DNA of 64,000 nt, taken from Zygnema circumcarinatum SAG 698-1b (taxonomy: Eukaryota > Plantae > Zygnematophyceae). Below are positions 1 to 64,000 of this stretch, in pieces. Position 1 is the stretch's first letter, and every line of letters starts with the position of its first letter. The translations under genes and the position numbers were made by a program. The stretch spans positions 1,488,001 to 1,552,000 of the forward strand of contig CM074808.1 in NCBI GenBank assembly GCA_037447605.1, given 5' to 3'. The notes under the pieces were generated by a model. That model did not search any database. It had not been told where the DNA came from and saw only the letters and a program-made list of their open reading frames with translations.

Positions 1-26
1 TTGCATAAGAGATTCAAGATACTGAC

Positions 27-450
27 CATCAAATAAAATTACTGGTCTGTCGTCCGTGGTGAAGTAATCGTCAGATTTGTGAGCAATCCCTCTATTGATT
101 GTAGCATCTGCGCTTTCAAGCGACGACGGTGCTGCCCGTCCCTCAGCCACTGCAAGCTGTGCAGTGCTCGGTTTCACATACGCGGACTTTTGTGCAACCA
201 ATGGCGCCTGCTTGACAGTCAGCGGAGATCGCAAACCACCTTGACTCAACCAATCGCTCTCATTCCTTTTACTCTCACCCTTCGACCTACTCCCCAGGCT
301 ACCAAAAACGCTAGCCACGGCAAGATGCGCCGAATTGATACGCTGCAGACTCCGTCCATGCTGACAGAAATGGACTCCCAACTCCTCTCCAACAAACCCA
401 GAAGTAAGCACCAGCCTTCCCCGCACAGACGACCGCAGCACAGCCTCCAT
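27..450 (-). CDS. First exon of a DCC-family (DUF393) thiol-disulfide oxidoreductase, probably plastid-targeted; the gene continues off the left edge
   Basis: Not in the ORF track. ATG at 450 reads MEAVLRSSVRGRLVL...HKSDDYFTTDDRPVILFDG, then a phase-1 GT donor (G|GTCAGT) at 26. (D/K)RP(I/V)(I/M)LFDG precedes the CxxC of DCC proteins; the CxxC itself is outside the window. Confidence 0.7.
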
Positions 451-489
451 AGCTTTCGCCCTTACAAAGCACCACTGAGCAGTACTCAG

Positions 490-585
490 CCCCTCTCCTC
501 CCTGTCGCCTCCCTCCCTCCTCTCCCTTCCTCCTCTCCCTCTCTCCCTCTCCCTCCCTTCTCTCCCTCTCCTTCCCTCCCTCGCG
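490..585. repeat. CT-rich simple repeat (CTCCCT-like) upstream of the DCC gene
   Basis: Pure C/T tract seen directly. Confidence 0.85.
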
Positions 586-2248
586 AGCCTGCACTGCTAC
601 CAAGAGCCTACCGGTTCCACGAAAATAGGAGGCGGGCCGCTCGCAGGATCCAGCAGGTCCGGCGGCCACGCGCAATGAGTCGACTTCGAGCCGAGTCGAG
701 ATCTGCTCGATTTCACGTTTTTGAGCTCGCCGTTTGACTCGGGAGCGTTTCGCGAGGCGCAAGGGCAGAGAGTCAAAAACTCAGCGCCTGGACCTAAAGG
801 CCTGACCTCCCTCAAATCGTCGACGACACCAATGAGAGATTGACACGCCAAAGAATTTTCAGAGGACGAGTGCCAATTGGATAGGATCGAAAAATGCTTG
901 AAGTGAGTTGAGTTGAGACCGAGCAGAACTCGCCTCGACCGCCATGAACTGGCCCGCCACGTGGCAGATCGCAATCTCGCGAAGCCGCCAGCGCGGACCG
1001 GCCACACGTGCGGCCAATCCCGCCGCTCGTCTTGATTCTGCGCGCGAGGGCGTTCATACGGAAGATCCGTACGTCCGTATCCGTCGTTGTGTGGAGATTT
1101 CGTTCACACGGGCGGTGACAATGTGAGCTCGTCGTTGTCTCTACCGACCTCGACCCACAAGGTTTGAAAATGTCGGACAACATTTTGCCGCTTTAGCTTT
1201 AGCTGCCTTCATGTTGTAACATTGCTAATTGCCTCCGAGCTGCTTTGGGCGATGCCCACGGCTGGCCTCCTCTAGTGCCCAGGCTCGTGCTCCCCCGTTT
1301 TATTTCCTGGATGTTGAGTCCGTCCCGCGTATCCAGTCCATATGTTTGGAAGGGGTATTTGCCGTTGGTTACTCTCCCCTCGTTGTGTTTGTGGTCGCTT
1401 GATTAACGCATCCATCTTCTTCACTGTGCACACGGCGGTGATACATTTTGGCTCATAGTGTTGTGCGCGACGCGATTGCCGCGGTGGTGTAGAAAGCGGG
1501 TGTTTCCTCGTGCAGCAAGCGCGCCGAACCCCATTGTTCCCCCTCGGCTGATCGCTTATGGGGAGTGAGGGGTCCGGCGTCCTTCGCGGCTGCTGCTAGA
1601 GCCGTGTTGGTTGGCCCTCGAAGCACAGTTCCGCGCGTGGATTTTTCCTTCGTCCCTGGGTCATTACTCTGTGGCTGGCTCCCCTTGGCTCCCCATGTTG
1701 TGTTGCTTTTGTCCGTGGACATTTCATGGACCGCCATCGTGAAGCCAATGCCATCTCCATCTCACAACATGTAAATAATTGCCACCGTCAAATGGGCAAC
1801 ACAGGAAGGGCGTTGGAGACTTGGAGGCGCTTGTCGTATCCAAACTTCCAAACTGCCAATGGCCGCCTCTAGTACGGTGGGCCCTGCGGCGCAAATTGAC
1901 GCTGCCGGCCGTACGGCGTTGACTGGCGGGTACAGCGGTTAAGACGGCCTTTTTGTCCTCTACGAACGACCGGAAGATAACGACTTCAGCCGGTTCCCGT
2001 GCACCCCGTAAAACGTCTCCAGTTTAGCCGCCGTAAGGACAGGGGTTTCACGGATACAATGCACACGTGAATGGCTTCTTGAAAGCCTCTCCCTCTCTCA
2101 CGTTCTTCTCTCTCTCCTTTCCTCTCTCTCTCCTTCACTCAGAGCTCTCTCTCTCTCTCTCGCAGGAGGAGCTCCTGCAGGACAAGGGCTTGTCAATACC
2201 GCGCCTCCCTGCAAGCAGCCGCCCTGACTTAGGCTGGGAGCGGCAGCC

Positions 2249-4438
2249 ATGAAAGGCGGCCCGACGAGAGAGAGGCGCAATGGTCGCATTGGAGGATTCG
2301 AGTGGACCATGCCAGATCGCCTCCCGCGTTCAAAGGGGAAGTCCTTCAACACTGTGGGGCTCTTGATCTCAGCGCTGCCATGGCTGTGTTTCTCGAGCTT
2401 CATTATTTTAGGGTTCGTATTTCTCGGGAACGGGTGGAGAGGACAGCCGCGGACTTCCTTAGCCATTCCTTCCGTTGTGTATTCTGACCTAAAGGCGCAC
2501 CTACCTGCTGAACCACTGTCTGAAGAAAGTGAAACACGAGCAGGGTCAGAAACAAATGCCATTACAGAAGACGAAGTTTCAGGGAACAGCGCGCTCATGG
2601 AGGCCCGCAAAGAAACTGATGGAAGCAGCTTTACAAGTGGAGGGGAGGGAGAATCTTCTGGCGGGAGTGGAGGCTCTGAAGAGCGGACGAGATTTAACGG
2701 ATACGGAGAACTTGGCAGCAAACATCAGGCTGGGCTGCACAGCGGATACACGGATGTAGTTTCGCATTCCCGATTTCGAGGCCGATTTGAGGATAGGCTG
2801 AATGGTAATGCTGAGAGGAACCAGGAAGGAGAGACACCAGTGTTGCCACAGACAACTGGTCAAGAGAAGCAAAGAGAGGACTATTTTGGAGGTTCTTTTT
2901 CGCCTCGAAATGTCCAGCGGGAGCCATGGAGAAGAGTGGAACCACCTAGCGTGGACGAGGCAAGAGGGCGTGATATCAGTAGGGCTGACGCTGGCATTGG
3001 GGAGATTTTGGAGAGGCAAGAGCAGCAGACTTTGAGTCAACAGGGTGAGGCACAGGGTGCAGAGTTGGGGAGAGAGTGGAAGCAAGTGGGGGGAGAAGGT
3101 CGGTTCCACGCAGAACATGCAAACGTTGCAGGTGTAGATGGGGAGAGGGGGGTAGGAGAGGAGACGATGAGGGGTGATGCAGGAGTATTCGAGAGGAAGG
3201 AAGCGAGTGCCGGCATAAGTGGACACCTGAGAGACACGCAGGAATCAGAATTCAGTCACGGTTCAGAAGAAAGGATGGTCGAGAAAAACGGAGATGCAGC
3301 AGAACTGGGCAGCTTTCAGAGTGAGAGTGGCTCGTTATCGACTGAAAGGATGGAAGTGGATGGTAGGAATCATGAGATAGGTGGAGATGCCAGAGTTGAA
3401 GTTAGGATTCCTGTGCAGGAAGCCATGAGCGAGACGAGGATGGACAAAACACCGTTGCAAGTGGACGGAGCTCAAAGCCTGGATGAAATATGGAGCAAGT
3501 TGATCCACAAGCAGGGAGGAAAGGCAGAACACCGCCGCTATGGGAGTGAAGGTCTTGTGGAGAATGTTGACAGTTTAGAGCAGATATGGAAGAAGCACTA
3601 TGCAGAAGATACTGTTGGGGGACAGCGGTTGGGTTCCGGAACCTCTGCTAAAAAGGCGAAGGTGGATTTGGATGCTCTGTGGGACAAGCACTTTAGTGAC
3701 TCTAAGAAGGAGGCGACCGGGGAAAGGCAGAACGAGGAGTACGGAAGCTTGGGTGGTGGAGAATGGGTCAGGGCAGGTAGAGCGTCTGAGGGTATAGAGG
3801 GTGAGGAGGCGACAGGAGCACGTGGAACTGGAAACGCGGGAGCAGAGGAAGGGGAAAAGAGAGAGGAGTTTCCAATGGGGGAGAGGGGGTTTAGAAAGAG
3901 AGAGGGCATGGAACCTGGTGGGGGAGTGGAGGGGAAAGGATTGGGTGAGGAGAGGGGAGGATTTACGGAGGTTCTGCCTAGGACTTCGCTGAGGAGGGAG
4001 AAGGATTTCAAGGAGAGGTCAGGGTTCAGGCGCAGTGACATCAGAGGGCAAGATAGTAGGGAGGGAGATGGTTCAGATTCTAGGACAGGCTTTGTCTCGA
4101 AGCGGGCCGCGGAGGAGGACAGGTTTGTGAAGGGCGGAGAGTTAGCAGATAGTAGAAGAGACTCTGAGGAAGATGACGAGGAGGACGAGGAAGGAGATGA
4201 GGAGAGAGTAGGAATGAAGAGTGAGGGTATCGGGAGGAGCCCCAAGGAAGAGCCGGTTAAGCAAGAAAGGCAGCACCGTCGGGGCTTTCAAAGTCATCAT
4301 TGGGAAGGTGCGAGGGAGAGGACACAAGTAGAGAGGGAAACTCGCTTGGGTGGTCAATGGAGTCGAGGAGCCACAGAAAAGAGCACAGAAATCAGGGGCT
4401 GGGAGAGGCCCTACACACGCAAAGAACGCCAACCCTAA
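2249..4438 (+). CDS. 729-aa single-ORF protein with an N-terminal transmembrane segment and a long E/G/R/S-rich low-complexity region; function unknown
   Basis: Long stop-free ORF with hydrophobic stretch VGLLISALPWLCFSSFIILGFVFLG near the N-terminus, preceded by a CT-rich leader (about 2085-2160). No catalytic domain recognised; further 3' exons are not excluded. Confidence 0.7.
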   Translation: MKGGPTRERRNGRIGGFEWTMPDRLPRSKGKSFNTVGLLISALPWLCFSSFIILGFVFLGNGWRGQPRTSLAIPSVVYSDLKAHLPAEPLSEESETRAGSETNAITEDEVSGNSALMEARKETDGSSFTSGGEGESSGGSGGSEERTRFNGYGELGSKHQAGLHSGYTDVVSHSRFRGRFEDRLNGNAERNQEGETPVLPQTTGQEKQREDYFGGSFSPRNVQREPWRRVEPPSVDEARGRDISRADAGIGEILERQEQQTLSQQGEAQGAELGREWKQVGGEGRFHAEHANVAGVDGERGVGEETMRGDAGVFERKEASAGISGHLRDTQESEFSHGSEERMVEKNGDAAELGSFQSESGSLSTERMEVDGRNHEIGGDARVEVRIPVQEAMSETRMDKTPLQVDGAQSLDEIWSKLIHKQGGKAEHRRYGSEGLVENVDSLEQIWKKHYAEDTVGGQRLGSGTSAKKAKVDLDALWDKHFSDSKKEATGERQNEEYGSLGGGEWVRAGRASEGIEGEEATGARGTGNAGAEEGEKREEFPMGERGFRKREGMEPGGGVEGKGLGEERGGFTEVLPRTSLRREKDFKERSGFRRSDIRGQDSREGDGSDSRTGFVSKRAAEEDRFVKGGELADSRRDSEEDDEEDEEGDEERVGMKSEGIGRSPKEEPVKQERQHRRGFQSHHWEGARERTQVERETRLGGQWSRGATEKSTEIRGWERPYTRKERQP

Positions 4439-5795
4439 TGGAAGGAAACGGAAGGTCTGCCTTCCGATCCTTCTGAAAGTAAAGTCTGCCGAGAAAACTT
4501 CCCTTGAAAAGGTAAAACTTGGTGGAAATCTTCCAGCGGAAGAACATCAGGCTAAGGGCGGCATGGCCGTACGCCCGGCATGCCTGCCTTTCCGGGAAAG
4601 TTATTTATTGGTCTTGTAGATTGAAAAATGTACAGCATCGTTTTTTACTGCAAGCCTCTGTTGCAGCTGGAAAAGCTAACTGCTGATCGAGGCTTTTGCA
4701 GCTTTTACTCCGATATTTCAGTTTTGAAGGATTCAGTCATTAATGAGCAGCGTGCAGTTTGCTGATTGGCTCATCCTAACAAAACGACGAGCAGCTTCTT
4801 GGTATTCGTCTACAGTCGATGGATACCAAGAGAAAGAGAGGGGGGAGGGGGTGCAGTGTCCCCCTAAAAGAACCTTTAGGGCAATTGCTGAGAGTGTGGC
4901 GAGTCCTCCCAATTCCCACCACTCCGCACTTCTCAGTTCTGTTCGTGGTCTGTTCGAGGCTGATTTTTGCATCAACATTTTTTTTCTTCCCAAAATCTAT
5001 TATTTGGCTAAGTGGTGAAGGCAAGTGAGTTCCAAGGAGAGGTGGGGCCTGGCGATGGCCGCTTTAGACAGTAGCTTCCAGTAAGATGCAGAATACTTTA
5101 TACTCGTTTGGCCTCCTGGTCAGAACTTGGAGTAGGTGGCAGTGGTCCATCACTTTCTGTTGGATTCGATTCTTTTTTAAAATTATTGAACAATTCATCT
5201 CGGGAATGCATGAGATGGCAGCTCCTCATGCCTTCTCTTTTCATGTGAGAGTGAGAGAATGCGAGGCACGAGGAATGGCGCTTGCAAGACAATTGAGAGC
5301 TCGTCATGGCGGAGAAAAGAAGCCATGCAAGTGTGAACAGCTTTAACAATTGAAAAAATTTGTATCGAACATCGGGAAAAGCCTCCACGTTTGTTGGTTT
5401 GTAGGGTTTTTGGATTTTTGGGGTTTCTGGATTTTAGGGATTCGGCTTAAAAACCACAAAGAACCGTTCGGAAACCAAAAAGGAGGTGACGCCATGGACG
5501 CCTGATCCGCCAGATCTTTGGTCCGCACCGATATTTTTAGGACAACGACGAAGATCGGAAAAAATAGGACCCTGTGTGAACGGTTTCGGACCCGTGGATA
5601 GATATCCCACGTCAGCTTCGCCCAGAGCCCCGTCATCCGTCCGAAGCACGTGCCTGGTGACACGTGGACGCATGGCAAGCGGGGAAGGCCCGGGAGAGGC
5701 TGGGGAGCGGCTCGGCCGCCAGCAAGGAAAGAACGAAAGCCCTGTTGTTGCCAAAAAGGCGCCGGAGATCGTCTCTTGCAGGAGACCGCTCAGGG

Positions 5796-5862
5796 GAGGG
5801 AGAGGGTGAGAGAGAGAGGGAGAGGGAGAGGGAGAGGGAGAGGGAGAGGGAGAGGGAGAGGA
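5796..5862. repeat. (GAGAGG)n microsatellite in the leader of the 5919 gene
   Basis: Seen directly. Confidence 0.9.
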
Positions 5863-5918
5863 TATTCAGAAGAGAGAATCGAGAAGGATTCAGTACGTTG
5901 GAAAGCATTTGAGACGCT

Positions 5919-8539
5919 ATGGAGTTGCGTATGTTCTTTGATTGCAGCGTGGCTTACATGGACGAGAGCGGCTGTGTCCATTTCTGTCTCCCTATTTATG
6001 TGGACGTGGGAGGCGTCTGTCATGCGTCTCTTGCAGGCATCCGCGCATTCAGCGGTGCCATGGATGAGGCCGTTCTTGAAAGATATGGTCCGGTGAATTT
6101 GCACGAGTTTTATGCGATTGCACAGGCCAGGCTGATGCTTGAAAGGGAGGAGCAAAAGAGGCTTATGGAATGCGTGCTCGAGGAAATGATTCAGCGCGTG
6201 CGGGAAATGAAGCGAATGAAGGCGAAGTCCAAGCTGCAGCTGCTTCACAAAAACAATGCCAGTATCAAACAGCCAAACATGAAAGGTGACCACCTATCCT
6301 ATTGAGAGCAATTGTGTGGGAGAGTGAGTCAGAAAAGTTTGGTTCCTTGATTTCCAATTCACGTATCTTATCAGTTATTTCTTTGCGTCTGTACAGTTGA
6401 AACGACGCTTTTCTTGCCAATTGATAGGCTACGGTTTACGTGTAGCATTTCTTTTGTTGAATGTGAATGCTTTGATTTTATTTTGTACGTCTAGATCTTA
6501 CGAATTAGGATGTATTGAGATATGCTTGCAGCGGTTTTGAATTCTTACGGCATTTAGCCCGAGTGCACCCTCCTGATTCAGCTGTATGATGGTGGAATTT
6601 GCCTATGGAAAACAGACCTGTTGCTTCGGGAGCTTTGGGACGATCATCAAGGCAATCATGTCTCGTCCTTCCAAGCGAAGAGGGAAATCAATTCCAAACA
6701 CCTGGTAAAGAGGATGTCACTGTACATGAATTCTCTGGTGATGAGAGATAGTCCGGCTTGTCTTTCGGTTCAGCTGGGGCTCTGTTTGGAAATTCTTTAC
6801 TGGAGTGATAAACAGCATACTTGGTAGTTCCTGCTTCTGGCCATGTATGTTGTTGAAGAGTTGTGGCATGCTTACGTCCGTGTCAAAAGTGCCCAGGAGT
6901 TCAATTTCTTGAATCTTTCTTTATACACGAGCTGATGTTTTTACTACGGATGTTGCAGGCTCCAACACGCCTTCACACTCGCTGTGGGATGATGCCACGA
7001 TGCACAAAGAACAGAGTTCACAATCTGCATCAACCTCGGGCCGCTGTATATTGATGTACAGGGCTGGTTTTACTGCCGCTACCTGCCATTGGCAAGACAC
7101 TGTAAACTTGTGAAACTAGTTAGTGAGCGACAACTTCAGTGCACGCTGTATACGAGGGGCCTGCCAAAATGTTGCGTAGCTCGTCAAAACACCCTTCCGA
7201 CAAAAAACTGTAGATTTGTGAAATATGTTGGGTAGGCAAAGGTCACTTGTTTCAGAGATCCGTGACCCACGTCCGTCAACAGCGTTGTGGATACAAAGAG
7301 GAAGTAGGAAGCTGTTTTATCAAACTGATGGTCTGTAAATATTGACTTCGGTTGCGTTCACTGTTTGTTTCCTTGCATCTCGCGAGAGTATTGCTGATCT
7401 GCATGAGGATGATTAGGTAGGCGGGATAGGCGATTTCCGCATCATTCTCCCCCCCCCCCCCCCACCCATCAGTTTTTGCGCCCAAATGCCGTGCTTTTGT
7501 CAGTTTTGTGTAGAACACACGTTTACCGAAATGGCATTTCTCGGGGTGTACACAAACTGTGTTGGAGTTGAAAAACCCAAAGAGACGGAGGTTCGGATTG
7601 AAACGTTTGCTGGTGGAGGCATTTTGGAGTGGACTTTGGCCCTACTGTCGCACTTGTCTGCCTCGTCCGGCTCGCTCGGCAGGCGGCACTGGGCTGCTGA
7701 TATCACAAGTCCGTTCACGCCGCAGGTTGGGACACTGACAACAACAGGGACAACTCTGCCACACGGAACTGTCGCCAAAGTGGTCCCGCCGTTACTGGAC
7801 TTTTCTACAAAGCGGACTTGAAGGTTGTGCAGCAGCACATGGCTTTTGGCTGCAATCGGCACGAGAGTTGACGTTTTATACAAAAAAAACATCACAAACG
7901 TAGGGAGCAGTTCGAGCGGGCACCACAATTTAAGGGCTGAGCTGGCCTACAGTTCAATAGGTAATAAAGGGTGGAACTCGCACTTCAGCAACGCAGACCA
8001 TCAAACAAAAGAAATGGGAGGAGAACATCCCTCACAAGCCGCCAAGCGATTCACTTGCTGACTGCTCTTTATTTTTTTAGCAGAAAGGTTGCACAGATAA
8101 ATTCATGTGCGCCAATGCCGAAGCTGGACCAGACATGGCCCCTTTGTGTGGATTAAAATATCGGCGAACAATTCTTTCTCTGGATAGAGATTAGAAGCCG
8201 GCCCATCTTCAGAAGCCAGTGATGCGGCAAAGGCTGCCAGGCTGCGAGGCATGGCTCCTCAGGGCGGGATTTTTACATAGAACGACTTCAAGTGACCAGC
8301 AGTTGAACTTGAAACGGTAACCAGGACGGCTCATGTATACGAACATAGAAAAGCCACAAACCAAAGGAGAGCCCAAGTGGCCTGACCTCCATGGCGTTTT
8401 CGTCTTCGAAGACGAAGAAGCTCTGGAGGAACTCAAATATTCAGATGTTATGGTCCCGTCACAGCTCTCAGTTAAGGTCCTCCCAAACCTGACACATGGA
8501 ACAGGAAACATTACGAGGCACGGGTCAGATGTAGATTAG
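5919..8539 (+). CDS. Putative multi-exon gene of unknown function
   Basis: First exon MELRMFF...QPNMK|G ends at a GT donor near 6287 and contains a coiled-coil-like segment. Candidate later exons near 7510-7730, 7830-7950 and 8324-8539 can be joined in compatible phases, but no family was recognised and the model is ambiguous. Confidence 0.35.
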
Positions 8540-8668
8540 GGAGTGCATAGACTCCCTCCTTTCTACGTCACATCTCTTTCATCTCTCCCCTGCTGTAAAA
8601 TGCAGTGCACAGGAGAACATGGAACACCAAACGTTTCATGCAACCATGGCCAGAGGGTGACCTCACAT

Positions 8669-11600
8669 TCAACTGGTCGTTGTGGCAACGGAGCTCTGCA
8701 CAAGCTCATCATGGATAAGCCCAAGTTCGGCATCCGCTTGCGGTAGTTGTGCTCGAGGGCCCGACCTCTCTAACACGTTGAATAGTTCCACAAATTTGGC
8801 CAGGGTCAACTCCTCGGGCCGCGACTGCCAGTAGAAAGTAAACCTTCTGTTATTAAGAGCTCCGGTATTGCAAGCAGCCATGGAGTGGTGCAGGAACTCA
8901 AAGGATGGAAATGCAAGAGTGTGGCAAGATATTTTAGGGTTAGATAGAACTCACAGTGGGCGGCAACCCAATCGCCTCTAAGGCTTCTACCACCTGCAGG
9001 GGTTGGAATATTGGTTGAAGGGAGTTCCGTAGCATCTTGCGTTTGACTTCAAACGCGGAATTTACCTGCAACCAAACTCGGGCAAATCTTAGCTTGACCA
9101 GATACACTTTCACTACAAATCAATGTCTCTGTTGTGGAATACTCAATGTCACCTCTCCATTAGACATGTAAGAAGCATGCACGTGTGCGATAAACTTTCA
9201 TAAGCGTCTTCTGACACACCTCTCTGCCTCTCTGCCTCTCACCTCTCTGAATCGAGGTCAAATGCAGAAATGCATATCGGATGAATAAAAAGAAAGACAG
9301 ACACACTGATGATGCTTTTTTCACTCATTTGTGCACCTCTCTTACCCTTCGATGTGACCCCTACTGAATCACTGTGGCAAAAAGTCCTCCTGTTCGAGAC
9401 AATTAGATGCAAGGAAATGGACAGATTTGCACCAGAACGCCCCCAAACATAATGTTCTTATGTGAAAATGCAACCCCCATTAACCCTCACATACTGAACG
9501 TATTTTGAGGAAACCACTAGGGCTGTGCTTTCGAAATGACCCACCATGGAGAAAAATGCCCTTGGTGACGATACTTTCGGATATTCATGGACATGCTTGA
9601 CTAAAAACGTCACAACAGCTGCATTCACCTGTGCAGCGATCCCATGGAACCACTTTTGGAAATCAGTTCTGTTTAAACTCCGTTCCCCACGCACCCCTTC
9701 CACCACTTCGACAATTGCTTGAACTTCACCTCATGAATGGAAGACGGAAAACAGACAACTTCCTTGACCAGCTTACAAGCCACATTCAAGCGACAGGATA
9801 GACTTGCCCCTCACTTTTGGTGGCGGAAGGAAACTCAGCCGATCGACAAAGAAGTTGTACTTTGGATCTGCAGAGAGGCAACAACACATACAAGCACGAG
9901 CATACTGTCACCTCTCCAATGCACCATAGTAGCACATGCGCAATAATAAAAACAAGGAGCTGAGTAATGCAATAATAATAAGCTGGTATTCAGCTGAATA
10001 ATACCCTATCAGCCCTTAAGAGGCAATCGAACTGTCTGAACAAAAAGCCAAGACCTTGTGCCACCTGCCGGAATCTTGAATGGTCTCATCCTCTAGAAAC
10101 AGCTCAGCTATGTAATAAGCTCGACCAAACAACCGATGAAGAAAGGGAAGTACATTCTTACTGGAATAGAAGTGGACAAAAATGCTTATCCGGCGATATT
10201 CCGAAGTTCCGGGAGACGAATCCACGAGCCGCATAGCCGCTTCGTCCTGTCCAGACAGGCCCTTAGCAAATCAGCTCAAGCTAAGCATTCTAAGCCCATA
10301 TCAGAAGACATTTTTTTTTTTTCATGAATGCGAATGCGAGAGTGGAGTGATACCTGCAGCATGAGCACTACACGTGAGAACATGTCCGCCATGGGCAGGA
10401 GGCGGCGCACAACGTCCGTTGTGATGTTGAACGGGAGGTTGGACACCACCTGCTTAAACCCTAAGCCCCCGGCAACCCCACAGTCAGCCCCTTTCATGAT
10501 TCCTGCCAAACATGGCTCTGTCGGAGAAGAGGAGATGCAAAGTAAAGTAAAGCGCAGGTGGAGAGTACAAAAGGAGAAAAGACTGTCTAGTCTTGGCACT
10601 CATTTCGAGGAACTGACCCAAGGAAAGAGAGGAAGAGAACCTTGAACAGAGGTACAGTGAGCCTTCAATCAGCGGAACTCTGCTAACTAGCCATAATATT
10701 GAGGAAAAAGACAAAGCACCTTCGCCCGGAGAGGCGAGCCATCCTTCCGCGGAGAGGCCTCCTTTCTTCGTTGCTCCAAAGCAGCACCGATTGTGGAAGC
10801 AAGCGGCAGCTTCAGAAAGTCATCATGGAAAATCTGGGCGAGTCCACATCAAGTAAACATCTGTAAAAACCAAGTGCAAGTAAATCCCTTAAAGAATGAA
10901 AGCTTCACCTTCTCAATCCTTAGCAGAGTTTTTGATATGAGAGAGCATACAAACACTCTTAAAGAGTGCCCAGGCATTCCAGCTCGCTCCCGTTAGCTAC
11001 CAAATGATCCCAATCGATTGGAAGATGCCGGAGCTTGCAAGTGGAGTGTTATTTAAAACGCACAGCAATTTGCAACTGGGGATCCAAAACACTCCACATT
11101 TCTTTTCGTCAGGAGATCCTTGTTTGATTGGCAAACTGGAATTAAACCTTATATGCCAGTCTTTTCCCTCCCGCTCAACACCAAGCACTGCCCGGAGAAG
11201 GTAAGCAAGCCTACCTGCACATTGGAGCAGTCCGCAAAACGTTCTCTGGTCAAAGTGACCATGTCCTTATCCTGCCAAGGCGTCCCCCAGCTCCCCTGCC
11301 ATCTGTCATCAGCCTTTACACTCTCCCTGTGTGCCAGACTCGAGGGTTGCATCCACCAACTTTCATAGGTATTATGAGTGAAGGAGTAACGAACAGCGAT
11401 CAAAACTGAACTTAGCCACTACCTTCTCTCTCCATTCCTACTACGACGCAGACAGCTGTCCCCTGATACAGGCTTGTCATTTAGCCTTCATCACACCTCA
11501 TCACGCCTTCATCGCACCTCATCTCAGTTAACCAGCTTTGTATCTGTTTGCCTAAAAAAACCCATAGCATGGCAGGCTCAGGGGATAGCAACTCAGTTGC

Positions 11601-12504
11601 CTAAAAGGCTTCATTACAGTCGCCGCCACACTCTAATACCTCCCTTTCCGTCTACAAGAGCTGCTAACGTTCTACTTCCACCAAATGGTAGGAAGTAGAA
11701 CGCTACACGTCAGTGGCTACTAACATAACATCAGTACAATTTCTGCCGGTCACAACGGTATGATCACTTGAGTATTTGAGCTTGGGCAGGTAGGGAAAAA
11801 CTATCAGTGCAATTCAGGTTGAACATGGAATACACAATCGATTGGCACAGCGCACAGTCGCTTACCTTCTCCACCCCGATGACAAATGCACCAGCATCCA
11901 CCAGCGCTTGTGTGAGCGCTCCAGTTCCCGTGCCTACCTCCAACACCAAATCTCCCGGTTGAATGTCTGCAGCTTCCACAGTGCTCTTTGTAATGGCATC
12001 GCTCACCATGTAATGCTGCCACCCAAGCATCAATCAACAATTAACTTCTAGTACCTTTGGCAATGGTTTATTGTTTCTGCTAATTCTAACACGAGGTGCC
12101 TTGACTCAGTAGAAAGAGGTGAGCCTGCAGTTTATCTTCAGCAAGCACACCTGGCCCAACCACTTCTTTGGAGCACGGTTCTTGCTGTGCAACGCCCTCA
12201 ACGTCTTTCCAACCGTCTTCGCATCATTCTGAGATGTCTTCTCTTCGCCCACATACCTCCTTTTCCCTTCTCCACGTTCCTGGAATTGTTTCCTCCCCTG
12301 CCCAGCTTCCCTTTCTTGCTGCAACTTTTCCCCTCTCTGCTCCCTTAATTCCGCACTGGCAGTATGCCTTAACCTCCGCTCTAGACTACACACCCCCCTC
12401 CCAGTTGCTGCAGGCCTCCTTCGAGGCCCATCTTCCTCCACAAAGAGAGTACACCTCCCCGCTGACTCCCATGAGGAGGACCAGGAAAGAGAGCCCGCGG
12501 CCAT
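8669..12504 (-). CDS. PFC1: Plastid 16S rRNA adenine dimethyltransferase (RsmA/KsgA family)
   Basis: Exons spell PKKWLGQ / HYMV...DLVLEVGTGTGALTQALVDAGAFVIGVEK / DKDM / VVSNLPFNITTDVV / EYRRISIFVHFYS / DPKYNFFVDRLSFLPPPK / VNAAVVTF / VNSAFEVKRKMLRNSLQ / SRPEELTLAKFVELFNVL. These include the SAM-binding GxGxG and NLPF motifs; an upstream in-frame ATG lies at 12549. Confidence 0.95.
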
Positions 12505-12819
12505 GGCCGCACTCTCCGCAGGAGGGTGAGGGCAGAAGCTCACTTCCAATACAGTAACCCTAATCCTAGCCCTAACCCTGTTCTGATTTCAACCGCAACT
12601 CATCACGAACGTTCGTCGTCTATTGTGCATCGCCCCACCTTGGAATTTTTACGTTAGTGTATTCTCGACTACCCTTTATATTTTGACGCCGTCAAGGCTA
12701 ATCTGGAGCTGCAGTTAGCATCGATATGGTATTTCAGGTTTACTAACGCCTCCCTTCTGTTGGCAGCCTCGCTTTTACCGTCTTAGGAGACTGACACGCT
12801 CGTAGCCTTTCTTGAAGCC

Positions 12820-14104
12820 ATGGTTTGGCTACGTTCCACTGGTTTCTTCCTCAGTGCGAGAGCTGCACGCAGCCATTTCTCAAGGCAGGCGAGCACAGTC
12901 TCTCGCTCTGAGGAGCAGCGGATTGGGGATGCTGCAAAGCAGCGATTGGCGCAGGGAAGGGTTGCAGGGGACGAGGAGCTGAAGCCTACAACACTGCAGA
13001 TTGGTGCAGGACTTGCTGTCGTGGCTATTGTGGCTAAGCTCGTCATGATGGTGAGCTTCATGCCTGAAGTCTTCACTAGCACAAATCAAGCGTTTAATTT
13101 GGGAACTGTTAGTGAAAGTTTGGACTTCTTAGTTTGCTTTTATCTGTAATGTTGGTAAGTTTCGAGGTCAACTTCTTCTGAAGATCCGAAGCTTGTAAAT
13201 TTTTCTTCACATACTTGTGGAAGTAAGGATTTCAGCGGAGTAGCAATTACACTTTTCTCCAAAAATCTGCATACGCACTTGGTTTAATTTTGGCAATTCA
13301 TGACGAGAAACGAGCGTCTGAGATCCGTTTGCCAGGTTAAGTTACCTTGTCAGCAGACTGCATTGGAAAGCAAGAGGCTCTGAACCAAGGGTGTTGACTA
13401 GTTGTGATTGTTTGTTGATTATTCGATAGCCTTTGAACCAACGGTGTTGAGTCAACTTGTCCGGTAGCACTCAGGAGGTCAAGTAGATGACTGTGATTCT
13501 TTGAGATAAAAGGCTTTTAGCATAATTATACTTGCCTTGCCAAGCAGGAAAACAGCCACTACCTTCCTGACTGGTAAATCGGGATTGGCGGCCACACGGG
13601 CGACAGTACGATGAGTCGGTTGAACCGGAGAGGGTGGCACAAAAAGCCCGCAAAATTGCGAAAGAGCAAGAAACTTTGAAGCCATACACTAGGGAGGAGT
13701 GGGACGAGCTGCAGAGCTTGCGCCCACGGACTCCCTTTGAGAGCAGTCTTGGAAGGGATGGGGCACGCATTCGCAGTGGAGAGCCAGTGAGCTTGGTGAG
13801 TTCTCCTCACCCTTGCGCTTCAATCAACTCAAACTTTTTAAGTCTAGGGTTCGTGAGGTGTGCAGGTTTATCCCCATCCTGAAAAACATCTTCGTCTGAT
13901 GTGGTACTTAATCTTGTCTTTTTGAAAAATGGAATGCCCACAAGAGCGAGGGTCTCTTTGATTCATGTATCTAATTATGCTAAGCTTTGGATTATTTTCC
14001 TGGATTGTGAGCAGGAGGATTTGCGCAACTGGGTGATTGATGTATTCATGGAAGCTCTTCACGAGCGTGAAGATGCTGTCAGTCGACTTAAGAAGCGGTG
14101 GTGA
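12820..14104 (+). CDS. Small conserved plant single-pass membrane protein, probably organelle-targeted; three exons
   Basis: Exons at about 12820-13050, 13609-13790 and 14018-14104 join in frame: R/S-rich presequence, TM segment GAGLAVVAIVAKLVMM, then YDESVEPER...PYTREEW...RPRTPFES...ARIRSGEP / EDLRNWVIDVF. Resembles an uncharacterised plant family from memory. Confidence 0.7.
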
Positions 14105-14951
14105 CAAGGGCTCCGCTCTGCTTTAAGTTTGAAGACTTGCCGTCGCGGCAAGTTGGCTTGTCCTCGCTCAATTGCAAACTGTCCCTTACCTGTGTGCTCT
14201 ATCCACATTACTACAGATACAATTAGCATGGAATCTTGTAATTGACTCTTGGCTTTAGAACCAACCAATTATGAATGTAAGTTAGTTGTTTTGCTTTAGA
14301 TTCCAGATTTCAACGAGTTGGAAAAATGGAACGATCATATTCAATATTCATGATATTGTAATCAAGGAAATTTGTTCTTGGGCACTTGTCTGTTCGAGTT
14401 CATGGCCATGGCTATGTTGTAGCCAGGATGTTTTCGTGCGATAAACCGGCAACGGCAGCCTCTTCCTTACACCCCTTTTCCCTCCAGAGCATCCTTTAAT
14501 GATTTCAGAACGTCAATGTATGTCTGACCAGAAAACTAAGCATTCATTCCCTTTGGCCAGACATCATTGCATTGCTTCAAGATGCTTCGAATGTGCAATG
14601 CCAGGCCTAAAATGCACGTGCATTGCATGGTACCACCCGGACCAAAGCTAGAAAGCTTTAACATGTATTCTAAATTTCCGAACGAACGAGGTCAAACTGA
14701 CTGCAACGACTATGCTCGACGAGAGCCGAACCCTCTGGCTGCAAAAAGATGTCGATTGGAAAAGGATGAAAGATCATCCATTTATAGCTCCCTGCTTCAA
14801 AGTTACCGCGATTATAACTACTGCCGACAATCCATATGCCGGTTTTTGATATAATCCGACAAAAAATGCAGGTGAGCCTGCAGCAGGCCCTTACGCATTG
14901 TGCTAATAGTGCAAGCCAACATCTGTGAGTACAGAAGGGGAAAAATGGTTT

Positions 14952-16419
14952 TCAATCAATTCGAAGGACCTCAATTTCAAACACTAGCTCAGAATTTGGT
15001 TGGATGCCCCAATGCGGAAATCCTCCAGCGCCATATGCATAGTCAGGGGAACACTGTAGGCCCCAACACAAGCATGAAAGAATCAGTGTCTATGCTGGTT
15101 TGTACGAAGATTTCCTCTGTAACCGCAAAAAAATGCAGGGACGACGTTAACGGGCAGCAAGACCTGAAGAAACCTTTCATTTGGAGGAAGGTGGGGATGA
15201 GGTCATGTTCACATGGCTCTTAAAATGCATCGAGTGACCCTAGGAATCCTTCCCACATCTATGCTCAGTCTGAATAATGTGCCAAGCACTATTCAATAAT
15301 TTCCAACTAAGTTCTCAATGTTTTCTAACCCGTTTGGAAGCACTTCTGACTCTCAAAGCAAAAAATAGTTCCTTCAAACCATTTCCGAGTTGCAATCAAG
15401 CACGCAGCCATTACACAGCAACAGCAATTAATGTGATCTGACCTTCAGTCGTGCAACTTCTCCAAGCTGCATCCCCAAGACGCCTTCATCCCAGCCTGGC
15501 CACGTTCACCATCGCAAAGAAAAGCTGTTATATTACCACTTTAAAAGCACAGCCTAAGTCGTTCGGTATTTCCAAAAGTGACGTTTGCCTACAGGCCACA
15601 AAATTCCTGACAGAAATTGTAAAAGGGCATTTCTTATATTATACGTCTCCAAGGGTATCAGAATAGACGAAAAACAAGTAAAGTATATGTCAAGAGAAGG
15701 ATTATCATATGCACTGTTTACTGTTTTCTGGTGAAGTACTGAAATGTTTTTTTAGAATGACAACGATGAAATCGATGAAAAGGCCCGCCTTGCAATAGTT
15801 TGCGAAATTAATGGTAACGCCTTGAGCGATGGCTTATTGGTATCTAGTAACGCAAAGTTGCAAGCGGAGGTCAAGTACACACCTTTAATAACTCTTCCTA
15901 ACCCCACTTGGAATTCAAATGGCTTCTGGCCTGGGTCTTGGGTGCTGAATAAAAGTCACACGCAAAGAAGCACTTCAATGTCAATCGACTGCAGAACCTT
16001 TAATGTTCGTAAAACCGGGTGAAAGGGAAGCCAAGTGTTGATGCACACAGCACAAGCCAACTCCAGAAGTATACAAAAATGTCTAGACAAAATAATCTTC
16101 CAGAAAAAAATCCGAACAAGCACGGCAAAGTATCTCACCTCCAAAACTTCTTTGAGAGGTCTCGATCTTTACCTGAAAAGGCAAACAAGAACCAATGAGA
16201 GCCCTGTTAATACGAGCTGAAAGCTGCTAAGAAACCTTCCACGCCTCCTCTTTCAGCCACATACGCGAAAATGTGACACTATTATCACAGCAAAAAGCAA
16301 CCCTGTCTGCAGCGCTGCAATCCAACCATACCGTAGCCCGTGCAATGCACAGTGACGCGCTGTCCCTTGCTCGGATACGGCCCTCCGCCAGGCCGAATGA
16401 TTTCCTTCACCACACCCAT
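14952..16419 (-). CDS. FKBP12: FK506-binding peptidyl-prolyl isomerase FKBP12; five exons
   Basis: Spliced product [29 protein letters not shown] / [11 protein letters not shown] / [21 protein letters not shown] / [18 protein letters not shown] / [33 protein letters not shown] is collinear with plant FKBP12. It is absent from the ORF track because the exons are short. Confidence 0.96.
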
Positions 16420-16760
16420 GCCGGACTACTGCTGCCTCTGCTGAGCTTTTCGCTAATCCGTCTGCCAATATTCCCTCTCCTTACCTTATTTACAACAGCC
16501 TGCAGCTCGAGCCAAAGCACTGCCTTTATCAGCTGTGTTCTTTAGGCTTCTCCCCGACAATATTAAGCGGACACTGCCACGGACGCTGGTACTCGTCTCC
16601 GCGACGACCTCGCTCTTTCAGTCCGTTGCGCACACCGCGCTCGCGCCTAGCTGGAGCGTCATCCAATGAATTTGCGTCACGTGTAAGTGTCTATACACGT
16701 GGCATGCTGTTATTGGTGATCGTGCTCATTGGGAGGGAAAGTCGCGGGCTCCCTTGGATT

Positions 16761-16806
16761 TCTCCCACATATTTGCAAGCGCAAAATCCAAAGGCTTCCA
16801 ATAAAC
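16761..16806 (+). promoter_or_regulatory. snRNA promoter: USE-like TCCCACAT at about -68 and TATA-like CAATAAA at about -30
   Basis: TCTCCCACATAT at 16761-16772 and CAATAAA at about 16799-16805 relative to the U2 start at 16831. This matches the land-plant Pol II snRNA layout (USE RTCCCACATCG, TATA about 30 bp upstream). Confidence 0.7.
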
Positions 16807-16830
16807 TGCAGTCGAAGTCTTCCAAGAGGT

Positions 16831-17026
16831 ATACCTTTCTCGGCCTTTTGGCTAAGATCAAGTGTAGTATCTGTTCTTATCAGTTTAATATCTGATACGT
16901 GGTCCATCGGACCACATGATATTAACCTAATTTTTCAGGGTGGAGGGTCCAAAGGCCAGCTTGCTGGTCGGATCCTTCAGCGTCGCCTCAGTATTGCACT
17001 ACATCTGAGGTCGGTGCAGCCCTCCC
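16831..17026 (+). ncRNA. U2: U2 spliceosomal snRNA
   Basis: Begins ATACCTTTCTCGGCCTTTTGGCTAAGATCAAGTGTAGTATCTGTTCTTATCAGTTTAATATCTGATA, including the branch-point recognition sequence GTAGTA. It has an Sm site (AATTTTTCAG), a stem-loop IV loop (TATTGCACT) and a downstream 3'-box-like CA..AGTCAAT at about 17041-17060. Confidence 0.97.
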
Positions 17027-18303
17027 CCAACGGGGACTACCAATGAAAATTGAAGTCAATACATCTTTTATTGCAAGGTTAATAAGACTATGTCAATATC
17101 CCAAGTGAAGATGTTCAAAAATTGTAATTAATAATTGGAGCTGTCCGATTGTAAGTGAATATGACTGTCTTAAAATTATTTCAGGACAGGAGTAAGGCTG
17201 GAACTGAATAAATTTTGGTGTTTAATGTTGTACTTTCTTAGGCATCATACAGCTTCCGTGCCTAATCACCTTTGCAACACGATAAAACATAGACTCAAAT
17301 AAGACACGTGCGAAAGTTACAAGGCGCTGTTACAAGCGAACAGATAAACAATTGAAAAAGTCGTACTGTAGCCATAATTTCACAAAACTGATTCGAACAG
17401 AAAATTTAGAGTTCAATTCATATATATTAATATACCTGAACGTTTCCGCAGAAGTGAAAAATGGCATTGAACTCACGATGGCGAGGCCATCAGATGATGC
17501 AGGGCTCGGTTGAACTATATACTGTGTCTTCTTCTGCCATGACTCATGGTCAGACCACAGAGCACAGTCACCCTTTGAATTGCATTGGCAACTACCAGAA
17601 AGTGCGACAAGCAGAAACCCGAATTGCCCGATGTTGTAGTGAGGGTATGGGCCGTTCTGACATGTTATATACTTTCTTCTGTTGGAAGAAGCCACGAAAT
17701 TGTGGAAAGATCGCAGCCAGATTGCATTCAGAAAGCGAATTATTACGTCAATGGAAAGTCTTGGCAGTTGGCACACCTTACAACTCCGATGAAAAATTTT
17801 GTAACTGGCTTGAGAAGAATTCGCAAGTGAGCGTTAATGTGATTGAATAGTATTTGGGCCCTTTGGGGATATTTACAGAAAATTCCAGCCACATGCTGTC
17901 AAACCCTTTCAGGTTTTCGAGTTATGAACCGCTCTTCATGATGCAAACAACTACGCTTTACAGGAGGCTACTCTGAAGAGCTGAGGGATCCCACGCAATG
18001 GACGAATCACTGCTCCACACCCTTTACTTACACACTTCTTTTCCTTCGCAGCACATTGAGACCAAAATGTACCCTACTGTACAATGCCAAACTCAACACC
18101 ACACTCACACCTAAAAAACGCGCACACAGCCAAAATCTCAGTACACTAGCCACTAGCATTACTGAGCCATACAGAAAAGGCGACCACGCATATACAGCAG
18201 AGGCCTCCGCGTTGGAGAACCCCATTATTCCTATCAAACAATCAATCAAATCAATATGTACACTGCATCTGAGATATACACACTGTACAGCAACCAGTTG
18301 TTT

Positions 18304-21300
18304 TCAAGGACGGAGCCACTCCAAAATATGGGCAGCCGCCAGTTCAGGTCGGTCGTCGTGGGGGCAATGGCCCACATCCTTGAGAGGCACCACGCTCACA
18401 TTGGCTCCCTCCAGCTCCATTTTTTTGAAGTAACGAGCCAACTGTCAAACCACCATACGCCAGATCAATATGAGGTACAGGCAATGACAACCATCACAAC
18501 CGACTTTTCATGACTAATTTCATACTTTCCTGAAACATTTGGATACTCTGTGCACAGGAGACACTCAGTAAGCAGATCAACATCTGTGGAGCAAATGGCT
18601 GTGCTGGATGGCAGCCAGGTTGGAGGACTACTGCCAAACAATTACTTGCCAGGCCAATTCAGAACATCGTATCTTATCACCTTCTTCAACGTGCACCAGT
18701 TCTGGATCAAAGGACTGCATTGTTGAGCCCATACTAGCATAGACACCCGATGACACACGTGATATTCAGTTGTAACGTTTACATTTGATTCACATGCCAA
18801 CCTTCATGAATGTGAGGTGATACAAAGAATCCACCACTTGAACATACCCTTCCATTTACTGACGTCCAAGGATCACGATCGCCCCACAAAACCAGCATAG
18901 GCAAATCAATTTTCTTCATCAACACCTCCGGCCTTGGTCCTGCAAGACCCACGGGAGCAAGTCAGATCCACTGATCCAAACAGAAAAGAGTGCATAGGCA
19001 CTTCTGGAAATGCAAACCTAAGCTGCATGAAGAAGCAAGACAAAAGAACTTCTGCCCACCTGGCTCTCCTGTGAAAACCTTCACGAAAACGTCAACAGCG
19101 CCAGGATGATTTGATGGCTCGTACAAAATGTCCACCTGCAAACACAGCCCTCATCCTTTGCTTATAAGTCAAACAACTAATTTACAAACTACACAGTCTA
19201 CAATTGCTTAGTAGATTACAACTGCATTCATTACATTTGAAAAAAAATTATGGTGAAACGGAAGTAGGGAAAAAAATGGCCTTTCAACATAAGCTTAAAC
19301 TAAAGCATCTAATAAGGAATTTACCAGATGATCCGTAACAGCATTTCTGTCGCGGTACACTTGCTGCTGCAGAATTTTGCGTACATTGGCTTTGCTCCTG
19401 AACCTGCAGCCATGCCGACCCCTACTCTTAACCCTAGCTTGAAACGACACAAAAAAAAAACACACAATAATGACTCCACTGTCTTGATATGCACGCATGA
19501 AGGATAACCTTAGCAATAGGGTAGAAACATACTTATCAAAAAGGAAGTTTGCAACACGGGGATCGCGAAGCAGATTTTCAATCACAATGAAGATCGGAGA
19601 TAGGGCCGCTAGTAGTGCGCCCTCTTGTAGCAGGCCTTTACGATTCATGCCACCTGCCACGTTCAAGAGCACCAAACTACTGCAAGCCCAACCAGCAAAT
19701 ACATGAGAAAAAAATCAATTATAATGAAAGTGAGATCCACCCCCCTCCCACCCCGCAAACTTGCGTCAAGTGTCTAAAGCATGTTCAATATCTGTCAGAT
19801 GCCAACTAAGAAGCTTTGTAGTCGCCACTGGCCTAGAGACACCCATAGAGGCTTCAAGAGAAAAAGACTCTAAGGGTTAATAAGTACAAATCCTTGACGA
19901 AATTAAAAATAATAGGTTGCCTGAACTTTTGTCACACCAACAGGCTTGAATACGAAAGCAGCATACCTGAAGCACCCTGGCTCAGCTTTGGCAGCTGCAT
20001 TCATAGCAGTTAACGAGCCAATTGAATTTCCAATAAGCACTGCAGGTTCCTCAGCAAACTCTTTGGCGAAATCTGCATGGCCAAGTCCAGTTTAGCTTAA
20101 TAAGCCACTGGCTTCCACAGGCTCGAGAACTTTGTAAGAAGACGTTCAGAAACCGTGATAACACCAAATGCAGTCGACCAAACAAATCCAGAGAAAGAAT
20201 CGTTGCCAATATGGCATCGGCGCCACCAAAAATCTCAGTTAATCGATGCAAACACAATGGCCTTTCTAAGATACTATAGAGAACAGAAACTTGAAGCTAT
20301 CAATCTTTAAGAGTGTGATGTGGGAGAATATGGACGAAACTGTCATTGAAAAGCAAGTAACCTTCAATCTCCAACACTCGCTCAACCATCCTCAACCACT
20401 CCTCACCAAGAATTATGTCAGCCCAGAGATCCGGACCATACGGCGCATCCCGAGGCTTGTCCGAATCACCGAATCCAAGGAGGTCCACCGAATACACACG
20501 ATGGTGGTCTGCTAAATGAGCAATCAAGTTCCGAAAATGACCTGCATTGCCTCCTGTGAATGGAAACATGAACAAAAAGATAGGAAGCTTAGGCTAAAAA
20601 ATGTACACTGAATTTGGGAAACGTAATGAACAGGACACTTTTAGTTCTCAACAATTTGAAGTAGCGAAGACCTTGCCTGCGTTGACCTAACAATGAGGCA
20701 AGATCTTGCCTTTCGACAAAATCGTGCAGAACAATGACAAGCCCACATTAAGCAAAATTATGTGCAGGATCAGATAGAAGTATCAGTGCAGAGACATCAA
20801 GCATGGAGACAACATAAAGGTGTGAAACGAATCACGAGGAAGGCATCCGACCACCAAAGCACGGCAGCAGCGCAAGTTCCACTGAACAAAATGAATCGAT
20901 TCAGAAGCTTTCCACAGGAGGCAGAAAGGTGGGCTTCTAGACAAATGCAGACAAGCCATGCAGGGATAGAATTTGAGCATAATGTTCGGGAAGCCCAGAC
21001 CCAGCCTTTCATCGACAAGAATCATCTGGCCAGGCAGACAGCCCCCAAATTAATCTCTGTGCACATAGTCGCTCGCATTTCAACAGCCAGAAGGCCTCCA
21101 GCCAGCCGGCTTAATTGCGCACAGTGGAAAATCCAGCCTATTCGATATGAAATCAATAGAGATGTCTTACGGACACGTACCAAACCCGTGCACCAGGATG
21201 ATAGGCTTCCCGCAGCCAGCAACCGCATAGCTAAGTTTGTGTCCTCTGTTACAAAACAGACAAACAAACGTAACCAATGAGTCCCAAAATCCACTTCTGC

Positions 21301-23378
21301 TGTTCTTCTCACACTCGAGGCTTGCAGTCGTCCGCACTAGTACTAGGTTTCATGCATCATAGCCCCTAAAAGTTCCGTAGTCAGAGAAAGTCGCTTGCAC
21401 CATCTGCATCTGTATCGGGCTCAAAGAGAACATCAGAGCATTTAGGACTCCCCAAGCACAGAAATAATATCCATTTCAAGAGTGCGATTATTAGCAGATC
21501 ATGTCCGGGAAGCCCAGACCCAGCCTTTCATTGACAAGAATCATCTGGCCAGGCAGACAGCCCCCAAATTAATCTCTGTGCACATAGTCGCTCGCATTTC
21601 AACAGCAGTAAGGCCTCCAGCCAGCCGGCTTAATTGTGCACAGGCGGAACAACATTTCATCGGGACTCGGATTAAATTGTAATAGCACATTGCTCCATCA
21701 ATCTGTCAGTTTTGCACGCTTCTTTACAACCTATTTCAAGCTACGGCGCCTAGACGAAGCAGATCTCAGAGTAGATGCAGGCTCCTATAATCCTCAACAT
21801 CCATAGTCACAAAATTCCAAAAAATTCAAAGCAACAAACTCGCAGAGATTCAAAAGCCGTATCTTCGCAAGATAGGATGCCTTTGGGACTGCAATCAGGT
21901 AAAAATCATGGAGTTCCTTCTCTCGGTGCATACAAATCTATCAATATATAACCTTCCAAACGGGCACATCCGCATAACAGGGCGATGCATGAAATAGATC
22001 ATGCACAAATGTAAGTGATGACAGATGTATTACAAGGTAAAATATAAAAAGGTACTTGGTTACAAATAAAGAAGGGAAGCAATAATTACCAACCTCCACA
22101 TCCAAGAGTGCGACTTGAAAGGAAGTGCCAAAAAGTCCTCTTCTGCTTTATGCACTCCGTTCACAATTTCTGTCAGCGAGACTCGCCATTCCACTTCAAG
22201 CTGAACTGTCACACTCCCACCTCGCAAGCCACCCTGCTTTGGGGAACCCACCCATACTCCTTGCACACCATCCAGCTCAAGAAGCCTTTCTTCTAATCTG
22301 CACCGAAACATAACAAAAAGTAATAGAACATTAGGTTCACGGATGATACGGTCCACGACCATCAAATAAGGAAGGGTTCCAGTTAAAAACTGAAAGGTGT
22401 GGTAGTCGAGGGTGTCGGGGGAGGGTCACGAATAGCTCGAAGCAATCCATCAAGAACGACTGCTCAATTGTCAAAATTGTGGAATGATTCTTGATTCTTC
22501 GAGCATTTTGCTTAAGATTAACAAGCTTCAGATCCACCGCACATACCTGAGCAAGGCTTCGTCATCTAGAGTACCATGAATCCTGCAAATACCAACAGCA
22601 CACATGTGAGCACAAAACCACCTTCCTAGTGCAAAGAGTATGCTAAGACCTCCACAGGTAATGACCAGTAAGAGTCCAACCACTTGAACTAATAACAAGA
22701 CAAGCAAAACCCAAGTAGCTATGCAAACACAAGAACATTTCCAAACGTCTGTCTGAATCACCTAAGAAACCTTCAGAAATAGAGCGAGCCAACTAGCTGA
22801 TCAGTGCTAATTATAACAAAGACCACCTACTAACGCAGTGCAAACTACCTTTGCCGCGAGATTGAGAAAAGTAGACACAAAACAAAATGTAAGAACAATC
22901 GAAACGCTTCTAAGATTTCCAAACGAGTAACTGCGAAGTTCACACAGTTACTATTCCAAAAGAAGAGGATGCGCCATACATACGTTAAGGACACGGTACG
23001 CGTGTCGTCAATAGATCGGCGAAGATCTTCACTGGGCGCAGATACAGCCTCAATCATCTCAGCTATTTCCACCTCTGCCTCCTTACGCCTCTCATCTGCT
23101 GCACTGCGCTCCTTGACAGCTGCTGAGATTGCTGATCTTCCTCTCTTTAACGCAACTTTATTAACTCCAGGACATCCTACAGCTCCCTTACTCAGACCGC
23201 CAGTGGTATTCAGATATTCAGACTTCCAAGACACCAGCAAGTCCCCTGACAATTTCAAATCCTGCCAGCAACCACGCCTAGGGCTGCAAAGCCGTTTAGA
23301 CCCGGCGCAAGTTACTGCAGCAGTATGCACACAACCTGTGGCCGCTGATTCCAGCAAAAAGCTAGATGCAGTCGCCAT
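18304..23378 (-). CDS. Plastid alpha/beta hydrolase (CLD1/pheophytinase-like family) with an N-terminal HMA-like domain
   Basis: Exons give SHSWMWR / GHKLSYAVAGCGKPIILVHGFG / GNAGHFRNLI...VDLLGFGDSDKP / AVLIGNSIGSL (nucleophile elbow) / VLLNVAGGMN / LVLWGDRDPWT / DVGHCPHDDRPEL. The Ser-Asp-His triad motifs are intact and the splice phases I checked are consistent. Confidence 0.9.
20980..21124 (-). ncRNA. Intronic box H/ACA snoRNA, copy A
   Basis: 145 nt: hairpin closed by CTGTGCGCA/TGTGCACAG, H box AGATTA, second hairpin (GGGGGC/GCTTCC lower stem, CCTGGCC/GGCTGGG upper stem) and ACA 3 nt from the end. It lies on the host strand inside an intron. Confidence 0.8.
21499..21643 (-). ncRNA. Intronic box H/ACA snoRNA, copy B
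   Basis: Near-identical paralogue of copy A in the adjacent intron, with a perfect CTGTGCACA/TGTGCACAG stem, AGATTA H box and a terminal ACA followed by TGA. Confidence 0.8.
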
Positions 23379-25717
23379 GTACAAGTGCGCTACCCTACCC
23401 CGCTCGCCAGCAAAAACCTTCGTGTAGTCCCTGCAGCTGAGAACCCAAGCAGACGGCTTCACCGCAGCCGCCGCCGCCGCCTCCCCTCAACCCTCTCGCC
23501 CCACTCTGCGGCCCTGCAGGATCATACTGCAGCAAGCGAGCCAGCTAGCCAGTCAGCCAGCCTTGGGCAGAATATCTCGCCTTCCTCTCGTCCGAGGGCG
23601 CAGCGCGTGCGGCCACGTCGGCCTTTCGTCCCTCACTGCCACGCGGCGGCCGCCCATAGGCCAGCGGGCGCGCCTCGAAAGTGCCGCCCGCCCCGCGCTT
23701 TCGCCTTTCTTTCTTGCGCCTTCAGTGCCTGCGCCGCTTGTGCTTTGTTTGGCGCAGCCCTCCAGCCGACGTGCCCAAGCCCTGCCTGCCAAAGCAACGC
23801 GGGGCTCAGGGGGGGAAGGGCATTGGCGTTATGGGAGCCAATCCAGGTATGTCACGTGGCATCAGTTTTGACGTGGCACGCTATGAGTGGCGTGATCTTT
23901 ACGGAACACGCCAGCTGGTCCCACCCGTAGCGGTGCCCCACGCGGACCATGCCCACGCGGCTGCCCTCCCCCCCGCCGCGTGTGACATTGCTCGGCTGCA
24001 ACGAGTGAAGTGTGCGTGTGTATGGAGAGGGAAGTGGCATTGATCTCACAAGTGTACATGGCCATGGCATGTGCATGGCCTTCATTTGTGCTTGTTTCTT
24101 TGCGAATACTCCGAACGTTCGGCTCGCAACTACACGCCACGTACACGTACGTGGCGATGATCTGCGTGCGATTGGAGGTGCTCGACTGCGGTCGGTGTTG
24201 GAAATTTCGCAAAGTTTCGTAGACAGGGCTAAAAAGAACTATGAAAGTGAGCCGCGGCCATGAGAACTTGAGTATCTTATGTGTGTCAATGTCATACGTG
24301 GTCGTCACCTGACTCACCTATCAATCAGCGCGTTGGATAGTACGGTATAAAAGGAAGAGGACGGCCGTCCGACTGGGGATCAACGGCGAAACGCGAAACG
24401 AGTCACATGACAAACTGTGACCGCCGGATTCGCTTACTGAACGAGGAGAAAGCTGTGTAGTCGTCGCCTTCGTCAACCCGAAGGGGTGGTAAACTGACCT
24501 GCACGAGAAGTCAGTACTGTACCGTAAGAGAATGGCGGACTCCCCCGGTAGACGCCGCCTCATGTACATCTCGGAAGGTGAAATAGTCGTGAACGGTCTT
24601 GGAAAGCAACCGGATGGCATATGAAACAGCCGATCGGTTTCCACAAACACTGAGCTCTGTGACTGCCTCGACATTTCATGTTCACGCTACCGGCAAACAT
24701 GAAATGTCAAAACCTGCGCCGCATGCACTTTGCTGAATGCTGGATTATCATATCTGTCTGAATGTCCACTGCCTTGCATTCCAAATGCAGGGAAAGTGCC
24801 ATCCAGATTATGAGTTGTCCAATAAACACCATAGCAAAGAAACGGGTAAAGGGCCAAAATTTCCTAAGGAGACATGAGGACATGAGACTTAAGAACGAAT
24901 CATCAAGTCCACATGTCCCTGCCGATTCTGCAGAGCTTGTTCCAGAGTCTTAATCACGGCACCCAACACACTGGCCAAAAACCAACAATACTCGTTGGCA
25001 ACAATGATGGCTTCCAGCATATAAAAGTTTCGCTGTAGATAGACATTCTCATGCAATTACATGGACAAGAAACAGTCGGCAATAGTTGCTCACTTGAAGC
25101 TTCCCTCAACGATTCGTTTTTCAAAGTTGCTGCTCTCGACTTTGGAGTTACAGATTGTGTCAAGACTTTCGACTTCTGTAAAAAAATATTTTCTGAATGT
25201 AATGGGCCGCAAATTCATTGCAGTAATCAGAGAGGGTTTCAATATCCCTCGCAAAGTTTACAGGAAAATCCGAATTCATAGTCTCATTCCAACATTGGCC
25301 ACTCGAGGTAGCTGGAACGTTCACAAACTTTCTCGTGTAAACTAAAGTGCAAATGCATGGATGTGGAGGACAGGGGTTTTGCTCGAGAAATATTTGAACC
25401 TCTTGGAGGACATGAGGCAGCAAGTAATCGCCAGATGAAACTGAAGTGTGCTATGAGTGGGGGATCAGATTTAAAAAAGTTTCACACATATTCGAAATCA
25501 GTAAGCATTGTCCCGCGAAATCGATAGTAACAGCGAAATAAAGAATACTGCTTTCAAAACAAATTCAGTACAGCAACATGCTAAGCCGGAACCTCCCCCT
25601 ATCGCTGGAAAGTGACAACAGATAACTGACATCAGCAGACTACGAGAATTTCGAACAATCTGATCTTAGAGCCATATTGCAACTTATCTGAATTTGAAAA
25701 ATCGTTGTACACCATTG

Positions 25718-26560
25718 TCAAACATTCTGATCGTCGCTGGGGGACTCCGAAACAATTTCTAATGGGGCCTCAAATTCGAACTCCTCGCCGAATTCTTCAG
25801 CCGGATATTGCTCGCTCAGGTACTCCAACCCAGAACTGGTAAGCAGCACCTTATCAGCTCGAAGGATGTCGTATATATTCAATGTCCGAGGCGTCATCAC
25901 CTTGAGTTTGCTAATGTTTCGCGCAGACAACTCCACAGACTTGCTAAGATCCGTTGTAAAGAAAAGCGCATAATCCTGCTTGTAATCCACTCCCCACCGC
26001 GCAAGCGCTGCTACGAAATCCTTCGTCTTTGGAACCTCGAACTTGTCGTTCAAATCGTCAACCACAACCATGTTGACGCTAGCACTCTGCAAAGCTGTGC
26101 TGATCGCTAGCTGGTTTTCCTTACGATTGATCTTGATGGACCAGTCCTTAGGTCTTGGCCCGAACACGACTCCTCCTCCAGGCTTTAACGGAGTAGTACT
26201 GGAACCCTGCCTTGCCCTTCCCGTGCCCTTTTGCTTGAACGGCTTTCTGCCGCCTCCCCTCACCTCAGCCCTTGTCAAGGTGCTTGCTGTTCCCCTCCTT
26301 CGGTTCTGCAGCTGAGTAACTACCGCCCTGTGCACCACAGACTTTGCCGTATCCGGACGCGCAGTCTTCAAGTCCAAGGTGGCCTCCCCTGCCTTCTCCC
26401 CTTCAAATGTCAATATTGGAACATTCGCAGCCATGACAGTCCGCTGCTTCCCATCGTTCAACCGCCTCAGGCTCACGGCATCCTCTCCGAACAGCGATGA
26501 CCTCGCTGCAGGCGCAGCAATTGCTGCGCGCAGCCCCTGGAAAGAGGCGAGAGCCGCCAT
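25718..26560 (-). CDS. RPL4: Plastid 50S ribosomal protein L4 with transit peptide; intronless
   Basis: 280-aa ORF containing RRGTASTLTRAEVRGGGRKPFKQKGTGRARQGS...GGGVVFGPRPKDWSIKINRKE, preceded by an Ala/Ser-rich transit peptide. Confidence 0.97.
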   Translation of the reverse strand: MAALASFQGLRAAIAAPAARSSLFGEDAVSLRRLNDGKQRTVMAANVPILTFEGEKAGEATLDLKTARPDTAKSVVHRAVVTQLQNRRRGTASTLTRAEVRGGGRKPFKQKGTGRARQGSSTTPLKPGGGVVFGPRPKDWSIKINRKENQLAISTALQSASVNMVVVDDLNDKFEVPKTKDFVAALARWGVDYKQDYALFFTTDLSKSVELSARNISKLKVMTPRTLNIYDILRADKVLLTSSGLEYLSEQYPAEEFGEEFEFEAPLEIVSESPSDDQNV

Positions 26561-26577
26561 GGCCCCGGCGTGGTCTC

Positions 26578-26586
26578 AAACCCTAA
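26578..26586 (+). promoter_or_regulatory. Telo-box AAACCCTAA just upstream of the RPL4 ATG
   Basis: Exact motif 18 nt from the ATG. Telo-boxes are known from plant translation-machinery genes. Confidence 0.55.
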
Positions 26587-27254
26587 TTTCCCAAGGGCCC
26601 CCTCCGCTTCACCCCCTTTTCCGGGGTCCCTCCCACCCCGACCTCGTCCCCGCCGCAAGTCCCTCCCCGCAGAGGGCTATCCACATCCGACGGTCCAGCG
26701 CCCTCCTCTCTGCTGCTCCCAGCCGTCGGATCCACCGCACGGGGCTCAGGGCTTCACATGTTATACCGTGCGCGTAGTAACTGGACGTGTCAGCTACGAC
26801 CATGGAACGTGACATATATCCAGTTGAAAAAGTTCCGCGTTACAATATACAACGGAGGCGTTCCTTGTCACATGTGTGCGCGGGAACATTTCGCAAACTG
26901 TATCTTTCTTCTTCCTCTAAAAAAACTGGAAACTGGAACAAAGAAAGCGTTAAACCCTGATACCCATAAAACCGAACAGGTTGAGAAATTGAGAACGAGT
27001 TTACTTCATATTTCTCAAGAAAAGCATTTTCCATTTTTTCGCATTTTGTTTTCATTTTTTTTTCATTTATAGTTGACAGGTTCTGGTCCTTTTGGTTAGC
27101 CAGTTCTAGTCAAAGTATGCTTAGTCAGACTAGGCCGTATCTGCTTACTACCTGATCTTGTTCCTAACCATACCGCCAACTGCCAAAACGGTACGGTTCC
27201 ATCCGTACACCTGGGCAGGAAGGGGCGCCAGGGGGTTCTTCTGCTGCGGTAGCC

Positions 27255-30200
27255 ATGGCGACCCCGCCTGCTGCTTCTGCTGCAGCTCAGACTGCGGGCA
27301 GGAGGGCGGGCAGGATGAGAGGGCGCATGCGCAGGCGAGTTGCGTTCATCATTCTCGGTTTGACGGTCTGTATTGAGTGCGCGGCGGGGGGAGGGCGGCG
27401 TAGGGCGGATGAAGGGGAGGGAAGTGATCCCTCCAGGGCTTCACAGCTTCGCAGGGTAAGTGAGCTGGAGGGGAGAGGATCTGAGAGCAGCAGGAGAGAC
27501 GTTCGGATCTCTGCTGTTGAGGAGCTGGCAGTTGGAGACTTCTCTGGAGAAGAAGGGCATTCTGCATGTTCAAATTGTGGGCGGCGACTATTAAACTATC
27601 AGAATCGACGGCCATGGATTCACTCGCACCGTCTCCGCAAACGCCACGATATTTGCTGGGCGAGGTAATGCCATGAAACTGTTCGCTTGTTTCGAGCCGT
27701 GTCCTTTCTGCTCCGCTATTGATTGGTACGGTTGCCTTTTTAGACATATGATGTTGACAGGAATGCAGCTTTGTGATTTTCATGAAACTTGGTTGCACTT
27801 TTTTCCGCACCGATTGGAGCTGCTTCTCATCTAATCATGGCCCTGATACGAGACAGCAATCTCACCTGCGTCTTGCAATTTCAAGGAAAGGTATTCAGTT
27901 GAATCACTTAGCTCATTCGTGTGGAAGACTGGTAATCAAAATTCGCACCTTCTTTGTTAATGTTATTCAATCTACTTATCGTTTTTGTTTGTGGATCACT
28001 TAACAAACATGACCGCTTATTATCAATTGATGACTTTTGGGCCTGAATCAGGTCAGAAAAGCACCTCTACAACCCTTCTGTCGCAGGCATCAAATCTTCT
28101 CCGGCTCTCGTGGAGAAAATGGCTGGTAGGCCGCCTCTCACCTTACGACAGGACGAGGCTCAAAACTCGGTCAGTTCTTGATAATGATAAGGTGCCATTT
28201 CTTGTGTTTCTTTCTGCAGATGGCATAGTCCAATTGCCGCGAAGAGAAACTGCCTGCTGAATAAGTGTTTAGAGCACCTTTCCAGCCGGTGCAGATAGGG
28301 AGGTTACACTAAAGGTGCCAACAGATGATCAGCATTGAACTCCTGCAACGAGAAAAAGTAGTTCAGTATCATGATTCACAGCTTCTCTTCGATTTTTATT
28401 TTCCAATTAATGGCTTGGTGACATGACGTTCGTTGGCGATTCATGGAGCTGAGATATAGGTATCTACAAGTGAAACGTAGATTGCACGGTAGGACTTGGG
28501 GAATATGATCCGTGAGTTCTTACACTCTATAATTCGCTGTGTCAAACGTTTTCAGCATATATTCATCGCTATCGAAAGTGCTGGCAGGGCACTTCGGACT
28601 GGGCCTATGTCGTTGGTTTATCGCAAGGGGAAACCGCTGCCAACATATCTCGATTAGCAGGTTGCAAATATGCTATGGTCGACCTCAGTGACGGTCTTGG
28701 AAACAGGCTATTGTCATTCGTTTCCATTTTCATTTGGGCTCTACTGACTGACCGAGTGCTTCTAGTATCAAATACTCTTCTCGAGGTGAGCGCTCAAGTC
28801 CTCGTATAATCTCAACCTGGGTTTTTGCGCCTTTTCACATCCCGCTTTTCTCAGACGGTAAAGTTTCGTCCGAAGGAGAACAGAGCTCTTTCCATCGATG
28901 ACAGTGATGTAGGGCTTGTCTTTCCTTTAATCAAACCTTGTTCTTTTTTGAACAAGGTGAACAAGGTTTTTTTTTTTTTTTTTTTTTTTTTTCTTTTTTC
29001 GCGTTATTCCTCAACCCTGGACTGGTGTGCAGGCGACTCTTTGTGACTTACCAGCTCCGGAAAGTTCTTGGTGGGCGCCAAGCTGGCAGCAATCACCACC
29101 TGATGTGCCTTATGCTCATCTACTCAAGTAAGCCACGCACTAGAGCCAAGGTTTATGCATTTATATCCAAAGTGGTGAATCAGCTCTGAAAGTCACCCAA
29201 AATGCTGATCTTCTATCTTATTTCACTGTCCCTCGATGTTGGCCAACCATCGCATGGGTACAAGTTAAGTTAGTGGTAGTACCCTGCATCTCCTTGCAGA
29301 TTGGATAATGTGACCAAGTTGGAGCCTTCAAAGGAGGGGGCAATTCACGTCGCTTGGGTGGAAGTCAGTCATCGTCACGAGTACTCAGATGGGCCTGCTT
29401 TTTTTTGTGAAGAAACGCAGAAGGCTCTTCAAGAGCATGTTAAAACAGTGACTATTCAGAGCAACCAGTTTTTTGCAGCGGGTCTCTGGTTTGTGCCCTC
29501 CATGGCGGATGAGCTTTTGCGCCTCTTTCCTGACAGGTATTTGCTCTGTGCTGAGCCCATTGTGCTTACTTGATCAAAACGTTCGAGCTTGCAAGCTCGT
29601 CTCACTTAATTCACTGTCCAGAGTACACTTCATTCTGAGGGGAGAATGCTGAACCCCTCTCTGTGTTTGTTGCTCTGAATTCCTTCCCTCAGACGGTGCA
29701 TGGCAGGATGTTGTTTCGACATGTGGCACGTTACATTCTGAACCCCAACAATATCATATGGGACCGCATCACCAGGATGTTTCGCAATGACTATGGGGAT
29801 GCTCAGGAGCGAGTTGGCATGCAGGTATTTTGTCTATTAACTTTGTTCCTTTCAGTGGTATGATTGTCCAAACGGCGGGGGGATGCTGGATGTAGTGATC
29901 AAGTATTAGAAGTCACTTCCCGTTTTGCTTACAGCTGTGATTTCCTTTCTTCAGGTCAAGCTTATGTCCGATGCATATTTTTTTGGCATTTGATACCTTC
30001 TTCTTCTTCTTTCCTTACGAGTCGCCTCCTTTGTCATGTTTTGTGTTCAGATCCGAACTCGGTTAGAAGATGACACCGGGGTTCCGCCAGTGGTGTTGGA
30101 CTGCGCAGTCAATGTCTCGAGAGTATTGCCTCCTCCGAGTCTATCCGGCATGTGGGCCCGCGAACTGGATCAAGCAAATCAGCGGAATTCAAAAGTGGTT

Positions 30201-32025
30201 GCTGCTTATCTCAAGTAAGTCTGCGAACCTTCGACGCATTTACATCCGGCTTAGTTAATCACTTAGTTAGTTAGTTAGTTGGTTGGTCAGCTAGCTGGTT
30301 AGTTAGTTAGTTAGTTAGTTAGTTGGTTGGTTTAGTGTCGGGGCAAGCCCTGATTGCTAAGCAAGCAAGCGCTCTCAAAGCTTTGATGTAAGCCGCTTTC
30401 TTGAAGCCACCAACAGCTTCCTGAGTCTGCAAGTTCAAGGGAGCGTTTTCTGTCATAATCGATTGACTCTGAACTGCACTTTGCTTGTGTGAGCTCTTTC
30501 ATGTACGGCCTCTAAAGGACGCTCTGACTGGTTGTAGGCATAATGAGCCCAAAATGGCAGCAGTGTTCATCGCCTCCCTTAATGGCAGCCATGCAAACTA
30601 CCTTCGTCAGGTATACCGTGAGGGCCCTTCTCCAGATGGAACATATGTGGTGGTCCGCACAGAGACCGCAGACTCGTCTCAGGATGACAGTATAGAACAA
30701 GCACAGCGTGCATATGCGGAAATATGGCTGCTCAGCCTCAGGTAACCTCCATGGCCTTTGTGTGATCAGTCATCCGCATATCCGCCAAACCCATGTCGCA
30801 AACTTAAGGTCTACATGGGGGAATGTGATTACATGATCTAGAAGTCTGTTTTCCACACTTCAAACTGTGGAATGAAACATCGACTGGTTGTAACTTAGGA
30901 TGTTCCGCTTAAAAGTGTTTGGGCTGAGGCAGAGGTATTGAAGGGAGGTTTAGGAAGTAGCTTCGTCGCGTTATTCTAAAATCAAATTGTGTGTACTTTT
31001 TACTACCACTTAAGGAGATGGGGAATGGGAGCATTAGGTTACATCAGACGACTGTGCCTAATTCGTGTGACAATATATCTCTCATTCCTGAATGTGTGCA
31101 GCGATAAACTTCTTGTGAGTGCAGCATCCACCTTTGGATACGTTGCAGCGGGTTTAGGCGGCCATTACACATATATGCTTGACATCCAAAACTGGAATGC
31201 AGGACGGTTTTATGCACAGAACAGGTGGGCCCGTCGGCCTGCTGACAGCAGTGCTCTGTGATAGGATCCGTCATTACGTAATGGTTTTTGCAATACTGTG
31301 ACGTGAAGGTGCTTGCAACAGCATCTGCTTACCACTTCTCCTCAATTTTCCTTCTCCTGTTGGGTTGGCTTCTTACCTGAAGCAGGGCTTCCTGCTTCAA
31401 GCTTGTTGGCCCGGACCCTTGTTACCACTATCCTCCCCATATTCTGCAGTGCAGGTGAGATGTTTTGTCAAAGCGTGTTCTTGAGTTGGAACTTTTGAAA
31501 CGTCATCTTGTGTCTTGTTACTTCTGAAAAATCCAGCCATCTTGTAACGATGCGTGCCATAAGTTATGTATCAGATATTGTTGCTTACATTTCTGCACCG
31601 GGAAGCTCCCTCCTCGTTTTGCCTTTTCTCGTCTTTCTTATTTCCTTCTCTTGTTCATTGCTCCTATCGTGACCTGCGGAAGCTTCGGACCTTTGAATTG
31701 CAGGAAACCACTCACTCTTCGCGAAAGTTTTTTTTCCAAGTTTGAGCCGCTGGCAACGCATCCCTTCGTGCAGAAATGCCCTGACATGGCGCAGGGCATA
31801 GTGATAGTTCCTGAGGATGAAGGTAGAGGTAAATTCGATTGCACTCGTCCCGACCATTGTGCGTCGGTGAACGTCTGTTTTCAGTCACCAATTGCTCCGT
31901 TTCACTCCTTTGTTGCAACAGTACATGATCTCTCTGCAGAAGTCAACAATTCAGTTACTAATGCTAACCTTTTTGTCCCCGTGGCGCGCAGGGATTGGCC
32001 CAGGGCCCTGAGGGCTGCTCCTTGA
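27255..32025 (+). CDS. GT37 (xyloglucan/AGP-type) alpha-1,2-fucosyltransferase
   Basis: Type-II anchor (RRRVAFIILGLTVCI), then exons CKYAMVDLSDGLGNRLLSFVSIFIWALLTDRVLLV, IQSNQFFAAGLWFVP, LFRHVARYILNPNNIIWDRITR, AYAEIWLLSL / DKLLVSAASTFGYVAAGLGG, GPDPCYHYPP and HPFVQKCPDMAQGI. All are typical FUT1-family blocks. The 5' exon structure and 3' end are approximate. Confidence 0.9.
30262..30335. repeat. (TTAG/TTGG)n microsatellite in a fucosyltransferase intron
   Basis: Seen directly. Confidence 0.85.
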
Positions 32026-33607
32026 ACCCTGTGAAAGGAGCTGAAAGATCCTCACGACGTCTCCAGGAGGTGCACGGAACAGAGCTCGCAGAGAGCATGA
32101 AGCGGCAGGCGAGCAGGCGGACGCCATGGCGAGCTTTTCCTTCCTGGAATGAGCGAAGTCCGCATGAGCACAGGAACGAGTCATGAGCTTCAGCATGAAC
32201 ATTATTAGTAGTGTTACGGCACACACCTTCAGAATTCCGGCATTTGTGCTGACGTGACGCATGTTTCCCCAGCTTTTTGTGTAAAAACGCAGCGGCGATG
32301 GCACCAAAAGTATTGAGTTGCTGTCTTGGACACGACTCGTGCGTTGAGTCGCAACAAATTGGTCAGCGCTTTGAGAGTTTTAGGTGGTCGTAATGTGGAG
32401 AGGAGACTGCCTCCTTCATGTGGGGTTCCTATGAAGAAAGGGCGGGGGAAGTCTCACTTAAGGGAGGGCGTTGATTGTAGGGACAGAGGAGGGAGGTAGA
32501 AGGTGCATTTCTGCGCTCAGTTTTTTCTTGCTAAGCAAGTTGAGAAGGACAACATGGACAGCCTTCCCACCCATTTTTGTTCCGGGTGGCGAAAGGCTAC
32601 CGTTACGTGTACTTCCCTCAGGATGAAAACAAAACATTTTGGGATTGATTGTAGTCCCGGCGATATCGTCAAGTCGTGGCCACATAGAAAATTACAGTTC
32701 GGCCTCAGACCCGACTCGTACAGATACATAGTGTGGCAACGGCACAGTATGCGAATCCGTCCGCCTGTCACTTTTTTCTCCGTTTTGCAATTTTTTTGCC
32801 ATCGATGTTTTATTTTGCAATTGCTCTGGTGGGGACCGATGCCATGTTTGCAATCTACCTTCAGTTACGTCATAAATGCCCATCACGGAGGGCATCTTAA
32901 GTTAATGAGTGGAACATCTCGATGCTCTACCTAATGCATCAATTCATTGCACCTTACGACCAGCACCAAGATCCCAAGAAATGTAAATTTTGGCTGTTGG
33001 GTGTTTGATCCCTGCATGCTATTCGCTCCTTGAGTAAAGGAGAGGGAGGGTAGCGATGGGAGAGGTCCGAGGGAAGAAAGATGAGAGCAAAGGCGATGCA
33101 TAGGAGGAGAGAAACAACCCTCATGTTGAGCACTCGAGACTCTCGCAAGCAAACAAAGGCAGACTCTCCCAGCAAACAGAGGCCATAATCACTTTAATCC
33201 CCGAAGGACGATAGAACTTTTCTTGAAGCGAGTAGGCCCTCCGAATGGAACCACGAGAAGGCAAAATGATTTGAGTTGAGTGAATACGTTTGACTCTCCC
33301 TGAAGAGGCAACCGACGAAACCTAGGAGCCATTGGCAAGATATGGACATAAAGTGAAATGAATAATTCCGCGCCTTCGAACTCGATCCTCCAAAACAATC
33401 CCTGACTCCCTCCTCCCCTCCCCTCCTTCGGGTTTATTGCCTAAATCATATCTCTACCTCCTTTCGTTGTCTCCCATACGTGAAAACATCGACCCAACGC
33501 GACACCCCTTCGCCCACCGGCTTTCCTTCAATGTCTTCTTACAAGAATTCGCTCTCTACTCTTCAAATCCCCCCTAAAGAATGAGCCCTCCTCCCCAACT
33601 TGCTAGA

Positions 33608-34739
33608 TCAGATGAGCTCTCCTTTCTCCTCTCCCTTGGTCACAGCTCCGCTGCTGCTACCGGAACTCTCCTTCTTCTTCACTCCTCCCGCCTTACTCTT
33701 CGCCTTAGCTCTCGCCTTCCTCCTCTTCTCTCTCTCCCTCTTCTTCCTTTCATGCAAGTCTATCCACCGATAATCCTCCGGAACCTTGAAGGGATCCTCT
33801 GCCCATCTATTTGGATGATCTACCTCCTCTACCTCCCCTCCTACAACTTCCTCTCCCTTCCCGGGGCTCTCATTTCTGCTCTTCCCTCTCACCCAAGACA
33901 GCCAGCTTCCCCTCTTATTCGTGTCACTCTCTCTCTCTGGACTACCTGTGGGAGTGTGGAACTCCTCTCCTTCCTCCTCTCCCTCCTCCCTACTCTCCTT
34001 TGCTGGTGGGAAGAACTCCTCAAAGCAGGAGAAAGTGACAGAGACTCGGATGGTCGGGATGATGGGGATCGCTACCTGTGTAGAAAAAACAAGAATTCAG
34101 TTGAAATTTCAATTTCAACTTCAGTCGCAGTTTCCACCTTCGTAGGTTCTGCCAATAGCCCTAAAAACAGCAGGAAATTTAAGGGTGCCTTCATGGGCTC
34201 CACGGAGGAAACTCCATTCCAAAAAGCTAGGTAGGAGAGGAGTATAGGGAGCGGGAGAGGGGGTGCAGAGAGAGCGGGAGAGGGGCGAAGAAGAGGAAAA
34301 GGAGGAGAGATAGTGGAAGAGAGAGGAGGGCGGGGTGGAGGGAGGGGGGGGGCGGGGGAGGTGGGGCGAGGGAGGTGGGGGGATAGAGAGGGGGCGGGGA
34401 GGGGGGGGGAGAGGGGGAGAATGGGGAAAAGAGAGGGAGGGGGGAGGCAGGGGGGCGGGAGAGAGGGAAAGGGAGGGGGGGAGGGAGATCGAGAGAGAGA
34501 GAGAGAGAGAAAGAGAGAGCGAGAGAGAGAGCGAGAGAGAGAGAGAGGAGGGCGGGGGGGTGAGAAGGGGGGAAAGCACAGAGTTGGGGGGCGGCAAAGA
34601 GAAAAAGGGAGAGAGCGGCAGGAGGGAAGGGGGGGAAACAGGGCGAGGAGGGAAGGCAAAGAGAGCGAGAGCGAGAAAGAGGGACATGCGAGGGGAGGTG
34701 GGAGGGGGAAGAAGGAGAGGGAGAGAGAGAAAGAGAGGC

Positions 34740-34775
<36 letters not shown>

Positions 34776-37711
34776 GCCGCACCTTCACAGGGACCATGCC
34801 CGCCGGCAATTTGGTCATGAGCAGCTCCTTGACGCGGCGCACTGCCTTCACGCGATTGGCGAGGAGGTCGAGCAGCGGCATGAGCTCCTTCATGTCAAGG
34901 GGAAACTCCTCCGTTAGCCACAGCATGGGTTTCAGTCCCTTCTTGAACTCGTTCTCTTCCTTCTTCTCAAACCCATCTGTGCTCCTCTTCTTGGCTTTCC
35001 CGCGGCCCTTATCCTCTCCGTCCCCCTCCTGCCGGCCTGCTCCTCTCAAGTTCCTTCTCTCTTCCTCTCTCGCTCGCTTCCCCTCCCCTCCCTCCCACTC
35101 TTTCTCCACTCCCACTCCTCCCGTCTCCTCCGAGCGTTCCGTCCCTCCCCAACTCATCCGATACCTTCTCCCTTTCGCTCGGTATTCCTCCTTCTCTGCC
35201 TTGTAATCCTTCTCTCCTACCCCCTCTCTCATCGGTTGTCTCCCACCAAACCAACCCTCTCTCTTCAAACCATGCTCTCTCCCTCTCCCTTCGCTATCCT
35301 CTCCCAACCCCATCTCCCCACTGAAAACTTTACCTACAGTCGGCCCCACAGAAGGGCTGCTCTTAAACCCCGTCCCCCCCTTACTCCTCACATCTGGAGA
35401 GCTGCAGCCCTCTCCTCTGTCCTCTCCCACTCTCAACCTCCTCATGGAATCATCCAAACTCCCTCTCTCCTCCCCATTCACCTCTCTCCCACCTCCCTCC
35501 TCATACTCCTTCCCTTCCGCCAAAGCATCCTCCAGCTGCCTCCTCTCATCCTCTGTCAAAATGTCCTCCAACTCCATTTGAGAGCTATCATTTTCGTCTT
35601 CTGCATCCTCTCCCTCCCTCCCCTCCTCCTTTTCCAACAGCCCCACTTCATGTGCTCTCCCGTTGCTTCCTTCAGTGCTCCTTCCTCCCGCTCTCCCTCT
35701 ACTCCTCCCTCCTCCCTCTTCTTCTTTCCCCCCAAAAAGCTCGTCATCTGTCATAGCTCCGGGAACTTGCCTTGACTTAAACTTCAGTTGAACATTCTGC
35801 ATTTCGTATATTCTTGATCGGTATCCCCCAACTGACTCCGTTCTTGCGTGCCCTCTCCACGAGGTTTGCGGCACAACCAAAGCTCCCGAAACATCGATTC
35901 CTGCCCTGTAAACATTTGTTTGAAAAAAGGATTTTACATCTGAAGCAATTTCTGCCTCCGTGGGTTCAACTCCCGCGCCTTCGAGAGCATCAAAACTTTC
36001 TTTTTTTTCGTGATTTAGCATTATGATGGTTCCCGGCCTTACTTTCCGATCTCCAATTTCGCTCCCATCGCCGAAAAAGACCAGACTCTGATTTTTCCTT
36101 TTTATTCTGAAACAAGCAGCAAAGGGGGGTTGGATGACAGGTGAGCATCCAAGCGGGGCTCCTTTTGCAGTTAAGAAACTAAAAAATTCAAACGGTAACT
36201 GTTTCAGAGAAGTAGGTTGTAAAGGTTTCTCTCTTGCCCCTTAGGGATTTTCTAGAGCGTCAAGTATTTTGAGAGTCTAATACAGTTGGAGGACAGAATG
36301 GGAGTGAGAGAGGTTGGGAGAGAGAAAGAGAGAGAGAGAGAGATGAATGGCATTTAGTCTTTGCTACACCTTCCAAACTACCAATTAAAGTGGAGCTAGC
36401 ATCTATACTTTCCCAGTCCCTTTATAAATCAACTCAACCAATCCAAAACCACGAAGCACATATGAAAAAAGAGGACATATGGGAGGACTTAATTTCACAT
36501 GCTTGAAATAGATGTGTACAAATGCACATAACCTGCAATCCAAAGTTTGATAAATTTAATAAAGTCGCACACCAATGTGTCTTAGAAAAAAATTGGTGAA
36601 TTTGATAAAGTCACACACCTTAAGCCGTCGAAACCCGCTAGAGTCATATCTGCTCTTAAACAAGACCCCTTCTTCCAGATTCTATATGTGTCAGATGGAG
36701 CAATTCGTGCAATGAAGGGAATAACTGAGCTTTCAAAGCTCCATGTGAGTTCCATATAGAAGTTCCGCATGCGCTTCATTATCGCCGAGAGAGCGGGAAG
36801 GCGCCGCATGTATTTGGCCCATGTCAAGACCTAAAGGGAAGAGGAAACAGCAAAGTTCTTACATTTGTTCAGTGCGTTTAATTGCTGGAATTTTGGCTGA
36901 AAATAGGTTATAAATTGTTTGAAGAATAGCACAACACAGGGAAGGCTTGAGCACTGCGCAGGTACTTATGTTTTAGGTTAAGCGGAGCTACTGCACATAC
37001 CTGATACCTGCGCAGAATGATGGAAGTGAGAACTTCATCTCGCAAGCACACTGCTTCCTGAAGCGGAGTCCACCCTCCAGCGTTCTGCTTGACAGTGGAT
37101 AAAGAATAGGTTAAGCCATTACAGCTACGTCGGACGTTTGCAGAGATGCGAGAGAGTTCCATGACTCTCATGACTACATTCCCCAGAAGACAATGTATTT
37201 AGCGAAAACGACAGACTTAGTCTACGCCTTTCGCGCACGAAAAGGTGAGGGGGGAGTGTTGGGGTGGGATAGTTAGTTGCGAGGAGGGGGGGGGGGGGAA
37301 GAGGCGGGGTGGAAGATAGAAAGTGAGAGGTGCAGGAGAAGACATAGAAAGCGAGCTGCTGCATCCCGTGCTGACCCCTATCTCTCTCACCTGCAAGTTG
37401 AGGTCCGCCCCGGCCGCCATGAGCATGTCCACAGCGAGCGCGTCCCTGAGTCGCACCGCGAGGCAGAGAGGCGACTCCTTGAGGGGGACGTCGCGGCAGT
37501 CGAGGACGGCGCTCGCCCTCACAGCGAGCTCCTCCGCGACCACCGACTCCTCCTCTGTCTGAATGCTGCCGGCGGCCGCGGGCGGAGGGAGGGCCTCCAG
37601 GATGCAGCGGAGGGCGGCATGGTCGCCGCTGAGTATGGCGAGGTGGATGGGGCTGTGGGAGTACTGCTTCGCGGTTTCGAGGGAGGGGGGGGGAGGGGGA
37701 GGAGAGGCCAT
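33608..37711 (-). CDS. Ankyrin repeat domain-containing protein 13-like (ankyrin plus GPCR-chaperone domain)
   Basis: SPIHLAILSGD...ESPLCLAVRLRD...GADLNLQ / NAGGWTPLQEA / WAKYMRRLP...FESSVIPFIARIAPSDTYRIWKKGSCLRADMTLAGFDGLR / KKGLKPMLWLTEEFPL...DLLANRVKAVRRVKELLMTKLPAGMVPVK / VAIPIIPTIRVSVTF...FKVPEDYRW. Confidence 0.92.
34230..34775. repeat. Roughly 545-bp polypurine/polypyrimidine low-complexity tract in an intron of the ANKRD13-like gene
   Basis: Almost exclusively G/A on the + strand. Confidence 0.9.
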
Positions 37712-37734
37712 GGTGGAGCGCGGGAGGGGGGAGG

Positions 37735-38420
37735 GGAGAGGGAGAGGGAGAGAGGAAGGGAGGAGGGAGGAGGAGGAGGGAGGAGGGAGGAGGGGAGGAG
37801 AGGAGGGAGGAGGGAGGAGGGAGGGAGGGAGGAGGGAGGAGGAGGAGGGAGGAGGGAGGAGGGAGGAGGGAGGAGGGAGGAGGGAGGAGGGAGGAGGGAG
37901 GAGGGAGGAGGGAGGAGGGAGGAGGGAGGAGGGAGGAGGGGGGAGGGAGGAGGAGGGAGGGAGGAGGGAGGAGGGAGGAGGAGGAGGGAGGAGGGAGGAG
38001 GGAGGAGGGAGGAGGGAGGAGGGAGGAGGGAGGAGGGAGGGAGGAGGGAGGAGGGAGGAGGGAGGAGGAGGAGGGAGAGGGAGGAGGAAGGAGGGAGGAG
38101 GGAGGGAGGAAGGAGGGAGGAGGGAGGAGGGAGGAGGGAGGAGGGGGAAGGGAGGGAGGGAGGAGGGAGGAGGGAGGAGGGAGGAGGGAGGAGGGAGGAG
38201 GGAGGAGGGAGGAGGGAGGAGGGAGGAGGGAGAGGAGGGAGGAGGGAGGAGGGAGGAGGGGGAAGGGAGGGAGGGAGGAGGGAGGAGGGAGGAGGGAGGA
38301 GGGAGGGGGAGGAAGGGAGGGAGGGAGGGAGGTGGGAGGGAGGGAGGGAGGTGGGAGGGGGAGAGGAGGGATGGAAGGAGGGAGGGGGGAGAGTAGGGAG
38401 AGAGGGAGGAAGTGGGGGAG
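37735..38420. repeat. Roughly 680-bp (GGAGGGA)n purine minisatellite immediately upstream of the ANKRD13-like ATG
   Basis: Heptamer repeat with variants, seen directly. Confidence 0.92.
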
Positions 38421-38709
38421 GGAGGGACGCGTGGCAGTCGTCCGGCGTTTCGGGGTCCGCTCGTCGCCCTAAAACCGGTCCGTACATGTTTCGTACTGTC
38501 TGGACTGTACGAATAGTCGGTGAGCGTACGGCGGACCGCCCCCAGCAGCCACCTCCCGCCACGTGGCGGCCGTCCGGGTCCGGTACAGCTGGCCTGGCCT
38601 GCATGCATGCAACCGCCGCCGTCCGCTGGCGGCGGAGGGGAGGAAATCGGAGAGGGAGGGAGGGAGTGAGGGAGAGTGGCGGCGGGAAGGTGGGGCTGCA
38701 GGGCTTAAG

Positions 38710-38711
<2 letters not shown>

Positions 38712-38779
<68 letters not shown>

Positions 38780-38782
38780 GAG
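38712..38782. repeat. (GA)n microsatellite
   Basis: Seen directly. Confidence 0.95.
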
Positions 38783-39146
38783 AGAATTTTTTCAAGCGGT
38801 GTTAGTTTCTGAATAAAAATTGGGAAAAAAAGTGTAGTTTTACTTATTTGTTTCTTTCTTAGTTTCACTATCTCTCTGGCTCGCTCGCTCTTAGAAAGAA
38901 TTCCCTTGTCGTAGCAGCTCTCGCTCCTTTCCTCCTCTCCCACCCGCCTCTCCCGCCTCCTCCTCGGCCTCTCCCAGCTCTCGCTTCTACCTCTCGCCAG
39001 TTGTCACTGAACCCTCCTCCCTCTCCCTCGCCTGCTCTCATCTCTCCCTCTCCCTCGCCCTCTCCCCCCTCCTTCTGCTGGATTTCTTCTACTCCACTCC
39101 GGCCGTCACACTGGTCTGCGCCAGCGCAGGCCCATATTTACGAGTT

Positions 39147-39263
39147 TGGGGGGTTTAGCCCCCTTGAGAATTTGAAATTCATTTTTTTTCTATTTTCTTT
39201 TATGTATTTTATGCTGCGAGAGGGCTTAGCCCCCCCTCAGCAAAATTCCTGGATGCGCCACTG
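39147..39263. mobile_element. Possible remnant end of a small non-autonomous DNA transposon (MITE-like)
   Basis: Two GGGGG-(C/T)TTAG-CCCCC palindromes followed by AAATTCCTGGATGCGCCACTG, which resembles a common MITE terminus. No matching opposite terminus was found. Confidence 0.3.
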
Positions 39264-40372
39264 CTTGCAGGGTTGGATGTGTGTGCATTCCGCATCTGTA
39301 CGTGTGCATATACCCACGCATTCGTTCATGCACGTGCGAATGCAACATGTGAACAGCCCGCATTAGTTGCGCCGTACGCATTTCGCTCTTAACAACAGTA
39401 GCGCGGGGCACTCTGACTGCGTACCAGCAGGAGATATGATGCACCGCGTAAAGCTGAACTTTAGAATTACCATTTGTGTTGACATCGGAAAGAAAACACG
39501 CAATCGGAATGTATGAAGTCAGCTTGAATATGCACACAAGCACGCGCGCGCAGTTCACCCACACAGCAGCGATCGATCGACTTCACCCCTCCCCTCCCCT
39601 CCCCTATCCACTCTCTCTCCGCGCTCCGCGCGCTCGGATGGTGTCGTTGTGGCATGTGCGGTGTGTGTCGATCCTCGAAGAACCCGAAAGTTGCCATGCA
39701 CATGCACATGCACATGCATGCGTTCATCCATGCATCCAGGCCGCATGTGCGACCATACGGCGGCCCATGCTCCAGTTCCAGTTCCAGTTTCCGCGCGGGC
39801 CCGTCCCATGTCGGCTGGCCCACGGCGCGCCGTCTCCCGCTTCTGTTGCCTCCGATTGGCGGACGTAGTGATGATGGCGGAGCTGGCCGTACGGAAACGA
39901 CCAGGCCATTATTGCCGCCTGCAGACGGCCCCCCGCCCGCCTGCCACGTGGCGATACACCAGCCACGACCCCGCACGTGCCGGTCGTCGGCCAGCCCGCG
40001 GCATCCCCCTCCGGGATTTCGGCTCAGCCCGAACGAACTTCAAACGCGCATGGAAGCGCTCGTTCTGTGACGTCACAGTTATCCGCCGATGTTACCGTAC
40101 GGCCTGCCGCCGTTCGGCCGAGATTCGCGGCCGCGCCCGTGCCGCCCAGACCGCATAATGGTCGGAGGTGACGACCTCGTCGGATGGAGGACACGTGGCG
40201 ACGCGGCCTGCGGGCCGTCGGGCAGCCTTCTTCTGCAAGTGCTGGTCGGTCCGTACGACCCGCAATGGCGCCAAAAGTCACGAGGGTAAAGGACCGCCGT
40301 ACGGCCCGATCGACGAGCGCTGCCGTACTGCGTGCGTGCCTGGGCTGCAGCCGACAAGGCGGAAGTACTGCG

Positions 40373-40492
40373 CCAATCAGCAGCCACCGACAATGTGGCA
40401 AACCAGTCAGAAACCACCGACAGTTTGACAAACCATTCAGAAACTACCGACAATATGACAGATCAATCAGAAGCCAGCGACGACGTGACAGC
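40373..40492. repeat. 30-bp minisatellite, four degenerate copies
   Basis: CCAATCAGCAGCCACCGACAATGTGGCAAA / CCAGTCAGAAACCACCGACAGTTTGACAAA / CCATTCAGAAACTACCGACAATATGACAGA / TCAATCAGAAGCCAGCGACGACGTGACAGC. Confidence 0.85.
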
Positions 40493-41376
40493 GACATTTG
40501 GCCTGTGGGGGTTGGTCGAGGGGGCGGCCACCTTCGTTTGTAGGGACGCGGAGCAACTGCCGGCAGGCGGGCTCATGATTGGCGAGTTGTGCACGTAAAC
40601 GGCGGCCTCGGCCGGGGGGCGGCAGGGAGGGCACCGAGGGCATGGCAAGTTGTTGTGTCATGGACTCAAGTGTTGTGTGTTGTGGCCGCGCATGTTGAAG
40701 TACTTCGAGCGAAGGCATTGTCCTTCCACTTTTCTACAAAAGTAAGCGTATTTTTGCAAGTTCATTTAGATTCGATAGTTGGATTGTTTTCTTCAGCTTT
40801 GATCGTCTAGTCCATGCTAACCTGCTAGGCTGCTACTGCGTTTATTGTCCCAAGGTCTCATATCTATTGCGAATGTCCATGTTTGTGCGAACCAGGAAAA
40901 GGGTTGTTATGGTACACACAGTTTTACGCATCCTTCACATGCTATAGACGGCAAGCTCGCAGACAACCAAAAGGAGCAGCCGGCGTCACAACCTTGCGGT
41001 ACATGATGGCTTCACACCAAGCAGTAGGCTTGCGAATCAGAATTTTCTTTTTTTCTGCTTTCTTGTCTGTGTGCCACACAACAGTCGCGGCCTCTCGCCA
41101 TCATTCTCTGTCCTTTTACTCCGGTCGACAAGTTGTCGTGCCAGTTGTAAACTACTGAACTGAAACCAAGAAAACTAACAGAATAAATTGTCCGTCAAGA
41201 AACGAATAGAGACACATACACAGCTAACCTAAAATAAAAAAATATATGGCCTGTTGTTCTATACAGTATCCGATCCCGTTGATTTATTCGGCACGGATGC
41301 GCCCGTGAACCAAGCCCGCAGCAGCGTGATGGCAAGTAACTTCGTTTTTTTGCTTTGAAATGAGAGAGGGCTCCGC

Positions 41377-42327
41377 TCACGACTCATCGTACTCCTCGTT
41401 GTCAGTCCCCAGAGCGTCGAGGTTCTCGAATGCTGCATTGTAACAAAAAAAAAAAAAAAAAGTTGTTAGCTTCTGGCTGTGGAGCTAAACCTGTTATCAA
41501 CCTCATACTTGAACAGTTGTCAGTTACTTGACCATCAATTAAGAAAACAAACGATTTGTACGAGAAAAGTGACAGGCTATCATTCCAGCTTGCTGCTTTC
41601 GACCAACAAGTGAACGCAGAATCTGGACGGAAGGAAGAACAAATTGCAAAGAGCTGTAGGCAGTACTTAATACTCCAGAACGATAGAGTGGAAAAAAACC
41701 ACAAAGCCACAAGCTGTAAAAGAACGCAGTCGTTGCACCTGGCAGAACGATATCTTCCTCGTCCGCAACTTCCGAATCTTCTTCCGATTCTGGCAGCGGC
41801 CGCCGGTCTTCAGAGAGCTCGTTCTTCTTTAGAGCCTCTTGCAGGTCTTTGCGGCCAAGACTCTGCAACACATGAATGCAAGCTGAGCATGTCAAGTCAG
41901 ATTTTTTTTTTTTTTTTTTAACTTCAAACATGCGAGCGAAAGGACATTCAAACTGGAATTGGAGTTGAGATAAGCCCCCGAAAATTCGATACAAGAATAA
42001 AAATGACTTATTTCCAGGTATGGGCACGTTTAGCTTCACTTCTTTAAGAGCATGAGCCTTAATAACAGCATGATCTCCATTAAAATCAAACTGAAAAGTG
42101 CGATTCCAATAGAATATGCAGCTTAAATGGAGCACTCGTCAACACTTATCGATTCTTACCAAGCTGAATTCTGAAACGTATCTCAGCATTCTTCGTGCGC
42201 TGACGCGCTCATCCTGCACCGCGTGAGCTGGAACTGCAACTTTCGCTACGAGAAACGTGACTGCAAGGATGAAGAAAATTAAACTTCCACAACGAGGGGC
42301 CATGACGCACGCCGAAGCTGATTCCAC
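41377..42327 (-). CDS. Small secreted acidic protein of unknown family (about 130 aa, four exons)
   Basis: Phase-consistent GT-AG splicing gives a signal peptide (MAPRCGSLIFFILAVTFLVAKVAVPAHA), then VQDERVSARRMLRYVSEFSL / FDFNGDHAVIKAHALKE / SLGRKDLQEALKK...EDIVLP / AFENLDALGTDNEEYDES*. A TATA-like element lies upstream. Confidence 0.65.
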
Positions 42328-42437
42328 CCCCGCCCAGCGCCTGCCAAGATCAAATCGATATAAAGTGCCACTCGCAGCCGCCTCTGCTCCTCCGCCTTCC
42401 TTCCTCCCCGCGACCTCCCTCCTTCCCTTCCTCCCTC

Positions 42438-42458
42438 CCTATATATACATATATACAC
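42438..42458 (-). promoter_or_regulatory. TATA box of the secreted-protein gene
   Basis: GTGTATATATGTATATATAGGG on the - strand about 110-130 nt upstream of the ATG, in otherwise GC-rich DNA. Confidence 0.55.
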
Positions 42459-43273
42459 CTCACCGGCAGGCGGCCGTTGCCCCATCCCCCCTCCCTCCCT
42501 CCCTCCCTCCCTGCCTGCAGTTGCCCGCCCCGGCCCGCCCCGCAACCCCTCCGCCTTGGCCTCGCCCCGCGGCCCTTTCGGGCGGGCCCGCAACTGCCAC
42601 GGCGGGCGCCGCCCAACGGAGTCACGACACGCCACATCACGGCACCCCGTCGTTGTGGCCCCACGCTCGCGTTCACACTCGCCGGCGCAGCGCGGGTCGA
42701 AGAAGGCCTCGTACGGTGAGGTACAGTGATCGTACAGCATACCGTACGTTGCCGTACGGTCGGGTAGGCCGTACATAAACCGCGGGCGCCTGTCGCTTCT
42801 GGGCGGGCCTGCGCGGCGCTGCAAACGACAGTCACAGTTGCAGTTACAGTTCCAGGTGAGGTCACAGTGAAAAAACAGTTCGGATTTTATCGCAGTTTCA
42901 GTTACAGTTTCTGTGCCAGCGCTCTCAGCGATACCGCCCTCGGCTGGCAGCCCGCGCGGCTCGAGGCTCGAGGAGGGTCGAGATGAGAGGAGGGGGGAGG
43001 GATATGGCCATAGAAGGCTGGGAGGGAGTCCGCGCTGCCTCTAGGCTTGGTTACGTCATGCGCTTTTACCATGTGCGACATAATTACTCGATCATAGTAT
43101 TGCTTGACTACCTCATGCAAACTTCCAAATATGAATTGACAATTTTGTATGATTTAGTTCGGATTCTCGTGGTTCTCGTGCGAGGCGCAGCACTTAACGC
43201 ATACACAAACGAAGAGCACAAGCTAAGAGGCATTCGAAATAATTTAAAAATTAAAAAGAATGTTTCAGATTGA

Positions 43274-43308
<35 letters not shown>

Positions 43309-43318
43309 NNNNNNNNNN
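43309..43318. other. Assembly gap (10 N) inside a poly-C run
   Basis: N bases flanked by poly-C. Confidence 0.99.
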
Positions 43319-43349
43319 CCCCCCCCCCCCCCCCCTGTTGCAGTCCCCT

Positions 43350-46195
43350 CTACCGATAATATGCCATTTGGCGGCTGGAGGTGAAAGGCGATACATCGTG
43401 AGGGCGAACCACCGCCAGCTTTGGAGGGTCCTTCCTCGCTAGATTCCGATTTTCCCTCTCCTCCCGCTCCCTCCTCAGCCACGGCTCGACCACCCCTATG
43501 AGGTTCTTGGCTCCATTTGGGCCACAGAGCTCAGGCAGGCCCGCGAGTTTCTCTGACCGTTTGAGTTTCCCTCCCTCCACATAAGCCACGTCAGTAGCCC
43601 ACGTCTCCAGACCATCGAAGATATGTGTCGCGTAGATGATCGTGGCGCCTCTCTGCTCAACAAGGGAGGTGAAATGCGCACAGAATGTTAGACACGAGCT
43701 TGCCAGGACAACTTCTAACACAAAGGATGAGTAGTAGTCTAATCTCCATGTAGTAGCTGTGAGAGGGAAACAGCATCCGCAGACGAAGGTCTCATCACAC
43801 CTCGTCACACTCCTTTTGGAAGAAATTGAGAAGGTCCATCCGCGCCACCACATCCAGGTCAACTGTGATCTCATCCAAGAGAAGTATCTGCCACCATCCT
43901 CAAGCCCACAATGAGAGAAAGTCGTTTGTATCTGCCCACAGAAGCTCCCATTTCTCCCTCTATGCACGCTCTCTCTAGACATGTTCTATGCCAGTCAGTT
44001 TTGCCCACCTTGAAAGGCTTCAGCAGGCCCATGCAGATCTGAACACGCCGCCGCTGTCCATCTGACACTTTATGCATTCGCCACTGCAGGTCAATGTCAA
44101 GCAGTTCAATCAACTCCATCCGCCGCTCCGGGTCCACATCAGCAACTGCATATCAAGCAGCCAGTTTTCTTCATAAGAGGGGTCTAAGTTAGCAGTACAC
44201 GAGGATCAAGGCACTTTTGATAAAAACAAGTTTTGGAATTTGCAAAAAGTATAATAGTACAGACGTGTAGCATGACCACTAGAAGGATCATGGCTTTAGC
44301 GCGACTTGCCTCCAAAAATCATATGCTCTGCAGAAAAGTCTCCCTGCAGAGGCACTTCGCCCTGCAGGCAAAACAATAAACTCTTCGCGTCAACATCCTT
44401 AAGCTAACTATTGCAAAGCCTCGGCCTGCAAGGAGGGAAGCAGCTCGATGGACTTTGAATTGCAATAATGACGCCCAAAAATAGTGCACAGCACAAAACT
44501 TGCAAGAAAAAAAGAAAAAATTGAAAAAAAAAACCGGAATTTGTCTATGCAAATTATGGCGAAGAGAATCAACCATGTAACAAAGAAGAAGCAAGACACA
44601 AGTAGGAGCGAAGGCTTTACCGCGCTGCCTATATTTCGGCTCCAAGTGCCCCCCAAGTAGCAGAGCGTGCCGTCACACACGAGCATTGTGTCGTGGAAAG
44701 CGGAACGGCCCAGAATTCGGACCACATCCTTCCCCCCCACAAGGTGCTTGCCAGCCACCACCTTCAGCAGCGTTGTCTTCCCTACACTTGCCGCCATTCA
44801 CAGAAATGAAAGCGGAGCAAGGCCCAGAATCCACAACAAAGCCACATTCAAATCAACAACCACCTCGAATGCATTGTTTGCATCTCCAAAAGTGTCCCAA
44901 CTTGAACAGCACAGCCTAGTTAAGTGCCAGGAAGGAAAGACATGTAGCTACCACACAGAGAGGGGTAGCCACTAATATTAAGACTCCAATAAAAGTAGCA
45001 TGAGAAACAATGTCAAGGAAGACCATGTTTGCCCGTGTTTGGACTTCAATGCTTATATGAAAAGAAAATTGAGGCTACGGAATCAAACTTTTTGCAAAAC
45101 AAGCATGTGCCCGCTCATCCATCGTTTTACACTTCAACATTTGCCCAAAAAATGGTTTTTTGAAATCTTATTACCACGTCAATACCTTCTGCACCTGACT
45201 CGCTTGACATCGGACTTACCAAATATTGTCCCCCTAGCATGGTCTGGAGGAGTTAATCATTAAGTAAAGAGTTTTGGAGACTGAGGGGTGAAGGATGTGG
45301 GTCTTGGAAACGCGCCAACGCACAGTTCCTCTTGGATCAGATTCTCTAGTGAAGTGGTGCAATTGTCACGTGCTTCCTAACTCTGTTCAACACGCAACGA
45401 AAAGCCAATGACACTCTCTGTAAAACTTACTTGGCATTCACAAAGAGGTGAATACATTTCATATTTTGTGTCAGGCTGGTTTAATTACCCCTGCCGCGCA
45501 TTATCTATGGCAAAAGACTGCCAAACTGAAACCTAATCCTTCCACAGTCAGCTTCCTGATCGGGCTAATGCCAAAATCCTCCTATCTGAATGACGTAAAA
45601 CACAAATACATAAGCACCGCCTCCAGACATGAAAGCAATGCAAATTTCATAACCCCAGCGACTGGCGTTCTGTAGTCAACGAATTTCTCCTGTTCCCCTT
45701 TGCAATTTGATCATCTGAGAGTTGTAACACGTATTGCAGTTCAGGAAGTTTGAACAGGCATAAGGTTGCGGATCCTCCAGCCTGTCACCAATCATTGCAC
45801 ATGACAGAATTGTGCATTGGACTACTTTGATCTACTTTACTCCTAAGATACGTGCTGAAGTAACTGATATGTTTTCGCAATCGAGGGAATTTTCTCTACA
45901 TCGTGTCCATACCACCAGTGAAACGCCTTCTGAAAAGTCATTTTGAGATCCAGTACGTCCACCTCCACGATATACAATTACCACTCTCACATGCCCTTTC
46001 CCCAGCCGCTCTCTATTCTCACAATCAATGTACAATCATCTTACCTGCTCCATTGGCGCCTATGAGGAGGCAGCGATCTCCAGCCTTCAGCTTCAGGGTA
46101 AAATCGGAGATGAAGGGACCCTGCCCGGGATACTCAAACGACATGGAGTTCACCTCCACTGTTGCAGAGCTCGCATCTTTCCCGTTCTCACCCAT
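43350..46195 (-). CDS. Soluble ABC-transporter I family ATPase (ABCI19/ABCI21-like, yeast Caf16-like)
   Basis: Walker A LIGANGA|[31 protein letters not shown], signature [16 protein letters not shown], Walker [18 protein letters not shown]-loop [14 protein letters not shown] and C-terminus SSRQMAYYR*. Confidence 0.93.
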
Positions 46196-46689
46196 GGCGG
46201 TTGCAGATAACGACCGACCCAACTCCACCCTGCTTTTCTTCAAATTTTTAGATGTTCTTCCAGCAGAATAAACAAACTGGCCCCTCCTCCCACTGTGTGT
46301 CAACCTCTACCCCTTTCACAGCAGCAGAGACTAAAGCAACGCCTACGCAGGCACATATTACAGGGTTGAAAGAGACAATGTTGTCCCGCGCGTCCTTTAA
46401 AGCATGGAAGAGTTTTAGGGTTCGCTCCCTTCTGTTCAGTGCCGACACAGCCGCTGGCACGAGCAGGATCTGCATCGCAGGGCCGGCCACGTCGCTGCAG
46501 GGGAGCCGCTGGGCGGGTGGTCGTTCGCTCCGTGGCCTCAGGAGGGCCTCACCTCAAAGGAGCCGCGCAGCACGGCTGTCAAGGAGCCTCCGTGGCGCTG
46601 TGAGAGGACAGTATGAGGGCGTGTGCGGGACGGGTACATGCCCATGGCCTGTGCTATGGTATGGTATGCTATGGTGGGAAAGGAGAAGG

Positions 46690-46730
46690 TAGGGAGTAGG
46701 GAGTAGGGAGTAGGGAGTAGGGAGTAGGGG
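46690..46730. repeat. (TAGGGAG)5 tandem repeat in the divergent promoter between the ABCI and oxidoreductase genes
   Basis: Seen directly; six GGG runs. Confidence 0.9.
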
Positions 46731-46805
46731 TGTGGCATTGTGGAAGTGATAACGTTCAGTCTTCACAACATTTGAATCACAGCAGAGGACGTTCAGGTTC
46801 CAGGA

Positions 46806-49800
46806 ATGCAGGCGCTAGCAGTGCCAACTATGGCTTCTGCTTCCTGCAGTGTACTAGTAGGAGGAAATGGAGCTCTTCTCTTAGCAAATAAGTGTCTCAC
46901 AGCTACGGACCAAGTTTCTGCTTCTAAGCCAGTGCAAATGGTGGCGGGGTCCTCCTTCTGGGGCCAGCCTTCAGCGAGAGTCGTTGTAAGCATTAGGCGC
47001 CGTAGAGGAAAGAGAAGCTGTGCCGGAGCACAGGCTGCAAGCGAGACTTTGGGAGTAGCAGGCAAATCTGTCGGACAAGATGAGGCTAGTGGTAGTAAGG
47101 GCAGCAAGAAGAAAGTTGTGGTGGTAGGCGCGGGCTGGGCAGGACTCGGTGCAGCTCACCATCTTTCAAAGCAGGCATGTGGATTTCATCTCCCTTATGA
47201 CCACATAAGTGGTCTTATGAGCATGCACATGCATCCACTTCCTAACTGTTATAGCTGAACAGCAAGATGCTCTTAATTTATATGGGTGCCGTTCCTTGGG
47301 TTCTGAAGTAGTCTGATTCCGTCATGGAAGTTTAACATGTCAACCTTTTTTAAACTCAACTGGCACATTTGCACTTCAAGGCATTAGCGTCAATGCGTTA
47401 AAAATAGCATGAGTTCATCGGTTGGGAAGCTCTCCATCAGAACAGATTTACAAGTGCCCTGAACCATTGTCTTACTTGAGTGCCAAAAGCCTATACCAAC
47501 ATGTATGATTATCAGTTCTCCTGATAAAAGGTACTGATTTGTTCAGCAACCTGGAATGGGCGATCAATATTCAAAATGCACGAGCTACGAGACGAGGGGT
47601 TTTTGGGTCTATTAAGTAGTGGAAGGATTTCTAGTTGATTTTTATGTCATGGAAGTCTAAGAGCTCTAAATGCTTAGCATAACTGCAACCTTGCTTTTTG
47701 TCACGCATTCATTTGAAGAGCAATCCACCATTTGTCTCGAAAAATCTCATCGACCTTTCTTAGTTCAAGGCATGCGTTTAAAATAGGTGCAGTATCAGGT
47801 CCTTTCATTTTAAGGCAGGACTATCTATTCTAATGTCGCAAGTTAGGACTTGACATGAGTCACATCTTTACAAGGGAAATTAGAAGGCATACATCTACCT
47901 TCGACGCAACGTCACTCACTTGCATGCCATGGGCATTATTAAAGCCATGATATATAAGAAGAAGCATTGTTGCGTAGCTTTATGCTTGTAATTGGTTGGG
48001 ACTACTTATGTGAGGCAAAACATGCTGTTAACCACTTATACGGACTTAGTTGTTCCCACCTTGCTGGAAAGCAAGCCAGTTTAAATGTTTAAAAACCCTA
48101 AAAACCCTAAAAACCCTAAAATGTCCACCCATTTGCTAGGTGATAACTTGTTAGGGTTGCTGTTAGTCCACATTCAACAATTCTGCCTTTAACTCATCTT
48201 TTGTCCTTTGCATTTTGCCATACATACTAGTGTTCCAGCACTATCTTCAATCTCCCCCAGCAGAAGCTCATATTGCACTCCACTTGTTCATACTAGCCTC
48301 CATCTCCATCGTCTGCCATTATCTGATGACTCTTTCACAGACCGCTTCGGCGAGCAGCCTCATGCCATGCTTTTCATCGTAGTCATGCGTTTGCTCTCAG
48401 CCCTTCACCGCATGATGATGCCCACCCCCAAAATGCTTCTCGTTCCCAATGTCGCCAGTAAAGAATCCTTTGTCCTCGTGGTTTCGCAGGGCTTCGACGT
48501 GACCCTCCTGGAGGCGGGCCCGCAGCCGGGAGGTCTCGTGGCCGGGTGGAAAAGCGACTCGGGGAAGTCTGTGGAGGTCGGAATACATGGTGAGGCTGCT
48601 TCCCTTGTGCGGCCCCTTCCCATGCATGGGTGGTATCTCACAATATCCTCTTGGCTAAACTTGAAAAGGAGGCTGTTTTTTTTATGAAGTCGCAAGGAGA
48701 GCGAGCGAGCGAGCGAGAGAGAGAGAGAGAGAGGGAGAGAGAGAGAGGGAGAGAGAGAGAGAGAGAGAGCGGGAGAGAGAGAGAGAGGGAGAGAGAGAGA
48801 GAGAGAGAGTCATCCTGAGGGATTTGCGCAGCCTGGGGGTGAAAGAGCGGCCTGGCAGGATTTTGGTACCCGTATCGGAATATTTTTGCTTTAACCGACG
48901 AGCTGGGACTGAAGCCGTTCACGGATTGGACAAAGTCAAGCCAATATTCACCTTACGGCTTGGAGGTTTTCCCCTCTCCGTTTGCTCCGTTCTTGAAAGC
49001 AGCAATACGCGGGAGTATGAATGGTTTTGACTCATGATTTTCACTTTGTAGAGAAGTATGCAATGTAGCAGTTATTGGACTCCCATTTCTTTTTCTCTCC
49101 TTTTCTGCCCAGGTGGAGTCCCCTATTTTCCAGGAGATGCCTCGCCTTCCTAGCCCATTGGGCACTTTCGTGTGGACCCAGGTGCAGCCTCCCTTCAAAG
49201 AAATATGTGAAACCTAACTTCAGGTGTTTCCTCACCATTTGTCTTCCTGTTCACTTTCTTGCTCTAATTATACTACCATGAAAGGCACGCGTTCCTTTAC
49301 CTTTACCAAATCCTTTGAATCGAAATAGCACCTGTGTGACTCTCGTTGAGAGTATCAATACCTTAATTGTGTGGAAACGTGTTCCAAAAGTATTCTGAAT
49401 AGAAGCGTGTTTGTGCAGTTCAAGCGGCTGCCATTGGCTGATCGGCTCACTGCACTGCCTCTGATGTATGCAGGTTGGTGTGCCCTAACTATCATACCCT
49501 CTTCCCCTCTCTCTCCCTCTCTCTCCCTTTTTCTCTCTCTCTCTCCCACCCCCCCCCTCTCCTTTCCTAGGGACTTTCATTTGTGATAACGGCATTGTTG
49601 GCACTCTAAAAATAAACAGTGGCTCCCACAGCGGAGGATATGAGCCGTAAAGTTGGCAGCTTCCACTTTCAAACATTCAGCTCAGAGTTGTTTTTGGGAT
49701 ATTTTCAAGCTGACTAAGTGGACCACACCATTAACTGAGTCTATTTCCAATTGGAATCATGGCACTGAAATCAATTCTGCCTTCTTCTGCCTCTGCTTGC

Positions 49801-52202
49801 CCAGTTGTGGACTTTGACAACAGTGACGATGCGTGGCAGCGTTACGACAAAAGTACGTGTTCAATTCATGGACCCTTCCTTCCTAGCACGCACAGACTAA
49901 CGTGACGTTTCCCTTCTTCATCACATACGATCTGGGGAAACTCTAACACCACGCAGTCCTTTCCCTTTCCCAACCTAATAGCAAATGACTCCCGGAACTA
50001 CAAATAGAACTAAGAGAAGCCTTAGATAAAGCTTCGACAATGGTGAGGAGGCTGATGACTATGAAGCGGTGGGGGGGGGCAGTGACTGCCCGCGAGCTGT
50101 TCCGTGCGTACGGCTGCTCCTCGCGCGTGTACGAGGAGGCCTTCAACCCGATGCTGCTCGTCGGCCTCTTCGCGCCCGGGGAACAGTGCAGCGCCGCGGC
50201 GGCTCTCGGGATGCTCTACTACTTCATCCTTGCGCACCAGGTGAGGGAGGGGAGGGAGGGAAAGAGGGAAAGAGGGAGGGAGGGAGGGAGGGAGGGAGAG
50301 NNNNNNNNNNGGGACGGTTCGGTTATGTTTGCACGATGCGAAAGGGGGCCCTGAGAATTACTTGAAGAGGGATGATGTTTGTGAAATGCGACGAAGAACT
50401 TATTTTCCTTCCTTGACCACTCTGTTGGGATGTGGAAGGAGGGGTGACAACTGCAGGCAGACTTTGATGTGGTGTGGTGTCGCGGAACAGTGGGAGATCA
50501 GATTTTCAGGCCCTGGGTGGAGCAGATATCTCGGCAGGGAGGCCGATTTTTGGCGAACAGGAGAGTGACAGATTTAATAGAGGACAGCAGCACAGGGCGG
50601 ATCACGGGAGTCAAATGCGGGGCGGAAGAGTTTGAAGCAGACGCAGTGGTCTTCGCTGTGGGAATAAACGGAATGCAGCGAATCGTTGAGAGCAGGTCAT
50701 GAGATAACCTTTCAGCTGCCTCGCCTTCGTTGGTGTTCGTTTCAGTTTTCTGTTTTGGGTTTTGCTGAATGGGGTTTGTGAGTGGGGGGTGTAACAGCGC
50801 TGTGCTGAAGAAGCGTGAGGAGTTTGCAAACACTTCCAACTTGGGGGCAGTTGATGTGTTGGCAGTGCGGCTGTGGTTGGATCGCAAAGTAAGGGGACGA
50901 TATCCTTTCGACTATTTGTTTCGGGCGCATGTGCATGTGGGTGACATTTCTTAATATGACCGACCTATGAATGTTGCTCCCAACACTCGCCTCGATTGTA
51001 TCGTTTCTGTACTTTACCTGGCAGGTGCCCATACCCAAACCTAGCAATGCCTGCTTTGGATTCGACACAACGACCGGGTGGACGTTCTTTGACCTAAACG
51101 CGCTGCATGACGAGTTCAAAGACGAGCCCGGGACAGTGGTCGAGGCAGACTTTGTGAGTCTTTTTCTCTGTGCCCTTCTTGCATTGCAGCCCCTTTTGCG
51201 GGTTTGCTTCTATGCTGAACTTTGCACAAATTTTCATATGAGTGTAGTGAACTTGGTATGAAATTTTGACAACCTGACTGTGAGGAAGCTTCTCACTGCC
51301 GTTGCCCTGCCCTGCCCTGCAGTATCATGCGAACCAGTTTCTGCCCATGAGCGATGATGCCATTGTGGCCAAAGTGCAGTCCTACCTCGCCACATGCATC
51401 CCCGAGTTCGGCAAAGCGGCAGTGCTCGACCGGGCGGTGGTGCGCTTCAGAAGGGCAGTGACACACTTCTTTCCAGGTGGGCCTTTAGGGTTTCTAGGGA
51501 TGGTCAGAAGAGCGGACTACAGTATTCCGAGTTGCCTTCAGGGTTCTACGTTTGCATGTGAAAGAATATTGGTTTGAAATCCTAGTCAAACTACCATGTG
51601 CTATGAGTGAACGCAATTTGAACAGCAAGCATAGAGGCACGGAAGAGAGGTCCTGGGAAAGGCACAGGAGGTGATGGAATTCTGAAACAAAGCTGGTAAG
51701 TTGGGGAAAATCATCCCTCGTTCGAACCCTGTACTCGCCTGAGAGCTTGGTAAGTGTTTTGAGAATGATGTGAGGACGACTCTGTGCGGAGTGCAGGCTC
51801 CTACCAGTACCTTCTAAGGGGGACCACGAGCTTCAGCAATCTGTTCATGTCGGGCGATTGGATCATCACCAACCACGGGTCGTGGTCCCAGGCATGCTCT
51901 CCCTCTGTTTGGAAACCATTGCTTGTTTGGGACATGAATTGCAGTTGGGGGAGACTGAGGTCTTTAAAATGTGAGTAATACTCACTTGAAGGAGCTGGGC
52001 CTGTGCGAGTGTGGAGCAGGAGAAGGCCTTCGTGACGGGCCTTGAAGCAGCCAACCGGGTGATAGCCCTCCTTGGGGAGGGCGAGCCTGCCCGCCTCGTT
52101 CCTGTGGAGGAGGACGAGCCCCATGTGAGGCAGCTGCGGACTGTGAACAAGGCGGCAAGGGAAGTCCTGTCCATGGCGCCATTCAGCAACATGTTTTTGT
52201 AG
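46806..52202 (+). CDS. Plastid FAD-dependent oxidoreductase (amine oxidase / phytoene-desaturase-like family); about 13 exons
   Basis: Rossmann motif VVVVGAGWAGLGAAHHLSKQ / GFDVTLLEA...GGLVAGW / GFWYPYRNIF / VESPIFQEMPRLPSPLG / FAPGEQCSAAAALGMLYYFILAHQ / ADFDVVWCRG / AVTHFFPG / SFSNLFMSGDWIITNHGSWSQ / EKAFVTGLEAANRV. Confidence 0.92.
48090..48121. repeat. (TAAAAACCC)3 telomere-like repeat (TTTTTAGGG) in intron 1 of the oxidoreductase
   Basis: Seen directly. Confidence 0.8.
48705..48810. repeat. (GA)n-rich microsatellite, intronic
   Basis: Seen directly. Confidence 0.9.
50301..50310. other. Assembly gap (10 N) in a purine tract within an intron
   Basis: N bases. Confidence 0.99.
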
Positions 52203-52749
52203 CGCTGCTCTCGCCTTCATCGCGCTCCATCATTCTTTTGTTGTTTATTTTATGTTTGTCTTGTTGGGTTTCTTCGATTCTTTTATTTGCGCTAAAAAAT
52301 CTTATTGAAAAACAACTGTTTTTGAAAAACACGCGTCGTTGAAAAGGTGTACTGCACTGGATTTTACACTTACCTAAAAAAAAAAATCATATACATTTTG
52401 TGTTCCTGGCGGGGTAGCGACTGCTTTCCAATTTCCTTTCAGTGTTGTGCCGTTCCGTAGTCATGAATGGTTTCGCCCACACTCCGCCTTTCGTTCAACA
52501 TCTTCCATACCCTCGCGCATTCGAACAACAACATTTACCCCCCACATGCATGCGTTCATGCTTGCGCTCCGCGTGTTCAACAAATCCCAAAACGTTACGT
52601 CGCCTGCGAGGTGTGAACGCGCGCACTGCTCTTCGCTATTTGAGGTCAGCGCTGACCGCCCTCTGCAGCCGTACACACTGGATGTCGTGGCCGTACGAAA
52701 CCAGGTACGGAATGCACGATCGACCGTACATGTACGGCGGGACCGAGGG

Positions 52750-52840
52750 CGAGGGATGGAGAGAGAGAGTGCGAGAGGGAGAGGGGGAGGGAGAGGGAGA
52801 GGGAGAGGGAGAGGGAGAGGGAGAGGGAGAGGGAGGGAGT
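52750..52840. repeat. (GAGGGA)n microsatellite in the leader of the root-cap-domain gene
   Basis: Seen directly. Confidence 0.9.
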
Positions 52841-52887
52841 GGGAAATTGCAAGAAAGGAGGAGACCAGTTTCTGTGGTTCAAGAGCC

Positions 52888-54557
52888 ATGGCGGCGTCTC
52901 GCTCCGTCAGCCTCGGTGCACTCGTCTGCAGTTCTCTTCTGTGCCTAAGCAGGTGAGTGTCACAACGTTTTGGAGACACGGCAATGCATTTGATTGTCTG
53001 ATGGATTTCCTGAAGTGGTTGGGAGGGGTGCTGCTTTTGGACTTGGGGGCCTTGGACGCACGTTAGAAAGAATGGTTGTAGAATCTGCATAGCGCTGGTT
53101 GGTGTTGAGCTTGGGATGTTGTTTGCCTGTAAAGGTTCGCCACTGCGAAGAAGCTTTAGGGTATTGCTGATGCCTGGTGAGGTGTAACGGCTGGTCGATG
53201 AAGCTGACAACGCATTTTGTTCTTTTCGTTCTAACATGCACGCGTTAAGAAAATTCTGACAGACGTCTCAGTGCAGCTTGGGAGCCGTACATGGAGACCC
53301 GTCAACTTCGAGCGACAATAATCTATCCAAAGGTAGTGCTGACATTGTTGTTGCTGGATGGACAACTCCACTTAATCTCAGCACACTTATTTATAACATT
53401 ATTTCAGTCCTCGATGGTTGCTCTTGGATATCCTCGTTTCGTGGGTGGGCGAGGCATATCTTAAGAGCGTGTGGTTATTGAGAGAGTGCGACGTGTCTTG
53501 TTTTTTGCTGGCATTGTTAATTTAACGATTTAATTAGCAAGGTGTGCATCTCCACTGGAGTTAACTTGGTGCTTTCATCCTTTGTGAGTGCCAGATCAGG
53601 GCTTGGTGGCCATTGTGCCACGAAGTTTTTGCCTCCTTACAGATAGGGACCTCCACATCAACATGCTTCTGAGCGGCTATCATGCTTCCGGCGGGCAGGA
53701 TGTTAGGTCCTCTGAGACCGAGGTAGTTCGCTCTTGGATTAGGTGAGACTGTTATCTCCAGGACATTACTGCCAATCGCTAGCCATGTCGAAGGATGAAT
53801 TCCACGGGTCTGCAGACAATGACAACACATACTTTTGTTTACGTTGCAGGGAGCTAGCCATTTTTTGGACCAAAGGTGGGAAATCCCATTCATTGGTGCT
53901 CGCTGCACGCCGTGGCCCAAACCAGGAGAGGGAGGAAGGCTACTTGCAATCACTGACGGTTGACGGAACTGCTCTTCCCCGCCTCAGTCTGGGTGACGAG
54001 GCCAGCCTTTTTGATGGTGATGCATCAGTGTCCTTCGAGGCTTATGAGAAGTCTGGACCTTTTGATGTGGACGTCTACAGAATCCAAATCGATGGCTTGT
54101 TTGAAGGAGAGGTTCGACTTCGGATCGCTAGCCCCCTCCTTCAGGAGGAGGGGGATGCTGAGGTTCACATGAATCTCGACATTTTGGATTTGCAGTACAC
54201 CCCTGCTGTCAATGGAGTGATTGGGCAGTCATATCAGGACAGCAGGTACAGTACAACCTTGTTTCCTTGGTGGCTTTGGCTCAGGGCTCATCCTGCAGCA
54301 TACCTGTCAATCTAGAAAAGTTCTTTCTTTTTTTAAATTCTTCCCACTGCCACGTTTCCGACTGACAAAATTTTGTGTAACGCAGCTCTGAGCAATCCCT
54401 CGACTACTCAAGACTGGGCTTGATGGCGTCTCCGGCGCAGTTGGAGCACGTCCAGGGTTACGTTGCATCCAGCCTCATGGCAACTGACTGTGCTGTTTCC
54501 CAATACGCCCACAAGCAGGTGGACTCGGCAGAAGACTCAGCTGTGGCCACAGCGTGA
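52888..54557 (+). CDS. Secreted root-cap / LEA-related domain protein (vWD-like)
   Basis: Signal peptide MAASRSVSLGALVCSSLLCLS, then SFCLLTDRDLHINMLLSGY...RSWIR / ELAIFW...LVLAARRG...PFDVDVYRIQIDGL...EVHMNLDILDLQYTPAVNGVIGQSY / YVASSLMATDCAVSQY. These are recalled conserved blocks of the root-cap domain family. Confidence 0.8.
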
Positions 54558-55141
54558 GCTTTAAGCTGTTTCGATCAGTGGTGTCCGCGGACGCTCGTCA
54601 ACCGGAACTTCTCAATATCATCGACGGTGTTTTAATTTTGAGGTAGTGCTGATCCTTTCATTAAACGGCATGCTGAAGACCCCACGTCGAACAAAGCCCA
54701 CAGGAGAAAATGGTGGGCACGAATAAGGCTGAAGTTCTGTAGAAATCCTGTGTCAATAATTGCCGAGGCATTTCAAGGAGCTCAGGCAAAGCCAACGTTC
54801 AAAGGCTTGAGCTCATTTGTCTCAGGACTTCAGCATAGCCACATGGAGGATTTTCTGCAGCGTGTCGCCAGAGTTTTTTATTCAAAATCTGTAAACTTAT
54901 CTCGCGGGAGTAGTTAGAACCGGGACAGATGCAGATGAACATCTGCTTCTGACACATTCCGCGGAACTCGGGTTGTATTATTTATTTGTTTTTATAAATT
55001 GTCCGTTTTGAATGAAAACTGCGAAACAGAGCAATGAATAGTACTGAACTAATTTTTTTACTACGCTGTAACTGCAAAGAGGCACGTCGCAATCTGCAGA
55101 CACACCGCAGCCTTCACGTGAACAGTTGGAAATTGGAAAGA

Positions 55142-55243
55142 AAAAATTGAAGTGGGTTGTGGCTACTACTACTCATTGTCTGGAATTGAGACAAAAATTG
55201 AAGTGGGTTGTGGCTACTACTACTCATTGTCTGGAATTGAGAC
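55142..55243. repeat. Perfect 51-bp tandem duplication
   Basis: AAAAATTGAAGTGGGTTGTGGCTACTACTACTCATTGTCTGGAATTGAGAC twice (55142-55192 and 55193-55243). Confidence 0.95.
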
Positions 55244-55778
55244 GTCCAGCACCCAGGTCAACAACGCAGCCGTGGATGCAAAAGAAAGCGTGAAAAGTGA
55301 AGGGAAAATGCCCTTCAAGCCATTTGCAATGAATCCACATCTGCTTGCCAAAGCTGGCGGCGGCAAGCTGCAGTGCATCTGGCTCTGCCAAAGTCAACTC
55401 TTGGATCCGCGCCCAAAGCTGAAACTCAAACAGCTCGCTACTTGTCTCGTTTTGAGGTGTGCAAAATGTCATCCGGGTCGGACTGCACCATCAAGAGCTC
55501 GGAGAAGAGATAATGGGTGCAGGTGTTCGCAGTCCCTATTTGCCTTCCACTCTCACTGGCAGCGAAGTCTCACACAGCATGTTGACTGGCTGTATGACTT
55601 TGGACGAACAAGTCGCAAATCTCTGAAACTGAACCGCAGAGACGAGAAGCCACAGCAGAAGGCAGGCCATTTGCTTATGTATTCAGAAATGCTTTCATGT
55701 AGCGAGCCCTGTGAATCAGCCATAGTTATGGGTCAAGTAAACGCAGCCATTACCTTCGACTCCGCGAGCACCGGACGG

Positions 55779-58700
55779 CTACTGCAGGCCAAACCCCGTT
55801 GCGTTCTGAATTGCAAGCTTGAGTCGCCCTTCAAGCTTTTCCTTGGATGAGTATTCCGGCAGCATGAGGACATTGAAGCATGTATGGGCAGTCGGCAACC
55901 TGCACATAGTGCACTCCCACTCATGTTACCACTGAAGGCAGGCCACAAGGTAGACCTGATTGACCTGAAACGCAGAAGGAAAGTTTGAAAACTCAACTCA
56001 ACTCAACTCAACTCAAGTTGAGTTTGAGTTTGAAAGTTGAGCCTCTGGACTATGAGTGGTCTACACGCCCTACTCAGTGAAGCACAACAGTCAGGCAATA
56101 AATGAAATAGAGAGGAGAGATGTATGCATGTACCGATCAGTATCGGGCCCATTCCGCATGACGATGAAGTTGAGAGAGCCAAGCCCTCCTATTGGGGATC
56201 GGTCATTGCCTGTGGAAAAGAAAAGAAGCTTCTTCTTGTCCTCCAGCGGCATGTGATGGACCTGTCTCACACCCCTCCAAATTACACATGCTCATCCGCA
56301 TTCAGACTGTCCAACAAGCCGGAGAACGGTGAGGGCATCCTAAACAAAACGCAGAGACAGTTTAAGCTGAGGCTGAAGTCAGCGATTTCGGCCGCTCACC
56401 AGCTCCCAAAACCACTTCACAACTTGTGAATCAGCGGTGAAGCCTCCCTCGTAGTGCGTTACTTGCTGAAGGGCCTTCATTACCAACAAGAGCCACACTC
56501 ACCCTCTACCTTCAGTCCTGAATATGCCCTCCATTTGCAGCCGCTTCTATGAGGCATCATCCACTTCCCAACGCTGCTGCTATGCTTTGGATCAGGCCAC
56601 CAACATTCCTAAGTGCTGCAACAGGGATCTGCAGAGCGACATGGCTCCCTAGCTGACTGCGAAAAGGAAAAGTGGAAGGAAGAAGGGCTCTATGCGAATG
56701 CTGACCGCAAAGTCAAAGTGTGGAAGGCCACACACAAGGAGTTCCAACTCTTCTGCGCGGAATAAGCTGAGGGCAGGCCCTCCACAAACCTGACAGAACA
56801 AATCGGCAGCACATTTTCAAGCCCTCAGTGTATCCACATTCCTTGTTTCTGAATCGCATTGTCCACGGTAGTGATGGGTGTGTGAGTATATCCATGAATC
56901 TGTGAAGCTCACTGCTGTGCTACAGGCACAGAACTGCTATCAACACACATGTGACGGTAGAGCTACAACTCTGGGCAAACCTGGACATTTCCTAAAGGTC
57001 AACCTCATGAATCACAGAATCCCAGAACCTTCCGCAATGCCTGAGAAAGAACTGAAGATAGAATCACAACAAACACAATTTTATCATGCAATGGAGTGAA
57101 GGAGTCAAAAGAACGGCAGCCAACCTGCAGAAACCCGCGACTGAAGGCAGCAAACTGTTCCTTAACTGATTCGTCAAGGACATAGTTCACATACAATTCC
57201 ACGTATCTGCGAAACAAACGATTGGTCAGTCAGTGATGCGGGGATGAACCGGAAATGAACCTTGCGAATGGACCGACTTGAGGAGGGAACTTACCTCTGC
57301 CGGTTCTCATTTGTCACTATGGTGTTGCCTCCATCGGGAAGCAAATCATAGGTCCGCATCTCTCCAAAATATTCATACTCCACCTGCGAAAGTGGCCCCC
57401 AACAAAGAAAGATTGCTGAAGCAGGCTATCCCAATTAATAGTGTAATAGTATGCGAAATGAGGACAAGGTTAGTAAACGTTATGCCGGTCCCAAAAGTTG
57501 CCCCAAATGCAGACCTGGAAAGTCTGAGCCATGGCTGCTGCAACATCTCCTTCAAACTCGAGAAGTTTTTGCAGTCCTCGTCCGAGTTGAGGGTTCGCCT
57601 CTTTGAGGTCTTCCAAACCCAGCGTCTCCCCCACCAGCTTCTTATACACCGCCTGATCGGAGACGGAAAAAAAAAAAAAAAAAAAAAAATCCATTACAGT
57701 TGGAGATCAGAATGTTGGTATAATGAAACCGCGATTCTGTTTTTTTGAAATGAGAGAACGACACTGTACACAAGATCAAACAGAGAGGAGAGAGGAGAGA
57801 GGAGAATGCACCATAGGAAAGTGCACGTCCAGAATGATGCCATTGTATATAGCGAGGCCAAGAGCAACCCCCACCTGCATATAAAAAGATAGGCACTGCA
57901 TCAGCTTTCTAACATCCTGCTGTATATGACATGTTGAGTTTAAGTTTTGGGATCAATGCCTCACTGAGACTATTTTAGATCCCCTTGTGTTTAGTGTGAC
58001 AATTAGTGTGAGTGTATATCTAGTGCGGTCCACACAGTCAGAGAGATAAGCCGATAGAAAAAACAAGACGAGTTTGCAACTAGAGTGGGTCACATTGAAA
58101 CCGGTAAACGGTGTAATTCCGTAATTCCTTCGTAATGGAAGTAAAAGTGAATGGTTTGGGGAAGATGTCACCAGTTGGAATTCGAGCTCCGATTCCATTG
58201 ACTTGCCATCGAACCAGAAAGAACGAGACTCCTCGTCGTATACAAACATACCTGAACCCAAAAGTGACCCTAAAACCCTGAGTCATGGACTTATTCTGCT
58301 GGGGTTTTAGCGCTTTAGATTCTCTACAAACCCGCTGGGTATCCATTCTAAATGCATAACAAAGACGTGGCCCAACTGGTTCCTTTTCTTGTTCAAAATG
58401 TTTCGTTTCTCAGAATGGGCAAAAAGCTGCATCTGAAAGTGGAATGGGGGTTGAAAGTTAGGCAGGAAGGCACCATAGCTAACGTTGAAGAGGTCGCGAA
58501 TGAGCAGCTGAAAAAACTCTTTAGCCACTCCTCCTTCATCCACAGCATCCTCTCCACTGAACACCACCTGCATCATTGCGCATGTCACAACTCCCGATTT
58601 GGTAGTCAACGAGTATATGCATGATTTTCCAGAATGTGAAGCTTTGTGAGATAACCACGAAAAGCAGGAGAAGCAGCCAATGTTCCCAAGCAGTCACCGA

Positions 58701-59208
58701 CCTTGAGCGGCTTCTTCAGATCGTACGGATGAGCCGCGAGCTGTTGCAACGCGTCGTGGACCAATGCCTCTCGTCGAACCTGTCCACTTCCTCCCTCTTC
58801 TTCAGTTCTCGTCCTTTGAAAAAACAAAAAAAAAAAAAACGCCCAGAATGGGGGTGAATTGATGTTCAAATTATACACATGTGAATCCATACTTCATGCA
58901 TGCGTGCATGCATGCATACATAGAGAGTGTGCAGATAGGACAAACGCGAGTGCGCACTGACAGTGATGAGGAGGACGGGCAGCGTCTGCGCGTGTCCGAA
59001 CACGTGTTGCACGACGGACGCCCGCACGTGCCGGCCCTTCTCCAGGGCGGCCTCGCCCTGCAGCCCACAAACTAGGAAGGAAAACTGAAGTCGAGGGGAG
59101 ACCATAACTTGGAATGCAGAGAGAGCGAGAGGGAGAGAGAGAGAAGGAGACGAAAGAGAGAGGGGAGAGAGAGAGAGAGGGAGAGGGAGAGCGAGGGAAA
59201 GAGGGGGG

Positions 59209-59245
<37 letters not shown>

Positions 59246-62200
59246 AAGAGAGGGGAGAGAGAGAGAGACTTGCAGGCAAGAAATAAAAATTTCTACTAAA
59301 GTTGCGATTTCCATTGCAATACACATGTGGTTTCTTCAAAAAGCAGGGAAGTTCTGTTGGAGAAGCACCTGCAGAATTTTGCTTTTCGCATCAGGTGTGA
59401 GCACGAAGGGAGCCTGTCCGCCCCGCAGGAGGAGTGAGGCTATCAGAAACGATAAGGCAGAGAAGAAAACCCAAGTCCACACATGATGGGCTTTAGGGAG
59501 CCCACCTGGCAAAAGGACACAAGGGGAACTAAATTCGCCTGTTCACCATCCAGTTTTCGCCACTTTAAGTACTCGTCCTGCTTCACAGAAAAGCGTACAA
59601 AAAGGCATTTGAAGCGTCAATATGAGAGCAGCTTCTCTAGCAAGGAAGAAGATTGTGGTTAGGTTCAGAGTGAAGCATAACAAAGGCAAATTACAGGTCC
59701 GGCTGAACGAGGGAGTGGGCTGACTTTGAGACTGGCCCGGGTGCTGATGGAATGGCTGTAAAAGTCGGATGCAGGAAGCTGCCCACCCTCCTTGTTTGCA
59801 TCGTAAAGAATTGAGAGCACCTGCACAAGGGAAGCAGATAACATGAGATGCTTAGGAAAAGGACTCGCCATGCTTACAACATGCTCAAAGATTGGAGGAT
59901 TAAGAATTGCTGGAGACCATACATTGACTGCGTTGGCAATGTGATGGGGAATCGCGCTGTCTCCAAGAGCATCCTCTCTGTTAGGTTCAGAGAGGCCCAA
60001 CCCACAACCATTATCGACGTCAAAGTACAAGAAAAACTCTGCACTTGCTCAATTCAAGAAACATGCTATTCTGGTTTCTGGCAAAAGAAAAGAAAACGAA
60101 AAAAACCCAAGTCTACACATGGCCCTCACGATAGTGGTCGCATATGGGTCCGGAATAGTTGAACTTGCCTATTGGATATGAAGCGATGGAGTCCACGAAC
60201 AAATCTTCCGCCAAAAATGTCTTTTGGGTATGTCTTCAGCCACCCAACGAGCACCTGTATGCCCCAAATTACCACCCATCAAGCGTAGCCCTGCCCCTCT
60301 CACATCCTCTCTCACAGGCAGAAAGGATCCTTTTGAATAAACCTCCTGCAAAGATTAAAAGTCTTTTCATGTTGACTTCAATGGGTGAAGTGTTAAAGGT
60401 CTCGTTTGATGTAAGAGAGAGATGTGAGTGATGTGAAAGTGAAAGACTCACAGTTCGAGCAGAGGGAGAAATCTTTGCCAACACATCGCAGAGGCGAACA
60501 GAGACAGCATCTCCCACTCTGCAAAGCATGGGCCGCAGTCAGGAGAGCTTGGCTTCAAACACAAGTCTGCGAGTAAAGAAGATTGCCATGGAGTTGTACG
60601 GATCCAGCAAAATCAATGGAAGATTACCCTCTCTCCCCTAGCAGGGGATTTTGCAGCAGCACCAATATTGCCTGCACAAGTAGACAGATACAGACAATTA
60701 AAAAAAAAAAACCAATAAAATGATTGGCTTCATTGGATCTTTGACCAATAACTTAGAACTACAAGCTCTCTACTTTTCCCTTATAGCCATTGATCTGTTA
60801 AGGATGGAAGGTGAACCCAAAATGAGGAGCCTGCTAATCAAAACTTGCCAATCAATAGCATACTGATGATTGGCCTTTGGGTTGAAACTGAACAAAGCCC
60901 AGTCTAGAAGTCACGCTTCCTTTGGGTCCGCTAAGCAATTTCGGTTACGGCATTTAAGGTGAAAAATTAAAAGGTGTTAGACTGAAGCTGGAAAAAAATC
61001 ACTTTGTGAGCCCCAAGAGTGGGCTAGACCCCCTCTCCATCTTTTTGGGGGCGATCGCACAACACATACTTTCCGTTTCACAACTAGCACATCTTAATAG
61101 CACGTGAAACATGGCGGCTTTGCACCACTCCTTGGTCAATGTGCCTCTAGTCCTCATGCAAAGGCTCAGGAAGCAACAACATGTACGCAAAGCTGTGATG
61201 CAACAACCCCCCTTTGAAAGAGTCCACTGCTCGAGCTCTAAGTGTTTGCCAGACCCATATATGTGAGTAAAGCGGAATTTCGGAGATAGCCGCACCCGTG
61301 TCCACCGCGAGTCCGGCACGCGCGCCACGTGGCGGTCAACGCTCTCCAGAAGTCTCCCCATGGCGGCTGCCAGCCTGGCCAGAACCTGCGCAGGTTAGGG
61401 GCACAGCATCGCTCAGAGGTGAAACAAAGCATCGTCACAGAGCTCTGAGAGAGGTCATCAGTCTTCGGACAGTTTTTCAATGTACAGGGGAGAAAGCACG
61501 CTGAGCAGAAATAGCCTGAAAACGAATGCATGAGTGGGAACACGGGCTCTACTTTGAGTTAGGGACTAGCCTAATAGCCCAATAGCTTCTTTGGGGTAGT
61601 GATTAGGGCTTAGGGTGAAGGACAGGCAAAGATTTTTTTCTCATATTTCATTCACACTACTATCATTTCCTCCACCCTCGAACACCTATTCAAGAGCTAT
61701 TCGTACATCGCCTCTAAAGGTACCAAATTCCAATACCTGGGAACGAAGCAAACCTCCTCCCTTGAACCTTGAGCCTTCAATGGATGAACTGTGAGGTAAA
61801 GGAAACTGGATGAGTCTCCCTGTTGTCAACTCTACGATCTATCCTATTGTACCTTGTGGCAAGGAGGGAGGGGGGTCTGGCCTGAGGATCATAGAGCTCA
61901 AGCAAGCCTTGGTACACCTCCTTTATTCTCTCCAGATGCAGCCCGGGCCCTTCCTTTGCTTGCCCTGCTGCCCCTCAAGGAAACATTCAAACTGCTCCAT
62001 TATCGCACAGCAAACCTGAGAGCGACATATAGGGGGTCATTCACAAAATCTCTCAAAGCAGACCCATGCAGAGAACAGGCCTGTCTTATGCGAATTCTGT
62101 GGCTTGCATGTCACAAGCACAAACACAAACATAAACACGAGATGAAGCTTGCCATGTGAGCACCTTCAATAGCAGGTGCGTTCAGCTTGAACTGTTCCAC

Positions 62201-64000
62201 AAGAAACTTGGCGGAGGAAAACACATCCTCGATTCCATGCATCAACGACGCAGTTGCGTGCCCAAAAGCTCTCGCTTCCTGCATCCCGACAAGTTAAGAA
62301 AAGCCAACACCTCGCTTTACCTCCGTACAACACACCACCACCACTCGCTAGATGGATTTCGTACAAACCCGCAACATAAACATAAACTGCACAGATCAGG
62401 CGAACATAGGATTGCTTTTACTCATCCAAACACCCCATGCCATTCAGCAGTGTCTCTAATTGGCATGAAGGAATGAAAAACATAGAATGTGGCACTCACA
62501 ATAAGAAGAGACGAGAGCTGCTCCATCCTCCTCGCCTGCAGACCCGTCCCATATGCAGATCCTGCATGCTGAAGGACTGCCTCTGATGATATCTCTTCAA
62601 CAGCTACTGACGGCTTTTCAATAAGGAAAGAAGATTCTTCCGCAGCATTGGGAGCAGGCTCTGAAGTCTCTATGGCTTGGGAGGTTTTCTCTTTCGCATG
62701 GAGTTGTTCCGTTAAAGAACTATGAGCCCCATCTCTTCGAAGGCAATCATCAGCTTGTGAAGTTGGATCATTCTCCATTCTGATCTCTGCTGGTTGCAGA
62801 CTTTCTCCATTTTCTATGGAACCCTCATCAACCTCCATCAGAGTATGGTCACCCTCATCACTCGTTCTCGATGTTTTTCTGTACACCACACACCACCATA
62901 TCTCTCACATAGAACTCAGAAGTTATGCTATGTTTAGTGCATAGCATTGATTCACTTATAAAGGCGTAACTATGAGTTTCCAATGAATTCGATCAAGAAA
63001 GCTAAAGCTCACTATATTCCTAGGCCAGAAAGATGAATGAAATTTCAAGAACGAATGAAGTGAGCACGGATTGCAGAAGTCAAGCGAGTCAGAATCAAAG
63101 AATCCAAGTTAGGAGTTCCAACCTTGATGAATTGTGAGTCTCCTTTTGGCGAATCTCGCCATAGACCGCAAGTGAGTGCTCGCCACCTCCCACCACAAAG
63201 AGAAGCCGTCGAGAGGAGTCGGTTGGCAGCCCCTGAATAGGAATAGGATATGCTTGCACTGCTCTGTAGTGCTACCCACCACCGCCATCGTGACTCAGCT
63301 TCTCTGAAGGAATGACAATAGTATTTTAAGTCTCAAATGTTCTCAAGGAAGACGCGAAGTAAAACTGCTCGTTCTAACAACTGTTGGGACTTACCTATCC
63401 ACTCTCCCAAGCTGGAATTGCTCTCCATCGCCCCACCCGAACATGCGCAGCCCTTTGTTTACCAAAGCCAACGAATGCCGAACTCCGGCAGATATTTGTA
63501 CCACCTCCTCCCCAATGAAAGCATCGACTCTCTTGGGTACAGTCTGATCTTCGGTAGTTCCATGGCCCGTCTGACCCCAGTGTCCTCTGCCCCACTGCAC
63601 CACAATTAAACGGTCGAATCAACACAACGACGAGGGCAGAGAGATGAAAATCCCAGAATCCTGCAAACCCATTGTTCTGCAAACTCCGCTTCTGATCACG
63701 TGCAATTCGCGATACGGGACACACTAATTGGTCAAACCAATGTCCCATGTATTGGCGGGTTTTACCTCACTTCAACCAATGACACCTCGCAGGTCTGACC
63801 AACTAACTTCACAGACTATTCCACAGAATGTAGCTTTCCTGCTTAGGTCATAAAACTTCATTTGCATGAGATGAATCGCCAATGGAACAGAGCCCCTCCT
63901 CCTGTCTCTGCGAGCTTACAGTGAGCAGCGAGCCCTCAGTAGTGAGGGCCATTGTGTGATCACCCCCACATGAGATTTGCGCCACACTTTTCTCCGTGAG
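55779..64000 (-). CDS. HERC-type E3 ubiquitin ligase (RCC1 repeats plus HECT); 5' end lies outside the window
   Basis: RCC1 repeats ([14 protein letters not shown]; [12 protein letters not shown]...[14 protein letters not shown]; [11 protein letters not shown]), a middle region (LLQNPLLGE; SFCQ|[15 protein letters not shown]) and a HECT domain: [11 protein letters not shown]...DLKKPLK / [18 protein letters not shown] / LAIYNG / [10 protein letters not shown] / [12 protein letters not shown] / [13 protein letters not shown] / [16 protein letters not shown]...GFGLQ*, with the catalytic Cys present. Confidence 0.95.
59116..59270. repeat. GA-rich low-complexity tract in a HERC intron
   Basis: Seen directly. 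Confidence 0.9.

Follow-up and report, generated by a model that had tools for sequence, protein, structure and literature searches.

Host gene and repeated intron units

The analysed window covers 64,000 nt of the Zygnema circumcarinatum genome and contains, on its minus strand at approximately 18310–23430, a gene whose product, an N-terminally extended alpha/beta hydrolase, belongs to the pheophytinase-like group. The assignment was made by a Pfam match to Abhydrolase_1 together with an exon map obtained by tblastn. Orthologues of this host gene were found in Closterium, bryophytes, lycophytes, and ferns, and the identity between the host gene in the window and its relatives amounted to 85–91% in the two best-conserved exons and to 43–72% over the other aligned stretches. 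The hydrolase may be targeted to the plastid.

Splice joints were taken from RNA-seq contigs of four runs of the same organism. Two GT..AG introns on the minus strand, a 627-nt intron at 20553–21179 and an 848-nt intron at 21246–22093, were each joined in all four runs. The exon between them is 66 nt long, since the RNA-seq splice joints bound positions 21180–21245, and contributes the ...GHKLSYAVAGCGKPIILVHGFG segment to the hydrolase. An earlier note on this DNA had described two introns around an exon of roughly 70 nt within a hydrolase rather than a translation gene. The host is indeed an expressed and spliced hydrolase gene and the introns are consecutive, while the exon length had to be corrected to 66 nt.

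Each of the two introns carries one copy of a direct repeat, which measured 146 nt and had been noted before as a near-identical repeat of about 145 nt. Copy A lies in the downstream intron at 20979–21124 and copy B in the upstream intron at 21498–21643, both on the minus strand, 519 nt apart and with an identity of 95%. In the RNA-seq contigs, some intron signal was present besides host splicing, and the contigs break at the repeat. A 29-nt core of the repeat occurs exactly twice in the window (0 occurrences expected by chance), and a covariance model built from the repeat unit matched the two copies alone when run over the whole window, with 190 bits for copy A and 191 bits for copy B.

The Infernal/Rfam scan proposed as a check in the earlier note gave no match to a snoRNA family, neither in the whole window at gathering thresholds and at E≤1 nor at positions 20500–22100 at E≤10. 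The Rfam matches in the window consisted of a U2 snRNA gene, situated 4 kb from the repeats, and noise. Sequence searches almost never connect land-plant and algal snoRNAs (PMC5122169).

Box H/ACA architecture of the two copies

Read on the host strand, both copies show the order hairpin, AGAUUA, hairpin, ACA. Eukaryotic box H/ACA snoRNAs were defined here by an H box ANANNA in the hinge, an ACA box 3 nt from the 3' end, and a pocket top that precedes its box, H or ACA, by 14–16 nt. The AGAUUA element (21051–21056 in copy A and 21570–21575 in copy B) fits ANANNA, and both this element and the ACA box (20983–20985 and 21502–21504) are identical in the two copies. Hairpin 1 of each copy starts with an 8-bp lower stem, followed by a pocket with the 5' arm AAUUAAGCCG (21107–21116 and 21626–21635) and the 3' arm GACUAU (21065–21070 and 21584–21589). 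Hairpin 2 is built from a lower stem of 6 bp, a second pocket formed by the 5' arm UGUCUG (21035–21040 and 21554–21559) and the 3' arm UCUGG (20995–20999 and 21514–21518), and a 7-bp upper stem. All of these elements lie on the minus strand. The distance from the top of the 3' arm to the following box is exactly 14 nt in both pockets, measured from GACUAU to the H box and from UCUGG to the ACA box. The fold and spacing claimed in the earlier note were therefore borne out in both copies.

Copies A and B alike accommodate the canonical hairpin-hinge-hairpin-tail structure with all 29 of its pairs. In copy A, a three-way junction has the minimum free energy, and the 5' hairpin in its canonical form lies approximately 5 kcal/mol above it; the upper stem of this hairpin is weak (3+2+3–4 bp). 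The folding-energy z-scores of −1.5 to −1.8 are unremarkable.

Seven differences were counted between the copies. On the 5' side, one changes a G-U to an A-U pair in the lower stem, and three lie side by side in the apical portion of hairpin 1. On the 3' side, the loop at the tip of hairpin 2 has one, and two flank the ACA box, one directly before and one directly after it. The 27 bases of the pocket arms are all unchanged, as are both boxes and, save for the one G-U to A-U change, the stem pairs. All seven differences are thus placed as previously described, in apical parts, at pairing-neutral positions or beside the ACA box, with identical pockets.

Predicted pocket targets in 18S rRNA

Targets were sought with a fixed pocket geometry in a complete eukaryotic rDNA unit (L011) with approximately 5.6 kb of rRNA, in which SSU, 5.8S, and LSU were identified by Rfam. 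A target was defined by bipartite pairing around an unpaired U-N in rRNA or snRNA, with a minimum of 8 bp overall and of 3 bp on either side. Both pocket targets were checked on the 18S rRNA of other eukaryotes.

The 3' pocket found a unique best target at CCAGG[U]CCAGACA of 18S rRNA, where UGUCUG forms 6 bp with CAGACA and UCUGG forms 5 bp, including one G-U, with CCAGG. This 6+5 bp pairing had been proposed before and proved to be the unique best site in the scanned rRNA. The score of 10.5 compares with 7.0 for the runner-up and was reached by 1 of 500 arm shuffles. Its position 23 nt downstream of m1acp3Psi makes the target uridine the equivalent of Arabidopsis U1215. Sun et al. 2019 mapped Psi1215 in Arabidopsis 18S rRNA; its assigned guide is snoR140, and neither human nor yeast has a corresponding site (PMC8351944).

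For the 5' pocket, the same scan yielded GGAGCC[U]GCGGCUUAAUU of 18S rRNA as the best target. The 5' arm AAUUAAGCCG forms 10 Watson-Crick pairs with CGGCUUAAUU, and the 3' arm GACUAU pairs with GGAGCC at four of six positions (two mismatches, one G-U). This is the site named in the earlier note, which had likewise given one 10-bp arm and a partly paired second arm. The top score was 11.5, followed by 5.5 for the next site, and was reached by 7 of 500 shuffles. Located 16 nt before the m1acp3Psi site, the target uridine therefore corresponds to Psi1232 of human 18S rRNA; it lies 39 nt upstream of the 3' pocket target and is the equivalent of Arabidopsis U1176. The human guide for this site would address the same uridine within the invariant GCC-U-GCGGCUUAAUU, and human Psi1232 is 98% modified, as determined from the fragment CC-Psi-Gp at 1230–1233 (Taoka et al. 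2018, PMC6182160). For plants, on the other hand, no Psi and no guide have been reported for the site, and U1176 is absent from the mapped and predicted pseudouridines of Arabidopsis (PMC8351944).

The latter fact would also suit a different reading, in which the 3' hairpin is the sole working guide, while the 5' pocket has no target or aims at another site. Counting from the target uridine, the second position of the GACUAU pairing is a mismatch, adjoining the closing pair. Internal mismatches near the target strongly lower activity in vitro, and the target-proximal base pairs are critical, with at least 3 bp required per side (PMC6800473). As one contiguous base pair adjoins the target on the weak side, the 5' pocket taken alone is borderline. 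Other sites to be considered for it would be a V4 site in the organism's own 18S rRNA, comparable to the different target Psi677 predicted for pocket 1 of snoR140 (PMC2685112), or a 5'-domain site of the form AUAGU(C/U)-U-N-(C/U)UUGAU. With a relaxed geometry, U119 of the L011 18S rRNA is reached as well, with 6+6 bp including one G-U. However, this pairing would leave three guide bases at the pocket top unpaired, and U119 was set aside. A second reason for doing so is its position 2 nt upstream of what we take to be a conserved Psi (120 in yeast, 121 in Arabidopsis). The 5' region of the L011 18S rRNA differs from that of the one plant-looking 18S rRNA retrieved.

Against an idle or differently aimed 5' pocket stands the scan itself: a single upper stem is available to set the geometry, and with it the Psi1232 equivalent is the best site in all rRNA by 11.5 to 5.5. 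In addition, the site coincides with a near-stoichiometric pseudouridine of human 18S rRNA, and two mismatches plus one G-U are still inside the range observed in natural yeast guides (PMC6800473). On balance, we consider this reading less likely and favour a function of both pockets.

All of the testable sequence-level features of a dual-guide box H/ACA snoRNA were found in the pair, and both 18S targets survived an unbiased scan, which supports the assignment to this class. With a probability of roughly 0.8, the repeats represent paralogous genes for one dual-guide box H/ACA snoRNA of about 143–146 nt, sense-oriented and located one per hydrolase intron. Architecture, spacing, and both 18S targets thus back the earlier proposal of a dual-guide snoRNA duplicated within one host gene. 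Following established H/ACA biology, the host intron would be spliced and its lariat debranched, after which exonucleases would trim it to the RNA protected by Cbf5/dyskerin-Nop10-Gar1-Nhp2. The mature RNA would be expected to extend from the foot of hairpin 1 to 3 nt past ACA. Its 3' pocket would direct pseudouridylation of the Psi1215-equivalent uridine in CCAGG[U]C-CAGACA of 18S rRNA, and the 5' pocket, as a lopsided guide, would most likely direct pseudouridylation at GGAGCC[U]G-CGGCUUAAUU.

The same architecture would be shared by a Cajal-body H/ACA RNA (scaRNA) that guides the modification of spliceosomal snRNA rather than rRNA, and a U2 snRNA gene is present close by in the window. However, direct reading of both apical loops found the UGAG (CAB) motif missing, and the U2 snRNA of the window was rejected as a target, with best scores of 4.5 and 3.0 compared to 11.5 and 10.5 on 18S rRNA. 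This is the least probable of the readings considered, and hardly to be expected for this pair.

Origin of the copies and relation to known snoRNAs

The similarity of the copies is confined to the H/ACA unit. It ends abruptly on both sides, running 4 nt past ACA, and the flanks of copies A and B resemble each other no more than shuffled sequence does. Such abrupt borders and the nearly identical loops are what a recent copy-insertion would leave, and no homologue was found in the host loci of the relatives examined, so that a mobile or duplicated intron fragment (SINE, MITE, or snoRNA-derived retrocopy) with an accidental or inherited H/ACA likeness but without guide function has to be weighed. 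However, the 64-kb window holds two copies, both sense, both intronic, and both in one gene, and neither shows a target-site duplication, an A tail, or a terminal inverted repeat in the window sequence. The dispersed copies with target-site duplications by which the earlier note would have recognized a SINE were accordingly not seen in the window. Furthermore, two independent pockets uniquely match known Psi sites at the canonical 14-nt spacing, and the boxes, pockets, and stem pairs are conserved between the copies apart from the single G-U to A-U change. A fragment devoid of guide function is therefore very improbable, and the snoRNA gene pair remains the preferred reading.

Mammalian snoRNA retrocopies (snoRT) are dispersed and carry target-site duplications and A tails. 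The repeats resemble them in that the duplicated unit is precisely the predicted mature snoRNA with unrelated flanks, but they lack the marks of retrocopies and lie within one gene.

The host-gene loci of three Closterium strains (L002, L123, and L124) and of Marchantia (L125) contained no snoRNA homologue when searched by blastn, nhmmer, and the covariance model. Neither conservation, a point raised in the earlier note, nor covariation was thus found in these loci, and this test is weak because the relatives are distant and the host gene alone was searched.

The closest known counterpart is Arabidopsis thaliana snoR140, an intronic RNA of 142 nt compared with 146 nt here, whose pocket 2 (the 3' pocket) is assigned to 18S Psi1215, the very uridine uniquely matched by the 3' pocket of the window RNA (Chen and Wu 2009, PMC2685112). 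The pair is therefore probably a snoR140-like dual-guide H/ACA snoRNA, a likeness defined by target. Differences concern the first pocket, for which the best target is the U1176 equivalent instead of the Psi677 predicted for snoR140, and the genomic setting. snoR140 and another H/ACA snoRNA form a cluster within an intron of At5g08180, an NHP2-like gene, while the copies described here are distributed singly over two hydrolase introns.

The locus adds a good case to a familiar gene type and leaves the H/ACA guide mechanism unchanged. For streptophyte algae, snoRNA catalogues hardly exist, and the locus can be linked through its target to Arabidopsis snoR140 and to Psi1215, an 18S rRNA modification specific to plants. 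It also makes a testable prediction, namely a second pseudouridine at the position of human Psi1232, which is listed in no plant map. Tentatively, and at somewhat less than even odds, the 5' pocket could be the first guide of the plant lineage for the Psi1232/U1176 site, and, separately, the second copy could have arisen by insertion of a snoRNA of mature length or by a gene conversion that did not reach beyond the unit. If the former is true, Psi1232 would be ancient and present in streptophytes, though missing from current Arabidopsis maps. If the latter is true, snoRNAs would have a way of spreading between introns without the hallmarks of retrotransposons.

The arrangement with one snoRNA per intron, which the earlier note had regarded as notable, is less unusual than assumed there. 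In Ostreococcus tauri, snoRNAs are found one per intron, in some cases with two or three in consecutive introns of one host, and many of the hosts have no connection with ribosome biogenesis or RNA processing (PMC7671301). However, the worked example of consecutive introns from this chlorophyte concerns two distinct C/D snoRNAs (PMC7671301), whereas the streptophyte locus described here carries near-identical H/ACA copies. It thus adds a streptophyte case, with a metabolic gene as host, to the layout of one snoRNA per intron known from animals and Ostreococcus.

The repeated unit and its host introns

A repeat search of window positions 20000-22600 returned a single direct-repeat family, consisting of two 146-nt copies that are 95% identical and lie 519 nt apart. 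Both copy A (20979-21124) and copy B (21498-21643) were delimited on the minus strand by repeat search and alignment, and a 29-nt core of the repeat occurs exactly twice in the window, compared with none in 100 shuffles. When assembled RNA-seq contigs were aligned to 20400-22200, the splice joints 20552/21180 and 21245/22094 were found in all four runs from this organism, both reading CT..AC on the plus strand and thus GT..AG on the minus strand. These joints define a 627-nt intron around copy A and an 848-nt intron around copy B, with a 66-nt exon in between, and both copies are sense to the host gene. Pfam assigns the product of the host exons to the alpha/beta hydrolases (Abhydrolase_1). 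The earlier note was right in describing a repeat pair in the two introns flanking a short hydrolase exon.

The RNA-seq contigs break at the repeat, with flat depth. In run X2, both snoRNA introns were covered at about one-third to one-half of exon depth. In run X11, a contig at roughly one-tenth of exon depth (20680-21209) spans the copy-A intron into the 66-nt exon, indicating an unspliced or retained intron, and the copy-B intron had zero coverage.

The host protein has full-length relatives in Closterium, Mesotaenium, bryophytes, lycophytes, and ferns, which places the organism among the streptophytes, probably as a charophyte alga. Relatives at greater distance carry the name pheophytinase, and the seed-plant matches of that name from the same search cover only about 55-57% of the query. 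The long N-terminal extension ahead of the alpha/beta fold (22094-23430, minus strand) is common to the Closterium, bryophyte, lycophyte, and fern orthologues, and no Pfam domain was found in the first host exon. Its family and an N terminus rich in Ser, Thr, and Ala suggest that the protein may be targeted to the plastid. In the annotated orthologue of Closterium sp. NIES-64 (L002 2001-8791, CANXGL010000792.1), several exon segments occur in tandem runs of two to four, and peptide stretches are duplicated in the protein model. This pattern looks like tandem duplication at the locus or an artefact of the assembly.

Anatomy of the probable H/ACA unit

Both copies can fold on the minus strand into the same two-hairpin structure. 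Hairpin 1 has an 8-bp lower stem (CUGUGCGC/GUGCACAG), a 5' pocket with the arms AAUUAAGCCG (5') and GACUAU (3'), and a modest upper stem of 3+2+3-4 bp. It is followed by the H box AGAUUA, which fits the consensus ANANNA, and by hairpin 2 with a 6-bp lower stem (GGGGGC/GCUUCC), a 3' pocket with the arms UGUCUG and UCUGG, and a 7-bp upper stem closed by a 21-nt loop. The unit ends in CGA, the ACA box, and a 4-nt tail. The pocket-to-box distance is exactly 14 nt for both pockets, and all canonical pairs (29/29) are satisfied in each copy. The copies differ at unit positions 7, 35-37, 112, 139, and 144; the sole difference within a stem exchanges G-U for A-U, while the remaining six comprise three adjacent ones in the apical part of hairpin 1 (also readable as one insertion plus one deletion), one in the loop of hairpin 2, and the rest flanking ACA. 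Fold and copy alignment bear out the proposed hairpin-AGATTA-hairpin-ACA architecture with its 14-nt spacing and identical pockets. Two points weaken the case: folding z-scores of the unit are ordinary, and in the 5' hairpin of copy A a three-way junction is favoured by approximately 5 kcal/mol. In its testable sequence-level features, the element reads as a box H/ACA snoRNA and would be expected to work like one.

Predicted target uridines in 18S rRNA

For the target scan, metagenome contigs were searched with a 20-mer spanning the proposed site, and L011 was chosen, a probably non-plant contig with complete SSU, 5.8S, and LSU genes by Rfam. The fold set the pocket geometry, and each uridine across roughly 5.6 kb of rRNA received a score. 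The top site of the 3' pocket was CCAGG[UC]CAGACA (score 10.5 vs. 7.0 for the runner-up; 1 of 500 arm shuffles as good), and that of the 5' pocket was GGAGCC[UG]CGGCUUAAUU (11.5 vs. 5.5; 7 of 500). Since the two uridines are only 39 nt apart, the claim that both pockets point at one stretch of 18S is correct. The 18S of a second contig, L056, holds the same two target stretches at the same spacing, and its 5' region differs from that of L011. L056 is the only retrieved 18S with a signature that we take to be typical of green plants. The L011 rDNA unit, which stems from a fen metagenome, has two 5S rRNA genes (6212-6330 and 6847-6965, minus strand) in the spacer that separates the LSU from the following SSU, so that 5S and 45S are linked.

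The 3'-pocket uridine lies 23 nt past the U of GACUCAACACGGG, the m1acp3Psi position (yeast 1191, human 1248, Arabidopsis 1192; PMC8351944), and therefore corresponds to Arabidopsis U1215. The adjoining base, C1216, equals human Cm1272, which confirms the register. Sun et al. 2019 mapped U1215 as a pseudouridine; its listed guide is snoR140, and neither human nor yeast has a counterpart (PMC8351944, Supplementary Table 3). According to Chen and Wu, snoR140 is an H/ACA snoRNA of 142 nt that forms a cluster with another snoRNA in an At5g08180 intron, with Psi677 as the predicted target of pocket 1 and Psi1215 assigned to pocket 2 (Chen and Wu 2009, PMC2685112). As the 3' hairpin of the window RNA matches the same uridine, it would do the job of the snoR140 3' hairpin, and the element is, by predicted target only, a snoR140 analogue.

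The 5'-pocket uridine lies 16 nt ahead of the m1acp3Psi position and is therefore the equivalent of human U1232. Human Psi1232 has an occupancy of 98% and was found in the RNase T1 fragment CC-Psi-Gp (1230-1233), the next fragment being C-Psi-UAAUU-Psi-Gp (1237-1245) (Taoka et al. 2018, PMC6182160). The Arabidopsis equivalent, U1176, is absent from the predicted and mapped pseudouridines (PMC8351944, Supplementary Table 3). The 10 Watson-Crick pairs of the 5' arm equal the one-side maximum among natural yeast guides, and the 3' arm offers, from the target outward, a G-C pair, a mismatch, two pairs, a mismatch, and a G-U pair. Natural yeast guides have at most two mismatches and at most three non-canonical pairs, at least 3 bp per side are needed, and near-target mismatches strongly slow pseudouridylation (PMC6800473). 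The 5' pocket thus sits at the limit of this known range. Relaxing the geometry brings up a different site, U119 of L011, with 6+6 bp, for which three guide bases at the pocket's top would have to stay unpaired; it presumably falls 2 nt ahead of the conserved Psi. The odds that the GGAGCC[UG] uridine is the true 5'-pocket target are about even, and a guide working through its 3' pocket alone is a serious alternative. What the pair adds is modest: for the uridine equivalent to Psi1232, a guide is now predicted in the plant lineage.

Borders, relatives and layout

The similarity between the copies runs from the initial C of CTGTGC (minus strand) to 4 nt past the ACA triplet; for the flanks (55 nt upstream and 150 nt downstream), the global-alignment score was within the range of shuffled sequences. 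Near-identical loops next to unalignable flanks are not well accounted for by an old duplication plus selection. They would be expected if gene conversion had been confined to the unit or if a mature-length copy had been inserted. A mobile element or an accidental H/ACA look-alike is unlikely, because there are only two copies in the window, both sense and intronic, insertion hallmarks are missing (neither a target-site duplication nor an A tail was found at either copy), the substitutions respect the structure, and two independent pockets each match a known Psi site at canonical spacing.

The unit had no Rfam match at any threshold tried. In the host-gene loci of distant relatives, no counterpart turned up: blastn and nhmmer found no homologue in the Closterium NIES-64 host locus, nor did a covariance model built from copies A and B in three Closterium loci and one Marchantia locus. 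Elsewhere in the window (52062-52115 and 38724-38901, plus strand), sub-threshold Rfam matches to whalefall-1 (26.8 bits, E=0.009, gathering score 37) and to MIR2118/MIR533-like hairpins (E=0.15-0.8) are probably due to chance.

The one-per-intron layout in a non-translation host, which the earlier note had considered notable, has a clear precedent in Ostreococcus tauri, where 72 of the 131 snoRNAs are single-intronic and some occupy consecutive introns; roughly half of the host genes there have no ribosome- or RNA-related function (PMC7671301). The pair is probably a further example of the known box H/ACA snoRNA class. It is unlikely to represent a scaRNA, since it has no CAB motif and the U2 snRNA of the window offers no target. 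The full-length U2 gene (16831-17024, plus strand; Rfam 176.5 bits, model positions 1-192) is on the strand opposite to that of the host hydrolase and some 1.3 kb beyond the 3' end of the hydrolase gene.
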